Below the pieces are notes generated by a model that made no database searches, was not told the origin of the DNA, and worked only from the letters and a program-made list of their open reading frames with translations. A stretch of 64,000 nucleotides of DNA from Trypanosoma brucei (taxonomy: Eukaryota), in NCBI GenBank assembly GCA_000002445.1, contig CP000069.1, positions 864,001 through 928,000 of the forward strand, read 5' to 3'. Below are positions 1 to 64,000 of the stretch, piece by piece (the first letter of the stretch is position 1; every line of letters starts with the position of its first letter). A program made the translations under genes and the position numbers.

Positions 1-3000
1 GAGCAAGCCGTTAGGGATTTGGTGTGTTGTGCATTTGATGGGAGTTATTGCACGGTATTGGCGTATGGCGCTGCGGGGAGTGGTAAGACGTATAGTGTGC
101 TTGGACCCAAAGCACAGGAAAATATAATGGAAGAGGCAGGGATTTTCCTACGTGTATTTGAGGATTTATTTAGGTATCAGGAGAAAATGTCCAAGCGAAG
201 GCACATCATGTTTTTCGTAGCAGCACTTGAGCTGGTTGGCGAGCAGGTGTTGGACTTGCTAAAGAGGCGAAGTAAGATTCCTGTGAGTGATGTGTCAAGT
301 GATTATCTTTTGCACAACCTCCGCCACGCTGAAGTCACCTCGATGACCGAGGCCACGAATGTCTTCAATTTGATAAACGATATGCGCCAAGATTTGCCTA
401 CCGATGGAATTACACGTGGATCACGCTCTAGCGCTCTTATATTTATTGATATTGTTCAAGTTGCTCACAAACACTTCCCCGACCGTCCTACGCGGGAGAA
501 ATTAGTGGAAGTGGGCGGATTCTCTGTTGAACCTAGTGTGCGAGGCATCCTGCATTCGCGTGTGTTATTGGTAGATTTAGTGGGTAGCAACATCGGAAGA
601 ACCTCAGGTATTGGAGGAGAGGAAGTAATAGAGAATCTGGGAATGGCTAAATCTTTGCAAACATTGGGTATGTGTGTGCGCTCCTTGTATGTTGGGGACT
701 CGCATATTCCCTTTTGTGATGCCAAACTAACTGAGTTGCTGAAACCCTCGCTTGCTGAAAGTACGTCGCGCGTACTTGTGGTGGCCCATGTTTCTCCGCT
801 TGCTAAGGATGGTGACGAAACGAGAGAAACATTGTGCTTTTGTGATCGGATAAAGGAGTTCAAAGCTGATAAATCCTACAATGTTCCGTCCGCAGGGTTT
901 GGGGAATATGAAACTCAGCCGGTTACTCAGCACAGGGAACTTCTTGCTGATGTGAGAATTGCGGCTGCTGTTGCCTACTATACACCTCAACGCCCTTATT
1001 TTACGTCGATGCTAAAAGGTGTGAGCGTGAAAGAGGCACGCGATGCCGCAATTGTTTCTTTGAAAAACGAATTGGATGGCCTGGAAATGAGAAAGGAAAC
1101 GGAGTACATCAGTAAAGCAAAGGAAAAAATAATGAAGGACCGAGATAAAAGGGTACGTGGTTTCGCATCCAGGATGAATCAAATGATAGAGGAATACGAG
1201 GTAATTTCCCAGAAGGTCAAAGAAGAGAAGAAAGTTAGCAAGCACCTTACAAGGGAGTATGAAGCTAAGAGTGAGGAAGCCATAACGGAGGCCAAGAAGG
1301 CAAAAAAAAGTCGTTTGAAAGCCCAGGAGAAGGTGGAGAACCTTCGGGAGCAGCTTGGTTTGCCGAAGGTTGATTCGAGTTTGCCTAATCAGGAGAGTTC
1401 CCAATCACATAAGTACGATGATGACAAAATGTTTTGTGGTGGGTCGACGGAAGAACTTTCAAATGAGGAAAGGGAAAGGGAAACACTACTTGACAATCTT
1501 GTGAATGACTTTCAAACGGCAGCCAAGGACCTCAACGATGTCCACGCGACGTACGCGAAGCGCCTCACCGCCACTCAAAGGCAGAGAGCGCAAGTGCGAC
1601 GTATAAAAATGCTTTGCTCAGGAATTATATTGGATAGCACCCTAGTGGAGGATATTATTGATTTCATTATCGATCGAGCTGTTGATATCTCCCACAAGGT
1701 AATTAAACCATCGCAGCCGTATTCTTGGAAAAATATTGAAGGCCTTAGCACTGTTTTGAGAGGTGGTAACAGACTTTATCCACCGTTGTTCAATTCTATT
1801 CCAGATGCTACAAAAGTGGATAGTACAGGAGTATTTCATAGATGTACTTTTCTCAGCTCTGACGAAAGCGATGAGGAGAACTCTCACTATCCAGATGAAA
1901 CGCGGCGGCCAGTTGAGATGGACAATGATTTGTACGAACATTATTTGGCGATGGGTAATACGCAAAAGAAGGTGAAGGAGGACGGTAGTGCGGGTTCAGA
2001 AAAGAAGTCAGCAGCAAAATGGGGAGGGGAGATTTCAGAGACTGCACGAGACGAAGCGAGAAAGCCCGCGAAGGAGAATGCTGAAGATGGGGGTGTTGAG
2101 GGAAGTCCGATAGGGTTAAATGCATCAGCAACGGAATCGCTACATCTCGATGGCGACAACGATGGGGAATTTAATCAATCTGATAACAATGTCGAAGAGA
2201 GTGAGGAGCCTTTGACGGAATCGGAGAAACAGCGAATGCGGACACGTAGGGACCAGCAATACCTTATGCGTGTGTATGACTCACCTACCTTGGTCGACGA
2301 TCTCATAAAATTCTTGCGCGGTGGAACGGTAATGCTGAAGCACGGACGCATAGGAAAACCTCATCGTCGCCTGTTCTGGGTATCTATAGATAGGGAGAAG
2401 CGAAAGCTTCTATGGGCAGATCCCGATGCAACCGCAAGTCGCTCTAGCTCGTATGTTGACCTTGACAACGTGAGTTACATTCAAATAGGCTGTTTCAGTA
2501 AAGTTTTCAAACGGTACTGCTCGACATCGACGGATCCAAGTTTTTACCGTAGTTTTACGGTTGGTTTGAAAGATGGTAGTCGTACGGTTGATATTGTTGC
2601 CGACACATTAGCGGATTTTGAGGCTTGGGTGCTTGGTCTGTCTAACTTGGTGAGGGTAGATCCATCGTGGGGCGGGAAGTTGGATGTCTCAGTGGAGGTA
2701 AACTACGACCGTCTTAACTGCTTTGAGGTGAGTCTTTGCGAAACAAATTACATATTTCCTACGCAATACCTCATGTTAAAACGACGTGTGACGCAGATTG
2801 CGGCCCACACCCTCGAGGTTCTTCAGCAATGTGGAAATGATGTTGCAAAGGCCCAGGAAATTTTGAATGGTATTCATCCCCCAGGAATCAATGACAAGGG
2901 TGCTGTGTACCTTACAAAGGGTGAGTTACGCTTTGTTGGTCGCAACGAAATAGACATCATTCGTATCACCAAAATATGGATGTTGTTTCAACAAATGAAT

Positions 3001-3060
3001 CTTGTGTACGATGACAACTTCGTGCCGGCGACGACATTCGGTATCACTCGGCGGAGTTAG
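1..3060 (+). CDS. Kinesin-like motor protein with a C-terminal PH domain; 5' end truncated by the window edge
   Basis: The reading frame is open from nucleotide 1; the ORF-track start at 19 is a TTG. Motor motifs seen: P-loop AFDGSYCTVLAYGAAGSGKTYSV, switch I TRGSRSSALIFI, switch II LVDLVGSNIGRTSG, and VAHVSPLAKDGDETRETLCFCDRIKE. The last ~250 aa match a PH-domain pattern (GRIGKPHRRLFWVSIDREKRKLLWADPD ... FEAWVLGLSNLV). Confidence 0.85.
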   Translation, partial: EQAVRDLVCCAFDGSYCTVLAYGAAGSGKTYSVLGPKAQENIMEEAGIFLRVFEDLFRYQEKMSKRRHIMFFVAALELVGEQVLDLLKRRSKIPVSDVSSDYLLHNLRHAEVTSMTEATNVFNLINDMRQDLPTDGITRGSRSSALIFIDIVQVAHKHFPDRPTREKLVEVGGFSVEPSVRGILHSRVLLVDLVGSNIGRTSGIGGEEVIENLGMAKSLQTLGMCVRSLYVGDSHIPFCDAKLTELLKPSLAESTSRVLVVAHVSPLAKDGDETRETLCFCDRIKEFKADKSYNVPSAGFGEYETQPVTQHRELLADVRIAAAVAYYTPQRPYFTSMLKGVSVKEARDAAIVSLKNELDGLEMRKETEYISKAKEKIMKDRDKRVRGFASRMNQMIEEYEVISQKVKEEKKVSKHLTREYEAKSEEAITEAKKAKKSRLKAQEKVENLREQLGLPKVDSSLPNQESSQSHKYDDDKMFCGGSTEELSNEERERETLLDNLVNDFQTAAKDLNDVHATYAKRLTATQRQRAQVRRIKMLCSGIILDSTLVEDIIDFIIDRAVDISHKVIKPSQPYSWKNIEGLSTVLRGGNRLYPPLFNSIPDATKVDSTGVFHRCTFLSSDESDEENSHYPDETRRPVEMDNDLYEHYLAMGNTQKKVKEDGSAGSEKKSAAKWGGEISETARDEARKPAKENAEDGGVEGSPIGLNASATESLHLDGDNDGEFNQSDNNVEESEEPLTESEKQRMRTRRDQQYLMRVYDSPTLVDDLIKFLRGGTVMLKHGRIGKPHRRLFWVSIDREKRKLLWADPDATASRSSSYVDLDNVSYIQIGCFSKVFKRYCSTSTDPSFYRSFTVGLKDGSRTVDIVADTLADFEAWVLGLSNLVRVDPSWGGKLDVSVEVNYDRLNCFEVSLCETNYIFPTQYLMLKRRVTQIAAHTLEVLQQCGNDVAKAQEILNGIHPPGINDKGAVYLTKGELRFVGRNEIDIIRITKIWMLFQQMNLVYDDNFVPATTFGITRRS

Positions 3061-3820
3061 TATTCTCTTTTTTCTCCATCATTTATGTCTTCACCTTACA
3101 CTTCGTTGCTGTTTTGTGTCTTTGACAAACTTATATTATCACCATTATTTTTTCGTTTCTTACTTTTGTTTTGTTTTGCTTTAATTTTTTCCCCCTTTCT
3201 TTTCCCTGTACATGTGGTATGCATACGTAACTTTCCTTTGCTTGATGGAGGATTGACGTATGGCAAACCGATACGTGGAGGATGATTAAGAAAAGATATG
3301 GGAAGTGTGAGGTTTAATGGAAGTGCCCTCACGTGGCGGTGGTGAGGGTGGTTGTCGAACTTTTGGATCGTAATTCCCAACGTGAGGAGGAAGCGCAAAG
3401 CAATGGAAGGATTGAAAAAAAAAATAAAAAAAGAAAGGATATAAAGGAAATAAAGAAAATAAAAGATGAAGATTATATGTGAACATCTGCGAAGGAAAGA
3501 AAGCAAGTGAAAAAGAAAAGAAAAGAGACGAAAGGAATTTTTCAACTAGTTGAGCATATGGTGTTTTGTTTTTCTTACTAAAACAAGTAAATGCATATAC
3601 ATACACGTATTTTGTTTGTATATATAAATATATATTTTCACCAACCTTGGTGGGTTTGCGTGGCGAACGCTACGGAAACTGAACATATGGACTTCTGAGT
3701 TTCTATATGCTGTCTTCTCTTTGCTTCCTTGCGATTACACTTTTATGTATTTGTGCATTCGCTTCCACCTTTTTTATGTGCTTAACCTCATATATGAAAA
3801 ATACACCGGAGTGCTTAAAC

Positions 3821-3846
3821 ACACACACATATATATATATATATAT
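3821..3846. repeat. (AC)4(AT)9 compound microsatellite
   Basis: Read directly in the spacer between the kinesin and nuclease genes. Confidence 0.9.
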
Positions 3847-4431
3847 CACTATCTATCTCTCAAGCAGGAAGGAAAGGATGCAGTGATAACTCCAAAAAGG
3901 TATAGGAGGAATAACGGTTTGGATGAGCGGCAGCACAACCGTAATAAACGATAAAAACGTGTGTTTAACAGGAGGGAAACCATGAGCACACATTTATGTG
4001 ATTACATTGTGCAGTGGTAAGTTTCTGCAATGATTGAAGTTAGAACACGGTAAATTCTTTCGTGTGCTGTTGTTGTTCCTTGCCTCAGTTTTGCGGTTGC
4101 GGGTGCTACTATTTAGGATACAATTGAAAGAGAGTGTGTACTGTAAGTGGCGCCTCCTTTATAGTCGATACAACGTTAGACTGAAGGAATTCACATGCTC
4201 CCCTTTGTTTGACTGTCATTGAGCTCTTCAGTTTCTGTCCGCCTTGTTAGTGTGCCTTTTCATTATGTGATCTCCTCTTTCTCGTACTGATTTCATGAAG
4301 AATAACCTTCACAGCGGCTGGAAATTGCAAGGTTTACAAACTGCAACTTAACTATTAAGGTGACGACCAACAGAAAGGGCTTAATCGAGGAAGGCTATTC
4401 TTCAAGCAAACAACAACTGGCTGTAGCAATA

Positions 4432-5262
4432 ATGAGAGGGCCTGTTACTATATTACTACAGATTTTATTGATTGTTGTAATTATATTTTCTTCACTACCT
4501 GTGGATGCATGGGCGGCGTTTGGGCACATGGTTGTTGCTGAAATTGCTAAACGTAATTTAGATGCAGACGTGCTGGAGAAGGTGAAGCAGTACACGCAAC
4601 ATCTCTCTGAGAGCGGTCCGTTCCCCAAAATCCCTGATTTTGTCCAAAGCGCGTGTTGGCCCGATGACCTGAAAAGCTATGACCTAGGGGTCATGAACGG
4701 TTGGCATTATACAGCAAATGTATACAATCGTGATGGTTTCGAGTTGAAAGAGCCACTGCAACAAAAATCTAACATAGTAAGTGTAATAGACAGTCTCTCC
4801 GCGACATTAAGCTATCATGAAACCCCTTTGTACGTACGCTCCTTTGCGCTTGCCCACCTCATCCATCATTACGGTGACATTCATCAACCCTTGCACACCA
4901 CTTCGCAAGTATCTTCTGAATACAAAACAGGAGACCTTGGAGGTAACTTAGTGCATGTGCGGGTGAGGAACACCACTACAAAACTGCATTCATTCTGGGA
5001 TGATATTTGCCGTCCTAGTATTTCCATGAAGCGCCCTCTGGAGGAAAAGCACTACGCAAAGGTAAGGAGTTTTGCCGACCGTTTAGTGGAGACGTACGAT
5101 GTCTCCTGGGAGCACAGGAGGCAAACTAACGCAACTATTATGTCCATGGAAGGCTTTGAACTCGCAAAGGAGATTGCTTATGCTGGTGTTGTTAATGGCA
5201 GTCAATTGAGCTCCCAATACGTGGATAGATGCGTGGAAACTGCAGAGCAGCGTATACTCTAG
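4432..5262 (+). CDS. S1/P1-type class I nuclease (3'-nucleotidase/nuclease family) with an N-terminal signal peptide
   Basis: The track ORF opens at GTG 4360; the first in-frame ATG is at 4432. A hydrophobic leader (MRGPVTILLQILLIVVIIFSSLPVDA) is followed by the mature N-terminus WAAFGHMVVAEIA, matching the Trp1/His of S1/P1 nucleases. Zn-ligand motifs HYxxDxHQPLH and HSFWD are present. Confidence 0.8.
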   Translation: MRGPVTILLQILLIVVIIFSSLPVDAWAAFGHMVVAEIAKRNLDADVLEKVKQYTQHLSESGPFPKIPDFVQSACWPDDLKSYDLGVMNGWHYTANVYNRDGFELKEPLQQKSNIVSVIDSLSATLSYHETPLYVRSFALAHLIHHYGDIHQPLHTTSQVSSEYKTGDLGGNLVHVRVRNTTTKLHSFWDDICRPSISMKRPLEEKHYAKVRSFADRLVETYDVSWEHRRQTNATIMSMEGFELAKEIAYAGVVNGSQLSSQYVDRCVETAEQRIL

Positions 5263-6356
5263 CAGGTTACCGATTGGCGACTCATTTGAACAACATACTC
5301 GGTAGCAAACCAGCAGCTCCCGCTGTTCCACCGGCTGAGGGTGGTGTGTGTAGTACGGCGACGTATGGAGCAATTTTGATACTAGGAGTTCTATTTTGTT
5401 GTCATTTTTAATTTATCTCTGACTATTAGATTGTTACTTATTTACTTGTTCCTCTTTCTTCCCCTCTCGTTATGGGCGCTAAAATCTTTTTGTTACTTAA
5501 CGAAAATCCTGTGGAAGGTTTCGTTCAATTATAATGAATTCACGATTTCTTTATGTGGATCTAAAGGTCGTTGTTATTCCCATTTGTTTTTAGCGGGCAT
5601 TTATCTATAACGCGTATGTGCACAGTTATTTGTTGTATTTCACGTTTTGTCCCGTCGTTCTCATGGTCGGATGCCTTTCGCGCTATGACGGATCCCATAT
5701 TCCACAAGGTAGAAACGACACTGGGTTGCCTAGTGGTGGTGCCGCAACTGAGAGGGTGATTGGCGCAACGGTATTAAACAGAGGTAAAAACTGCCTTTTT
5801 TGTGTGTATTGCGGATTGTAGCGTAATTCTCAGGTGATATTTGTTTTGAGAAAATGAGAACGGGGATGCAGCAACGTTTGTGGAATATTTGTGTGCTTGG
5901 TTGTACCTTTCGTTCCCTCTCAGATGTACACTTATCTCGGCATGAAACTTGTTATTACTTTTTCTCTTTTTTCATATACCCTGCAATATCCCCCGCAAAA
6001 TGATTTACCTCTCCGACATATTGACACTTTTTTGTGTGTTACAATTGGTGTATCGGTTTTTAAACCCGCAATGTTGGCTATATTTTGTTCGTTCCGTTTA
6101 ATACATATATATATTGGTATATGGATACCTCTTAAGCGTATGTTTAACCATACTATTACCCTCTTGTTTTTAACTTGTTATAAATATATTTTTAATGTTT
6201 TTTTTTAAAATGAAAGTGAGGTAGCGTTAGCAAATCACACGACTAGGCTGCGTGGGATCGTTATACATCGCCACATTTAGTGCTTCTGCTCGTTAGACGC
6301 TGTGAGATTTATATATTTTTCGGTCGTGTTTCCACCTGTTGTCACTGTTTCATCAG

Positions 6357-6410
6357 TTTATTCCTTTTTGCACCTTCTCTCTCCCTTCCCGTATCTTCTT
6401 ATCTTTATTT
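6357..6410 (+). promoter_or_regulatory. Polypyrimidine tract plus downstream AG: candidate spliced-leader trans-splicing acceptor region for the HD-domain gene
   Basis: A ~54-nt C/T-rich run, followed by AG dinucleotides at 6414-6423, lies just upstream of ATG 6435. This is the canonical kinetoplastid arrangement. Confidence 0.55.
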
Positions 6411-6434
6411 GGGAGATATCGAGTAACACATTAC

Positions 6435-8642
6435 ATGGAAGGGGAACTTGCCTTCGTGAAGAGTGAACATGTGCTGGACAATATAACAGGTAAAGAGTTG
6501 GATGCTTTCAAATTGCAGGAGCACTCTGGTGACAAAGTTTATGTCCCACCAAATTCTAATGGTAATTTTGATCTTAAGGTGGGCCAACAGTACACAAATA
6601 TCGGAAGAGACACATCCGAGTCACAAAAAACTGAAGGGGGGAAGACGGTTCTCCTCCACAGCCCGACCTCACTGACACCCACCAAAAAACTTTCGTCTGT
6701 TGGCGACATTGCCGTTAGCGCGGCGAGTGTGCTCGATGTTGACGGGAAGGATCTGTTTTTGAGCCCAAAAGAGGCAAAAAACGTTATTGATGACGCTGAA
6801 GGAAGTGTCATTTTCTCACAAAAGGGGCGCGATACCCCCTCCATTTGTGGTGCCGCTGAAGGTGTTCGATTGCAAGACGGTGCCAGGGACATGTTGTTCT
6901 TTTCTCCACTTCTTCAGCCGCTGGAAGCCGGTGGGAAGAATTTTCAAGATCCCGTTCATGAGTATGTTCACCTTCCCAACGTCGCAATTCGCATTATAGA
7001 TACAGTTGAGTTTCAACGCCTCCGCACGGTGAAGCAGCTTGGTACCGTATGCTTCCTCTATCCTGCCGCTACGCACACGCGATTCGAGCATTCCATAGGG
7101 GTTGCGCATCTCGCATCAGAGATGCTTAAACACATTGCATCATGTCAACCTGAGCTTGGAATAACCAGGGCAGATGTTTTAAGTGTTATTATTGCTGGTC
7201 TCTGCCACGACCTCGGACACGGACCCTTTAGCCACTCCTTTGAAGTTGCTGTTAATCGCATTCGCTCGAAAACTGGTGCTCGAAAACTGTGGCGTCATGA
7301 GCATATGTCCGTTTTACTGTTGCGCCGCATTTTAAAGAAGATAGAGATTAGAAAATACGGTTTGAATGAAGACGATGTGAGATTTATTGAGCTATGTATT
7401 ACTGGTCTTCACCCTTCGAAGCGCTGGCCGGAGAACATTGGCAGACCGGAGAAAAAAAGATTCCTGCTGGAGATTGTCTCAAATAAACGCAACGGCATGG
7501 ATGTGGACAAACTTGATTACTTTCACCGTGACTCGATTGCTTGCTATGGTCGGGCAGCCGTTGATGTGCAAATTCGTCGACTGCTGAAGTCGTGCAAGGT
7601 ACTTTGTTGTGAGGAGCAGCACCAAATATGTTTTGAGGAAAAGATGGCCCTTAGTCTCGGGGATATATTTAGTGTACGGGCAAAATTGCACAAACACGCG
7701 TACCAGCACCGCGTAACCCTGGCCATTGAGCAAATGATGATCGATGCACTGTACGAGGCTGAGCCTTTCTTCCTCGTACCTGGAAAAAATGGCAGAAAGC
7801 TACGCTTGTCTGAGTGTGTGGATGATGAAGAAGCATTTTGCAAACTTGGTGACTGGATTTTGGAGGGCATTACTGCCTCCGACGATCCTCGACTAGCGAA
7901 GTCTCAGTCACTTATCCGGAGGATAATGGAACGTGATTTGTACTCGGTTGTGGGAATCAAAACGTTCATCTCATACAATGTTGAGCTAGGTGAAGATGAC
8001 ATCAGAAGTTATATGATTCAACATTGTAAGATGCTGGGTAGGTACAGCGAAAAGCTCGATTCCAACCTATTGGTTAACTTCATCAACATTACTTATGACA
8101 AAACAGACAAGTCAGGTATCCCCAATGACCCTATTGCTCATATGGCGTTTTACAGCCCGAAGAATGTAGGCGCTGGTGCCTTCCGGCTTCCAAAGGAGCG
8201 CAAAAGTCATATTTTCTCCCCAATATCATACGGTGAGAAGTCAGTTATTGTTTTCGTAAAAGAAAAGGTTTTTGTCGACGTTATTCGTGACGCCTTCGGC
8301 GTATGGGTCAGTGCGCACGCAAATCTACTGGTCGTTGCTGTTCCAGCGCACAATGGGAGGACAGAAGAGAGCCCTACAGGTTCTGCACAATCCTCGCGCT
8401 CTCAGTGTCTTAGTGGTCGAGCAGACAACCAAGACAGCAGCAGTAATAACAATGACACCGTTACCATATTGACTGCCCCCAGAGCGTATGTTGAGGGGTT
8501 TACGGGATTTTCAAGTTCCCAAACGAATGGAATCCCTTCGTACTGTCAGAGCGAGTCAGAGTCTACTCAAGCCAGTCAGTGCAGCGCAAGCGGTTTAAAA
8601 TTGTCAGAAGGAAATTTAGCGGGAAATAAACGCAGCCGCTAA
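6435..8642 (+). CDS. HD-domain dNTP triphosphohydrolase, SAMHD1-like
   Basis: The track start 6339 is a TTG; the first ATG is at 6435, with a polypyrimidine tract plus AG immediately upstream. Motifs: VHLPNVAIRIIDTVEFQRLRTVKQLG...THTRFEHSIGVAHLA and LCHDLGHGPFSH (H...HD...D metal site, as in SAMHD1/dGTPase). The ~735 aa product has an S/Q-rich C-terminal tail. Confidence 0.8.
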   Translation: MEGELAFVKSEHVLDNITGKELDAFKLQEHSGDKVYVPPNSNGNFDLKVGQQYTNIGRDTSESQKTEGGKTVLLHSPTSLTPTKKLSSVGDIAVSAASVLDVDGKDLFLSPKEAKNVIDDAEGSVIFSQKGRDTPSICGAAEGVRLQDGARDMLFFSPLLQPLEAGGKNFQDPVHEYVHLPNVAIRIIDTVEFQRLRTVKQLGTVCFLYPAATHTRFEHSIGVAHLASEMLKHIASCQPELGITRADVLSVIIAGLCHDLGHGPFSHSFEVAVNRIRSKTGARKLWRHEHMSVLLLRRILKKIEIRKYGLNEDDVRFIELCITGLHPSKRWPENIGRPEKKRFLLEIVSNKRNGMDVDKLDYFHRDSIACYGRAAVDVQIRRLLKSCKVLCCEEQHQICFEEKMALSLGDIFSVRAKLHKHAYQHRVTLAIEQMMIDALYEAEPFFLVPGKNGRKLRLSECVDDEEAFCKLGDWILEGITASDDPRLAKSQSLIRRIMERDLYSVVGIKTFISYNVELGEDDIRSYMIQHCKMLGRYSEKLDSNLLVNFINITYDKTDKSGIPNDPIAHMAFYSPKNVGAGAFRLPKERKSHIFSPISYGEKSVIVFVKEKVFVDVIRDAFGVWVSAHANLLVVAVPAHNGRTEESPTGSAQSSRSQCLSGRADNQDSSSNNNDTVTILTAPRAYVEGFTGFSSSQTNGIPSYCQSESESTQASQCSASGLKLSEGNLAGNKRSR

Positions 8643-8736
8643 ACTACGTGAAGAAACATTAGCAAAAGCAAAAAGATTGTGATTGGAAGCAAAGTGGTAT
8701 GGAGGGGGGTAATGTTTCATAACGACTGCCTTTATG

Positions 8737-8755
8737 TATATATATATATATATAT
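8737..8755. repeat. (TA)9-10 microsatellite
   Basis: Read directly, downstream of the HD-domain gene. Confidence 0.9.
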
Positions 8756-9464
8756 CTAAAGATATACAAGTGTCCCTATCTTTATTTTTTTATTGACTGT
8801 GCGTTGCTTTCCCTTTTCTTTGACTTCTGTCTCAATTCGTTAGAATTTCGTTTACGGCAGTGTTTGATATCCGATCTTCTTATATAATTTTTTGAAAAAT
8901 TTTTATCGTTATAGCAAAATTAGTGCGCATGTACGTTGTAGCAACGGTTTTTTCCCTCTTCCTTGTCTTGCTTGTGGTAGCAGTAACTGAACAGAAACTG
9001 AGAAAACGAAATTATATAGAGAAATGAACAGATGGACAAAAACGACCGTTAATACAGAGAAAAAGAAAGGGAGTCAAGGAAATACGGAGCGCATGCTGTC
9101 AGGCACAAATAGCGAAAGTATTGAAGGAGATAGAGAAATCATAGAAACGTAAGAGACACGGTAAAAACATTTTTACCTTGTGCCTCACATGCCATACATT
9201 TGTTTCTTTTTAGGTCGCACAAAGTGCGGTCGTACCTCTGTTTAGAAGAAACACTTGGACGATAGAAAAAAGAAAGCAGAAGGAATATTTTGCCTGAGTA
9301 TACTTCTGTTTTTTTTTCTTACTCTAATATGACTTAAGTTCAATATACCCATTTTTGAAACTTTTTCTCTTTCATTTACTTTTTTCTTTTTATTATGAAG
9401 TGGGAGGTTTTGAAAATCACTTAGTTAGCTACAACAAGTTGCTTCGTTTTATGATGTTGTGCAC

Positions 9465-10598
9465 ATGGTCTCGCCACCAGCTTTATTTCACGTGATATAT
9501 GAGAATGACGAACTTGTAGTTGTCAACAAGCCAAATGATGTGCCAATGGACGGTGTAGGTTGTGAATTAACGGTGGAACGGTGGGCACTGGCATATCGAT
9601 CAAGGCGAAATGATGGCGACAAAGTGGACAGTGAACGCTTCAATGAGGAAGTTATGAAGGATGCCTCCCAACTCCCCGATTTTGTTACAGAGAAACCAAA
9701 GGGTAAGAAAAAAATGGTTAAATTCGTTCATCAGTTGGACTACGCTACAAGTGGTGTCCTCTGCATTGCGTTCTCGAAAGAAATGGCCGCCCGACTTGCT
9801 CATTGCTTTGAGATGAGGACGGCAAAGAAAGCGTACGTTGCAGTTCTCCACGGTAGTGTTTCACCCTTATCAAGTACAATTCCCAATTCAACATCATTTC
9901 TTTCGAGAAATGCGACTCAAGGTGGTTTTCGCTTAATTTCAATTAAAGAAGTGTCGAGTTGTCAATTCATTTTGGACTGTGTGCGGATTGCCACCGGTCA
10001 AACCGAGCCAAATAACGTCGTATCGGAAGAGAAGATTATTGAAATTAATCTCCCAGTCGGTTACGATGATGACGACCCTGATAGGTTCCGCATGGCTGTG
10101 AATGGACGTGACGCAAAGGAGAGCTTAACATACATGTATGTCCTTCAAAATGGGTATCTGCCTTGCCCGTCTAAAAACTGTCAAGTTTCTGTAACAAAAG
10201 TTATTCTCATACCGCAGACGGGCCGGAGGCACCAACTCCGCCTTCATTGTAATGCACTTGGGTTCCCGATAGTCGGTGACGTAACATACGGCATATCTTC
10301 ATTTCCTTCCACTGTACTACACCAGAATGAGGCATTAATGGAGGGAAGGAACACGAAAGATGTTGAAGTACCGATAAGAGCAAGTGATTGGTCTCGCATG
10401 ATGCTTCACGCTTGGCGTCTCTCTTTTCCTTTGAATGTAGAGCCGATTGGTGACGGGAGACAGAGGAGTTTACTGAAGAGGCAACGCCGACGTGAGACAC
10501 TTGGATTGGATGATGCACACAGTAGTTGGGAAGACGCTGTATGGACGCACTTCCAAACGGAAGACCCTTTTGCGTTAATAATAGAAGACAAACCCTAG
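9465..10598 (+). CDS. RluA-family pseudouridine synthase
   Basis: The first ATG is at 9465; the track start 9459 is a GTG. S4-like/RluA signature VVVNKPNDVPMDG is present, and the catalytic-Asp motif FVHQLDYATSGVLCIAF matches the HRLDxxTSG pattern. Confidence 0.7.
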   Translation: MVSPPALFHVIYENDELVVVNKPNDVPMDGVGCELTVERWALAYRSRRNDGDKVDSERFNEEVMKDASQLPDFVTEKPKGKKKMVKFVHQLDYATSGVLCIAFSKEMAARLAHCFEMRTAKKAYVAVLHGSVSPLSSTIPNSTSFLSRNATQGGFRLISIKEVSSCQFILDCVRIATGQTEPNNVVSEEKIIEINLPVGYDDDDPDRFRMAVNGRDAKESLTYMYVLQNGYLPCPSKNCQVSVTKVILIPQTGRRHQLRLHCNALGFPIVGDVTYGISSFPSTVLHQNEALMEGRNTKDVEVPIRASDWSRMMLHAWRLSFPLNVEPIGDGRQRSLLKRQRRRETLGLDDAHSSWEDAVWTHFQTEDPFALIIEDKP

Positions 10599-10884
10599 TG
10601 ATTGAACTAATATTTTGCCTTTTTTTTCTTCGTGCGTATTTTCGTTTTGTGGTTGTTGGCATTGTTCTCTCTACATTCCCTTTCAGTAGTTTCTGTCTCA
10701 CCACTATACTTTCTTCATCGTTCAAATACTCAAAGACGAATAAAAAGAGAAAACTAATGCTGAGTTCTCCTAACTACCATTTTTTCTCTTTTTTGCATTA
10801 TTATTCTTTCTTTTTTGTAAAAAAAAATATATAAAATGGATGCGTGTGTATAAGAATATATATATTTGAGAAGTGATTTGTAGT

Positions 10885-13137
10885 ATGCTGCATGAAATTT
10901 ACGCTCCACGGGATGTCGCAAGTATAGCTTGGAGCCGGCGGAAGCTAAGTGATTTTCAAAAACTAGTAAATAAAATACGAGAGGGGTTTGTGCCACCAGG
11001 TCCAATACTACTTTACGGACCATCAGGTTGTGGTAAACTTTCGTCTGTGTTAGCCATTTTTCAGCAGCCACAGCCGCAAACTCCTGGGGGTGGTGGCTCC
11101 TCTTCGCGTTGCTCTTTTTCACGTGCTCGAGTGTTGCATTCATGTGACGCTTCACCATGGGAATATCACCAATTTCTGATGGGTGTTCTGTCTGAGCACG
11201 GTGGCGCTAACAATAACGTAGTGGTCGATTCAGATAAGTCGGTTACTGCTAAAGCTCTTCAACGGGGTGAAGGTTCGGACGGCTTTTGTGCGGCGGTACC
11301 ACATGTGGTAAAGTTCTACGGAGAAGCACCAACTTCACTTTTGCATTCGGTAACGCTTCGTTTTCTTAATTACTACAACGCATACAGACACGAAACTTCC
11401 CTATGTGGTAACTCCGTCGGCGCAGTGAAAGATGGGAACTTGCTCACTTTACGTCGACATATATTGGTTTTAATATTCACCACCCATGACACACACAATG
11501 AAAAGGTGGCACTGGGGAAATTGCTGCCTTCAAGTATTCTTAATCACCCTTGTTTGCACATGTTCTATTGTCCACCTGTGACGGAGCGAAGTTTAATTAC
11601 TTGCATTAAACGGGTATTCAATACGGAGCAACTTCAGAGACGGAAACAAGGGCAAACCCCTCCTCCTCCTCTAAATGATGAGGAAATTAAATTATTGGCC
11701 GAGCAATGTCATGGCGACATCCGCCACGCTCTGCTTCAAACTCAATGGCTTTTGTTGAACACAAATGATCATATAGCGGGTGAAGAGCAGAAGGTACAGA
11801 AGGCACCGCAGAAGCGGCGGAGGTCACCACGTGTTGGTGCTCAGGCATTGAGGAGTATGGAAGATCTCCTGGCTGATGATTTTGAAGAAAGCAATACGTC
11901 TGGAAGCATGGTAAAACCGCCCAGCACAGCTAAAGGAGACAATATGAATGGTGATAATGAGAACTCGAATAGCTCAAAGTCATTGTCGCAAGAAAATGAA
12001 GGTCTTTCAGTATCTAGAGATGATTATCTTGATGTCTCCCATGCTGCAGCACGCGTACTCACACAAAAGTACACAATGGAGTCAGTGGTGCAGCTACTCA
12101 ACGTGGAACCAGACAAATTACTCGGGTATCTCACAAACAACATGCTCCCTTACTTCCTTCCTGAACATATGGAGCCATGCGCACTAACCGCTGCCGCCGC
12201 GAGTTATTCCGATGCTCTACGTGTCTCAGCTGTTAATTATAGGTTTATTCGCAGCAACCATGGACTATTCACCACTTCGCTCACTGGTGACAATGAAAAC
12301 GAAGGAACAGGACCTACAGATATCAGATTGATATCCCTTCTACTCTTCGGCAAAGCTTATACTGTCTACCACAAAAATGTTTACGTTCCAAGTGTGTTTG
12401 GTGGGAAGCGGGCGCCCCCTCATCTCGCCTTTGCGTATCCACGGTTGAGGGAGTTGCAATTTGCTCGTGGTCGATATAAATTTCGTAACGATGAATTGGA
12501 AATGAATGAACATGACTCTGAGCGAGATGGGGAGAAAAAGTTTGCCCTATTTTCGAGTGAGGAGGAATGGCGTCGTGACTTTTTGCACCGCTTAGAGTTG
12601 CAGTTGTCTAATGGCGAAAATCAGATAGGACCTGTGGTTGATGTATTAAAGGAGACGCTTCCGCCACTTCTTGATAGGTGCAACTCACTGGATTCGCTTA
12701 TTCTTGAGTATGCACCATATGCGAGGCGGATTGTGCTCAATCACTCATCGTCCCCCTCGGAATCACCTATCCGTACTTGTAACGCAAATGTCAGCAGCCC
12801 TTCGAGATGCATTGGTGGTACTACGCCACCTCCGGAATTGAAGAGCGCAGGGGCGCTTTCACGTCCAAAGCGGACGTTATTTATGGTTGGACAGAAAACT
12901 ACGACAGTAGGCCATGAACAGCCCAAACGCCGGTGCTCGAACCTGAGATATCGTGCATTGTGTGTCGGACTCCAAAAAACGCCGCCAATCAGGGAAGAGT
13001 TTTTTTACTTACCCACCGAAGAAGAGGAATGTGATGATGATGCACCAGAGTGTTTTTCAGGGCAGACTACTGTGCGACCCAGCGGTGGTTCTTCATGGTT
13101 GCCCGAAGGAGAGGTAATTGAGGAGTTTAGCGATTAA
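10885..13137 (+). CDS. Rad17/RFC-like clamp-loader-type P-loop protein (Walker A degenerate)
   Basis: The first ATG is at 10885 (track GTG at 10873). N-terminus EIYAPRDVASIAWSRRKLSDFQ...PPGPILLYGPSGCGKLSSVLAI parallels the Rad17/RFC box II-III region (ILLxTGPxGCGKTT), but GKL replaces GK[ST]. The long remainder has no recognisable domain. Confidence 0.45.
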   Translation: MLHEIYAPRDVASIAWSRRKLSDFQKLVNKIREGFVPPGPILLYGPSGCGKLSSVLAIFQQPQPQTPGGGGSSSRCSFSRARVLHSCDASPWEYHQFLMGVLSEHGGANNNVVVDSDKSVTAKALQRGEGSDGFCAAVPHVVKFYGEAPTSLLHSVTLRFLNYYNAYRHETSLCGNSVGAVKDGNLLTLRRHILVLIFTTHDTHNEKVALGKLLPSSILNHPCLHMFYCPPVTERSLITCIKRVFNTEQLQRRKQGQTPPPPLNDEEIKLLAEQCHGDIRHALLQTQWLLLNTNDHIAGEEQKVQKAPQKRRRSPRVGAQALRSMEDLLADDFEESNTSGSMVKPPSTAKGDNMNGDNENSNSSKSLSQENEGLSVSRDDYLDVSHAAARVLTQKYTMESVVQLLNVEPDKLLGYLTNNMLPYFLPEHMEPCALTAAAASYSDALRVSAVNYRFIRSNHGLFTTSLTGDNENEGTGPTDIRLISLLLFGKAYTVYHKNVYVPSVFGGKRAPPHLAFAYPRLRELQFARGRYKFRNDELEMNEHDSERDGEKKFALFSSEEEWRRDFLHRLELQLSNGENQIGPVVDVLKETLPPLLDRCNSLDSLILEYAPYARRIVLNHSSSPSESPIRTCNANVSSPSRCIGGTTPPPELKSAGALSRPKRTLFMVGQKTTTVGHEQPKRRCSNLRYRALCVGLQKTPPIREEFFYLPTEEEECDDDAPECFSGQTTVRPSGGSSWLPEGEVIEEFSD

Positions 13138-13716
13138 AATTTGTATCCGGGTTTGGGGTTCTATCGGCATTTGCAGCAGCGAATGGCACACGTATGTGTT
13201 ACGTCCAATTTTTGTCTATTGTATTTGTGCAAGTGTGTTGTGAACGCACTGACATGGCCGATTCACTACCGAGTGCCTTTTGTTTCTGACATCGAGTTTT
13301 TGTAATTGTGCGGAGTTGAATTATGAATGACGCCCTACTTCGGTTGTTTTTCATATCGTTTGAGTGTCACACCTACGTTGCGCGCTAACTTGTTCATTAC
13401 ATCATCATTTTTTTTATACGTCTGGCACAGTGTACATGTCCACTTAACTTTTGGTCCACATTATGATGCATGTCTCAACACTTTTTTTTATACCTTTGCG
13501 TTCTCAACGTACTCATTTCTCCCTATTTTTCATCCCCCCCCCCGCAGAGTTCCGGCTTCGCAGGACACTACACTGGACGCAACTGCGATTCATATCTTAG
13601 GTGTGTTCCTGAAAGTGTACCAACCGGAGAGTCCCTTTCGTTAACTAACTGAACACCTCCTCCCTTTTCCGAGGGTTGTAGAAGTTGGAAACTTCCGCTG
13701 CACAAGGGTTTCGACG

Positions 13717-15306
13717 ATGGACACTTACGCAGCGTTGCTAAGTTTCAACTTTATGGCCTCGTGGCGGACGGGCAACACAGTGATCGATACAATGATCGCG
13801 ATCATTATTCCGTTCTTGACGGAGAAATTTTCTCGTTTTCTTACTGTTGACTGGCCGAACTTTATCAGGTGGGTTATTCATTTCTTCAGTGCAGGTCGTG
13901 AGGAGGCGCGGATTCAACACGGCCTGACTGATGAATATATGCACGCAGTAGATCTGACTGAGGGTGCTGTTTTACAGGAAGCTGTGGAGCAGTACGTTAG
14001 CGAACAGTTGAAGCCAGTGTATAAGAAAGGAGAATTTCTGTTTACCTATGTTGGGGTTCGTGACACGGCAAGTCGGTCAGATAATTTGGCCAAAGTACTA
14101 CGCCAAGACTTCAAACTTATCTCCCGTCCCTTGAAGGAAAAAACAGATCTTGGTAACGGTATAACGTTAGAAATACGGGAGGGTGAAGATGTTGCAAGCG
14201 ACGACAGAGGGGATGGAACATCGAATGATAGACATAAAGGCCTTTCCGGTGAAGTAAGTGAGGGAACCGTATCACGCAAAGCAATTATGCGAGAACTTGT
14301 CCTAACAGCTGATGGGAAGTTAGGAAACGGGAAAGACAAAGTTATGGAACTTGTGCACAACGCCTACGATCTGTACGTTAAAAGGAGGGACGACACAGTT
14401 AATACTCAACGCTACCTCTACCAAGTTGTTCAGAGTGGAGACGAGAAATCGGCCTCCCAGCCAGGGTTAATGAGGGTTAAGCGATATCCCTTGTATGATG
14501 TGAAATCGTTCAAGTCACTGTTCTTCCCCAATAAGCAAAAACTCATTGACCTTGTTGATCAATTTGAATGTAAAACCGGTAAATTCGCGGTACCGGGATT
14601 TCCTCACAAATTAACACTTCTTCTGCATGGTCCACCTGGAACCGGCAAAACAAGCCTCGTAAAAGCGATTGCTCAGCACACCGGACGGCATATTATGGCT
14701 GTTCCCTTATCACAAGTGCGAACGAATCAGGAACTTATCGCCTACATGAATGATCAGCAGTTCGAAATTGTCAACAGTCGAGGGAGTGTTACAAAGATAT
14801 CTCTTCGCGCAGAGAGGGTCATCTATTTATTGGAAGATGCTGATGCCACTTCCGATATCATATTAGCAGCGAAGAAAAATGACAATGCAGCCACTAGGGC
14901 GCTGAGCGACGCTGTCAAACCATTTAAGAATATCGATTCTATTAGTATTAAAGGAGTGTTGGATGCCTTCGGTGGCATACTTTCCGCACCGAGGAGAATC
15001 ATTATAATGACGACGAATCATATTGATCGACTTCATAGCTCACTAGTAAGACCGGGGTTTGTTACCATGCAACTATACCTGGGAGAGTTCACGGAAGAAT
15101 ATGCTTTGCAAATGGCAAGACATTATTATGGTTGTGACCCCACAAGTGAAGAGCAGCTGCAATGTCTTGAGCGCGTTTTGCGCGAAGCGGGTGAGAAGGG
15201 AATTCGTTTTAGTCCTTCAGAGATGGAGCAACTCTGTGCCGAGTACGATACCCTTCAAGAGCTCGTGGAGGCATGCGCAAAAGGAAGTAGGCGATCTGTC
15301 TTCTAG
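13717..15306 (+). CDS. BCS1-like AAA ATPase (mitochondrial chaperone BCS1 family)
   Basis: ATG at 13717 verified. Hydrophobic N-terminus is followed by Walker A LLLHGPPGTGKTSLVKAIA, Walker B IYLLEDADA, and IIIMTTNHIDRLHSSLVRPGF, which parallels the BCS1 TTNH...RPGR region. Confidence 0.8.
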   Translation: MDTYAALLSFNFMASWRTGNTVIDTMIAIIIPFLTEKFSRFLTVDWPNFIRWVIHFFSAGREEARIQHGLTDEYMHAVDLTEGAVLQEAVEQYVSEQLKPVYKKGEFLFTYVGVRDTASRSDNLAKVLRQDFKLISRPLKEKTDLGNGITLEIREGEDVASDDRGDGTSNDRHKGLSGEVSEGTVSRKAIMRELVLTADGKLGNGKDKVMELVHNAYDLYVKRRDDTVNTQRYLYQVVQSGDEKSASQPGLMRVKRYPLYDVKSFKSLFFPNKQKLIDLVDQFECKTGKFAVPGFPHKLTLLLHGPPGTGKTSLVKAIAQHTGRHIMAVPLSQVRTNQELIAYMNDQQFEIVNSRGSVTKISLRAERVIYLLEDADATSDIILAAKKNDNAATRALSDAVKPFKNIDSISIKGVLDAFGGILSAPRRIIIMTTNHIDRLHSSLVRPGFVTMQLYLGEFTEEYALQMARHYYGCDPTSEEQLQCLERVLREAGEKGIRFSPSEMEQLCAEYDTLQELVEACAKGSRRSVF

Positions 15307-15850
15307 TAATCTCTCTTTTTGTTTTACTTGACCTTTGAAAGCGTCATGTGTGAAAGAAAAAGAAAAAAAAAGAGCAGCGAGTGGGAGGAAAGAGAGTGCG
15401 TAGATGCACCAATTTTGTTCCGATTGTGCACTGGTGGTGCTGTGGTTATTTTTGATTTGTCTTTTTCGGCGTTGGGGGTAGGGAAATACCGCCAACTTTC
15501 CGCATTTCTGAGTTGTAGAGGAAGTAACTTGCAACTTTTCGCTTTATTTATCAACTGTGATGGGGAGTAATATTATATTTTATTTTACGTGAGCTTTTAC
15601 AGTTGCAGGCTTTCGGGAAATCCGCTCGCTTTCCCCCCCCCTTCATCTGTATTCGTTGCTGTTTTGGAAACCTCCACAAACACTGTGCACAATCTTAAGG
15701 AACATACCTCTGCATAGGTGTAGGTAATTCAGCACATCGCCACAACCACCGTTTGTTTGTTCATTTTTACCTGTTTTGCCGTATATTTAAAGGTCCTTAC
15801 CACAAAGAAAGGAAATCATTAAGTGTGATCAGTACTGGTGATCGGGTTTC

Positions 15851-16606
15851 ATGGAAAAAGAAAAAAAAACAGTGAATATTCTACTGCTAGTTACGGGCAG
15901 CATTGCAGCCGTAAAGGTGGGTTTACTTTTGGACCAACTTGTTGATGAGGCGTGCAGTGTTCGCATTGCTGCAACCAAATCTGCTTTTCACTTCATCACA
16001 CGGGCTCAGCACTCCAGAAAGGGTATACAACTTAATCGGATTCTGACGGATGAGGATGAATGGAAGGAGTGGCAGGGGATGAATGATGCAGTGATGCATA
16101 TTGAGCTTCGTAGATGGGCAGACATTGTCGTCATAGCCCCTCTTGACGCTAATACATTAGCGAAATTGGCTGTTGGTATGTGTGATAATCTCGTTACATG
16201 TGTTATGCGAGCGTGGGAGGTACGCAAGAAACCTGTGGTGTTGTGTCCAGCTATGAATACCGCCATGTGGACGCATCCTGTCACCGCTCAACAGTTGCGT
16301 ACGTTATGTGATTGGTACGGTGGTGATCCCTCTCAGTTACATATTGACGTCGAAGAAGCTAATGAGGAGGGGTTTAAAGCAGTGCTACCCAACACCTTAG
16401 AAACCTCTCTGTTCCAAATCGTTGGCCCGGTGAAGAAGCGACTGGCGTGTGGTGACGTTGGTATTGGTGGAATGGCTCCTGTGGAAGAAGTGGCACGGGC
16501 AATAAAACACACAGCAAGCCTCATTAGAGCTGCGCGCGCCACACCAGCAACCACTCTCGAAAATGAAACGAATAAGAACGGTAAGGGCGCGGATGAACCG
16601 CAATAA
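15851..16606 (+). CDS. PPCDC: Phosphopantothenoylcysteine decarboxylase (flavoprotein, HAL3/CoaC family)
   Basis: ATG verified. The product is near-collinear with PPCDC: LLLVTGSIAAVK, HIELRRWADIVVIAPLDANTLAKLAVGMCDNLVTCVMRAW, and CPAMNTAMWTHPVTAQQ (the PAMNxxMW motif). Confidence 0.9.
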   Translation: MEKEKKTVNILLLVTGSIAAVKVGLLLDQLVDEACSVRIAATKSAFHFITRAQHSRKGIQLNRILTDEDEWKEWQGMNDAVMHIELRRWADIVVIAPLDANTLAKLAVGMCDNLVTCVMRAWEVRKKPVVLCPAMNTAMWTHPVTAQQLRTLCDWYGGDPSQLHIDVEEANEEGFKAVLPNTLETSLFQIVGPVKKRLACGDVGIGGMAPVEEVARAIKHTASLIRAARATPATTLENETNKNGKGADEPQ

Positions 16607-17263
16607 AAATAATGGTATAGGACCGAGGAAAGTAAGGTGGTCGGCACAACAACTCATGCGCAGTCACAGAAGCGCTATTAATTCCATGAAACGTTGATTA
16701 AATTTTTTTTTTCGCTGCCATTGTTCTTGTTTATTTTTATGTTGAAGTATATGATGGTGCAGCGAATACGTCTTTTAAATCTATCGCACGCTATCCACAT
16801 CACTTCTACATTTCCTTTTTTGTTTGCTGTGTGCATTTGTGTTTGTTATTTTTACTAGTGAAACCCGCAGGTGGTCGCGTTAGTTGCTTCGCTTACAATG
16901 ACAACTTCCTGAAATCGTGTCTTCTTGGTTCACACTTCATTAATCAAATGCGTGCCTCGTTATGAGTGGGAATGATGTTCCTTGTTTACAAATGAATGCG
17001 ATATCCTTTTCTTTTGTGTTCATGTCGGAACTGCTTCTTCGTATATAGGTACTGAGTTTCTTCGGTACCGTTTACACCACACTTATTGGATATTTTCACT
17101 GTTGTTATCAATGCTGTCGATGGTTTTTTTTTTCTCTCTGCTGAAGTTTGCTCTTATAACCACACATCTGGAAAAGAAAAAGAGCGAGCAACCAGTGTGC
17201 AAGGTGTAAGTTTTTCTTTGTTTTTCTGTATTTGGACTAAGAAGTCACTTTGTATGGTATAGT

Positions 17264-18157
17264 ATGGATGGCAAGGAAGATGGTTTAAACAACCGAAACT
17301 CAAATACGGATACTTCTAAGGATTTTCAGATAGTGGAGTTGCGTGCCATTGAAAAGGAACTTTTGGTACTGAGGGCACGAAGTGAAGCTTGGGAGTCAAC
17401 CGTAGCGGAGGTATTGGAATGGATCTCAGGTGCCTTAAGGGGAGATCCCCTCCATCTTCAACTCATAGAACTTCTCCTCGAAGAGCTTGACGGAAACGGA
17501 GGAATCGAGAGGGTCCTCACTGAGGAGAAATTTTGTAAATTCTGCGGCTCACCTCTTTTTAAAATGCATGATAAGTTGCCATATTCATCATCGAGGTCTG
17601 CTTTTAGTGGAAGAGAAGCAAGTGTCTACGTTACCGGAAGCAACGCAGATTTTGAACAGAAATATTCACACGTTTACACAACTTCCTTTACATCGTCCTC
17701 GTTACCAGAGGGCAAACCCAAATGGTCAGGAAGGGCAGATTCACCGGAATTCAAAAATCCGTTTTATAACCAGTGCAGGTGCTCGAGCAGTCCTCCACAA
17801 GGTAGACCAGAAGATTCATATGGGCAAACGTATGCCCAGAACCGTCGCCACGGAAGTTACTGGAACTCAGCGGAAAGGCAAAGCAGTTGCGTATATAGCA
17901 GCAACAGGGGTAGCCAATCTGGTAGCTGTTATATGAATTTTCCAGGCTATCACAATGTCTGGGGAGCACCTACTGATAACAGTACGGCTTACGAGGCTTG
18001 TTCAACTTCGGAAACGTGGAGAAATTACCCAAATGAATCTCGTTTTCACGTATTTGATAGTGGAAGCGACGAACAGCGTCCCATAGATTATTTGTACATC
18101 CGTGCATCTGGAAGAATAATCCCTGTTGACCCAAGCGACCGCTGGCCCTTTTGTTAG
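17264..18157 (+). CDS. Hypothetical protein, Ser-rich, no recognisable domain
   Basis: ATG verified. 297-aa ORF on the + strand, in register with the polycistron, with a pyrimidine-rich region upstream. No motif recognised. Confidence 0.5.
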   Translation: MDGKEDGLNNRNSNTDTSKDFQIVELRAIEKELLVLRARSEAWESTVAEVLEWISGALRGDPLHLQLIELLLEELDGNGGIERVLTEEKFCKFCGSPLFKMHDKLPYSSSRSAFSGREASVYVTGSNADFEQKYSHVYTTSFTSSSLPEGKPKWSGRADSPEFKNPFYNQCRCSSSPPQGRPEDSYGQTYAQNRRHGSYWNSAERQSSCVYSSNRGSQSGSCYMNFPGYHNVWGAPTDNSTAYEACSTSETWRNYPNESRFHVFDSGSDEQRPIDYLYIRASGRIIPVDPSDRWPFC

Positions 18158-18891
18158 GGTACGGTTTTGAGAGTTTTTTATTTGTATTGTTTTCATGTAC
18201 TTTATCTTTTGTTTACGGTTTCTCGTGTCCTCGTGCAATGACGGGCTCAAAAGCCTTTTATTGCATTGGTTACGCAAAAAAAAATAATAATAATAAGTTC
18301 TTGGCGAAAACTATACTTTGGAGGATAACACGTGGAGAAAAAAAAAAGGAATATATATGGTGCGATGGGGAGAGAGCTGGGTACCTTAAATGGCGCAGTT
18401 AACTACAATTGTTACCAGTGCACTGTTTGTACTCCTTTTTAGTTCTTTTCCTTCACACATGCCAAGGTTTGTGTGATGTCATTTTTTTCGAATGCCTCAT
18501 TGCAAGCCTTTCGTATCGGACTGACGTTTGAAATACTTTTATTTTGTACCAAATTGATTTTCTTTTCGCTTGTATATTCCTCTTCTTCTGATTCTTGCTA
18601 ATATTTGTAGGTACATCACGTGAATAACAGTTTTTGATTTATGCTGTTCCATGTTGTCGTTTTTTTCCCCCTCGTCGAATCACTTAGCAACCTTTTTCAT
18701 ACCTATTCGTGTATTTGTGGGTGGGTTGGTGGATACGTGCTTCCTGTTCATTATTACTACGTATGCAAGGATTGATCGTTGTTACTACCGTTTCCCATCT
18801 CTTTATTGCGATATCACACGAACGAGAAATCTCGTTTTCCAATTTTTTCTTCTTTATTGAAATTACTGGAGGGCATCTCTGTGTTACAGCC

Positions 18892-21800
18892 ATGTCTAAG
18901 CTTTACAAGGCTCAGACAGAGATGGTGCACACATGGGAGTTTACCGCCTTTATCCGTGCAGTAGGCGAAGCCCGCTCTAAACAAGAGGAAGACGAAATCA
19001 TACAACGTGACCTCGGTAATCTCCGCAAATCTTTCGAAACCGCACACGTGGAGGACTGGCTACTGAAAGAGTACGTTGTGCGCGTGCTTTACGCTGAAAT
19101 GCTCGGGCACCCAGCCAAGTTTGCGCACATTCATTGCGTGAACCTTTCAGCAAGCCCTGACTTGCTGGTGAAGCGCACTGGTTACCTTGGAACTTGGCTC
19201 ACAATTGCACCACAGGAGGATATCATGATTCTCATAGTGTCTAATTTGCTACGCGATATGAATTCATGTAATTTTCTTCACACTGCTGCAGCATTAACTG
19301 CGGCATCGAAAGTAGTGCGGCGCGACCTCATCTGTGCGATCAAACCGGAAGTGGTGAAGTTGCTTGACCACTCAGCACCACTAGTACGGAAAAAGGCTGT
19401 GATAGCGCTGCACGCCCTCTATCGTAACACAGCCGATCTTATCGACTACAAAAACTTTTTTCTCAGGGCACTAGGTGATCCTAATCCTGCTGTTGAAGCC
19501 GCCGCACTTTCCCCATTGTTAGACATTGTCCAAACAAATCCCGAATTGTGCCGAGACCTGACAGAGACTTTCATAAAGGTTCTCGAAAAAGTCGTTAGCC
19601 GCCGGCTGTCAGGGGACTACGAGTACCAACGCGTCCCAGGGCCTTGGTTTCAAATCCAAGTTATGCGGATTCTTGCAGCCCTAGTATGTGACAGCCGTGA
19701 ACTTGCTGCAAAGTGTGAGTACGTTTTGACTGAGGTTATCACGAGAGCAGACACGGGGTCTACCATTGGATATGCAGTTGCTTGCGAAGCAATTAGCTTG
19801 ATAACTCGAATTCCGACGATTCCCTCTCTGATCGAACTTTCAGTTGAAACGACCGCAAAGATGTTTGCCACGAGGAATGTGAACTTGCGCTATACTGCTA
19901 TTCAGGCACTTTCCAACCTCGCGTGTATCAACACTGACTATCTTCGCAGACATCAGGAAGACATTTTGGAATGTTTGGGGGATGGTGACGAGATGATTCG
20001 CCGCAAAACGACGTTCCTACTCCTTTCGATGTGCAACGAGGGAAATGTGGATATTATCGTTAAAAAACTGATCAAATATTTGAATAGTCAGATCGATAAG
20101 TATGTTCTTCAAGAGCTCACTCAGAGCATCTGTAGAACGGTGGAGCGTTTCAGCATGAGAAGGCTATGGTATATTAGTACGATGAACAGACTGCTTCTTT
20201 GCGCAGCCGAGCATGTTCCATATTCCTCAATTCAAGGAATGTTGAAACTCATTGTCGAAGGCGGTGAATCTGGGGACGAAGCGTCGGATGTGGCATTTCG
20301 TTTGCGTTGTGTGGAGGATTATTTTGGACTGATTAGTTGCTCACAAAAGAAAATGCCAGATGCTTTGTGTCGTGTGGCCGCGTGGGTTGTTGGTGAGTAT
20401 GGCTTCCTTGCCACTGCGATAAATCGAAGACTGATGGTTGACGGACTGTGCGATTTGTTTGCTAGAACGGACAGCGGTGATGCACGGGATTGGATAATTA
20501 TGGCGGTGATGAAAATTGTTGCCAGTGATGGTGTGGTACCAGAGAATGTGAAGGAGCTCATAGAGCGCTTCAAGGATAGTAGGATCGCTACGACACAACA
20601 ACGCTGTTACGAATTTTCGAGGCTCACGCAAATGTTACCTTTGATGAAACGGTCGCTACCGTTGGATAGGTGTTGTGAAGAGGTCGATATCGAGGAGACA
20701 TTGAGTTTTCTCAACCCCTTCGTGCAGAAGGCGCTGCTCGGTGGTGCAAAACCTTATGAGAAGCGACCTGTTTGCCGCGAGGTTCGGATGGAGATTCCGC
20801 TCTGCATTGAAAAATATGAAACTCCTCAACTGAAAACTTCGGAAGCGAGTTTGACTTGCGAAGTGTGCGACACGGAGGCGAAACCACCGGAACTCGCAAT
20901 ACGCCCCAGCACGAGGCGATGGGGCGCTAAGACCGGTAACGCAGCTGCAATGGTTAACACGGGTTTGGCGCCGGATTCACACATGCGGGAAGTCGGTGGC
21001 GGCGAGAGGATAACCTTATCGGCTCAAGTGGCTCGCACGGGTGCGACGTTAGATGAACCTTGCGGAGTCTTTGGGCCACAATGTGACCAGTCCTTACCAG
21101 CTACCCCACCGACTTTAGGTACAAAGTGTTCTAAAAACAAAAAATTGCTGGAAGATATTTTTGACGCATCAGTTCAGCTGAAAAAATATCCCCACGTTGC
21201 GCAGCAGGTGCCAGATTTATTTGAGGCTGTCGAAGTGGAAAACAAAAAGAATCTGGCAGGAGAGAACGGCTCGGCTCTTAGCGTCCACATGGAACACGTA
21301 AGGGAAGAAAGAGCGGTGGGTATCACATTGTTTATAGTTGGCAACGTAACGGTGAATGATCTAGTAGTCAACGTACTTCCTCCGTCTAACTGCACTCTCC
21401 ATGTCACATCACATTCTGTACAATCTGCGAAGCTTACCGGAAGTACTACTATTACTATGGAGACACTGAAGGTGAATCAGTCACTCGAGGTAGTTATGCA
21501 GCTTCTTCTTACTGGATTCCCAAATGATATGCATGTGCGGGTAAAGGTAGTTTATCGACGCTCCGAACCCTTTGACATGATTGACGTTGGTAAATCAGAG
21601 TCCAAAACTGCGACCATGACGCTGCAAGTCGGTGATTTTCTTCGCCCGGCTTCGTCGATGACTACCGACACGTTCGGCGAGATGTGGCTGAAGTATATCG
21701 GGGAATACAAAACAACACTTCACGGCACTGCAGCATTAACACTTGAGTCTATTAGCCAGTTGCTGATGGAGCGGGCCTCCCTACGTGTCGTAGAAATGAT

Positions 21801-21969
21801 TGGAAATGAACTCATAGTTGCGGCTGTGCTGCCTGGAACTGATCAACTACTACTGGGCCACGTTGTCCTTGTGGATCATCATTGCGCCAACGCGACCTTT
21901 CGTGCGCAAGATAAAAGGTTAGCGGAGTTTGTAGTCCGCTCATTGGACAGCGCGATACCATTGTCGTAG
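18892..21969 (+). CDS. AP-4 adaptor complex epsilon subunit (adaptin large chain)
   Basis: The track ORF opens at 18709 through a pyrimidine-rich tract; the plausible start is ATG 18892 (MSKLYKAQTEM). N-terminus LKEYVVRVLYAEMLGHPAKFAHIHCVNL...KRTGYLGTWL matches the AP4E1 N-terminal adaptin region. C-terminus EMWLKYIGEYK...VVEMIGNELIVAAVLPG matches the AP4E1 C-terminal domain (KLWLSF...IIEIIGNEGLLACQLLP). Confidence 0.8.
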   Translation: MSKLYKAQTEMVHTWEFTAFIRAVGEARSKQEEDEIIQRDLGNLRKSFETAHVEDWLLKEYVVRVLYAEMLGHPAKFAHIHCVNLSASPDLLVKRTGYLGTWLTIAPQEDIMILIVSNLLRDMNSCNFLHTAAALTAASKVVRRDLICAIKPEVVKLLDHSAPLVRKKAVIALHALYRNTADLIDYKNFFLRALGDPNPAVEAAALSPLLDIVQTNPELCRDLTETFIKVLEKVVSRRLSGDYEYQRVPGPWFQIQVMRILAALVCDSRELAAKCEYVLTEVITRADTGSTIGYAVACEAISLITRIPTIPSLIELSVETTAKMFATRNVNLRYTAIQALSNLACINTDYLRRHQEDILECLGDGDEMIRRKTTFLLLSMCNEGNVDIIVKKLIKYLNSQIDKYVLQELTQSICRTVERFSMRRLWYISTMNRLLLCAAEHVPYSSIQGMLKLIVEGGESGDEASDVAFRLRCVEDYFGLISCSQKKMPDALCRVAAWVVGEYGFLATAINRRLMVDGLCDLFARTDSGDARDWIIMAVMKIVASDGVVPENVKELIERFKDSRIATTQQRCYEFSRLTQMLPLMKRSLPLDRCCEEVDIEETLSFLNPFVQKALLGGAKPYEKRPVCREVRMEIPLCIEKYETPQLKTSEASLTCEVCDTEAKPPELAIRPSTRRWGAKTGNAAAMVNTGLAPDSHMREVGGGERITLSAQVARTGATLDEPCGVFGPQCDQSLPATPPTLGTKCSKNKKLLEDIFDASVQLKKYPHVAQQVPDLFEAVEVENKKNLAGENGSALSVHMEHVREERAVGITLFIVGNVTVNDLVVNVLPPSNCTLHVTSHSVQSAKLTGSTTITMETLKVNQSLEVVMQLLLTGFPNDMHVRVKVVYRRSEPFDMIDVGKSESKTATMTLQVGDFLRPASSMTTDTFGEMWLKYIGEYKTTLHGTAALTLESISQLLMERASLRVVEMIGNELIVAAVLPGTDQLLLGHVVLVDHHCANATFRAQDKRLAEFVVRSLDSAIPLS

Positions 21970-22094
21970 GAAGTGAAGAAATATAGCGAGTACATAGTGG
22001 TAAGGAGGAGTCAAGCAACGAACCTTTTCTTTTTAAATTGTATGTAGCTAACGGCTGGTATGTGTTAACCACCGCTCATAGTTTTTTCCCGTAT

Positions 22095-22115
22095 CTGTCT
22101 GTCTGTCTGTCTGTC
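22095..22115. repeat. (CTGT)5 tetranucleotide repeat abutting a start codon
   Basis: Read directly. Forms part of the pyrimidine-rich 5' region of the Pus3-like gene. Confidence 0.85.
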
Positions 22116-23492
22116 ATGAATTCAAATGTTAGAAAAGTAGGAATATTTTCTCCTGAACCGCATCATACAGATTCCGCCATACTTGTGAGTGTGAAGCAAG
22201 AGTTGATGTTGAGTGGCAACACCGAAGGAAAACCTCGATCAAAGGAGAGACAGTTTGATTTCTCCAGTTACCCTTCACGGAAGATTGCTCTGCGGTTAGC
22301 TTACCATGGTCACATATATTGCGGGTTAGTGAGACAGGCGGAGACGCCTAACACCGTAGAGGCATATTTAGTTGCTGCGCTGGAACGACTTCGATTTGTG
22401 GAGCCTTCAGGACCTAAAGATTTCTCACGTTGTGGTCGAACGGATAAGGGAGTGAGTGCGCTTGGAAATGTAGTGTCATTTACGTCGCGAGCATCCTCTT
22501 GGGCGACGGACGAACAGCAACAGCCACCGTTAGATTACTGCGAAAAACTGAATAACGTCCTCCCACCAACCATCCGTATTGTTGGATGGTCATATGTGAA
22601 CGCTGATTTTGATGCCCGTTTTTCATGCACTGGGCGAACATATCGTTATTACTTTTGTAATCGGGGACTCAATCTGGAAGCGATGCGCAAGGCTGTAGGG
22701 TACTTGAAGGGTGTGCATAACTTTCGAAACTTTTGTAAAACGGATGTTGTGAACGTGAATAACTACGAGCGCCATGTTCGTCACGCAGATATTGTAGGTA
22801 GTGATATGTTGCCCGATTTGGTATCTTACTTTGAAATCGAAGCAAACTCATTTCTATATAATCAGATACGATGCACTATGGAGGTACTCTTTCTCGTTGG
22901 TCGTTGTTTAGAGGAACCTGAAGTGGTGAAGCAACTCTTAGACTGCGGGGACCGAAAACCCGTGTATCCTCTTGCCGACGCAACACCGCTTGTGTTGTGG
23001 GAGTGTCACTTTGAAGGTGTACGATGGAACATATCTCAACGCGCGTGTCTCAATGCGGAAAGTGAGTTACTAGACATCGCAACTGCGCTTTTGATACGGT
23101 CTACGGTAGCGTTTTCCATGAGATCCCAGTTGTTTGCCTGGTATAGCGAACACACTGACGATAACGGTGAGGCAATTTTCTTTGAAGGGCAGAATCAAGG
23201 GATTTGTCCCGGGGATCAGTGGTCTGTTGTTGGTAGCGACTGGACGGATGAACGCACACACAATAGCCTTCGTGTGCGTAAGTCGGATATATTCGCTCTT
23301 TCTAAGAAAGTAAAAATGGGTTCGAAGGGGCCCTTAACGAGTAAGCCTTACACTAAGTTGCTTGACAGAGAAACTGAACGTACTTTTGAGGAAGAGGTGG
23401 AGCTTCTCAGTGCGAAGAAGCGTGCTAGATTTGAAGTCAACATGGAGAAGAAAAAGTTCCACGAGGAACATCGGTGTGGTAACCCAACTTAA
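22116..23492 (+). CDS. tRNA pseudouridine synthase, TruA/Pus3 (Deg1) family
   Basis: ATG 22116 follows a (CTGT)n/pyrimidine tract; the track start 22038 lies further upstream and was not checked. Motifs: KIALRLAYHGHIYCG, the catalytic-Asp motif CGRTDKGVSALGNVVSF (GRTDxGV), and GRTYRYY. Confidence 0.8.
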   Translation: MNSNVRKVGIFSPEPHHTDSAILVSVKQELMLSGNTEGKPRSKERQFDFSSYPSRKIALRLAYHGHIYCGLVRQAETPNTVEAYLVAALERLRFVEPSGPKDFSRCGRTDKGVSALGNVVSFTSRASSWATDEQQQPPLDYCEKLNNVLPPTIRIVGWSYVNADFDARFSCTGRTYRYYFCNRGLNLEAMRKAVGYLKGVHNFRNFCKTDVVNVNNYERHVRHADIVGSDMLPDLVSYFEIEANSFLYNQIRCTMEVLFLVGRCLEEPEVVKQLLDCGDRKPVYPLADATPLVLWECHFEGVRWNISQRACLNAESELLDIATALLIRSTVAFSMRSQLFAWYSEHTDDNGEAIFFEGQNQGICPGDQWSVVGSDWTDERTHNSLRVRKSDIFALSKKVKMGSKGPLTSKPYTKLLDRETERTFEEEVELLSAKKRARFEVNMEKKKFHEEHRCGNPT

Positions 23493-23704
23493 ACTACTCC
23501 ATCGCACTCACTTGTGCGTTCTGTTCAAATCCGTCTTGTACTTTTAAAAAGATGTTAAATCATAGTCCTTTGGGTCACTTTATCGAACTACTAGTGTCCT
23601 TTTTTTTCCCACCTACTACTACCTTTTCATCCTTTCTCCTATCATTTATATGAGTACATGTTTCCTCGCCGTTTTCTCTCTTCTCTTTTGCTTTTTGTTT
23701 GCGT

Positions 23705-26700
23705 ATGGACTCTCAAAGTGATATTCGTCACCATTGTCCTGCGATGGCCAGCGAGTGCTCCGCTTTACCTGATGCGTCACTTCTGCTGGTGCTGCTGGAC
23801 GGGCGTCTGCGTTGCGTTTCTCTGAAGGACGGCAGAGAACGTTGGTCTGCTCAGCTCCCTTGTGGTGAGATGTTTAGCTGCGGCGAGTCGGGAATTATTT
23901 CTGAAAGGAGGCAAATGCATCCGTCTCCTTCCGATTTTGCAACATGTAAGCAGTGCGAAGTCATGGGGGCGCGATATGGTAACTCCTCTACAACGGATAG
24001 GTATGTATCCGTTGTGCAAAACCCATGTGGTGGTTGTAGCGGGTTGTCCCAGCATCCCTTCTGTGCTTCGTTACCGAATAACGAGGTAGATTGCTGTCTC
24101 ATTTTATCACCACGGGAATCTTCGGACGTCGGCCGTTCCCCGTCATTTGAGTGGTACTTTTCAGGAGGGGTGAGTGGGAAAGGACGTGATAAATTATATT
24201 TTCCGGTAGATGTGTTGCTTGAGCATTTTAGTGCCTCTCGCTGTCCAGCACATGGGCTGCGGGATTTGAATCATAGAGAGAGTGTGTACATTGAGTTTGA
24301 CTTTGATAACGGTGTGGAACTTTTTCATCTCAGTGCTGAGAGGGGACTTTCGGTGCCTCGGCCTCGGAGGCCCCTGAATGATAATGTCAGCTCTGACACC
24401 GCTGTTGCAAGTGATGGGAATGATGGTCCTCAGATGCCACTTTGTTCAACTTCCCAAATTCGCATTGCTGTTCAGCGTGCGACGGATTATCGAACCCTTT
24501 TCTTTCCACCAGTCCCTCGTTACAGATCAGGCCCGTCAAAAGGAGTAGAAGACAACAGTCGCTCCCTTTTTGTAAAAAAATCAACGGTAATCATAAATAT
24601 TGTTGGCTGCCTCGAAACGAATTCACTGGAAGGAACAGGATTGGACGACACGCTACGTATTGAACAAACGCTCTCCGATAGCGGCGTTCGTGTTCATTGG
24701 CTTGCAGTTGGAGACAATAATAATGGCCCACAACCCACAGTGCCCGTTTCACCAGGTATTGTAGAATCTTCTCCTGTTGTTTCCGCATATGTTTTACATC
24801 CTCACCGATTGGCTACTGGTAATGCAGTTACTGAAGAGTATTGCGCGGGGGTTACTGATTTTGATGACGGAACTAGTTATGTTATGGCTTGCTGTCAAAT
24901 TCCTATTTTAAATTCATCTTCGGAGCCATCGAAGCATGTGTTGAGTATCCAGTCGTGCTTTCCTGAGAATTTTCGTCGGAAGCGGCTGCATGGGTTTGTC
25001 AATAGACAGTATGGAGTTTTCTTCTCGGAAAGTTTAAATGTGCCATCGAGCAGCTCAAGCAGCACAGTTTCTCCCTCGCCGCTTCCTACAGGCTCTGAGT
25101 GTGCATCCAACGATAATGAGAACATCTCTAATAAAGCGATGGGCGACGGCTTTTTTTCGTGTGAGGAATCTGGGGAGGAGGCGAACCACCCATCCCCAAA
25201 TGAAATGTCGAGCGGTGCGTTAGTGCTTGGGAAGAGTTTGCTGTCTTTCAGTGAAAGTGAAAATGTTGAGGCGAGAACACAAGAAAACTTCATGAGCGGA
25301 AAACAATCTTTCTTCGACGAGAACTTTGATGTTTTGATGATTTTGGGCAGTGGTGCCTCCGGTGTGGTGCTTCTCACCCGACACCGTGTTACTGGTGTTT
25401 TGTACGCCGTTAAGGTGTTGATTGTGAGAGATAAATTTGCGGAAACTGCTGTGATGCAAGAAGTGCGATTGCATGCTGTACTTCACAATGAGCACATCGT
25501 TCGTTATTACACCTGTTGGTCGGAGATGATCACACCAGCGCGGTTGCGCCAACTTGCCAGTGTTGGTCTTTGCAGCAAAAGGGAAGTAAGGCAAACATTT
25601 AGGGCTTTGGAAGCCAATTGTGTTAGTTGTGGAAGCAGCCATGAGGGTGCCGGCTGGTTGATACCCAGGCACGAGGGTCAATTAGGTAATTTGCTACTGT
25701 TGAAGTCACCTGCGGAGGATTGCGCTGGAGTTTACATGGCAGGAGATGACACGGTCGATGATGGCACAGGCTCTACAGCTGGGTCTCATACAGAACCTTC
25801 AGAGGATGGCTCTGACGACACAAGGTCAAACTCGTGTGAATCATCGTCTTCAGAACGAAGTTCATCAATTCTTGAGGGGCGTGTTGTGTTTCTTCAACTA
25901 GAGTATTATCGTACAACATTAGCGCAGCGTCTGGGGTCCCGAGGCAGCATAGACCGTTTTGAGAACATAATTATCGCACTACAGTTGTTCGCGGCAGTTC
26001 GTTATGTACACAGGTCGGGTTTCCTTCACAGGGATGTAAAACCTCCCAACATATTCATTGATTACCGTGTACAATTTTCAGGAGTAGATGGCCCAGGTGA
26101 AGAAGACAACGATGAATATGATTACGACCTGGACGAAAGTGATGGAAACGGTTGGACATGTACCAGTGTAAGAGAAGAAAAGGAAGAAAGGAAAATGTGG
26201 ACAGAGCCGGTGAATGGTGGTGGAAATGATGATGTATCTGCACCCCACCAAGCTTTCCAATCCGTTTTTGAGTTTCTGCAGTTCTACGCAACCACGCCGC
26301 CTTTGTCAACGTACCTAAAGAAGATAAAGTGTGCTCAAAACGAGGAGCAGAAGCGTCGGGCAGTGTATCTCATCGGAAAGTGGACATGCAAACGCTTCCT
26401 TCAGGTGCGACTTGGGGATTTCAGTATATCAAAATCCTTTTTGGCTCAACACGTAGAGCTGGCGTCGAACTTTGGTCGTACGGCAATGAATACGACTGGA
26501 ATTGGCTCATCATTGTATTCTAGTCCTGAGCAACTGGACGGGGAACACTGTACGAGTTCATCTGATGCGTATTCCTGTGGTATTGTGCTTGCAGAGATGT
26601 ACGTACAGCCTAAAACTGTGTCTGAGAGGCTTCATGTGTTGAAGGCTGTGCGCAACGGCGTTTTTCCAGAGAGCAGTCTTCTCAAAAGGTACCCGGAGCT

Positions 26701-26821
26701 CTGTGTGGTACAATACCTGACGCTAAAGGATCCGTCGCATCGCATGTCCCTTATGGACGCCAGCCGAGCTCTACGTCGAACGGTTTACCGTATATTGCTC
26801 TCCTTTTTTTCTGAGGTGTGA
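23705..26821 (+). CDS. eIF2-alpha-kinase-like Ser/Thr protein kinase with a long N-terminal region and kinase inserts
   Basis: The track start 23699 is a TTG; the first ATG is at 23705, and ATG 23744 is an alternative start. Glycine loop ILGSGASGVVLL, AVKVL, LHNEHIVRYYTCWSE (the eIF2AK VRYYxAWxE pattern), HRDVKPPNIFID, LGDFSISK, and GSSLYSSPEQ...SDAYSCGIVLAEM are all present. Large inserts sit after subdomain IV and between HRD and DFG. Confidence 0.6.
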   Translation: MDSQSDIRHHCPAMASECSALPDASLLLVLLDGRLRCVSLKDGRERWSAQLPCGEMFSCGESGIISERRQMHPSPSDFATCKQCEVMGARYGNSSTTDRYVSVVQNPCGGCSGLSQHPFCASLPNNEVDCCLILSPRESSDVGRSPSFEWYFSGGVSGKGRDKLYFPVDVLLEHFSASRCPAHGLRDLNHRESVYIEFDFDNGVELFHLSAERGLSVPRPRRPLNDNVSSDTAVASDGNDGPQMPLCSTSQIRIAVQRATDYRTLFFPPVPRYRSGPSKGVEDNSRSLFVKKSTVIINIVGCLETNSLEGTGLDDTLRIEQTLSDSGVRVHWLAVGDNNNGPQPTVPVSPGIVESSPVVSAYVLHPHRLATGNAVTEEYCAGVTDFDDGTSYVMACCQIPILNSSSEPSKHVLSIQSCFPENFRRKRLHGFVNRQYGVFFSESLNVPSSSSSSTVSPSPLPTGSECASNDNENISNKAMGDGFFSCEESGEEANHPSPNEMSSGALVLGKSLLSFSESENVEARTQENFMSGKQSFFDENFDVLMILGSGASGVVLLTRHRVTGVLYAVKVLIVRDKFAETAVMQEVRLHAVLHNEHIVRYYTCWSEMITPARLRQLASVGLCSKREVRQTFRALEANCVSCGSSHEGAGWLIPRHEGQLGNLLLLKSPAEDCAGVYMAGDDTVDDGTGSTAGSHTEPSEDGSDDTRSNSCESSSSERSSSILEGRVVFLQLEYYRTTLAQRLGSRGSIDRFENIIIALQLFAAVRYVHRSGFLHRDVKPPNIFIDYRVQFSGVDGPGEEDNDEYDYDLDESDGNGWTCTSVREEKEERKMWTEPVNGGGNDDVSAPHQAFQSVFEFLQFYATTPPLSTYLKKIKCAQNEEQKRRAVYLIGKWTCKRFLQVRLGDFSISKSFLAQHVELASNFGRTAMNTTGIGSSLYSSPEQLDGEHCTSSSDAYSCGIVLAEMYVQPKTVSERLHVLKAVRNGVFPESSLLKRYPELCVVQYLTLKDPSHRMSLMDASRALRRTVYRILLSFFSEV

Positions 26822-27236
26822 GAATATGTGGAATACCTCCTCTTCGTTTGCCTGTTGGTTATCCACTCTGAGAATAAGTCAAATATTTCCTTTTTGATCT
26901 CGCAAACTCCCGAAAGTACGATAATATGTGGGCGAAAGAATCTCATGTTGCTAGTTTCTGGCAGTTGTCTATATATATATATATATTATTGTTATCACAT
27001 ATTATATACATTTCGCACATACAAAAACTGTTTCTGCCCTTAATTTTTTTGCCTCTCTGTCATTGTCAGAACAGTAATATTTATATCTTTTCATTCCTTC
27101 GATTTTCTTTCATTGTTGTTGTTGTTCACACTCTCTTTTATGATGTTAATGCGTTTCGCCCGATTTGTTAAACTGAAAACATGATTTAAAAAAAGGCTCC
27201 GTGGGTGCCTTAAGATTCATCATTTGTACTGCAGCG

Positions 27237-28235
27237 ATGGCACTCATGTGGCGGTGGGTCTCTCTTGGTGGATGGTGTGGCCCGCATCTTATGCTGTCCA
27301 AATTAAACGCTCCCATCAGTGCGGTGAAGCTACCATTCGATATGGCGCGCTGCAGCTTTGATGGGCTACTGGAGTTCACCAACCGCGGATTCGACGAAGG
27401 TTTTTTTCCAGGGCCGTTGCAGTCCCGCCCCTTCACACCTGATGCGGCGTCCATTTGGTTGTTGTTCCGCGGTCAACATACTTGTATTACACATTTTAAC
27501 CTCAACAATGATAATATCGTTCAGGAGTTTGTAAATCGCTTTGATGCGTGGGAGAGAATGCTGCTTCACCCCTCGCATCCAGTAACGTTTCTCCGTACTA
27601 GCATAGCGGAGGATGCTTCTGAGGAAGTAGAGCTAATACCACAATTTCACTCCGCGCTGCAAGAGAAAAGCGCAGGCAGGTTAAAATTTCGTACAGTTAT
27701 GGTCCTCCATGACCAGGGGCCCACAACTTGTCGTGTGGCCGAGTTTACGGCCCAAGATGCAGCAGGAGCACCATGTGTTGTGTGGAACCTTGCACTAGAT
27801 AAAAGTTTACCAAGCACCGCATCACTGCTTGACCGCTGCCACGACGGATACGCGCAAATAATTAGTGAAATGAGCAGTGAGGGTGCATGGCAGTTTTCCA
27901 CGAGGTTTCTTTGCCTACCCGCACCGAAACCTTACACAAATCTTTCACGAGTGGAGGGCGTTCCTGCGCTCCGGGGTTCATGCACTGGTTTCGGTACAAC
28001 CCACGCCGCACGACTGGGTCGCTGCTTAAGTTGTGGCGCAACGGATGGACACAAAGTTGTGCAGGACGCATTCGATACGAAACGACCTTGGGAAACTGCG
28101 GAGGAGGTTGTGCTCGTTGAAAAGTTGTTTCAGGCAGGTGGTGATGAGGTTGCAGCGGTGGAGGCTGCTGCACTGGAACTGAAGCGAGGTGCCAACGAAG
28201 TGTTGTTACGTTTGCGTTACGTTACGCAATGCTGA
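27237..28235 (+). CDS. Hypothetical protein
   Basis: The first ATG is at 27237 (track GTG at 27201). 333-aa ORF on the + strand within the polycistron. No motif recognised. Confidence 0.45.
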   Translation: MALMWRWVSLGGWCGPHLMLSKLNAPISAVKLPFDMARCSFDGLLEFTNRGFDEGFFPGPLQSRPFTPDAASIWLLFRGQHTCITHFNLNNDNIVQEFVNRFDAWERMLLHPSHPVTFLRTSIAEDASEEVELIPQFHSALQEKSAGRLKFRTVMVLHDQGPTTCRVAEFTAQDAAGAPCVVWNLALDKSLPSTASLLDRCHDGYAQIISEMSSEGAWQFSTRFLCLPAPKPYTNLSRVEGVPALRGSCTGFGTTHAARLGRCLSCGATDGHKVVQDAFDTKRPWETAEEVVLVEKLFQAGGDEVAAVEAAALELKRGANEVLLRLRYVTQC

Positions 28236-28526
28236 GGTACACATACCAAGGATTGAATGTTTACTACCCCTTCCGGCGTCTTTCTTTTAACATATGGAAT
28301 ACCAATCAATGCAGTCTGAATTGTTGAAAGGAGGTAGTGAAACCTCAAATAAACTGCGTTTTTGTCTCCCCACATGTTGCTCTACCGTGTTTATCTCCCT
28401 TTCGCTTAAGAATGTAGGTTTGCATCATTTTTTCCCTTTGTTTCCTCATTTCCTCTGCCCTTTACGCTGATTTCATTGGCAAGAAAAGACGATAGTTGTG
28501 GCACATCATTAAATAACGGTGCGGTG

Positions 28527-29573
28527 ATGCTGGCTTCTCAACTGAAAACCGCGGCGGAAAAGCTCACTGAACATTGTGGAAGAGATGATTACTACTGGAC
28601 AACTGACAATGAAATGCATGCCGTGCGGCGGAGGAAGATGCTGGAAAAGTATAGCAGTGAAATCAAGAAACTCTATGGACCTGATCCACTAACATGGAAA
28701 ATCGCAACGGCGGTCGTTCTCTTTCAGATTTTCCTGGGCTCATTGGCGTCCAGCATGAGTTGGCCTGTGTTTCTGCTTACCGCTTATGCAATTGGTGGTA
28801 CGGCGACGCACAACAGCTTCTTGGCCGTCCACGAAATAACTCACAACTTGGCATTTCGTAAGGCTGTGCACAACGAGTTGTTTGCCATATTCCTTAATAT
28901 AATTGTGCCCCTACCGTACGCAATGGGATTTAAATCTCATCACAGGGATCATCACAATTACTTAGGGTGGGAGCGTGTTGACCCAGATTTACCGACGGCG
29001 CTGGAAGGGAAATTGCTTTCCAGCTACATTGGCAAATTTTTCTTTGTTACGTTCCAAGTTTTCTTCTACGCACTTCGTCCCACTCTTGTTAGAAAAATGA
29101 AAATAACGAGGATGCATGTACTAAATATTGTTGCTCAAATTATATTTGATGTTATATTTTACATGTTATTTGGACCGTGGTGTATTATTTACTTCTTCTT
29201 ATCACTCGTGTTGGGTACTGGTTGGCACCCATTGGCTGGTCACTTCCTTACTGAGCATTATATCTTTCAAGGTGACGGAAGTCAGGAAACCTTTTCTTAT
29301 TATGGTCCACTGAACTGGTTAGCTTGGAATGTCGGCCATCACGTGGAGCATCATGATTTCCCGTACGTTCCGTGGAGGCATCTGCACAAACTTCGTGAAA
29401 TTGCCCCTGAATTCTACGAAAACCTTGAGGTGACCCCCTCGTGGCCTCTTGCCTTATACGATTTCGTGTTTAAAGTTAACATGAATCCGTTCTCACGTAC
29501 CGTGCGTAGGAAAGGGTCATATCTACATCCAGATTTGCGGTCCGCTGAGGTAATCGGAAAGGAAGAAAATTAA
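28527..29573 (+). CDS. Sphingolipid delta4-desaturase (dihydroceramide desaturase, DEGS family)
   Basis: The track start 28476 is a TTG; the first ATG at 28527 gives an N-terminus whose length matches DEGS1. The Lipid_DES-like N-terminus YYWTTDNEMHAVRRRKMLEKY is followed by histidine boxes HEITHN, HHRDHHNYLG and HVEHHDFPYVPW. The product is collinear with DEGS1. Confidence 0.9.
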   Translation: MLASQLKTAAEKLTEHCGRDDYYWTTDNEMHAVRRRKMLEKYSSEIKKLYGPDPLTWKIATAVVLFQIFLGSLASSMSWPVFLLTAYAIGGTATHNSFLAVHEITHNLAFRKAVHNELFAIFLNIIVPLPYAMGFKSHHRDHHNYLGWERVDPDLPTALEGKLLSSYIGKFFFVTFQVFFYALRPTLVRKMKITRMHVLNIVAQIIFDVIFYMLFGPWCIIYFFLSLVLGTGWHPLAGHFLTEHYIFQGDGSQETFSYYGPLNWLAWNVGHHVEHHDFPYVPWRHLHKLREIAPEFYENLEVTPSWPLALYDFVFKVNMNPFSRTVRRKGSYLHPDLRSAEVIGKEEN

Positions 29574-29827
29574 CACTATATGGTGGTGGTAGTGAGATGC
29601 TCTGCATGTTCGTCTCTCTTTATTTTCTCCTTTTGCTTTCCTCTGGTGCACCTCTTACATTGGACTACTGCCGCAATGACGCTTCTCCTTTCTCTTCTAT
29701 TTACTCCACCCAATGCTTTTTTCCTTGTCTAAATAATCGGGTCAGTGATTTGATTGATTGATTATTATTTTTTTTTAAAAAATGAGGTTTGTGAATCGGA
29801 AGCGGAGATGGAAACATGTTTATGTAT

Positions 29828-29830
<3 letters not shown>

Positions 29831-29875
<45 letters not shown>
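29831..29875. repeat. (TA)22 microsatellite
   Basis: Perfect TA dinucleotide run read directly in the intergenic spacer downstream of the desaturase gene. Confidence 0.95.
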
Positions 29876-29878
<3 letters not shown>

Positions 29879-31693
29879 GTGAGTATTGATGTATAGGATT
29901 GAGGTATACGTCTCTGCGAACGTGGGGAAACTGAAATGAAAAAGGGGGAAGAAGTGCTGCATACCATAAGGAAAGCAATATAGATGAAGGGTTGAACTGA
30001 AATCTGAAAAAAATGGAGAGAACATCTTGGGAGAAGACTATCGAATAAGGAGAAGAGGAAGGACACGACGCAGTTGAAGTAAATAAATTAATATACGGCA
30101 ACAGTGAAAACTAGTGTGTTAGAAGGGGGAAAAAAGAAAAAAAACGAGTAGACAATAACGTAATAAAATCTACCCGAAGGGGATGTATAATGGCGACTGT
30201 TCAAGGTAAGTAGGGTAGTGTGCCTTTCTTTTCATTTGTTGACGAATCATCCTTGTGCGGATGCGGCCCGGCGTTTTCTTTGGGGTTTGTTGTTTCCTTA
30301 CGTTGCGTTATGTTATGTTTATGTTTTGTGATTTGGTGCATAAGGAAAAGGTAATATGTGAAGTTGTGTTGCCTGAAAGAGCGCGATTGAAGAGGGAACG
30401 GAAACACGAAGAGGAAGTTGAAAAGTAAATATCGGGTTTAAATCGTCTTCAGGAATTCAACTCTTTTTTCCTTGTGTTTTTTCGTTCCCCACAAACGACG
30501 AACTTTAAACACACAGGTGAAGACGCGTAAGCATATGTATTTATATATATATGGTTTTCAAACTCTCATACTCCATGAGATGTCCCCTTATCTGGGAGCG
30601 GATTTTCATTGGGTTTGAGAATAGTGCGGAGATGTGTTGGTTCTCTCTAAATTTCCTTTGTTATTTTATTCTTTTTCTGACAATCATTTTTCTTTTTTTT
30701 TTTATCGCTGTTGTTGATGAGTGGCACGTACATGAAGAACGTATACTTGGACGTATTAGTAGATAAAGTGCTTGCTCTTTTGGCACACGCACACACACAA
30801 TTCGCGAGCAGATTTTCGAAGTAAGCGAAAACGCATCTATGACAATATTTAATGGTGGTGATGTTTTTTTTGTATATATCTTTATCAAATTGCGGTTGCA
30901 TGTTCTGTCTTTACGTTTGGAAGTTGTGACTTTCGATGGCAGGAACTTTCACTGATTGGGGGAAAAAATAAGAAAGGTGAGAAATATCACCAAATAATGT
31001 TGTAAATTGTACCTTAGTGAAAATCTGTTTGTTAGGTTCTTCTTCCCCTATTTTCATCGTTTAATGGTCATCAAAACGGTCTAATAGGGTGACGAATAAA
31101 TGAGGTGTATAAGAGAGGAAGAGGAAGAAAGAATATAATATATGATAGAAAAGGAATTGTGGAAGGAAAAGGAAGAAAGTTGATTGAAAATACCGATTTG
31201 TTTTGTCGCTCAACGTCGTCAGTTGCTGGGATGTCGGGCAGGTGCTCGTGGTGACGGGACAACCACAGATAAGAGGGAAATAACCGAGAAGAAGTGTAAG
31301 TTGATGTGTGATAGAAAATCTTGTGGTTAAGGTCACCACAACAAAGTAATAAGGAAAAAAAATAACGCGAGGCAGAGAAAGTAGAATCAACGAGAGTGTG
31401 CCCTCGTTTGCGCCATACTGTTAAATAGCGTGATTCATAAAGCACAATACCAGCTTTATAAGGAGCAGGATGCTCTCTGATTTTGGTCAAATGAATAAAT
31501 ACATTGCCGTATTTGGCTTCCTAGGCTGAAAAATAGTCTCAGGGGTTTCTTGATATGTTTTTTATTTCTCTCTACGGTCTTAATGGTTCTTATTGTGTTG
31601 TTAATTCCTTCTGACATCTTTTCAGACTTAACATGATGGATAACACATTTAAAAACATGTCGGCACACCTTCTGCTTTTCTTCTTTCTTTTTG

Positions 31694-31696
<3 letters not shown>

Positions 31697-31734
<38 letters not shown>
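31697..31734. repeat. (TA)19 microsatellite
   Basis: Perfect TA run read directly, 30 nt upstream of the ATG of the PH-PH-Kelch gene. Confidence 0.95.
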
Positions 31735-31735
<1 letters not shown>

Positions 31736-31765
31736 GAACAAAGGGAAATTGGTGATCCATTCCTG

Positions 31766-33643
31766 ATGACGCACGGTAGTAATAATGATTCTACCAAGAT
31801 TTCCTCGTGGTTGCAAAAGAAAGCGGAATGGCGCTTTGCCTGGGATCGTCGTTTCGTGGTACTTGAGGGGCTGCGGCTGTCGTATCGAATAGAAGAAAAT
31901 GGGCCCGTGAAGAAATGTGGCATTATCGCATCACTTCTTCGTCAGGTTGATTCTAACAACTCACATGCATTTCGTGTATGGCTGAAGGATGGTGAATGTT
32001 GGACTCTGCGGGCTGAGAGCAGTGAAGTACACCAAATGTGGGTTGACGAAATTACTCATGTGCTTGAGAGGGAGGCGTTGTTTGACGCAAAAAATACACG
32101 TAAAGGTATGGTACTAAAACAAGGACTGTGGACGGGCAAGTGGAGGCAGCGATTCGTGGAACTTGAGGGGTGCCGAATTGCGTATCGTGAAAAGAAAGAG
32201 GGTCCGGTACGGCACCGCTATGAAATCGTTTCAGCAGACGTTCGAAGAGGTGAGGAGAGCAAAGGGGACGAACTGTTAGTAACAACAGAAGGGGGTAATT
32301 CGTTCTGGCTCAAGTTTACAACGCCCGAGCAGTGTGAAGATTGGATGTGTACTATGTTGCGTGGGGTGAGGCGTTCCTTGCCGTGGCATTGGTTGCCGGT
32401 GATACCTCTACGGCATCCTCTCCATTGTGAAATTGGGCTACAATTTCATGCCGCTTCCAGCACTACAAGAGGTGGTTCGACTGTGTACTGCTACGGCGGA
32501 TCCCCCACCTCGGCACTCTTTCGTTATCTTCCCTCTAATGATTTATTTGTACCATTAGTTCAACGAGGAACAGTTGTGCGTAATCTCGTGTCTATCCGAC
32601 TATCTGCACAGCATCCTATTAGTTTTGTTGACGCCTTGCCGTACGAGGAAAGCGCGCATGCTAAACTCCGTCCACCTCCCTTGCTTGGTGCTGCCATGTG
32701 CACCCTCAGGGGTGTCCGTTCCTCTCCACAAGCTGCAGCATCATATACCGATGATTTTAATACAAGCGCCGGTTCTTCTGCCGTTGTGAATGGGAACTCG
32801 TGCACAAATTTGGTCGATTGCCTTGTTTTGGTAGGTGGTCGTGGAGATTCAGGTATAATACGTGATGCCACAACAGAGGTGTGGTGGTGCGTTTTCAGTG
32901 AAACACGTGGACAGTGGACTCGCTGTGCTGTGGAGAAGTCTGTGCTCCCTAATCGCACGTTCCACACACTAAGTGCCATTAGCCCAAAGGAGGCGATTCT
33001 TGTTGGTGGTGTCGATGAGAACAATCAGCCATGCTCCGAGTGCTTTTCACTGTCTTGGTCCAATGAGATCGACGATGCGGATATTTGCTTCTCTTTCCCA
33101 CCCACAATAACAGCTGTGACCCCTCTTCCATATCCCCTCGCTCTCCACGCAGCGGTGGTAATGAAGGATGGTTCGCTGCTTGTTGTGGGAGGCGGAGATA
33201 CGAGTCGAGGATCACAACCAACCTCTAGTCATTTTTTTCGTTTGGCTGACGTTGGTGGATCGTGGGAACGAGTAACATTAGAACCCCCGCTACCATCCAT
33301 GTACAATATCACCGCCGCGGCGGCTGTTATCGAAGATAAAGAATATGTGCTTGTTTTGGGGGAGCCCCGAAATGCGCGGCGAGTGCCCACGTTGTACAGG
33401 GTAATATTTAAAGACTACACAAAAGGAACTGTGGACGAGATACCATTTGTTAATGAGTTTAAGCCCCAGTGTAGCTATGGAGCGTCAATGCATATATCGG
33501 ATGGCTATTTGTATATTATTGGTGGAAGGGTGTGTGGTCCTGTGGAAAACGACTACGAATCGGGGCTGCCGATGAACGAACCGATTAGGGCAGTGATTGG
33601 CGTTAGGGAGGATCCTGCTAATTATGACGAAAGAGCAGAATAG
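31766..33643 (+). CDS. Tandem PH-domain protein with a C-terminal Kelch-type beta-propeller
   Basis: The track ORF opens inside a (TA)n tract at TTG 31691; the first ATG is at 31766. Two PH-like modules are seen (WLQKK..WRFAWDRRFVVLEG...HQMWVDEI, and LWTGKWRQRFVELEG...CEDWMCTML). Repeated LxxxGG blades follow (LVLVGGRGDSG, ILVGGVDENNQP, LLVVGGGDTSRG, YIIGGRV). Confidence 0.6.
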   Translation: MTHGSNNDSTKISSWLQKKAEWRFAWDRRFVVLEGLRLSYRIEENGPVKKCGIIASLLRQVDSNNSHAFRVWLKDGECWTLRAESSEVHQMWVDEITHVLEREALFDAKNTRKGMVLKQGLWTGKWRQRFVELEGCRIAYREKKEGPVRHRYEIVSADVRRGEESKGDELLVTTEGGNSFWLKFTTPEQCEDWMCTMLRGVRRSLPWHWLPVIPLRHPLHCEIGLQFHAASSTTRGGSTVYCYGGSPTSALFRYLPSNDLFVPLVQRGTVVRNLVSIRLSAQHPISFVDALPYEESAHAKLRPPPLLGAAMCTLRGVRSSPQAAASYTDDFNTSAGSSAVVNGNSCTNLVDCLVLVGGRGDSGIIRDATTEVWWCVFSETRGQWTRCAVEKSVLPNRTFHTLSAISPKEAILVGGVDENNQPCSECFSLSWSNEIDDADICFSFPPTITAVTPLPYPLALHAAVVMKDGSLLVVGGGDTSRGSQPTSSHFFRLADVGGSWERVTLEPPLPSMYNITAAAAVIEDKEYVLVLGEPRNARRVPTLYRVIFKDYTKGTVDEIPFVNEFKPQCSYGASMHISDGYLYIIGGRVCGPVENDYESGLPMNEPIRAVIGVREDPANYDERAE

Positions 33644-34727
33644 ATTTTTTTGTCTGTTTTCACAAAACAGAACATGAGGACAGTAAGCATGTAGCCACAC
33701 TACGAAAAAGAAAAAGAGGAGGGGCATCGTACGGAACTATTACATCAGCAAATACATCCGTGTCAACGCACGTGCCAATGCGCTGCTTGCACCAGTAGCG
33801 GTGAGAGATGCTTTAACCATCGTACTCACTGCATTTGTCTTGGTGTGAGAATTCAGTATAATAGAACCCGTGAAATCGTGTAGTGTTGTAAGAGTATTGG
33901 CTGCCGACGCTCGGTGTTCTTTTTCTCTTTTAAATGTTGTATTTATCTCTGCCACCCAGCTGGCACACGTTCGTTCATTGCTTTCCCATCCTTTTATTAT
34001 TATTGTTGTTGGCGGTGCTGCAACCACTTCTTCGTATTATCGCCGTGGCGCGCGCCGCTACTTTATGCAGTGATGGCCGTTTTCTCGTTTCTTTCATTTC
34101 TAAAAACTTTGAACGGCGCTTTCCTCGTCGACGCTTTACATGTCAGCGGTTCATGAAAGCAAATAGTGGCTAGAGAGCTACTGTTGATGCCGAGTTGCTA
34201 AATACCTTGAATAATGGTTTCCTTTGATTTCACTAATGATTTGGCGCCGCTTCTCCCCCTTTTGATATAAATATTGAATATTGTTGCTGTTTTTTTTTTT
34301 TTTATGTGTGTTTGCCTCTCGCTTCATTTTACCACCTGTATCAGAGGTGGAAACACTTCCGCATCTGAAGTGCTGAAGCAATAGCCGTGCTGAGCGAGAA
34401 AGGTAAAAAAGAACGATTGGCGTGACATGATGGATGTACAGGTCTGTTGTGCATCCACAAATATGCATGTTGTAACTCATATGGTATGGAGATCGATGGG
34501 AATCGGTGTTTAGTCAAAATTGAACATTTTCATGAGGGATGTGCTCGGAAGAAATTTCGTTTTTGTTCTCAATCACCTATTTTCCCTCATCTTTTTTTTT
34601 GGTATCGATGAGCAGTATATTCATGCATTTCATCGAATGAATAGAAACGCTGTCTCTTTACTTGGTTGTTATAAATTTCTCTTTCTTACAACTGTCTCCG
34701 GCTCTCAGAAGTTATCCACCCATGTGT

Positions 34728-34826
34728 CCTTTTTTTTTTGTAGTTCATTCGGGGCGTGTCCGATCTCTCCACTTTCTTTTGGTGTTTCTATTTTTTTTTT
34801 CTTTCTTACTCTACATCTCCACTCAC
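34728..34826 (+). promoter_or_regulatory. Long polypyrimidine tract upstream of the hypothetical gene at 34968
   Basis: A ~100-nt run dominated by T/C, including T10 and T11 homopolymers, read directly. Confidence 0.5.
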
Positions 34827-34967
34827 GGGTCTAAACTTGTACTCAGGGGCACATTCGTATATATATATATTAATATATAGCAAGTACGAGTATCTACGTA
34901 CAAAGGATATATTTAGTCTGTAAAGCTTTGTTGCCTCGCGTACGTAATTGCCTGTACGGCGTACCCA

Positions 34968-35834
34968 ATGCAACCAAGAAAAACGGTTAAAAAAGTAGAT
35001 GTGGAGCCATCACCTGAGGAGGATGCGGAGCTTCTTCCCCATTTGAAGGTATCAGCGAAGTGGTCGGAACGTGCTGCGAACAATGGTAAGAGCTTAAGTC
35101 AGGTGCAATTTCTACTCGGAGCCCTTGGGAAACAATTAGAGGATTGCAATAAGGAACTTGCATCCGTGTACGCAAACGCTGATTTGCTGTCATCACTGCG
35201 TATAACCGAGTACCGGCAGCGTAACACACCTGGTGGGTTGCTTACACCTACACGGAAGGCGCGGACGAAGCGTAACGCATCAACACGTCCAGTGGCGCGG
35301 CAGCAACTGGACGAAAACAGTACGGAAGCACTGATTGCTGCCATGGATGAAAAGAAACGCGCAAGGGTTACAGCTGCACTCATTGCGTTTTTTAAACGGG
35401 ATATGCAAGAGCAAAATAGTCCCGCTTACCAAAACGCTAGCACACCTGTACCTCAGGGTGCGAACCATTCGTCCACGCGCACGTCGCAAACGTTGGGTCG
35501 CATTCCCTCCGCTAATTCCCACACTATGTTATGTGAATCAAACAAAGGTAATCAACCGTCTTGTTCAAATGGGAACGAGTTACCCACTCTTTTGTCTGAG
35601 ACTCAGCAGCAACAGCTTCGGCGGCACCGCGATATACCACCGGAATTGTGGGATGAGATGGCGAAGTTACGACTTAGACGACTCAGCTTAGAAGAGAAAA
35701 TCGGGAGTCTACTCAGTAACATCAACGCGCAAACGGAGCGGTTTGGTTTACTGATGGAGGTCCAAGGGGTTAATTCCTATTCCACGGAAAGTGTGAATCG
35801 CGCGATTGAAATGATACGCCAGAAACGAGCTTGA
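34968..35834 (+). CDS. Hypothetical protein
   Basis: ATG verified. A long polypyrimidine tract lies upstream at 34728-34826. 288-aa ORF with no motif recognised. Confidence 0.5.
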   Translation: MQPRKTVKKVDVEPSPEEDAELLPHLKVSAKWSERAANNGKSLSQVQFLLGALGKQLEDCNKELASVYANADLLSSLRITEYRQRNTPGGLLTPTRKARTKRNASTRPVARQQLDENSTEALIAAMDEKKRARVTAALIAFFKRDMQEQNSPAYQNASTPVPQGANHSSTRTSQTLGRIPSANSHTMLCESNKGNQPSCSNGNELPTLLSETQQQQLRRHRDIPPELWDEMAKLRLRRLSLEEKIGSLLSNINAQTERFGLLMEVQGVNSYSTESVNRAIEMIRQKRA

Positions 35835-36272
35835 ACACTCATTCTTCTCTATATGTTTCGTACTGTTACGCTTTTGCATATGTTTTTACCTTTTCACAAC
35901 GATAATAAAGAAAAAAAAAGTAAAAGGCCATGATGCGAGATAACTTTAGTGAATTGAAGTTGCTGGCTTGTGGACTCATTATGTAGTATGGCAAAATGTT
36001 TTTCTGCACAACTTTATTGAGTTATTGCCAGCATATATACACACTCCGCGAATAGCCCTTCCCTTGTTAAAGATGTTGATTCAAAAGTTAACATTTTTCC
36101 TCCACCGAAAATAAAAAGATCATAATATCAGTTTTCCATGGAAATAGGTTATTTCTTCGATATCGTTATCCCCAATTTTTATTGAATGACTTCTCTTCTT
36201 TTTTTCTTTTGGTGGCTTCTGTGATGACACCAGTTCATCATTCTATCAAATTCCTTTCGATCATTTTAGTTA

Positions 36273-38759
36273 ATGAGCTGGAAATATTCGAATCAGGAGA
36301 AGTTATTTTTGCTTCGCAAATGGCCCGAGCTACTGGAAGACGCCATTAACGTTGATGGGGAACTCAGTCTTCCGAAAGATGAAGTCGGTGGGGCTGGAAG
36401 ACAGGCCGATGCAGCGAAAAACAGTTTCAACTTTAGTCCAACATTTCGGCTTCCATTCAAGGCTTGGGAGGCAATTTTCACGCTACTAGACAATATCGCA
36501 CCCACAGACCTGCCGTCTCAACTGTGTGAGGAGCTTCACTCCGTTTACGGTGTTAATCCACTCATCGCACTTATGGTACATTCGTGTTGTTGGTTTGACA
36601 AAGGCATTGATGACAAAGTTTTCAGTGATCAGCTGTCCAGCTTAAGCGGAGTCACGAAGGAACTTCAACTTCAGTCGCAAAATTACAGTATGCCAAGTGA
36701 TCAAAAGGGAGCGCTGGATGCGGCGACCGTCGCGACAGGTATCCTAATCGATGTGCTTTCCTTGAGGAAGCGGTGGGATGAGGGATCTGAGGGCACTGAA
36801 CGAGGCGTAGAGGAAGCAATTAATAGCCTTATTGAGTGGAGTGCTCCGAAGAGACCTGTAATTGAACTTGCGCGTGCGCTCATTGTAGGAGTTGTTGCGT
36901 ATGCCTACGTTAAACCTCAATTTGCTGCCGCTGCAACCAACTTACTGAGAAAAGCGCAAACGTCTGTGAATGAATCCATGGTCGAATGCACTAGGTCCCG
37001 CAGCGGCCGTAGCACCGAAGCTGTTTCTCCCTACAACATAACTGATTGGCGTGTCGTAAAATGTCTCGAGACGGAACTGGTGCTTAGGCAAAAACACCAA
37101 GATATCAGTGACTTTCTCAGTGCGACAAATCGTTGGTGGTTAACGTTACCAGAAACGAATCCTTTTAAAGAGAAAAAAGGTTCTCGCACGGTGAGCGCTG
37201 AGGAACGCTGGCATGCTGTGCGTTCCAGGTATGTTGGGCAGCAACATGTTTGGTCGTCACTGATTGAACATTTCCTTAGTATTGGTGTAGTGGAAGCGGT
37301 TAAACCCACTGTCATTGTTCTCTTTGGGCCGTCGGGCTACGGGAAGTCTGAAATGGCACGGCTCATTGCGTGCGCGCTTCATAAGTGTACCCCTAGCGAG
37401 GCTGAGACGGAGGGCCATTTGGTACACATTCACTTACCGTCGTTTTGTACGCGAGACTCCATCTACTCGCTAGTTGATCCACCTGCAGCTCACATAGGTG
37501 AGGGAATACTCCTTTCAGCACTGCGTAGGAATAAGGAGGCAGTTGTGGTACTTGACGAATTCGAGAAGGGGAGTGCAGAGGCAATTCAGAACTTGTGGTT
37601 ATCCGCCTTTCAAAAACATGGCACGTTGCGGTCCTTGAAGGATGCGGCACGATCTATTTCAACAGAGCGGGTTACCTTTGTACTAACTTGTAACATAGCC
37701 GCTGATGTTATTGCTTCCGATGAGGAGCGCTATTTGAAAGCCTCCAATGAAAAGGAACGGGCGGCGATGCGCGCAGAGTGGACAAAGATATGCATGGATG
37801 TGTGTCGTAAAACGATGCATGATCCGTTTGTCAATCGAGTTGACTACTTCTTTCCCTTCGTGCCGTACACAGTGGAAGAGAAGCAGCAGTTTGTGAAACT
37901 TCAACTCTCCCGCATCATTGAAGATCAGCGAGTGAAAGGGGTGCACATGTATATTGCACCACAGTTGGTCAGGGTGCTTGCCGATCAATTGCAAACGTTT
38001 CACTCGTCGAATATTGAAGGGATATTGAGGCCGTTGTTAATGAAGATATATCAGAAGAAGTGGAAAAAGGCGGTCATCACAGTTGAAGAGAGGATAAACT
38101 GTCATTCGTATGTTGTTATCCCTGCTTCTGACTCGGAAGGGGGAGAAATACCGTGGACCTCAATGCCAGGTGGCGCGAGCTCGTTGGAACATTATGATGG
38201 CCCGGAAAGAACTGGAAATCATTCAGCCGAGAGGCAACAGCGGCGCACAGTAGAGCAGGAAGCCACCAACAGTATCGAGAGTTCTCGCCGGAGTAGTAAA
38301 ATTGCTTCAAACTCACGCGGAAATTCACGTTCAGCAAACCACACCCGAACGTCACAGGTGGCACAGTCTGCGGACTGCGCCATGCTTCTAGAAACGGACG
38401 TTGAGCGGGAACTGAGACTAGAGTTGGAAAAGGCTACAGAGCTGCTACTGGAGAAAGACAAGGAAATTGAGTGTCTGAAACATAAAGTTCTTCTGTTAGA
38501 AAGAATTGTGGCAGTGCTATTGGCAACCACACTATGTTTTATGCTTCTTCTCTCCATGATTATAGGTACAAAAATGGTTCTTATCTTGGCTGTTGCTCTA
38601 ACGGGTTTCATGTCCCTACTCGTTGGAATGCCCTTGAAGCTCTTAATAGGTGCTTTAAGAACCCTTTATAGTGTTCTCGGCCCCATGGGTTCTGCAATCG
38701 CATTTGGTATTATGTCACTGTGGTTGTCGAATGCTGTTCGCAGTGTAGCAACCTGTTGA
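36273..38759 (+). CDS. ClpB-D2/torsin-like (AAA_2-type) AAA+ ATPase with C-terminal coiled coil and multi-pass membrane anchor
   Basis: ATG verified. Walker A VIVLFGPSGYGKSEMARLIA, Walker B VVVLDEFEKGSAEAIQNLWLSAF, and sensor region HGTLRSL...RVTFVLTCN parallel ClpB D2 ([29 protein letters not shown]...NTVIIMTSN). A coiled coil (ERELRLELEKATELLLEKDKEIECLKHKVLLLE) is followed by three predicted TM helices at the extreme C-terminus. Confidence 0.65.
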   Translation: MSWKYSNQEKLFLLRKWPELLEDAINVDGELSLPKDEVGGAGRQADAAKNSFNFSPTFRLPFKAWEAIFTLLDNIAPTDLPSQLCEELHSVYGVNPLIALMVHSCCWFDKGIDDKVFSDQLSSLSGVTKELQLQSQNYSMPSDQKGALDAATVATGILIDVLSLRKRWDEGSEGTERGVEEAINSLIEWSAPKRPVIELARALIVGVVAYAYVKPQFAAAATNLLRKAQTSVNESMVECTRSRSGRSTEAVSPYNITDWRVVKCLETELVLRQKHQDISDFLSATNRWWLTLPETNPFKEKKGSRTVSAEERWHAVRSRYVGQQHVWSSLIEHFLSIGVVEAVKPTVIVLFGPSGYGKSEMARLIACALHKCTPSEAETEGHLVHIHLPSFCTRDSIYSLVDPPAAHIGEGILLSALRRNKEAVVVLDEFEKGSAEAIQNLWLSAFQKHGTLRSLKDAARSISTERVTFVLTCNIAADVIASDEERYLKASNEKERAAMRAEWTKICMDVCRKTMHDPFVNRVDYFFPFVPYTVEEKQQFVKLQLSRIIEDQRVKGVHMYIAPQLVRVLADQLQTFHSSNIEGILRPLLMKIYQKKWKKAVITVEERINCHSYVVIPASDSEGGEIPWTSMPGGASSLEHYDGPERTGNHSAERQQRRTVEQEATNSIESSRRSSKIASNSRGNSRSANHTRTSQVAQSADCAMLLETDVERELRLELEKATELLLEKDKEIECLKHKVLLLERIVAVLLATTLCFMLLLSMIIGTKMVLILAVALTGFMSLLVGMPLKLLIGALRTLYSVLGPMGSAIAFGIMSLWLSNAVRSVATC

Positions 38760-39361
38760 TCGGTGTTCATGTGTTGTTTAGTACTTTTGCTGTTCTCGCT
38801 GTTTTATCAACTGTTCCCTACGTAAGCTCTTCGCGAATCTTTTTTTTTCTTTGTGATTCCTACTTCACTTCCCCGTGCGAGTGTGGGAGGAAGTGGAGTT
38901 TGTTCTACCTTTAGAACGTGTCACTGCGGTGCCTGCTTACATTATACTGCCGCAAAGGAGTATTGCTGGTGCTGTAAATTCAACAACTCAACCGTGCCGT
39001 TCCAGCCTCTCTCCATTTTTTTCAGGAGCAGTTGTGATTGATGGGGGATTATAATCATCTGTATTTTTCGTTGTTATAATTGCTGTTATTGCTGTCATTA
39101 CGGTTCACTGTTTTCAGAAGAAGAGAAACATTTTTTAAAAAAAAAACTTTGCCAATAATAGTGCCTCAACCGGAAAAGGTAGACAAAAAACAAGAGTGAA
39201 ACTGCCGTTAAAATATATCGATTCAGGTGAAACACTTGCCAGTTTTCACTATTGATTCCGCAAACATATAGTAGCGGCATATCAACGATACAAAAACAAA
39301 GAATACAACAACTGTATAGGAAGAAGCACATATTGCTGTGTTCTTTCACCAAACATATAAT

Positions 39362-39383
39362 TATATATATATATATATATATA
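39362..39383. repeat. (TA)11 microsatellite
   Basis: Read directly, upstream of the Rab28 gene. Confidence 0.9.
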
Positions 39384-39516
39384 CCCACAGTGACATAGAT
39401 ATAGAATAAACTAGCCCTTTCTTATATTATTAAACGCTTTTATTTAGTGTTGCAAACTTAACATATTTGTTTGGAGGTAGTACCGCTTCTATTTAGGTGG
39501 CAAGGAGTGGCTAGCA

Positions 39517-40239
39517 ATGAGTAGCGACAGTTCAGACTCAGAAAAAAGGTTACTTGCATATAAAGTTATTGTTGTTGGTGATGGCGCTGTTGGTAAGACA
39601 TCGCTTATCCGCCGTTACTGCGTAGCGGACTATGGCTCCAATTACAAACAAACTATCGGTCTTGATTTCTACTCAAAAGAAGTTCTACTTCCAGGAAAGC
39701 AAGACGTGAAAATGGAAATATGGGACATTGGAGGACAACAAATTGGTGGTACAATGATTGACAACTACATCATGGGGGCCCACGCCATTTTCTTTGTGTA
39801 CGACGTAACAAACAAGGATTCCTTTAAGAATATAGAAGATTGGCATAGTTGTGTGCGCGACTCTTTGGCTAAGCATGCAAGGGAGACAGCGGAAGAAGGT
39901 GCAGCTGCGGTGGAACCACTCATTGTGTTAGTAGGCAACAAGGCAGATCTCCCTAATCGTCAAGTGTCGGATGCGGATCACATGAAGATGGCGGAGATGC
40001 ATCGGATGGAGTCATGTGTCGTGTCCGCCTGCTCAGGGGAGCGCGTCAATGCGCTCTTCACGCAGTTGGCAGCGACTCTAAGCGGCGTGCGCCTTCCTGA
40101 AGATGCGCTAAATTTGGAAGAGCGCGTCGTTGCTAATTTGCAGTTACTGCCCGAGGACTGTGTGGGGCCAGGGGTTTCTGGACCGGGTGGAGGAAAGGAA
40201 TGTGGAAAAAAAAAGAAGGGTAAATGCGCAGTGATGTAG
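39517..40239 (+). CDS. RAB28: Rab28-like small GTPase
   Basis: ATG verified. G1 GDGAVGKTS; a G3 with WDIGGQ (in place of WDTAGQ) and QQIGGTMIDNYIMGAHAIFFVYDVTN, both Rab28 hallmarks; G4 GNKADL; C-terminal CaaX box CAVM (Rab28 is farnesylated via CAVQ-type boxes). Confidence 0.75.
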   Translation: MSSDSSDSEKRLLAYKVIVVGDGAVGKTSLIRRYCVADYGSNYKQTIGLDFYSKEVLLPGKQDVKMEIWDIGGQQIGGTMIDNYIMGAHAIFFVYDVTNKDSFKNIEDWHSCVRDSLAKHARETAEEGAAAVEPLIVLVGNKADLPNRQVSDADHMKMAEMHRMESCVVSACSGERVNALFTQLAATLSGVRLPEDALNLEERVVANLQLLPEDCVGPGVSGPGGGKECGKKKKGKCAVM

Positions 40240-40934
40240 TGGTAGCGACAAGAAAATTTCCGCCTTTACCTGTTTGTTGTCTTTTTAAAATATTCTTACT
40301 CATTGTTTGCGTTCACACATGAGAATAACTACCTTTTATTATTGTTGTTATTGTTCCTACCCACCAATGTCACGCAGTAGGTGTTTTATGCGGGCTTGTT
40401 CCCCTTTTGCTTCTTTCCCCCTGCTTCTGTTCCTTCTTCGCACCGTATCCTCTTTCCATTTTTTCCTCTACTTTACTGGCGACGTGGAGTATGATTGGAA
40501 GAGGTAAACTTCATGGATTCGAATTTTGTTCCGTATGGAATGCGCGTCGACTCCCTCTGTTAGCAAACTTGGGTGTGACGCGTATGTCCCAGAATGTTTT
40601 TCTATTTATGCTACGGCAATGGGGAATATATCTTCTTTTTAAAATATCTTATATTCCTTTGTGACGTGTATGGTACACATATATTTTTTAATAGGTTTAT
40701 ATACTTATTTTTGTTTCTGAAGAATTGCTCCATTCGTTCGTTGTAACACTGATCTGTTGTTGGTTTATATATCTTTGGATTTTATTAATATGTTGTTTTC
40801 GTTTACTGTCCTGACTTACATTGTTTGCACTCGGTGCGCTAGTAAAGAAGAATTACAGGTAGAGGTTATCGTAGTTGTTGGGAGATTTTTTTTTTTTTGA
40901 CTTAGTAGGGATTCGTATTTCATATAACCATCAG

Positions 40935-42566
40935 ATGCCAGCAGGTGTTCCGGAGAATACCTCGTTAGAAAATATACCGACCATTGTTTCAAAATGTCGC
41001 GAGGCGTTCAACAATGACGCTAACAGGGATTTGAAGAAGCGGAAGCAGGTGTTAAGGTCTTTACTCAACCTTGTTGAAGAAAACACTGATGAATTTTGCA
41101 AAGCAATACACCGAGACCGCCGTCGCCACCGCGACGAAACGGTAGTAATGGAGATATTACCGTTACGTAACGAGGTGTGGCATTTAATTGAGCACATGGA
41201 CGAGTACGTTAAACCAGTTAAACCAACTATGGAGGGCGCTGCTGCTTTGGATGACTGCGAATTGCAGTACGAACCACTGGGCGTTGTGCTCGTTATCGGC
41301 ACTTGGAACTACCCGTTGTTGTTGATTCTCCAGCCTCTTTTGGGGGCTCTGGCCGCCGGTAATACAGCTGTTATTAAGCCGAGTGAACTTGCCCCCGCTA
41401 CAGCGGAGTTGTTAACAAAACTTTTGCCCAAGTACGTTTCTTCGGATGTTGTCGGTATTGTAAATGGCGGGGTAAGCGAAACAACAGCTGTGCTGAAGGA
41501 ACGTTTTGATCATATTTTGTACACGGGCAGTGCACGTGTAGCAGAGATTGTTATGGCGGCTGCAGCAAAACATCTTACGCCAGTTACACTTGAGTTGGGA
41601 GGAAAATCACCTGTTGTCGTTGACGATAGCTGTGCGGACAATATGAAGGTGGTAGCGGAGCGCATAATGTGGGGTAAAATTATCAACGCAGGTCAAACAT
41701 GTATAGCGCCTGATTACGTTGTCGTCGAAAAGTCTATGGAATCCGTGCTTGTTGATGCACTTGCTGAAGCTCGAAAGGCGATGTTGGGTGACAAGTTTCT
41801 TAAAGTACTTAAGGGAGAACTTCTGGTGAAGCAGAAACAACAGTTTTTGGAAGAAAGCGATTATCCGCGTATTGTCAATGCCAGTCATTTTCATCGTCTC
41901 ATGGAATTTATGAAGGGCGGAAAAGTAGCAGTGGGTGGAGAGGCAGACGAGGCAACTCTCACTATTGCTCCTACTATTCTCACAGACATTGACCCCACAC
42001 ACCCAGTGATGCAGGAGGAAATATTTGGACCTATTTTACCCGTATTAACGTATGAAAATGAAAAAGACATCCTTAAAATAATAAACAGCCGGGAGAAACC
42101 ACTGGCACTTTATGTCTTTTCCAACAATAAACGATTTATTAGAGGTGTTGAGTCGCGCACATCCTCGGGTGCCGTTGTGGTGAATGATGTTGTTGTGCAT
42201 GCGGGAGCAGATGGGTTACCATTTGGTGGCGTAGGACGCAGTGGCATGGGAGCCTATCATGGCCGCTACAGCTTCGAAACCTTTTCTCATCGGCGACCTG
42301 TTATGCGACGCGGGTTCTTTTTTTCATCTATCGACACCGTCCGGTTTCCCCCTTATACTACTGCAAAGTCTCGTGTTCTTAACAGTTTGCTGAAGCCATC
42401 GGCGGAAGTTGCTGGGGCTGTTGGGCGATCAGTTTGGGGTGTGGCAGCGCTGGCCAGAGTTGTTGAAGTTGGCTACCACTATATGCGTTTTTTAATGGCA
42501 GGTGAAACCACGCCTGCACCATCGTCATCAGAGCCTTTTTCTAAAGGTCCGAGGAGCAATGAATGA
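40935..42566 (+). CDS. Aldehyde dehydrogenase, ALDH3/fatty-aldehyde dehydrogenase type
   Basis: The track start 40875 is a TTG; the first ATG is at 40935. ALDH signatures seen: Glu motif LELGGKSPVVVD, Cys motif GQTCIAPDYVVV, and EIFGPILPV. The C-terminus has a hydrophobic stretch (SVWGVAALARVVEV), compatible with a membrane anchor. Confidence 0.85.
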   Translation: MPAGVPENTSLENIPTIVSKCREAFNNDANRDLKKRKQVLRSLLNLVEENTDEFCKAIHRDRRRHRDETVVMEILPLRNEVWHLIEHMDEYVKPVKPTMEGAAALDDCELQYEPLGVVLVIGTWNYPLLLILQPLLGALAAGNTAVIKPSELAPATAELLTKLLPKYVSSDVVGIVNGGVSETTAVLKERFDHILYTGSARVAEIVMAAAAKHLTPVTLELGGKSPVVVDDSCADNMKVVAERIMWGKIINAGQTCIAPDYVVVEKSMESVLVDALAEARKAMLGDKFLKVLKGELLVKQKQQFLEESDYPRIVNASHFHRLMEFMKGGKVAVGGEADEATLTIAPTILTDIDPTHPVMQEEIFGPILPVLTYENEKDILKIINSREKPLALYVFSNNKRFIRGVESRTSSGAVVVNDVVVHAGADGLPFGGVGRSGMGAYHGRYSFETFSHRRPVMRRGFFFSSIDTVRFPPYTTAKSRVLNSLLKPSAEVAGAVGRSVWGVAALARVVEVGYHYMRFLMAGETTPAPSSSEPFSKGPRSNE

Positions 42567-42612
42567 GGTTGGAGGAGTGTCAGCTTAATAATAATTTACA
42601 TGAGAGACGAAA

Positions 42613-42614
<2 letters not shown>

Positions 42615-42646
<32 letters not shown>
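42615..42646. repeat. (AT)16 microsatellite
   Basis: Perfect AT run read directly, downstream of the ALDH stop codon. Confidence 0.95.
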
Positions 42647-42648
<2 letters not shown>

Positions 42649-43030
42649 CGAAATAACTCTTTGTCACCATAATTAGCGCGACGACGTTCTTTCATTTTTT
42701 AGTCAATGCATCCGACTGTTCTGATACAGTTTACTTTAATCAATATATATCTTTTTTCGCTTTTTTCACAAATGTGTGTGTGCGCCTTAGAGAATTACCC
42801 ATCCGCTAAGCAAAATTAACTGTGAGTATATGCCACCGTGTCAGACGAGGTTGAAACAAACCAACGATGTGATTCATTTGATCTTTCTTCACTGTGCCTG
42901 TCCTTTTTCTTGTTTAAAAAAAACTGATAAAATTCCTCTTGCCTATGTATGTTTCGCCCTTTCACTAAAAAAAGAAGAAAAACTTCAAAGAATATATTCG
43001 TAACGGCGTGGATTACTTTGTTTGAAATAG

Positions 43031-43741
43031 ATGAAAGGCTTGGAAGAGTGGCTTGCATCGTCCACATCATCATCTTCCACAACTGACACGACGAGTAGGG
43101 ATGTACCAGAAAGTGATAAGGTGCACAAGAAAACAGTGCAAACTAGTGTGAAGGATCGTCAGGACGAGTTGCGATCCCGTATGCGCAATCTTCTTGGGGA
43201 AAGCGCTGTGAGCAGCCTTGTCATTGAGGAACCGACGAAAGTGGCGATGACGACAAGTCCCACTGCTGTATTGAACTCGTCTATGAGCACCGACACCGAC
43301 AGTACAGCGGTTTCTCCCGCCCGTGTGAAAGGCGTTTCCCCCCAAACCAAAGCCAATGGCAACAGTAATGGCGATGGCAGCACAGCCATCAGAGGTCAGT
43401 CAAATGATAAGCAACTCGAGGCACCCACTGAGGTACAGTACCGGGCTGTAGAAGTGATGGTGGTTGATCGAGGTACACAAACAACCACGACGGTGGGTTG
43501 TCAAACAGATCCTGAGCCTTCACAATCTCCTGTGGGAGGCGCCATGCCGTTTCATCGCGGTTTTTGCCCTCGTTGCACTTGTTGTTGTCGTGGTGTCGTT
43601 CGGGATTACCCGTGGCGAAACGCGCGTGAGGAGGAAGATCGTTCCTCACGATTTCAAGAAGAACTGGAAACTATACAAAAATCCATAGATATGATGATTG
43701 CACGATATAATTTACCACCACCACCGATGCCGCGGTATTGA
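43031..43741 (+). CDS. Hypothetical protein, Ser/Thr-rich with a Cys-rich C-terminal segment
   Basis: ATG verified. 236-aa ORF on the + strand. No motif recognised. Confidence 0.4.
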   Translation: MKGLEEWLASSTSSSSTTDTTSRDVPESDKVHKKTVQTSVKDRQDELRSRMRNLLGESAVSSLVIEEPTKVAMTTSPTAVLNSSMSTDTDSTAVSPARVKGVSPQTKANGNSNGDGSTAIRGQSNDKQLEAPTEVQYRAVEVMVVDRGTQTTTTVGCQTDPEPSQSPVGGAMPFHRGFCPRCTCCCRGVVRDYPWRNAREEEDRSSRFQEELETIQKSIDMMIARYNLPPPPMPRY

Positions 43742-44127
43742 TGCACTGCAAGGAGTTGGTATTCTTCCAGTTTTTGTCACTTCAGTTATTACACCTAATT
43801 TTACTTCTCAGTAAGGTGTCCATTTTCTTTTAGATTTGAGTATTCATATATGTGGTGATTTGCTTTTGTAGGCGAGTTTCTTTCCGTTGGCCCACTTTCC
43901 ATTCGTATTTCGGTTTACTGATGCTAATTTCTTCCCTCCTTTTTGTTCGTATATTTTCTTTGCTGTATCTTGACTGTTGTTACAGAGTTCATTTTTCTTT
44001 TTTTTCCATGTTCACTTATATTTCTGCATGTGCGTCGGTATATTTGCATAATTTTGTTATTTAGGTTTTTTTTTAGTACAAACTTGTAGTATAATTTGTC
44101 CCCGTGTCGGTTTCTTTGTTCATTGCC

Positions 44128-45141
44128 ATGGACTCCATGGAAGAGTTTTATAACAACCCCTTCAAGAATAACAGTGAGGTTGACGACATTTGCTTTGCCC
44201 CTTTCTTCTCACAAATGTCGGAGTCCATTACTGAACCGACGCCAGTGCAGACATGTGTGACAACACCTTGCGCTGACGCACAAGCAAGGGCGCCCTCGTG
44301 TCAAGAAGCCTCAGAAACTGAGAGTTACAGCCAAACCTCCACGCAGAGGCTTCAGCATAAACTAAATGAAACCATGCGTGCAAGCACGGCCGCGTGTGAT
44401 ATGTACACGAACCACATTGAAACACAGCGGCAGGAGATTGACCGGTTGGATGAGGAGAATAATGAGCTGCAAATGAAGGTGGCATGGCTCGAATCACAAA
44501 TGCGTGCCATTGGTCTCGAAAAAGACTGTGCTGCCATGGCGTACAAGCGGGAAGTGGAGAAGAACGCGGCATTAGAGGCTAAAATCACATCACTGAAGAG
44601 GGAGTTGAGCTCCATGGAAGAGCGCGCCCGTCAACTGGCAGCAACATATAGCAGAGGTGTGCCACAATCAACATATGACGTGGCACCTTACCAAAACGCA
44701 CCACCTCATGAGCACCAACCAAATAAACAACAGCACACACAACAGCAACTGCAGCAACAGCAATTGCATTCAGGCCATCATCAGGAAACACCGCGTATGC
44801 AGACACAAAGGCCACCGAGTCAACCGCGTCAGCCGCCGTCTTTAAGTCCATCTTCTCGAGGTGTTGTTGAGGATGTGAGGGGTGGCATTGGCGCTTATCC
44901 CGGGCAGCGGAAAAACGAACAACTGGTGATTGCTGTTAAAGATTTAGAGAGCAACCTGCAGCGCGCTTGCCAGCGAAAGGATGAGTTGGAAAATCATTTG
45001 AGACGAGTGGAGACAACACGCATCCGCTCAGGAGCTGAAAGGGCAAAGAAAATTGCGTTGGAGAGGGAACTTGCGGATGTGCAGAAGCAAGTGAGTGATA
45101 TCCGAATGAAACTGCGCTCCTTGTCAGCACTTGAGCGTTAA
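44128..45141 (+). CDS. Hypothetical coiled-coil protein with a Gln-rich segment
   Basis: The first ATG is at 44128 (track GTG at 44104). Heptad-like segments are present (EIDRLDEENNELQMKVAWLESQMRAIGLEKD; LESNLQRACQRKDELENHLRRVE), plus a QQQ-rich linker. Confidence 0.5.
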   Translation: MDSMEEFYNNPFKNNSEVDDICFAPFFSQMSESITEPTPVQTCVTTPCADAQARAPSCQEASETESYSQTSTQRLQHKLNETMRASTAACDMYTNHIETQRQEIDRLDEENNELQMKVAWLESQMRAIGLEKDCAAMAYKREVEKNAALEAKITSLKRELSSMEERARQLAATYSRGVPQSTYDVAPYQNAPPHEHQPNKQQHTQQQLQQQQLHSGHHQETPRMQTQRPPSQPRQPPSLSPSSRGVVEDVRGGIGAYPGQRKNEQLVIAVKDLESNLQRACQRKDELENHLRRVETTRIRSGAERAKKIALERELADVQKQVSDIRMKLRSLSALER

Positions 45142-46534
45142 CCTCAATCACATAAACTGTCCCACTTATAATAGAGGGGTAAAGGGCTGGAAAAAAAAAA
45201 AGAGTATTGTATGTGTTGTGTTCCTCACCGCTTATAGTTTTGGATTTGGGGTTGGAATGTACCGTTATATGGCACGGTACAATACCTAAAGCTCCCTCTA
45301 TGTGCTTTTAATTTTCCTTTTCCCCCCTTTCAAATCTTTTTTTGTGGTTATGTGGTCTCTAAGTTTTATGGAGACGGTGTCTCAATTGCGTCTGTAGAAA
45401 AATAGACGTCGCAAAAACAAAGGGTCCGTAATTGTCAAGGGATTTTTTAGGTGTTGTTGTTGAAGAAGTAAAGGAGCGAGTTTGTTCCAACTGTTTTTCT
45501 TTTGTTTTTCGTTTTCCACCTGATATACTTTCTATCGAGGTGTATGATGTTACTTGCGTTTTCGAAGTGGTGTGACCGAATCGAACATAAACCAAAACAA
45601 GGAGGATGAATAGAAAGAACAAATTATATATATGACTTTCGTGTAAGTAAAACAAACGGCACTTCTCTCTCTCTCTTTTTTTTTTTTTGGATCAGCCAAT
45701 AATAGAGTAACTTTCTTGTTGTTATTCTTGGTATGTCACTATTGTGCGTTTATGAGATGATTACAGCCACCATTTTCTTTCAACAAGTCCGTTTGAATGT
45801 ACATCTGGTGGTGCCGCAACTCTCCTTCCTTCTCATTCATTTTCCTTCTTTTTTTTCTTTCAATCGACTGATTTTTTTTTTGTGTGTGTGAGATGGCGTT
45901 GTGTGAACTTTTCATATGTAATATTTCCCTAGTGTGTTTTCTTTTTTCTTTAGTTTATTTTGTTTCTTCCTTTTCCGCACATTTTATACGATTTTCCGGT
46001 TCACTGCTGCAAGTTCGTTCATACGGACGCGAGCAAAAAAAGGGGGAGAAGGGACAGAGAAAAGGGGGAAAGTAGTAAAGAGTTTTTGCAGCATTTGTTT
46101 TGAAGTGGTCAATTACGTTACTCGAATATCACACTTAAATAGTATGAGAAAGGTGAGTTCTAACTTTCCACCTATTATTTGTTTTACTCTTCCCCGGTTC
46201 TGATTTGTTTTTGTTTGGTACTTCATATTTGAAGTCGCTCTGACTTTAAACATTCTTCAATTAGCCCCTTTCTCTCTTTCCTCTTTCTTTTTGTGACCTT
46301 GCTCTGCAAAAAAAAAAAAACGTTCACTCCTTCTTTGATTTTGCTCCTGAATACTTTCCGTTACCGTGATATCCCATAACTTTTTCCTTTTCTGTTTATA
46401 CTTTATGATTCACCTTTGTTTTTGTTGTTATTTTAAAGGCAAAGCCGCTTAAATATTCAGAAAGAGTATGAAAAAGTGGTGGAAAATAAACACAGCATCG
46501 CTTTAGTCCTTTTTTTTTTTTACTTGCATGTAAT

Positions 46535-47086
46535 ATGCCCGTTACTTCTTTCAATAACCGTCATTCTATAGTTGATGAAGCCACTGCTGCCTTCATGCTT
46601 TGCGCAACTGAAGTAAAGCGCATGTGGGGGGAACAGTCTTTTATTGCCAAACTTTGTGCAATATTGATGAAACATTGGAGGACACGACGCTGCATGTTAT
46701 TTTTAGTTGCATGGATCGCTTTCATGGGATGTTGTTACGGTTTGCGTAGCCGCTTGAAACGTTTGTTGCTCTTTTCTACAGATCAGGCGGATGAAGAAAA
46801 GGATTTTCCCGAGGAGGGCACCATCTCTGAGGGTAGTTGTAGCGTTTGCGAGAATCAATGCATTGAGGTGGGTGAAAATAGTTTCAGTGACGTGCTTTAC
46901 GGCAGCGAATGGCCCAGATTTGAAGGGGCAATCCCAAATGAAAAAGTTAAATCCCTCCTTGGTGATGACTTCGATCCGACAGATCAATTTGACGCGACGT
47001 TTAACCATTTTTTGGCTTCTCAATCTGGAAGGTGCGATGGTGATGATACTGAGGAATGTGGTTCTAAAAGGGAAAGTGGAGAGTGA
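46535..47086 (+). CDS. Hypothetical small protein with one predicted TM helix and an acidic C-terminus
   Basis: ATG verified. Hydrophobic segment CMLFLVAWIAFMGCCYGL. No motif recognised. Confidence 0.4.
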   Translation: MPVTSFNNRHSIVDEATAAFMLCATEVKRMWGEQSFIAKLCAILMKHWRTRRCMLFLVAWIAFMGCCYGLRSRLKRLLLFSTDQADEEKDFPEEGTISEGSCSVCENQCIEVGENSFSDVLYGSEWPRFEGAIPNEKVKSLLGDDFDPTDQFDATFNHFLASQSGRCDGDDTEECGSKRESGE

Positions 47087-47544
47087 CTGAAATTTTATTT
47101 GTGTGAATACAAGTGCATTACACTTACATGTATGAACGTGTGCAGAGTATATAATGAAGGAGAAGTGGTTTTCATATCACCTGGTGATAATCAATTACTT
47201 GAGTGTTTATATAATGCCTTGGTTTATGGGTGTGATTTTGTGCCCATTGATGCCACTAGGAAAGGACAAGCAATCAAAAACAAAAAGATATTGTCTTCAC
47301 CAGTCAGCTGAAGTCGCCCTCTTATTACGTTCTTGGTTATTCTCTTTTTTTTTTTGTCAAGAATATCTCGAGTTTTTATCATTCCAACCTGACGCCTGCA
47401 AAATAGCGCCATGATTTAGTCGGCATTTTAAAAAATTCTCGGACAAAAATAACAAAATAAAAAAGATTCCTTTACACTTAGTTATGCAGTTTCTGTATCT
47501 TTATTGTACTGAATCGATCGTTAATATGAGTTTTGTAAGTTATT

Positions 47545-47590
47545 CATTTTTTTTTTATCTCTTCACCTTGCTCTTCTTCATGCTTTTTAC
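47545..47590 (+). promoter_or_regulatory. Polypyrimidine tract: the nearest candidate trans-splicing signal upstream of the XMAP215-like gene
   Basis: This is the only substantial C/T-rich run between the upstream gene and ATG 48279. The ~450 nt between them are purine-rich. Confidence 0.4.
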
Positions 47591-48278
47591 ACATGTGATT
47601 ACTCACAAAGGCGTCTAAAGCCGCTTAAACATTAACGAGTTTTAGGTGGTGTGAATAGTGTTGCTTACAGCTGTGTAAATATTTATAGGGGAAAATATTT
47701 GTTACTTCCATCTGTATTCACGTACACACACGCAGGTCCAAACGTACAATTATCCGCATTCAGCTAATTTCCTCTTGCTCTCTACCAAGTCGTACGTTTA
47801 TTAACTTCTACACCACTTTTCAGGTGAACGTCAGGGAGGGAAGGTAATAACAGAAAGGAGGGAAGAAAAGAAAGATTATTTAAACAGAAGTAGAGTGGTG
47901 AAGTTATTGAAGAAATTGAGGAACATAAGAGGTAACGCAGAAAAGGAAAAAAAAAGGGATCGAAGCGAAGAAACAAAAGTAAGGAGAGACAAATTAAGAA
48001 AAGAAAGAGGCCAAAATAGCGCAACGACATACAAGGGAGAAGTAAAAGCCGAACAAAAGTATCTTCTTCTCTCCTACAAAGGGTGGCTAAAGCAATTTAA
48101 AAAAAACAAGAAGGGTAATTTGCGTTCTGAACGAAATAGGAACAAGAAAGCTTGCGAGGTACAGAAAGCAAAAGGAAGGTGGAAATTGAAGGCGAGACAC
48201 GGACAAAGACAAGGGTAGGTGGGGAACGGAAGGTGTGTGGAAGTTCAGTACCTAATTACAGTGGGAAAAGTCCCGACC

Positions 48279-51200
48279 ATGACAAATAATGAAGGCTCAA
48301 TCTCGCCGAGTCATTCATTACCCAACTTTCTAATGTTGGATGCTGTGGAAGAGGATTTCACAAATCTTCCACTCGATTCGCTGCTCCTGCATAAGAACTG
48401 GAAGGGTCGTAAGGCGGGATTCGAACAAGTTCGGGACCAACCTAAAGAGTTGAGGATACACTTATTAAATAAACCCAAGAAAATATATGCGGAACAAAAT
48501 ATCGCAGCTCAAGAGGCTTTGTTCGAGGCGTTAGCGGCTCTTGTCCCATTCTGTGACAATGATGAATTGGATGTTCTTGCTGGTGAGCCACTCCGTGTCG
48601 TAGTGGAGAAGGGTTTGACGGGCCGTAGTAAGGCGGCACAGGCTAGTTTCGCTTTCGCTCTTGATCTTGTCGGTGCTGGTAAGCAGACTCATGTGTTTAA
48701 CGTTCTTCTCCCGGCGGTAGCACACAAAACACCGAAGAATCGTATTGCCGCGACTCAGCTCTGCGGACATATTGTTGATTTGTTCGGAGTTCACGGGCTC
48801 CCCGCAAAAGCTTTGTTGAAAGCAATGCAGCCCCTCTTCAACGACCCTAACCCTCAAGTCCGTAAAGAAGCCGCCAACTTGTGCTGCCACTGCTACAGCT
48901 ACATCGGCGCAGGCGTTAAGAGCTGTCTTACTGACCTTCGCGAGGTTCAACTACAGGAACTAGAGAAACAGTTTGAGAATATAGTGCTGGGAAGAGTCCC
49001 ACGAAGGAACATTAAAGGTATTGAGACATCCACACCAATAAAATCTGTTGCCCCCATAGTGGGTATCGCTAGTCGTACCGATCGGTCTAATGATTTGGAT
49101 GATGATGCATATGCAGCATGCAGTGAGGAACCGGTGGTTTCGAAAATACCTCGCACCTTCTACCTTACCGCATTAGATAGATCGGCGAGGTGGCAAGATC
49201 GTGTAGCTGCTGTGCAAGAAACAGTCCTTCCACTGATTAGTGTTCCAAAAATACGACAAAAAGACGACTACCATGAATTGTGTACAATGATACGAGAATA
49301 TTTAGTAGACCCGCAGGCACCGCTGATGTTGGTAGGTTTCAAATGCATTCAGGAAATGGCTCGATCCCTTAGGAATGCCTTTGCGCCGTATGCGCGTACG
49401 TATCTGAATCCTCTTTTTGAGAAAATGAAAGACAAAAAAACTAGTGTCGTTGAGCACGTTACGACAACACTTGAATCGCTCATTCGATACCATTGTATTA
49501 CATTAGACCAATGCCATGATGAAATTGACGTCACTCTACAGAGTCGTGTACCTAATCAGCGGTTAGCCTTAATTCAGTGGCTCTCTCGCTTGACCGACAA
49601 ACTAGAACCCACTTGCTTCAATCGAATCTGTCGCGCGCAACCCATGTTAAGCCGTGTTCTGAACGATGAAAAGATTGAGAATCGGGAGGCGGCCTACATT
49701 TTTGTGGCAAAGTTAATGGCTCTCAATGGTGAGGAGCACTTCCAGGCGCTACTCGTTTCACTAGACGAAAAGCAACGGGCAAAACTTGTGGCAATTATTA
49801 ACAGTGCAGCGAATATGCAATGTACCCCCTCTAGTTCGCCGGCGAGAAAGGCGCCACGGCTGGAGCAGCGGTGCGAATCCATCGGCCAAAGACCTCACAG
49901 TTCCTCTGTGGCATCCTCTTGCTCGAGGTCATCGGTGTGTGGCGCGCGCGGTGGGCGTTTGGGTCGAGCGCTTAGTCACAACAAGTCCCTTCCCGAACAG
50001 CCTCGTGTCTCCGGTATGGAGGACGCGGTAACGTTAGAGTCGATGCTTCCTTCAAAGGATGAGGCATTTAATCTCATTTTAGGTCTATTGGGCGGTGATA
50101 TGACAGTTTCGGTGCTTCTTACAGCCAAGGAGTGGTCGAGTCGGCACTGTGGTGTTCTAAAGGTGAAAAATATGGTAGTTGGCTGGTCGGAAAAGGAATC
50201 CACAGATTATCTCGACCATGTAGTTGTCTATCTTCGTGTAGACCCTGGGTGGAGAGAATCCATCTTCCAGGTATTTAATGCCATGGCTAGTGTATTGCAG
50301 GAAGTCGTTAACAAGGCGTCGAAGGTAAGCCCTGGAGCTGGTCATGCCATAATATCAGGGTGCTTAGGTAGACTAACAGATCAAAAGAGCAAGTCAGTTG
50401 TATGCGATCTAATTACATCCCTCACAAAAAGTTTAGGCGCGGCATTTGTTTTGCGGCACGTGGTTGGGACGCTCGTGCAGATAAAAACGCCAAAGTTATT
50501 GCACGAGTCCAATGTGTTTATGACACAGTTGTTGCGTTCCACAACGGTGAGTCCTTCAGACGCGAAATGCGTTGTTGATTACGTTAATAATCACTGCGCT
50601 GAACATTTGTTTCCTACCGTCAGAACGACCGGTGCAACACTGTTGGCGATTATCACTGCCGGTTCAGTAGCTTCAAACGAAGATACTCTGGAACAATCAG
50701 CGAATACATTGGGGCAAAGCGAAAACACTTCTCTTAATGGTACAGTAGCCAACGCTTCTCGTACTGGCCCACGCCGCGAGGCCTCACAAGCGTCTACGGT
50801 GACATCATACCAGCCTGTGCGGGAACGTGACGAGAATGAGAGGTTGAGAACGAATTCCGTGACCACTAATGCAACAGAAGTGAAACCAACTTCACACCCG
50901 AGGCATGCTCATGTAGAGGCAAGTCGGTTGAACTCGTGTGACAAGCACAAAAAAATGTCCGCAGCCGTTGATGACGAGGAGAACCATGAAGCAGTTGACA
51001 TCGGGCCGCAGCTTACTCTGCTCGCAAAGCAAATCACGGGTGCCCCCGACTGGAGAACCCGCTTGGAAGGGGTGAAAAAAGTTGAGGAACTTGTTTTCGC
51101 GAGCAACAAACGCATATGCCCAAATGGTGTGACGGAGATTATTGGTGCACTTCGTAGTCGATTTGATGAGACGAATAAAAACATTGTAGTTGATGCACTG

Positions 51201-53144
51201 CGCATCATATCATTGGTAGTTGAGGCAGCGGGGTTTTCAGCTTCGCGGACAGGTGTCAAGGGGCTCGTCCAGAGACTATTAGGGATGCTCGGGGACCAAA
51301 AGGTCAATTTGCGCGAGGAAGCCGCACGCTTGGCGGGAATTGCGCTGGACTGCTTAGGATTAGAACCAATTCTTCAACACATTCAAAAGCCGCTGATGGC
51401 GGAGTCTCACACTTCGAACTTAGTGGCGTTAGGCCTTATTGAAAAGGGTTTGGAGCAGAACACAGAAGGGAATGTCTCCCGGCGCGCAGTGAATTCTCTA
51501 GTACCCACTATAGTTCGGTTATGCATGAGTCGTATCCTCGAAGTGAGGTCTGCAGCGGAGCGTGTCATTGGTCATGTGCTCCCTTTTGTGGGTGAGGAAA
51601 CGGTGCTACGATCCGTGAAGAACCTTCGACCCGCTGAGCAACAAAGTGTGATGGCTCTTCTAGGTCGTCAACTGCAGCATGCGTTACGGAACGGTAGTGA
51701 CGAAGGGACGCGCGCGCCCTCTGTTTGCTTGAATAACTCAACGAGTCCTCGCTGCTCCAACTCTTCGCCACGATCACAGTGCTCATCAAGAGCTGGAGCA
51801 AGGGAGAGTTGTGCGAATCTTCGAAGCCTTGAAGTATCCGGTGTCGTTCCCCCTGGAAAAATTCCACACATGAACCTTCCAATTATTCAAGCGCAATCGG
51901 CTTCTGAGGCATCTCTAACTAGCGTCACTGCTGCTAGCGCACGTAATGCACAAGGATTTTCTCGTAACGAGGAGCTTCTTTCGATCCAAGAGATGATGGT
52001 AGGTTTGCGGTCTGCTTCTGCCACAGCAGCCATGGCAGCATGCAGTGAATTTCTGCAACGTCTTCCAAACGGCGAAGATTGTGGAACACCCGAAATGATT
52101 CACGTTATGGTAGAGCGACTACACGACAATATCAAGCAACTAAACGTTGAGCTCGCACTCGACATTATTCGGTGTTTGAAAGCGACATTTGAGACAGAGC
52201 GCTGTGCGCAACGCTGCCACACCAGTCTCCTGTTTCGTATGTTAGGTATGATTTTCGAATGTCTGCTGTCGGAATCTTTCTCACTTCACTCTAACGTCAT
52301 CAAAGCTCTGAATAATACAACACTGACACTTCTAGAGCGCTGCCCTCCTAACGATGTGTTCAGTGCATTAATGTCTCGCATGACGATGTACTCTTCAACG
52401 TACATCGAAAATGGGACAAAACCGAGCCTAAAGTACGTTCAAGTAACCGTTAAGTGTTTGATGAGACTCGGTTTTACTTCCATCTCACCGGAGAATGTCA
52501 TCGTCTGTTGTCACGAATATTTGCTACAGCACCCGCCAACTGCCTTTCGTAACTTGGACGACATTTCCATACGAACAGTGAAGACAATTTTGCAAGATTT
52601 CTGCCGACGGTATGGGTTGTCACTCCTTGAGATGACTAATAAGCTCGTCGGATCACAGAACCTTGTTTCACATTTCATCCGATCATGTTTGGATGTGGAA
52701 GAACAGATTGCACAGAGAGATAACGTCAAAGATCCCAACCGCAAGGTGGAATACCTGCAGCAGAGTCGAAAAGTGACGGAAAAGGGGGCGGCTGCCACTC
52801 AGAATGAGCAGGTTAACAACCAAAAAAAAGGTGCACAGCACGTTGACCCGCAAACGTATTGCACTTCACGTGGCAGCTTATCTGAAAGTGCTGCACCGGA
52901 TGATGCGTCTGTTGTTGGAATATTCAGCCGGATTCGTAACCACGAAACAACCAATAGTGGAATTGAGGAGCTGTATCAGTTCATTAAGTGCCATCCACGC
53001 AGTCCAACCTTTGAGAAGCAGTTTCGGCGGTGCTCGGAGGCGTTCCGTTCTTACATCAAAAGAAAAATGGAGTCTCAGATGATGAAGGATGATGACAAGC
53101 CGCCGGGGTTCGCACTTCCTGAGATTCTACGACTCACCGCTTAA
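48279..53144 (+). CDS. XMAP215/ch-TOG/Dis1-family microtubule polymerase (TOG-domain HEAT-repeat protein)
   Basis: The track start 48219 is a GTG; the first ATG is at 48279. N-terminus LPLDSLLLHKNWKGRKAGFEQV parallels XMAP215 TOG1 ([23 protein letters not shown]). The ~1620-aa product is alpha-helical and HEAT-like throughout, with multiple TOG-like blocks. Confidence 0.7.
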   Translation: MTNNEGSISPSHSLPNFLMLDAVEEDFTNLPLDSLLLHKNWKGRKAGFEQVRDQPKELRIHLLNKPKKIYAEQNIAAQEALFEALAALVPFCDNDELDVLAGEPLRVVVEKGLTGRSKAAQASFAFALDLVGAGKQTHVFNVLLPAVAHKTPKNRIAATQLCGHIVDLFGVHGLPAKALLKAMQPLFNDPNPQVRKEAANLCCHCYSYIGAGVKSCLTDLREVQLQELEKQFENIVLGRVPRRNIKGIETSTPIKSVAPIVGIASRTDRSNDLDDDAYAACSEEPVVSKIPRTFYLTALDRSARWQDRVAAVQETVLPLISVPKIRQKDDYHELCTMIREYLVDPQAPLMLVGFKCIQEMARSLRNAFAPYARTYLNPLFEKMKDKKTSVVEHVTTTLESLIRYHCITLDQCHDEIDVTLQSRVPNQRLALIQWLSRLTDKLEPTCFNRICRAQPMLSRVLNDEKIENREAAYIFVAKLMALNGEEHFQALLVSLDEKQRAKLVAIINSAANMQCTPSSSPARKAPRLEQRCESIGQRPHSSSVASSCSRSSVCGARGGRLGRALSHNKSLPEQPRVSGMEDAVTLESMLPSKDEAFNLILGLLGGDMTVSVLLTAKEWSSRHCGVLKVKNMVVGWSEKESTDYLDHVVVYLRVDPGWRESIFQVFNAMASVLQEVVNKASKVSPGAGHAIISGCLGRLTDQKSKSVVCDLITSLTKSLGAAFVLRHVVGTLVQIKTPKLLHESNVFMTQLLRSTTVSPSDAKCVVDYVNNHCAEHLFPTVRTTGATLLAIITAGSVASNEDTLEQSANTLGQSENTSLNGTVANASRTGPRREASQASTVTSYQPVRERDENERLRTNSVTTNATEVKPTSHPRHAHVEASRLNSCDKHKKMSAAVDDEENHEAVDIGPQLTLLAKQITGAPDWRTRLEGVKKVEELVFASNKRICPNGVTEIIGALRSRFDETNKNIVVDALRIISLVVEAAGFSASRTGVKGLVQRLLGMLGDQKVNLREEAARLAGIALDCLGLEPILQHIQKPLMAESHTSNLVALGLIEKGLEQNTEGNVSRRAVNSLVPTIVRLCMSRILEVRSAAERVIGHVLPFVGEETVLRSVKNLRPAEQQSVMALLGRQLQHALRNGSDEGTRAPSVCLNNSTSPRCSNSSPRSQCSSRAGARESCANLRSLEVSGVVPPGKIPHMNLPIIQAQSASEASLTSVTAASARNAQGFSRNEELLSIQEMMVGLRSASATAAMAACSEFLQRLPNGEDCGTPEMIHVMVERLHDNIKQLNVELALDIIRCLKATFETERCAQRCHTSLLFRMLGMIFECLLSESFSLHSNVIKALNNTTLTLLERCPPNDVFSALMSRMTMYSSTYIENGTKPSLKYVQVTVKCLMRLGFTSISPENVIVCCHEYLLQHPPTAFRNLDDISIRTVKTILQDFCRRYGLSLLEMTNKLVGSQNLVSHFIRSCLDVEEQIAQRDNVKDPNRKVEYLQQSRKVTEKGAAATQNEQVNNQKKGAQHVDPQTYCTSRGSLSESAAPDDASVVGIFSRIRNHETTNSGIEELYQFIKCHPRSPTFEKQFRRCSEAFRSYIKRKMESQMMKDDDKPPGFALPEILRLTA

Positions 53145-54062
53145 ATTCCTCTCCGTTATTTCCTTCAACACATATACAAGCATGTGTGTATAGATAAATA
53201 TATATACGTACATACTTGTATTCATTTATATTTGTTTATTTATATATTATGTGTCGTAATGTTTCTTTTTATATCTAACTGCGCGTGCGTGAGTAAGCTG
53301 TCATTCATCATTTAAACGAAGATGAAAGGGAGAAAAATAGAGAGGTGTATCCCAGTTGAGAAAAGAAACAACTCATTTGTTGTACAAAATAGAAGCGCTT
53401 ACACTATTGTTAGCGGTATACAATTCCTAAGAAAAAGACAAACATAAGGGGGGAAATCATGGCCTCTTTGTTGCAAGCACATCACCAAAGGAGGAAAAAG
53501 GAAACTGACAGAATAGGGTTGGAGGAAGCGAACGTGGGGGCAGTTAGAGGTGGACCGTGTCAGTGTCAAAGGAAGAATGCAAACGGAAGTAGGGGAGTGT
53601 ATCAGAGAAGAAAGAAGAGGAGATTAATAGGGTACACATATACGTACATACTTTTTTTTCTCGGAAAATGCGAGGTATTCAGACTCGAAGGACGGTACGA
53701 GCGTTCCACAATTTTTCTTGCCGCTTTTTTTTCTTTACCGTTGTCATCAGGGTGCTTGTTCATTTATTCGTGTTATTTAATTTTGTGTGCTCTTCCCCCC
53801 CTTTTCTGCGGTATTAATGTTTCTGATGGTCCCTCTCTTACAATGCTACGGATCCTGAGTGTGCCTCTTATTCGTGTCACGTGTTTCCTAATCTTACTTC
53901 TACTATTACTATTATTTCTACTACTGATTTTCCCATCTTTGCCATTACTGAGTTTGTTATGTTTTAAGTCTCTTTTTTCCTCGCGACGCGGTACCCTTCT
54001 TTCCCCTCATTTTTACTTTCGTTGTTGTTTTTATCTTATGTTGTGGCTTGCTTCATAACTGC

Positions 54063-54119
54063 GCTTCTTTGTCGTTTTCTCTGGTATGGTTTATTTTTTT
54101 TTTCTTTCCCTTTAAGCAG
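54063..54119 (+). promoter_or_regulatory. Polypyrimidine tract plus AG: candidate trans-splicing acceptor for IFT46
   Basis: A ~50-nt T/C-rich run ends in ...ttaagcag, about 80 nt upstream of ATG 54201. Confidence 0.55.
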
Positions 54120-54200
54120 TTACCCAACTTGTGCGGAAAAGCTGTAGAAAAGGATAACCAGAAGCCACATCTTTGACTCCTTAAGCCAGCAACTGCGATA

Positions 54201-55508
54201 ATGCCCCGAGGATCAAGCAAATCCAAGAAGGAGGTATCTGAGGAGCCCAAAACTACAGGCGGGAGCGGTGGTGACGCTACAGAAACAAGTCCTCCCACCC
54301 CAAAAGCAAAGAAGGGAAAGGGTGGAGATAAAATGCTTGTCAACGAGCCGAATGATGAAAAACACACTGTGGAGGATGCACGAACCGTGCAAACACCATC
54401 TGATCACGAGACAAGCGCGGCTAGAAAAAAACCACCCCCAAAGGACGTAAAAGATGAAAAGAAAAGCGAACCTGCTCATGGAGGTGGGAGATTGCTGAAG
54501 AATAACCCCAATGATGAAGTGGTTCCGGTGGAAGGCATGCATAACGTCGCAACACCCCGCTCTGGTCTCATCACAACTGAGAGTGATGGTGCAAAAGGCA
54601 CAATGCTACGAAACGCCCCCCACGACGAAGCGATTCCCGTATCTGGACATGCTATAACAATGGACACACCAAAGAGGACGATTGACGTCCATCCGGGGAC
54701 CATTACCAACACAGACGACGATGATGACCCCAAAAGCACAGAGGAGGAGGAGAGTGTTCCAATCGGCCGTACACGCGGGTATTGCAACCCCAGACCGGAG
54801 GCCATTAACCTGGAGGCGGAAGTACCAGAGACAACAGCTCCAAATCTTGGGTACAAACCACAGGAGTACGCTATGGTGAACGCCAACGCTAGTCGCGAAG
54901 TGCAGGAACTTTTTAAACGCATTCTTGATTATCAACCTCAGACACCAGAACTTCCCGCCAAGCTACGTCCATTTATTCCCGACTACGTTCCTTCCATTGG
55001 CGACCTCGATCCATTCTGTAAGATTCCACGACCTGATGGCAAGCCCGACGGTCTGGGTATATATGTGTTGGATGAACCTTCTGTGGCACAATCTAATCCT
55101 GCCGTAGTCCTACTAGAACTTCGTGCAACAAATATTCATTCCGTTGGTGGCTTAGCGGAAGCTGTGGATTCTTTTGAGGATGCAGCAAATAGACCGGAGG
55201 TGATTGATCGCTGGATAAATGATGTGAAGAAGGTACACTATAAAAAGCCTTTACCCACCATTAACTACCAAAAACCTATGCCTGAGATAGATTTGCTTTT
55301 GCAGGTGTGGCCACAGGAATTCGAAGAATTCCTCAATTCGGATGTGCAGTTCCCACCCCCTCAAATCGATCTTGATTTGGATCAGTATGTGAGGGCCTTG
55401 TGTTGTATTCTCGATATTCCCACTTATACCTCACTTATTGACTCCTTGCACGTGATGTTCACGCTCTATCAGGAGTTTAGGGCGAATCAACACTTTCAAC
55501 ACGAATAG
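54201..55508 (+). CDS. IFT46: Intraflagellar transport protein IFT46 with an N-terminal repeat-containing extension
   Basis: ATG verified. A classic polypyrimidine tract plus AG sits at 54063-54119. The C-terminal 250 aa are collinear with IFT46: KLRPFIPDYVPSIGDLDPFCKIPRPDGKPDGLGIYVLDEPS parallels KLRPFIPDFIPAVGDIDAFLKVPRPDGKPDNLGLLVLDEPS, and VRALCCILDIPTYTSLIDSLHVMFTLYQEFRANQHF is also conserved. Confidence 0.85.
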   Translation: MPRGSSKSKKEVSEEPKTTGGSGGDATETSPPTPKAKKGKGGDKMLVNEPNDEKHTVEDARTVQTPSDHETSAARKKPPPKDVKDEKKSEPAHGGGRLLKNNPNDEVVPVEGMHNVATPRSGLITTESDGAKGTMLRNAPHDEAIPVSGHAITMDTPKRTIDVHPGTITNTDDDDDPKSTEEEESVPIGRTRGYCNPRPEAINLEAEVPETTAPNLGYKPQEYAMVNANASREVQELFKRILDYQPQTPELPAKLRPFIPDYVPSIGDLDPFCKIPRPDGKPDGLGIYVLDEPSVAQSNPAVVLLELRATNIHSVGGLAEAVDSFEDAANRPEVIDRWINDVKKVHYKKPLPTINYQKPMPEIDLLLQVWPQEFEEFLNSDVQFPPPQIDLDLDQYVRALCCILDIPTYTSLIDSLHVMFTLYQEFRANQHFQHE

Positions 55509-55975
55509 AATTTCTACAAGTTTGCTTCAGTTCAATTGAGGAAGTCAAGGGGTGGAGTGTGGAGGAGGAGGAGGAGGAGAAAGGACGGAAATTGGGGAAT
55601 GATTGCGGAATAGGATACATCAGACAAAAAACAATCAAAAACAAAGTGGAGAGGGAAACCGAGGAGAGAGGAGACAATAAAGACAATATGAGGGTGAAAA
55701 TTGGATGTCGTTGGTTACTAAACGACAAACCAACATCTTCCTTGGTTGCTGGGGACAATAATTCCATACAGTTGTGGGGACCCCACTGCTGTTGTAACTA
55801 CATCTATTGTGAATTATGTGTGGGTTCTACCCTCTTTTACTCTTCATGCACTTTCTATGGCAGTGATTTTTTTTTTTTTACATTTAGTATGCGTAGTTGA
55901 GTACACAAGAAATAATTTCAAGAAAAAAAAATTACAGTACAATTTGGCGCCGTGTGATTTTATCGTTTAATAGTC

Positions 55976-57295
55976 ATGGATTCACCAACTGAGTTTTCTT
56001 GTGGTACACAATGGGATGATGATAGACGAGGGGAGGAACCACTACTTCCAGAACTTACACTGCACGGTTGCGGCCTTCGGAACTTGTCTTTGATAGTGCG
56101 TGGTGCTCAAGGAGCTGTTTATTCGGCACACGACGAGAATGGTAATCGCTTTGCGGTCAAGAGACTTTTCACGCAGCGCAGCGATTTTGGGATTCGTGGC
56201 GTTTCTGAAGGCGCATTGCGGGAAGCGACATTACTGACACTTGTTAGACAGGAAATGGAAAAACTGGTACATGACACCGCTTTTGATGTTGTCCGTCTGC
56301 AGGGAGTGGTTGAAGCACCATACAAAGAACTATGTCTTATTTTGGAGTATTGTTCTCTCGACCTCTCACAGGTGGTCGTCAAGTCTAAGCGTCACACGCG
56401 AAGTTTTCCTTTAGTTGCCGAGGGACCTCAGGTGCGGTGCCCCGTGCTTTCGAATATGGGTGTTGTTCGGTATCTATTGCGCGGAATTCTCCAAATACTC
56501 AACAATCTCCATGTTAATTGCCGTATTATCCATCGTGATGTGAAACTGAGCAACTTTCTCGTTAGAGGGGACGGCAGCGTTAGGTTGAGTGATTTTGGAA
56601 GTGCCCGTTTGCTGCATGAGACTGTAGAGGAAAAGGAAGCAGCTGAGTGCGTTACTAGCGATCCGCAGGATGAAGACGAGGTTGACTGTAGCGATCCGTT
56701 TTCTCACAGCTGCGAAGGTTACACTCCCGCTGCTCAGCGGACAACTTTGATATATCAAGCACCTGAATGTCTACTTGGGGAACGCACGTACACAACTGCT
56801 GTGGACGTATGGGCTGTTGGCATTGTTTTTGCCGAAATATTGCTTCAACGTCACCTCTTCCGTTCTGTCAATGAACTAACGTTGATATCAGACATTTGGA
56901 GGCTTCTAGGAACACCTTCAACTAAAGGCGAAGATCCCAACATTCAGGGCACCAATGGCGTGACATTTGCGGCACCCACTGAACCCACTGTCGACGTAAA
57001 GTTTAATGATGATATTGTTAGTCCGGAGGGACGTGATTTGCTGAAAAAAATGCTTGAAGTGGATCCCAAGAAACGTGTCACGGCAGCGGATGCATTGCGT
57101 CATTCGTTTCTGACCAGCGTAGATGCACAACTGAGTCTAAAGGAGGCCCCTGCGCTGTGGAGAGAAAAAGTAAAAGAATGTTTGGAAGGGGGAACACAGG
57201 CAGTCCCCATGGGGGCTCCATTCCTTGCTTTAGATGACGATGAGGAAGAAGAAGAAGAAGAGGAAGACGTTGACATGAACATGGCCACACTTTGA
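55976..57295 (+). CDS. CMGC-group (CDK-related) protein kinase with an activation-loop insert and an acidic C-terminus
   Basis: ATG verified. Kinase motifs: GAQGAVYSA, AVKRL, a PSTAIRE-like helix GALREATLLTLV, IHRDVKLSNFLV, DFGSAR...YQAPE, WAVGIVFAEIL. The C-terminus is a poly-Glu/Asp tail. Confidence 0.7.
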   Translation: MDSPTEFSCGTQWDDDRRGEEPLLPELTLHGCGLRNLSLIVRGAQGAVYSAHDENGNRFAVKRLFTQRSDFGIRGVSEGALREATLLTLVRQEMEKLVHDTAFDVVRLQGVVEAPYKELCLILEYCSLDLSQVVVKSKRHTRSFPLVAEGPQVRCPVLSNMGVVRYLLRGILQILNNLHVNCRIIHRDVKLSNFLVRGDGSVRLSDFGSARLLHETVEEKEAAECVTSDPQDEDEVDCSDPFSHSCEGYTPAAQRTTLIYQAPECLLGERTYTTAVDVWAVGIVFAEILLQRHLFRSVNELTLISDIWRLLGTPSTKGEDPNIQGTNGVTFAAPTEPTVDVKFNDDIVSPEGRDLLKKMLEVDPKKRVTAADALRHSFLTSVDAQLSLKEAPALWREKVKECLEGGTQAVPMGAPFLALDDDEEEEEEEEDVDMNMATL

Positions 57296-57716
57296 GCGAT
57301 GGTGTTGGTTTTCCCCTGCCCGATTTTCCTTCTCACCACCTCCGACCATGATATGTTTACAGTTTTTTTTTTTAAAAAGCTGTTTGAAACAATGAGGCGG
57401 TAATGAAGTTGAGGTGGACGAATAGTAAATAATGTGAGAAGTGCTACGTGGAAAAGAAGGAATACCGTGCATCGATAAGGTGATTCTGAGCCCACTTTAT
57501 CTCGTTTTTTTTTTTTACCACTGTGTGCTTTGTTAACCCCATTTAACTTCATATAGTCTCATGATAGCTCCCATTTTACAGATGAAAAAAAAAGTAGCCT
57601 CTTTTTCTTAGATATTGTCGTTGTGCTTGTCTAATTCCTTCACCTCGCTTCACTTGTTTGCTATACCTTTTCCATTCTTTCAAAGTTGACGAACATTTTT
57701 GTTTTCAGTAATTTCA

Positions 57717-58607
57717 ATGCAAAAAAATCAGACTGCATATTATCGTACACTCGGTGTCAACCGGGAGGCTACTCAAGAAGAAATAAGTAAAGCATATCGA
57801 ACGCTTGCTATGAAATTACACCCTGACAGACCAGGCGGAAGCATGGAAAAGTTTCAGCTGCTTCAAAGAGCATACGAAGTGCTGGGTAACGAATTCTCTC
57901 GATCCAACTACGATGCGGAGCTCCAAAGACGAAAAAGTAAAAGGATTGGGTTTAAGCGCCCTCCGGATTTGGATGGTGTGCTCATGCCGGTGTACTACAA
58001 ACTTGCTAATGGCGACTTGTACACATTTGAGACGGCAGTAAGTCAAATGGGCTGTACATTCAGGCATGGCGATATTATTTCATTTGGCGAGAAAATGGGC
58101 TGCTTCGTGGGGCTCGCAGGGGATGACTTTTATTATTGGCGCCGAGAGGGCAGCAATCACGCAACCAAACTTTGTCAGAGAGGGAGTTTTGGTGTGGGTT
58201 CCGTCAATTTGGTTATGCGCGCGAATTTACAAAGCTATAACATCTCACAACTACGCACACTTGCTGATGCACCTCTAGGGAGATATCGCCCAACTTCCCC
58301 CGGTCCTACCACTAAAGCCGCCACTCCGAAGGCTGCGGATTGTTCCACCACTAGGACGAACAAATGGGCAACCACGACACCACGGAAAGGGGACTTGAGA
58401 TCGGAATGTGAACTGGCGCGGCTCGCTATCACGCGACAAGTTGAGCAACGCCGTTTTGAAAAAAATGTTCGTGCCTTGTTAAAGAAGGAGCGCGAAGCAC
58501 GTGAATGCATTGACGAAGTTTGTAAAGCGACCATGGAGGATTGCCGCGTGGAGTTTGAAGAAGCATTAAAACAAAAAATTGTGACCGCAAAAACAAGAAG
58601 ATCATAA
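57717..58607 (+). CDS. DnaJ (J-domain) protein
   Basis: The track start 57699 is a TTG; the first ATG is at 57717. The J domain YYRTLGVNREATQEEISKAYRTLAMKLHPDR carries the HPD motif. No Gly/Phe region or zinc finger follows. Confidence 0.75.
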   Translation: MQKNQTAYYRTLGVNREATQEEISKAYRTLAMKLHPDRPGGSMEKFQLLQRAYEVLGNEFSRSNYDAELQRRKSKRIGFKRPPDLDGVLMPVYYKLANGDLYTFETAVSQMGCTFRHGDIISFGEKMGCFVGLAGDDFYYWRREGSNHATKLCQRGSFGVGSVNLVMRANLQSYNISQLRTLADAPLGRYRPTSPGPTTKAATPKAADCSTTRTNKWATTTPRKGDLRSECELARLAITRQVEQRRFEKNVRALLKKEREARECIDEVCKATMEDCRVEFEEALKQKIVTAKTRRS

Positions 58608-59895
58608 CCGTGAAGATGTGATATACTTCTCCCTTTCTATAATGATTGCGGAAACAGGGATAAAACGAGAAGGCTTCTGTATTGTGAGTGTCGCGTGAAT
58701 GCAATTTATAGGAATAAAAATAACGCAAAACAAATTGACATGCTTTTAACTGAGTGTTTTCTGAAAAAAAAAATATATCCTTCGTCTTGAAGAAGTTGAA
58801 ACAGTTGGTGGTTGCGACATAACAATTAGAGGAAACAACAAAAATCCCCCCAAAAAACAAAAAGAACAAACGTACGTTGCTTCATTCCGTTGGGCGAAGC
58901 ATACTTCCCTCCGGAGGGAACCTCCACATCGTGTGTTATTGTGTTGCGCATCTCTGTAACGCATTAAAGTTGAAATGTGTGTTTCTTTTTGTGTAAGGGG
59001 ATTTTTTTTCTCACCCTTTTTTCAGTTGACCACTATTGTGTTACATTATGTGTGAGTGTCCGTGGATTGAATATTATCCCTGTATTGTAACTGATATATC
59101 CCTGCGAGTGGGATCGAATCGTAAATTGTTGTTAAAATAAAAGTGCATTCGACGATATGATCCCTATTGGAATGTTGGAATTAATGAAGAGTTTTTTTTT
59201 TTTAAATCGGAGGGAAAGGAGAGGGAAAGGGTCATGCGAGTGGTCACAGGGAATATTTGCGTCTGACACCCTTTTTCGTCAGATGTTGGCGGCAACGTAG
59301 CCTTTGTACGTGTGAGATGGGAAGTGGAGTAAAGGGGGGAGGGAAAATAGAAGTGTAACACAAGTGAAAGTAAATGAGTTTCTTCTGTAATGGTGTTGTT
59401 CTTTTTTTCTTTTTCCTCTCCATACATTTTTTTCCCCGAGTTCGAGTTTTATTACTACAAAGAGGATAGCGGTTCTGTTTGATTTTATTGACGATAAACT
59501 ATGAGTGACTGTACACTGTCTTACAGGTGGGAGGAAAGGGGTTATGTTGTATATTGAGTGTGCTTGCAACTATTTTATTTTCGCAGTTGCATGCTTTCTC
59601 GTGCCGTCGTCAACACTTTTCTGTATGAATTTTTTAATTATTATTTATTAAATGTCGTGTCTTGCTACTTCTCAATCACACTTCCCTTACATACAGGATT
59701 GTTTGATGCATTTGGCATCATTTTCCTTTTTAATCAGCAGTGAAAAACGGTTTAGTGTGGCTTGTGAGAAGGTAGTGGGTCGTTGAAAAGAACCTTCGGA
59801 TCTTACTTGAGGTGACTTCCCCTCTTCAAAGCAGTTGCTTCCTCAACGGTTTATAAATTGCAACTCTCTATTTATTTTTGTTATTTGCATTGTAG

Positions 59896-61239
<1,344 letters not shown>

Positions 61240-61944
61240 TTATTAGGGGAAAGGTAACGCATCAGGGCTGAATAAGGAATAAGGTTTCAATAACACGAAT
61301 CGGTGTCTTTTTTAGTGTTCTTTTGGTATTCTCTTTGTTTTTTTTTCATGCAAACAATGGGAAACATCTAGCCCTACGGATGAGGTTGTTGAATCAAAAT
61401 CCTTTTTTTTAAAAAAAAATTACCCTCGTTGTTAAAACACCTTGGGACAAGTTTGGTGAAAATGAATCAAACACGAAGTGATGCTATTAGTAATTAAGAA
61501 AGGCTTTTAATTTTCCCTCCTTCTCTTTGTTTTAATTCAATCTTTTTAAAAGGGTTGGTGTACACAACCTGCTTCTCTTTTTTTTTCTCTCCCTTAAAAT
61601 TAAGGTCTCTTTGTTACGTCACTCTTACTTATTGCACTATTTTTTTTCCCTTTCCCCCCATCAATTTTGTTTGTCTAATTTTATTTTATTTTTTAATTTA
61701 TCTTTACTCCCCAGAAAATACAGCGAGAACCCATCTGTAGGGTCGGTAAAACTGCGTCCTCTTGTTGATAACAGTTGCCGCAACCCACACAAACACACAG
61801 GTGTAACCAGCAATAATTTTTCACGGTAGAGAGAACACTTAAGTAAGACACATCAACAGGAGGAGGCACTGTAAATTTGAATTTTAAAAAGGGGGAGGGA
61901 AAAAAAAACTAACGGAAAAAAATACCAAAAAAAAAAGAAAGGAC

Positions 61945-62232
61945 ATGTCGGAGACAATACCCGTTTCAGTACAATGCTGTGAGGGCCGATTCGAACTTTC
62001 AGTGGACTCAAACCACACGCTACGTGACGTTTTGCGTCAGTTTAAACGGGAAGTCGCTGCTCTCGATCCAATAAATTTGGAGGAGTATGTTGTGAACCAT
62101 GAAGGTAAATTATTGCTGGACGACAGCGTTACTCTGCAAACAGTTGGAGTGAAAAAAGACAGCGTGTTTGTGCTTGTCAGGAAGGCGTGCTGCCCAGCGG
62201 CCAGTCCAGAAAAGGATGAGGACGATATGTAA
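61945..62232 (+). CDS. Small ubiquitin-fold (Ubl-like) protein, 95 aa
   Basis: ATG verified. The pattern of alternating hydrophobic strands (IPVSVQCCEGRFELSV ... LLLDDSVTLQTVGVKKDSVFVLVRK) suggests a beta-grasp fold. No exact family recognised. Confidence 0.35.
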   Translation: MSETIPVSVQCCEGRFELSVDSNHTLRDVLRQFKREVAALDPINLEEYVVNHEGKLLLDDSVTLQTVGVKKDSVFVLVRKACCPAASPEKDEDDM

Positions 62233-62661
62233 TCGGTTCACGCAATATATCTTTGTAAATGTATGTTGATGTGCCATATTTACATGTATATTTGTATGTT
62301 CATATCCATATTCATGTTTGTATTCACACCGTTGTGTGTGTACGTCTATGGTTTGAAGATTGTTGTTTTTTTTTTGTAATAAAATGTTACTTTTTACTTT
62401 CCGTTATTGCAGCAAAGAATATTTTCACATTTGTTCTTTTTTGCCTTCTATTCTCCTTTTTTTCGTTTTTTTGTTGAACTTCATTGTCTTCTTTTTTTTT
62501 TCTGCAGCTCCTTTGTCGACATGTGACCGGTTGTTCTTTCTCTCGTTTTTATGCCATCTCCATTTAACGCTGTTTAGGAGATGATATTAGATAAATTTGT
62601 AAGAATGGTTCTAACGAGATAATGCAGGAACAAGAACGGTGAGGAGGTCATATGTGGGTGC

Positions 62662-62686
62662 GTGTGTGTGTGTGTGTGTGTGTGTG
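62662..62686. repeat. (GT)12 microsatellite
   Basis: Read directly in the spacer between the Ubl-like gene and the ASH-domain gene. Confidence 0.9.
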
Positions 62687-63479
62687 AGGAGGTATAATTA
62701 AAAAAAAGTAATAATAATACAATAAGCGGCAAGTTGTGTGTTTTTCACGGTTGTTGGGTTTTATGTGAATGCGACGCAAATAGTGGAACGGTGATGTCCC
62801 ACAACCGCAATGATTTAGCCATTATTTTTGACCGCATACTGCGCACAAATGCACCCAAAGAAATGCGTATGTGCACTGGTATTTGTGTGAGCTGCAAAGA
62901 AGGGAGGTGATGAATATGCTGATTTTTTTATTTCCGGTATGTGTTTGTCACGGAATGTTTAATATTTTCTTTTGTATTTTTTCCCTTTTATTTCGTCTCT
63001 CCAACTGTGACAGTGCGATGATTGCTCTCTTTTTTTTTTGTTTCGCAGAGAGCCTTTCTAAAGTTTTTTTGGCTCGTTTCTACTGTCTTGCTTCCCTTTC
63101 GATTTATTGCTTCAACCCGATTGATATACTACGCTACCGCTCCTTCTGCTTTCCTATCTTTTAAAAAATTTTCAATCTATCAATTTTTAATGTTTACACA
63201 TATATGTGTATATTAAACAATATACATTTTACACATTAAGTAATATCCGACACCATCTTTTTTTTTGTTTCCCCCTCTCCCGTCGGGACTTCCAATAGCT
63301 CCCGGTTGTTGGCGGAACCGGTAAAGCATAAAAAAGGAAAAAAAGGGATATCCAAAAGCAAGAAGAGGTGGCAGAAACTGAAACGAGAGGTAGAAGGAAA
63401 GGCGACAGCGACAGCGAAAGCGGAGGGAAGTGAAGTGTTTGAGATTTACTGAACAAGGAGTAGAGTAGGAACAACAACC

Positions 63480-64000
63480 ATGCCCGTAAAGCAACCGCCA
63501 AGGGTAACGAGGGAACGAAAAGCCGCCTCAGAAACTGCGGCACTTGAACTTCCAGCGACAAATGAAAACACGCGAAAGGCGGCTATGTCACCTTCTGGCT
63601 CATCAGAACAGGCTGTTTTTGAGGTTCATCCAAGAGAAATTGTCTTTGCGGATTTTGTCATGCACGAAAGCTATGAAGTTGCCCTTAGCTTGAAGAACAT
63701 ATCTAGGGAAGCGCAGTTTGTCCGTGTGCGACAATCGCATGACCGCTTTGTCACCCTTGTTTCACCGCTCCCGCATGCCAAATCAACAAAAGTTGCACCA
63801 GGACTAACCGTTGTGTACAAGGTAGTTTTCAGGTCAGAGGATGAGCGTGACTACAGCAGTGACATTATAGTGACAACTAGCCAGGAGGAGTTCACCATCC
63901 CTCTCCGTGCCATAGCGAATCGTGGGCGGCTGGATTTACCAGAATCGTTTGCCGTCTCGCCATCTCCGGTGAAGTGTAGTGGTTCGACTACATTGTTCCT
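63480..64000 (+). CDS. ASH/MSP-domain (hydin/PCDP1-type, flagellar-associated) protein, N-terminal part; 3' end beyond the window
   Basis: ATG 63480 opens a frame with no stop through nt 64000; it is absent from the ORF track because it is incomplete. Immunoglobulin-like ASH pattern: FEVHPREIVFADFVMHESYEVALSLKNISREAQFVRV...DRFVTLVSPLPHAKSTKVAPGLTVVYKVVFRSEDERDYSSDIIVTTSQEEFTIPLRA. Confidence 0.55.
   Translation, partial: MPVKQPPRVTRERKAASETAALELPATNENTRKAAMSPSGSSEQAVFEVHPREIVFADFVMHESYEVALSLKNISREAQFVRVRQSHDRFVTLVSPLPHAKSTKVAPGLTVVYKVVFRSEDERDYSSDIIVTTSQEEFTIPLRAIANRGRLDLPESFAVSPSPVKCSGSTTLF

Follow-up and report, generated by a model that had tools for sequence, protein, structure and literature searches.

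A kinetoplastid PH-PH-Kelch protein encoded by Trypanosoma brucei Tb927.6.3010 and the TA microsatellite upstream of its start codon

The DNA feature at positions 31766-33643 of the window, by which the whole 64-kb stretch of analysed DNA is meant, is the already annotated T. brucei gene Tb927.6.3010 on chromosome 6, whose product is predicted to consist of tandem PH domains directly followed by a complete six-bladed Kelch beta-propeller, without any other domain. On balance, we favour, with moderate confidence, the reading of an ordinary gene that is translated from ATG 31766, is preceded by a neutral (TA)19 tract, and encodes a PH-PH-Kelch protein that would serve as a membrane-recruited soluble adaptor. 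About half of the trypanosome genes are classified as "conserved hypothetical", and the product of Tb927.6.3010 is labelled in the databases as "hypothetical protein, conserved" or "PH domain-containing protein". Public databases already contain the gene together with its limits and Pfam matches, no new kind of element is involved, and the product is an uncharacterised member of the known modular class of PH and Kelch adaptors, the domains of which are all familiar. Added by the present analysis are the confident assignment of six blades, indications from residue conservation that PH2 and not PH1 carries the canonical invariant lipid-pocket residues, and evidence that this architecture belongs to one family, which is restricted to kinetoplastids among the sequences searched and shows deep synteny. 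Coordinates of all features are collected in Table 1.

Table 1. Features of the Tb927.6.3010 locus (positions in the window)
Feature	Position	Strand	Basis
CDS of Tb927.6.3010, 625 aa + stop	31766..33643	+	Translation; identity to XP_845422.1/Q583N3; published poly(A) coordinates
PH domain 1 (predicted), residues 11-109	31796..32092	+	Pfam PF00169, 39.6 bits alone; AlphaFold model
PH domain 2 (predicted), residues 111-204, with K118...R127-x-R129 and Y140, R149, R151	32096..32377	+	Pfam PF00169, 29.3 bits alone; TAPP1/AKT alignment
Six-bladed Kelch beta-propeller (predicted), residues 207-611, low-confidence insert 326-344	32384..33598	+	AlphaFold model; GG motifs
Polypyrimidine tract CCTTCTGCTTTTCTTCTTTCTTTTTGCTT, likely trans-splicing signal	31668..31696	+	C/T run; conserved in T. 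b. gambiense
(TA)19 microsatellite, length-polymorphic	31697..31734	.	TRF; comparison with T. b. gambiense and T. cruzi
Candidate spliced-leader acceptor, first AG after the polypyrimidine tract	31742..31743	+	Inferred from AG listing
3'UTR to the predominant poly(A) site, 288 nt	33644..33931	+	Kolev et al. 2010, PMC2936537, Table S13

Gene model, start codon and 5' region

Translation from ATG 31766 is 100% identical to the T. b. brucei TREU927 protein XP_845422.1/Q583N3, and the corresponding protein of T. b. gambiense DAL972 differs by 3 residues. All 25 ORFs of at least 200 aa in the window lie on the + strand, which is the arrangement expected for a trypanosomatid polycistronic unit, and Tb927.6.3010 is thus an ordinary protein-coding gene within one such unit. 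Neither Rfam nor tRNA scanning of the complete 64-kb window revealed an RNA gene, and hence the long intergenic region upstream of Tb927.6.3010 is not accounted for by a hidden RNA gene. The upstream neighbour is a sphingolipid delta-4 desaturase gene, Tb927.6.3000 (Nilsson et al. 2010). The predominant poly(A) site of Tb927.6.3010 has been mapped to 897931 with a 3'UTR of 288 nt and a dispersion of 132.76, the averaged 3'UTR being 421 nt (Kolev et al. 2010, PMC2936537, Table S13), from which the stop codon is placed at 897643 of chromosome 6, corresponding to position 33643 of the window. By the same conversion, the poly(A) site of Tb927.6.3040 (904719, UTR 480) leads to position 40239, the stop of a Ras-family ORF, and that of Tb927.6.3110 (921584, UTR 289) to position 57295, the stop of a kinase ORF (PMC2936537), so that a single offset of 864000 reconciles the poly(A) coordinates of the three genes with ORF stops in the window. 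The window accordingly covers bases 864001-928000 of chromosome 6 of T. b. brucei TREU927.

The reading frame runs uninterrupted for 625 aa from ATG 31766 to TAG 33641-33643. Between ATG 31766 and TGA 31634, the closest in-frame stop upstream of it, the frame contains no other ATG, and ATG 31766 is therefore the first possible eukaryotic start. A preliminary description of this DNA had considered the start fragile, as the ORF track extended the gene into the TA repeat through a TTG. The extension as such is real, since the track recognises ATG, GTG and TTG as starts, as in bacteria, and lengthens the frame to TTG 31691 (650 aa) by passing through the repeat; however, it is an artefact of applying a bacterial-code ORF track to eukaryotic DNA, and the concern about the start codon can be dismissed on several grounds. 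TTG is not a start codon in eukaryotes. In the protein cluster, each of the four named T. brucei-group records gives a length of 625 aa. The N-terminus is conserved, with a SWLxKxAEWRF block that begins at residue 14 and similarly short N-terminal leaders in other Trypanosoma orthologues, while the next in-frame Met is M91, use of which would remove most of PH1. Lastly, Tb927.6.3010 is absent from the complete lists of genes with a splice acceptor inside the ORF (Table S1), without a transcript (Table S2) or with alternative processing (Table S3) of Kolev et al. (PMC2936537). Judged from the sequence, translation of Tb927.6.3010 is taken to begin at ATG 31766.

The TA tract itself was recovered as described by Tandem Repeats Finder (TRF; period 2, 19.0 copies, 100% matches at 31697-31734), although the spacer that separates it from the ATG is 31 nt (31735-31765) and not the 30 nt given earlier. 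Directly adjoining the repeat on its upstream side is a polypyrimidine tract, which includes a pure C/T run (31675-31692) that is the longest in the 470 nt upstream of ATG 31766 and which is kept in T. b. gambiense with 1 substitution. A role of such tracts in splicing follows the general pattern of trypanosome trans-splicing, and this one is likely to be the trans-splicing signal for the Tb927.6.3010 mRNA. The first AG that follows, 31742-31743, is the probable spliced-leader acceptor and would yield a 5'UTR of 22 nt, in which case the TA repeat would form part of a spacer that lacks AG and leads from the polypyrimidine tract to the acceptor. In the last 220 nt before the ATG, the sole alternative is AG 31624-31625, whose use would generate a 140-nt 5'UTR containing 3 out-of-frame uATGs and the TA tract. 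This longer leader is predicted to fold with -32.5 kcal/mol (z = -3.07), largely due to self-complementary (UA)n, and to form a TA hairpin some 20 nt upstream of the AUG.

At the same site, T. b. gambiense DAL972 carries (TA)9 within nearly identical flanks (3 substitutions in about 230 nt), and the sequence upstream of the T. cruzi orthologue has no TA tract; on these grounds the repeat is a polymorphic microsatellite. The window contains 8 intergenic (TA)n tracts of at least 6 units, ranging from (TA)6 to (TA)22, with distances to the next ATG of 31 to 1891 nt. A functional cis-element, which would tune the choice of trans-splice site through the length of the polypyrimidine-AG spacer or damp translation as a hairpin in a long 5'UTR, could be envisaged from the exact placement of the repeat, with the best polypyrimidine tract on one side and the first AG on the other, from the stability of the leader starting after AG 31624 and from the subspecies difference of 19 versus 9 units. 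We regard this as quite improbable: the 7 other tracts occupy arbitrary intergenic sites, T. cruzi dispenses with the repeat, a two-fold change in length between nearly identical subspecies speaks against constraint, and self-complementarity folds any (UA)n tract. The (TA)19 tract is thus considered a neutral, ordinary length-polymorphic microsatellite, tolerated in an AG-free spacer and with no demonstrable link to Tb927.6.3010.

Tandem PH domains and the conserved basic pocket

The presence of two consecutive PH modules, proposed earlier from sequence motifs, was borne out by Pfam and by structure prediction. In the whole protein, the PH family was matched in two stretches (E 5.4e-15), and when residues 1-106 and 107-206 were scanned as separate pieces, each exceeded the PF00169 cut-off of 25.1 bits (39.6 and 29.3 bits, respectively). 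In the AlphaFold model, PH1 comprises beta-strands within residues 11-82 and a helix at 86-109 with pLDDT about 90, and PH2 comprises strands within 111-183 and a helix at 187-204, with both domains at pLDDT 83-95 and the helix of PH1 continuing straight into strand beta1 of PH2. The motifs quoted in the preliminary description are likewise present, namely W15..K18K19..W22 in PH1, K125-W-R-Q-R-F130 in PH2, and the helix tryptophans W92 and W193, of which the former is invariant and the latter is found in 26 of the 27 family sequences.

The two domains differ in the composition of the putative ligand pocket. The solved sequences nearest to PH1 are the PH domains of ARAP3, ORP11 and CERT. PH1 retains K18, R29, Y40 and K49, each in at least 24 of 26 sequences, and the first basic residue of its signature K18...D27-R-R29 is absent, position 27 being D, E or N in 23 of 26. 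In PH2, residues K118, R127 and R129 align with the K-Xn-(K/R)-X-R signature of the C-terminal PH domain of TAPP1 and of the AKT2 and AKT3 PH domains, such that GxxxKxG...W(K/R)xR(Y/F)F corresponds to K118...W126-R127-x-R129-F, although the match is weak (E 0.05-0.45) and position 127 is occupied by R or K in 19 relatives and by the non-basic Asn in the other 8 of the 27. Across the family, K118, W122, W126 and R129 are invariant (27/27), and the remaining pocket positions are R or K at 149 in all 27 members, Y140 in 25 and R151 in 24. The basic pocket thus appears conserved and most canonical in PH2, which may bind phosphoinositides. Under the adaptor reading, the tandem PH module would dock the protein on a phosphoinositide-containing membrane, with PH2 as the presumptive main docking site since K118 and R129, which belong to its canonical pocket, are the same in every family member.

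PH domains often have protein ligands or a low affinity for lipids, and high-affinity binding of phosphoinositides is limited to a minority of them. With this background, the PH domains could instead be protein-interaction or structural modules of a soluble scaffold, with neither lipid binding nor a membrane step, and the acidic or Asn residue that prevails at position 27 of PH1, together with the Asn at position 127 of PH2 in 8 relatives, would suit such a role. It is, nevertheless, rather unlikely in our estimation, as the invariance of K118 and R129 and the near-invariance of Y140, R149 and R151 across very divergent members fit a preserved anionic-ligand pocket, and PH1 also retains K18, R29, Y40 and K49 in nearly all sequences.

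Structural comparison by Foldseek aligned the tandem with that of centaurin-alpha1/ADAP1 (ArfGAP-PH-PH) and of FARP1/FARP2 (DH-PH-PH) over about 225 columns spanning both PH domains (E 7e-8 to 3e-7). In those proteins the PH tandem is joined to a GAP or GEF catalytic domain, whereas in the Tb927.6.3010 product it is joined to a propeller.

The Kelch propeller and its possible role

The AlphaFold model, a kind of prediction that had been proposed earlier as a check on two PH folds and a propeller of 5-6 blades, indeed contains both PH folds and a closed propeller of six four-stranded blades. An initial run based on 9 Trypanosoma-type sequences (pLDDT 67, with a poor region at 214-347) was superseded by a final model built on 27 family sequences, with pLDDT 83.9 and pTM 0.80. 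Disorder in the latter is confined to residues 1-8, 326-344, 590-603 and 615-625, of which 326-344 and 590-603 are the low-confidence segments. The earlier assignment of a propeller with at least four LxxxGG blades was therefore right as to the fold and short as to the number, six having been found. Five blades carry a GG doublet (residues 244-245, 357-358, 414-415, 475-476 and 586-587), whereas blade V shows LGE (531-533) in its place; the corresponding strand B motifs, given with the position of their last residue, are VYCYGG 245, LVLVGG 358, ILVGG 415, LLVVGG 476, VLVLGE 533 and LYIIGG 587. Whole-protein Pfam searches matched PF24681 (Kelch_KLHDC2_KLHL20_DRC7) at residues 344-587 with 50.9 bits (cut-off 50), Kelch_4 with 42.8 bits (cut-off 21.6) and Kelch_6 with 32.7 bits (cut-off 25.3). 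Blades I and II were undetected by Pfam and were recognised through the structure model. The invariant residues of the propeller occupy positions that are structural in the Kelch fold (GG doublets, Trp residues and the strand A His/Arg), and blade I/II bears a conserved family-specific segment, P292-Y-E-E-x-x-H-x-K-x-x-P303. Beyond the propeller, 14 unconserved residues (612-625) complete the protein.

Under the favoured reading, the propeller would hold a protein partner at the membrane on which the PH tandem docks; the adaptor role is suggested by the invariance of the PH pocket residues and by the lack of an E3-ligase module alongside the propeller. This last point bears on another explanation, according to which the propeller is a substrate receptor of a cullin-RING ubiquitin ligase, in the manner of LZTR1, KLHDC2/3/10 and FBXO42, with the PH domains targeting membrane-associated substrates. 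Four CRL substrate receptors, LZTR1, KLHDC3, KLHDC2 and FBXO42, rank among the five closest solved propellers, and the best Pfam Kelch model is that of KLHDC2/KLHL20/DRC7. However, likeness in the six-bladed Kelch fold is generic, and the non-ligase proteins ESP/NSP, TYW4 and muskelin score equally. The six-bladed propellers of LZTR1 and KLHDC2/KLHDC3/KLHDC10 share 14-17% sequence identity with that of Tb927.6.3010, which differs from them in following two PH domains and in bearing the segment 292-303 in blade I/II. Moreover, a Pfam search at E <= 10 returned no BTB, BACK, F-box or BC/Cul2 box match in the Tb927.6.3010 product, and the short, poorly conserved tail leaves no space for a BC or Cul box; hence nothing ties the protein to a cullin, and a ligase receptor is improbable. 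Less probable still, with a very slight chance of being correct, is a catalytic propeller of the specifier-protein, sialidase, NanM or galactose-oxidase type in place of a binding platform: identity to such enzymes is 8-18%, the NANM match reaches 14.9 bits against a cut-off of 45, the invariant residues are structural as described above, and no conserved cluster of candidate active-site residues was seen.

A possible parallel to the adaptor reading may be found among domain-poor Kelch proteins of trafficking and polarity, such as RABEPK/p40, yeast Kel1/Kel2 and S. pombe Tea1, in which the propeller is a protein-binding platform without an E3 module. To our knowledge, none of these has PH domains, and they are likened to the Tb927.6.3010 product by description, as a lead. 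No characterised eukaryotic protein in which membrane binding is coupled to a propeller in the PH-PH-Kelch manner was found. Neither "Tb927.6.3010" nor "Q583N3" is mentioned in the searchable texts of papers, a literature search for PH and Kelch with trypanosome or kinetoplastid returned irrelevant papers alone, and the gene ID does not occur in the TrypTag, LOPIT and Nilsson 2010 supplements searched. As a more specific proposal, which we advance tentatively and hold with less confidence than the adaptor role as such, the family could represent a kinetoplastid-specific class of phosphoinositide effectors, in which the PH tandem would read a membrane lipid, the flagellar pocket and the endosomal system being examples of where this might occur, and the propeller would recruit a lineage-specific partner via the P-x-E-E..H.K..P loop. 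If this were the case, it would add a lineage-specific trafficking component of a pathogen, a useful and not a surprising outcome.

Family distribution and gene order

Orthologues of the Tb927.6.3010 product are present in 7 other Trypanosoma lineages with 39-44% identity over 96-99% of the length, and the ORF is well beyond chance. When 1.84 billion cluster representatives were searched with a profile, 28 proteins were retrieved at E <= 1e-30, of which about 20 are collinear over the PH and Kelch parts; lower-ranking matches are PH-only or Kelch-only proteins, and a second, word-indexed profile search for distant relatives was dominated by generic Kelch proteins. Members with the PH-PH-Kelch arrangement come from T. 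vivax, T. cruzi, T. grayi, T. rangeli, T. conorhini, T. melophagium, Novymonas esmeraldas and Phytomonas, and metagenomic members of 560-690 aa exhibit the same Pfam pattern together with the family-specific invariant residues. The combination had earlier been called uncommon, which holds in the sense that it corresponds to one family, confined to kinetoplastid-type genomes among the sequences searched. By sequence comparison, PH-PH-Kelch is a single orthologous family of trypanosomatids and kinetoplastid-type environmental genomes. Within it, the PH domains are adjacent in Trypanosoma, in contrast to Leishmaniinae, Phytomonas and other relatives, in which a low-complexity insert of about 35-105 aa separates PH1 from PH2.

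The gene neighbourhood is also conserved. Three metagenome contigs (L001, L006 and L007) consist of closely spaced genes on a single strand, the gene calls showing no sign of introns, and they probably originate from free-living kinetoplastids. They have in common the order of a large protein, a protein of about 200-250 aa, PH-PH-Kelch, GSHPx and Metallophos. In L001, PseudoU_synth_1 is located upstream and AAA_2 downstream of PH-PH-Kelch, and the product of the latter shares 48% identity with the AAA_2 protein that T. brucei encodes two genes downstream of Tb927.6.3010. The order kinase, DUF1796, PH-PH-Kelch is shared by T. cruzi and a further contig (L002), and in T. brucei the desaturase gene is inserted between DUF1796 and Tb927.6.3010. 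Separately, a DUF1796-PH-PH-Kelch fusion of 1302 aa in EukProt P0019 was considered as a functional link and rejected. Residues 1-364 of this protein span the entire T. brucei DUF1796 protein, a papain-like peptidase, and are followed by about 220 non-homologous, junk-like residues and then by a Met and the PH-PH-Kelch N-terminus, because of which it is read as a merged model of two neighbouring genes.

Gene order around the PH-PH-Kelch gene

Both T. brucei and T. b. gambiense have the sphingolipid delta-4 desaturase gene Tb927.6.3000 between the gene for the DUF1796 papain-like peptidase and the PH-PH-Kelch gene (Tb927.6.3010). Neither T. cruzi (L005) nor the trypanosomatid contig L002 has a desaturase at this position; there, about 210-260 nt separate the DUF1796 gene from the PH-PH-Kelch gene downstream of it. 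The desaturase looks like a lineage-specific insertion. Downstream of it extends an intergenic or 3'UTR region of unusual length (2.2 kb, 29574-31765), which contains a (TA)22 tract.

The EukProt protein P0019 (1302 aa) comprises a complete DUF1796 peptidase, about 220 junk-like residues and a complete PH-PH-Kelch protein. A true fusion of the two proteins is disfavoured as the explanation of this model, which was probably produced by a generic gene finder joining two adjacent genes.

Homologues on three metagenome contigs from different samples (L001, L006 and L007) reside in one-strand gene arrays, in which gene calls gave no sign of introns. Common neighbours on all three are GSHPx and Metallophos, with PseudoU_synth_1 and AAA_2 additionally present in the L001 neighbourhood. 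These contigs probably derive from free-living kinetoplastids that share deep synteny with the T. brucei locus.

Coordinates of features in the window and on metagenome contigs
Feature	Sequence	Position	Strand	Remark
Kinesin motor ORF	window	127-3060	+	truncated by window start
ORFs without Pfam match (n=6)	window	10885-13137, 17264-18157, 34968-35834, 43031-43741, 46535-47086, 53459-54058	+	183-750 aa
Desaturase gene Tb927.6.3000	window	28527-29573
(TA)22	window	29831-29874		inside 2.2-kb region 3' of desaturase
(TA)n tracts (n=8)	window	3830, 8737, 26970, 29831, 31697, 34858, 39362, 42616
Out-of-frame upstream ATGs (n=3)	window	31633, 31636, 31657		region 31633-31659
PH-PH-Kelch homologue	L001	10001-11764
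PH-PH-Kelch homologue	L006	10001-11857
PH-PH-Kelch homologue	L007	6593-8335

Linker between the PH domains

In the family alignment A3, PH1 and PH2 are set apart by roughly 35-105 aa of inserted low-complexity sequence in the Novymonas and Phytomonas orthologues, in several relatives (P0009, P0021) and in some of the metagenomic members (P0030, P0031, P0032), at a position corresponding to about residues 103-110 of the T. brucei protein. In Trypanosoma, the PH1 helix is continuous with PH2. Because of the insert in these other members, the rigid tandem PH arrangement is not a family-wide feature.

TA tracts and upstream ATGs

Coding sequence makes up about 67% of the window, yet all eight (TA)n tracts, with 6-22 units, are intergenic, including a (TA)11 located 133 nt upstream of the start ATG of the gene for the Rab28-like GTPase. 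In this window, TA microsatellites are a general feature of intergenic regions. The three out-of-frame ATGs preceding Tb927.6.3010 open uORFs of 32-40 codons that stop shortly before the main ATG; without use of the distal splice acceptor at 31624 they have no relevance.

Other genes of the window

Six plus-strand ORFs without a Pfam match at the thresholds used are additional conserved-hypothetical genes of the Tb927.6.3010 transcription unit. The tail of the kinesin carries a weak PH-like match (PF25406), giving this transcription unit a second PH-type module, which is probably unrelated to the PH domains of Tb927.6.3010. The rest of the ORFs belong to ordinary housekeeping genes, among them AP-4 epsilon, XMAP215, IFT46, TGT, DnaJ, ALDH and the Rab28-like GTPase.
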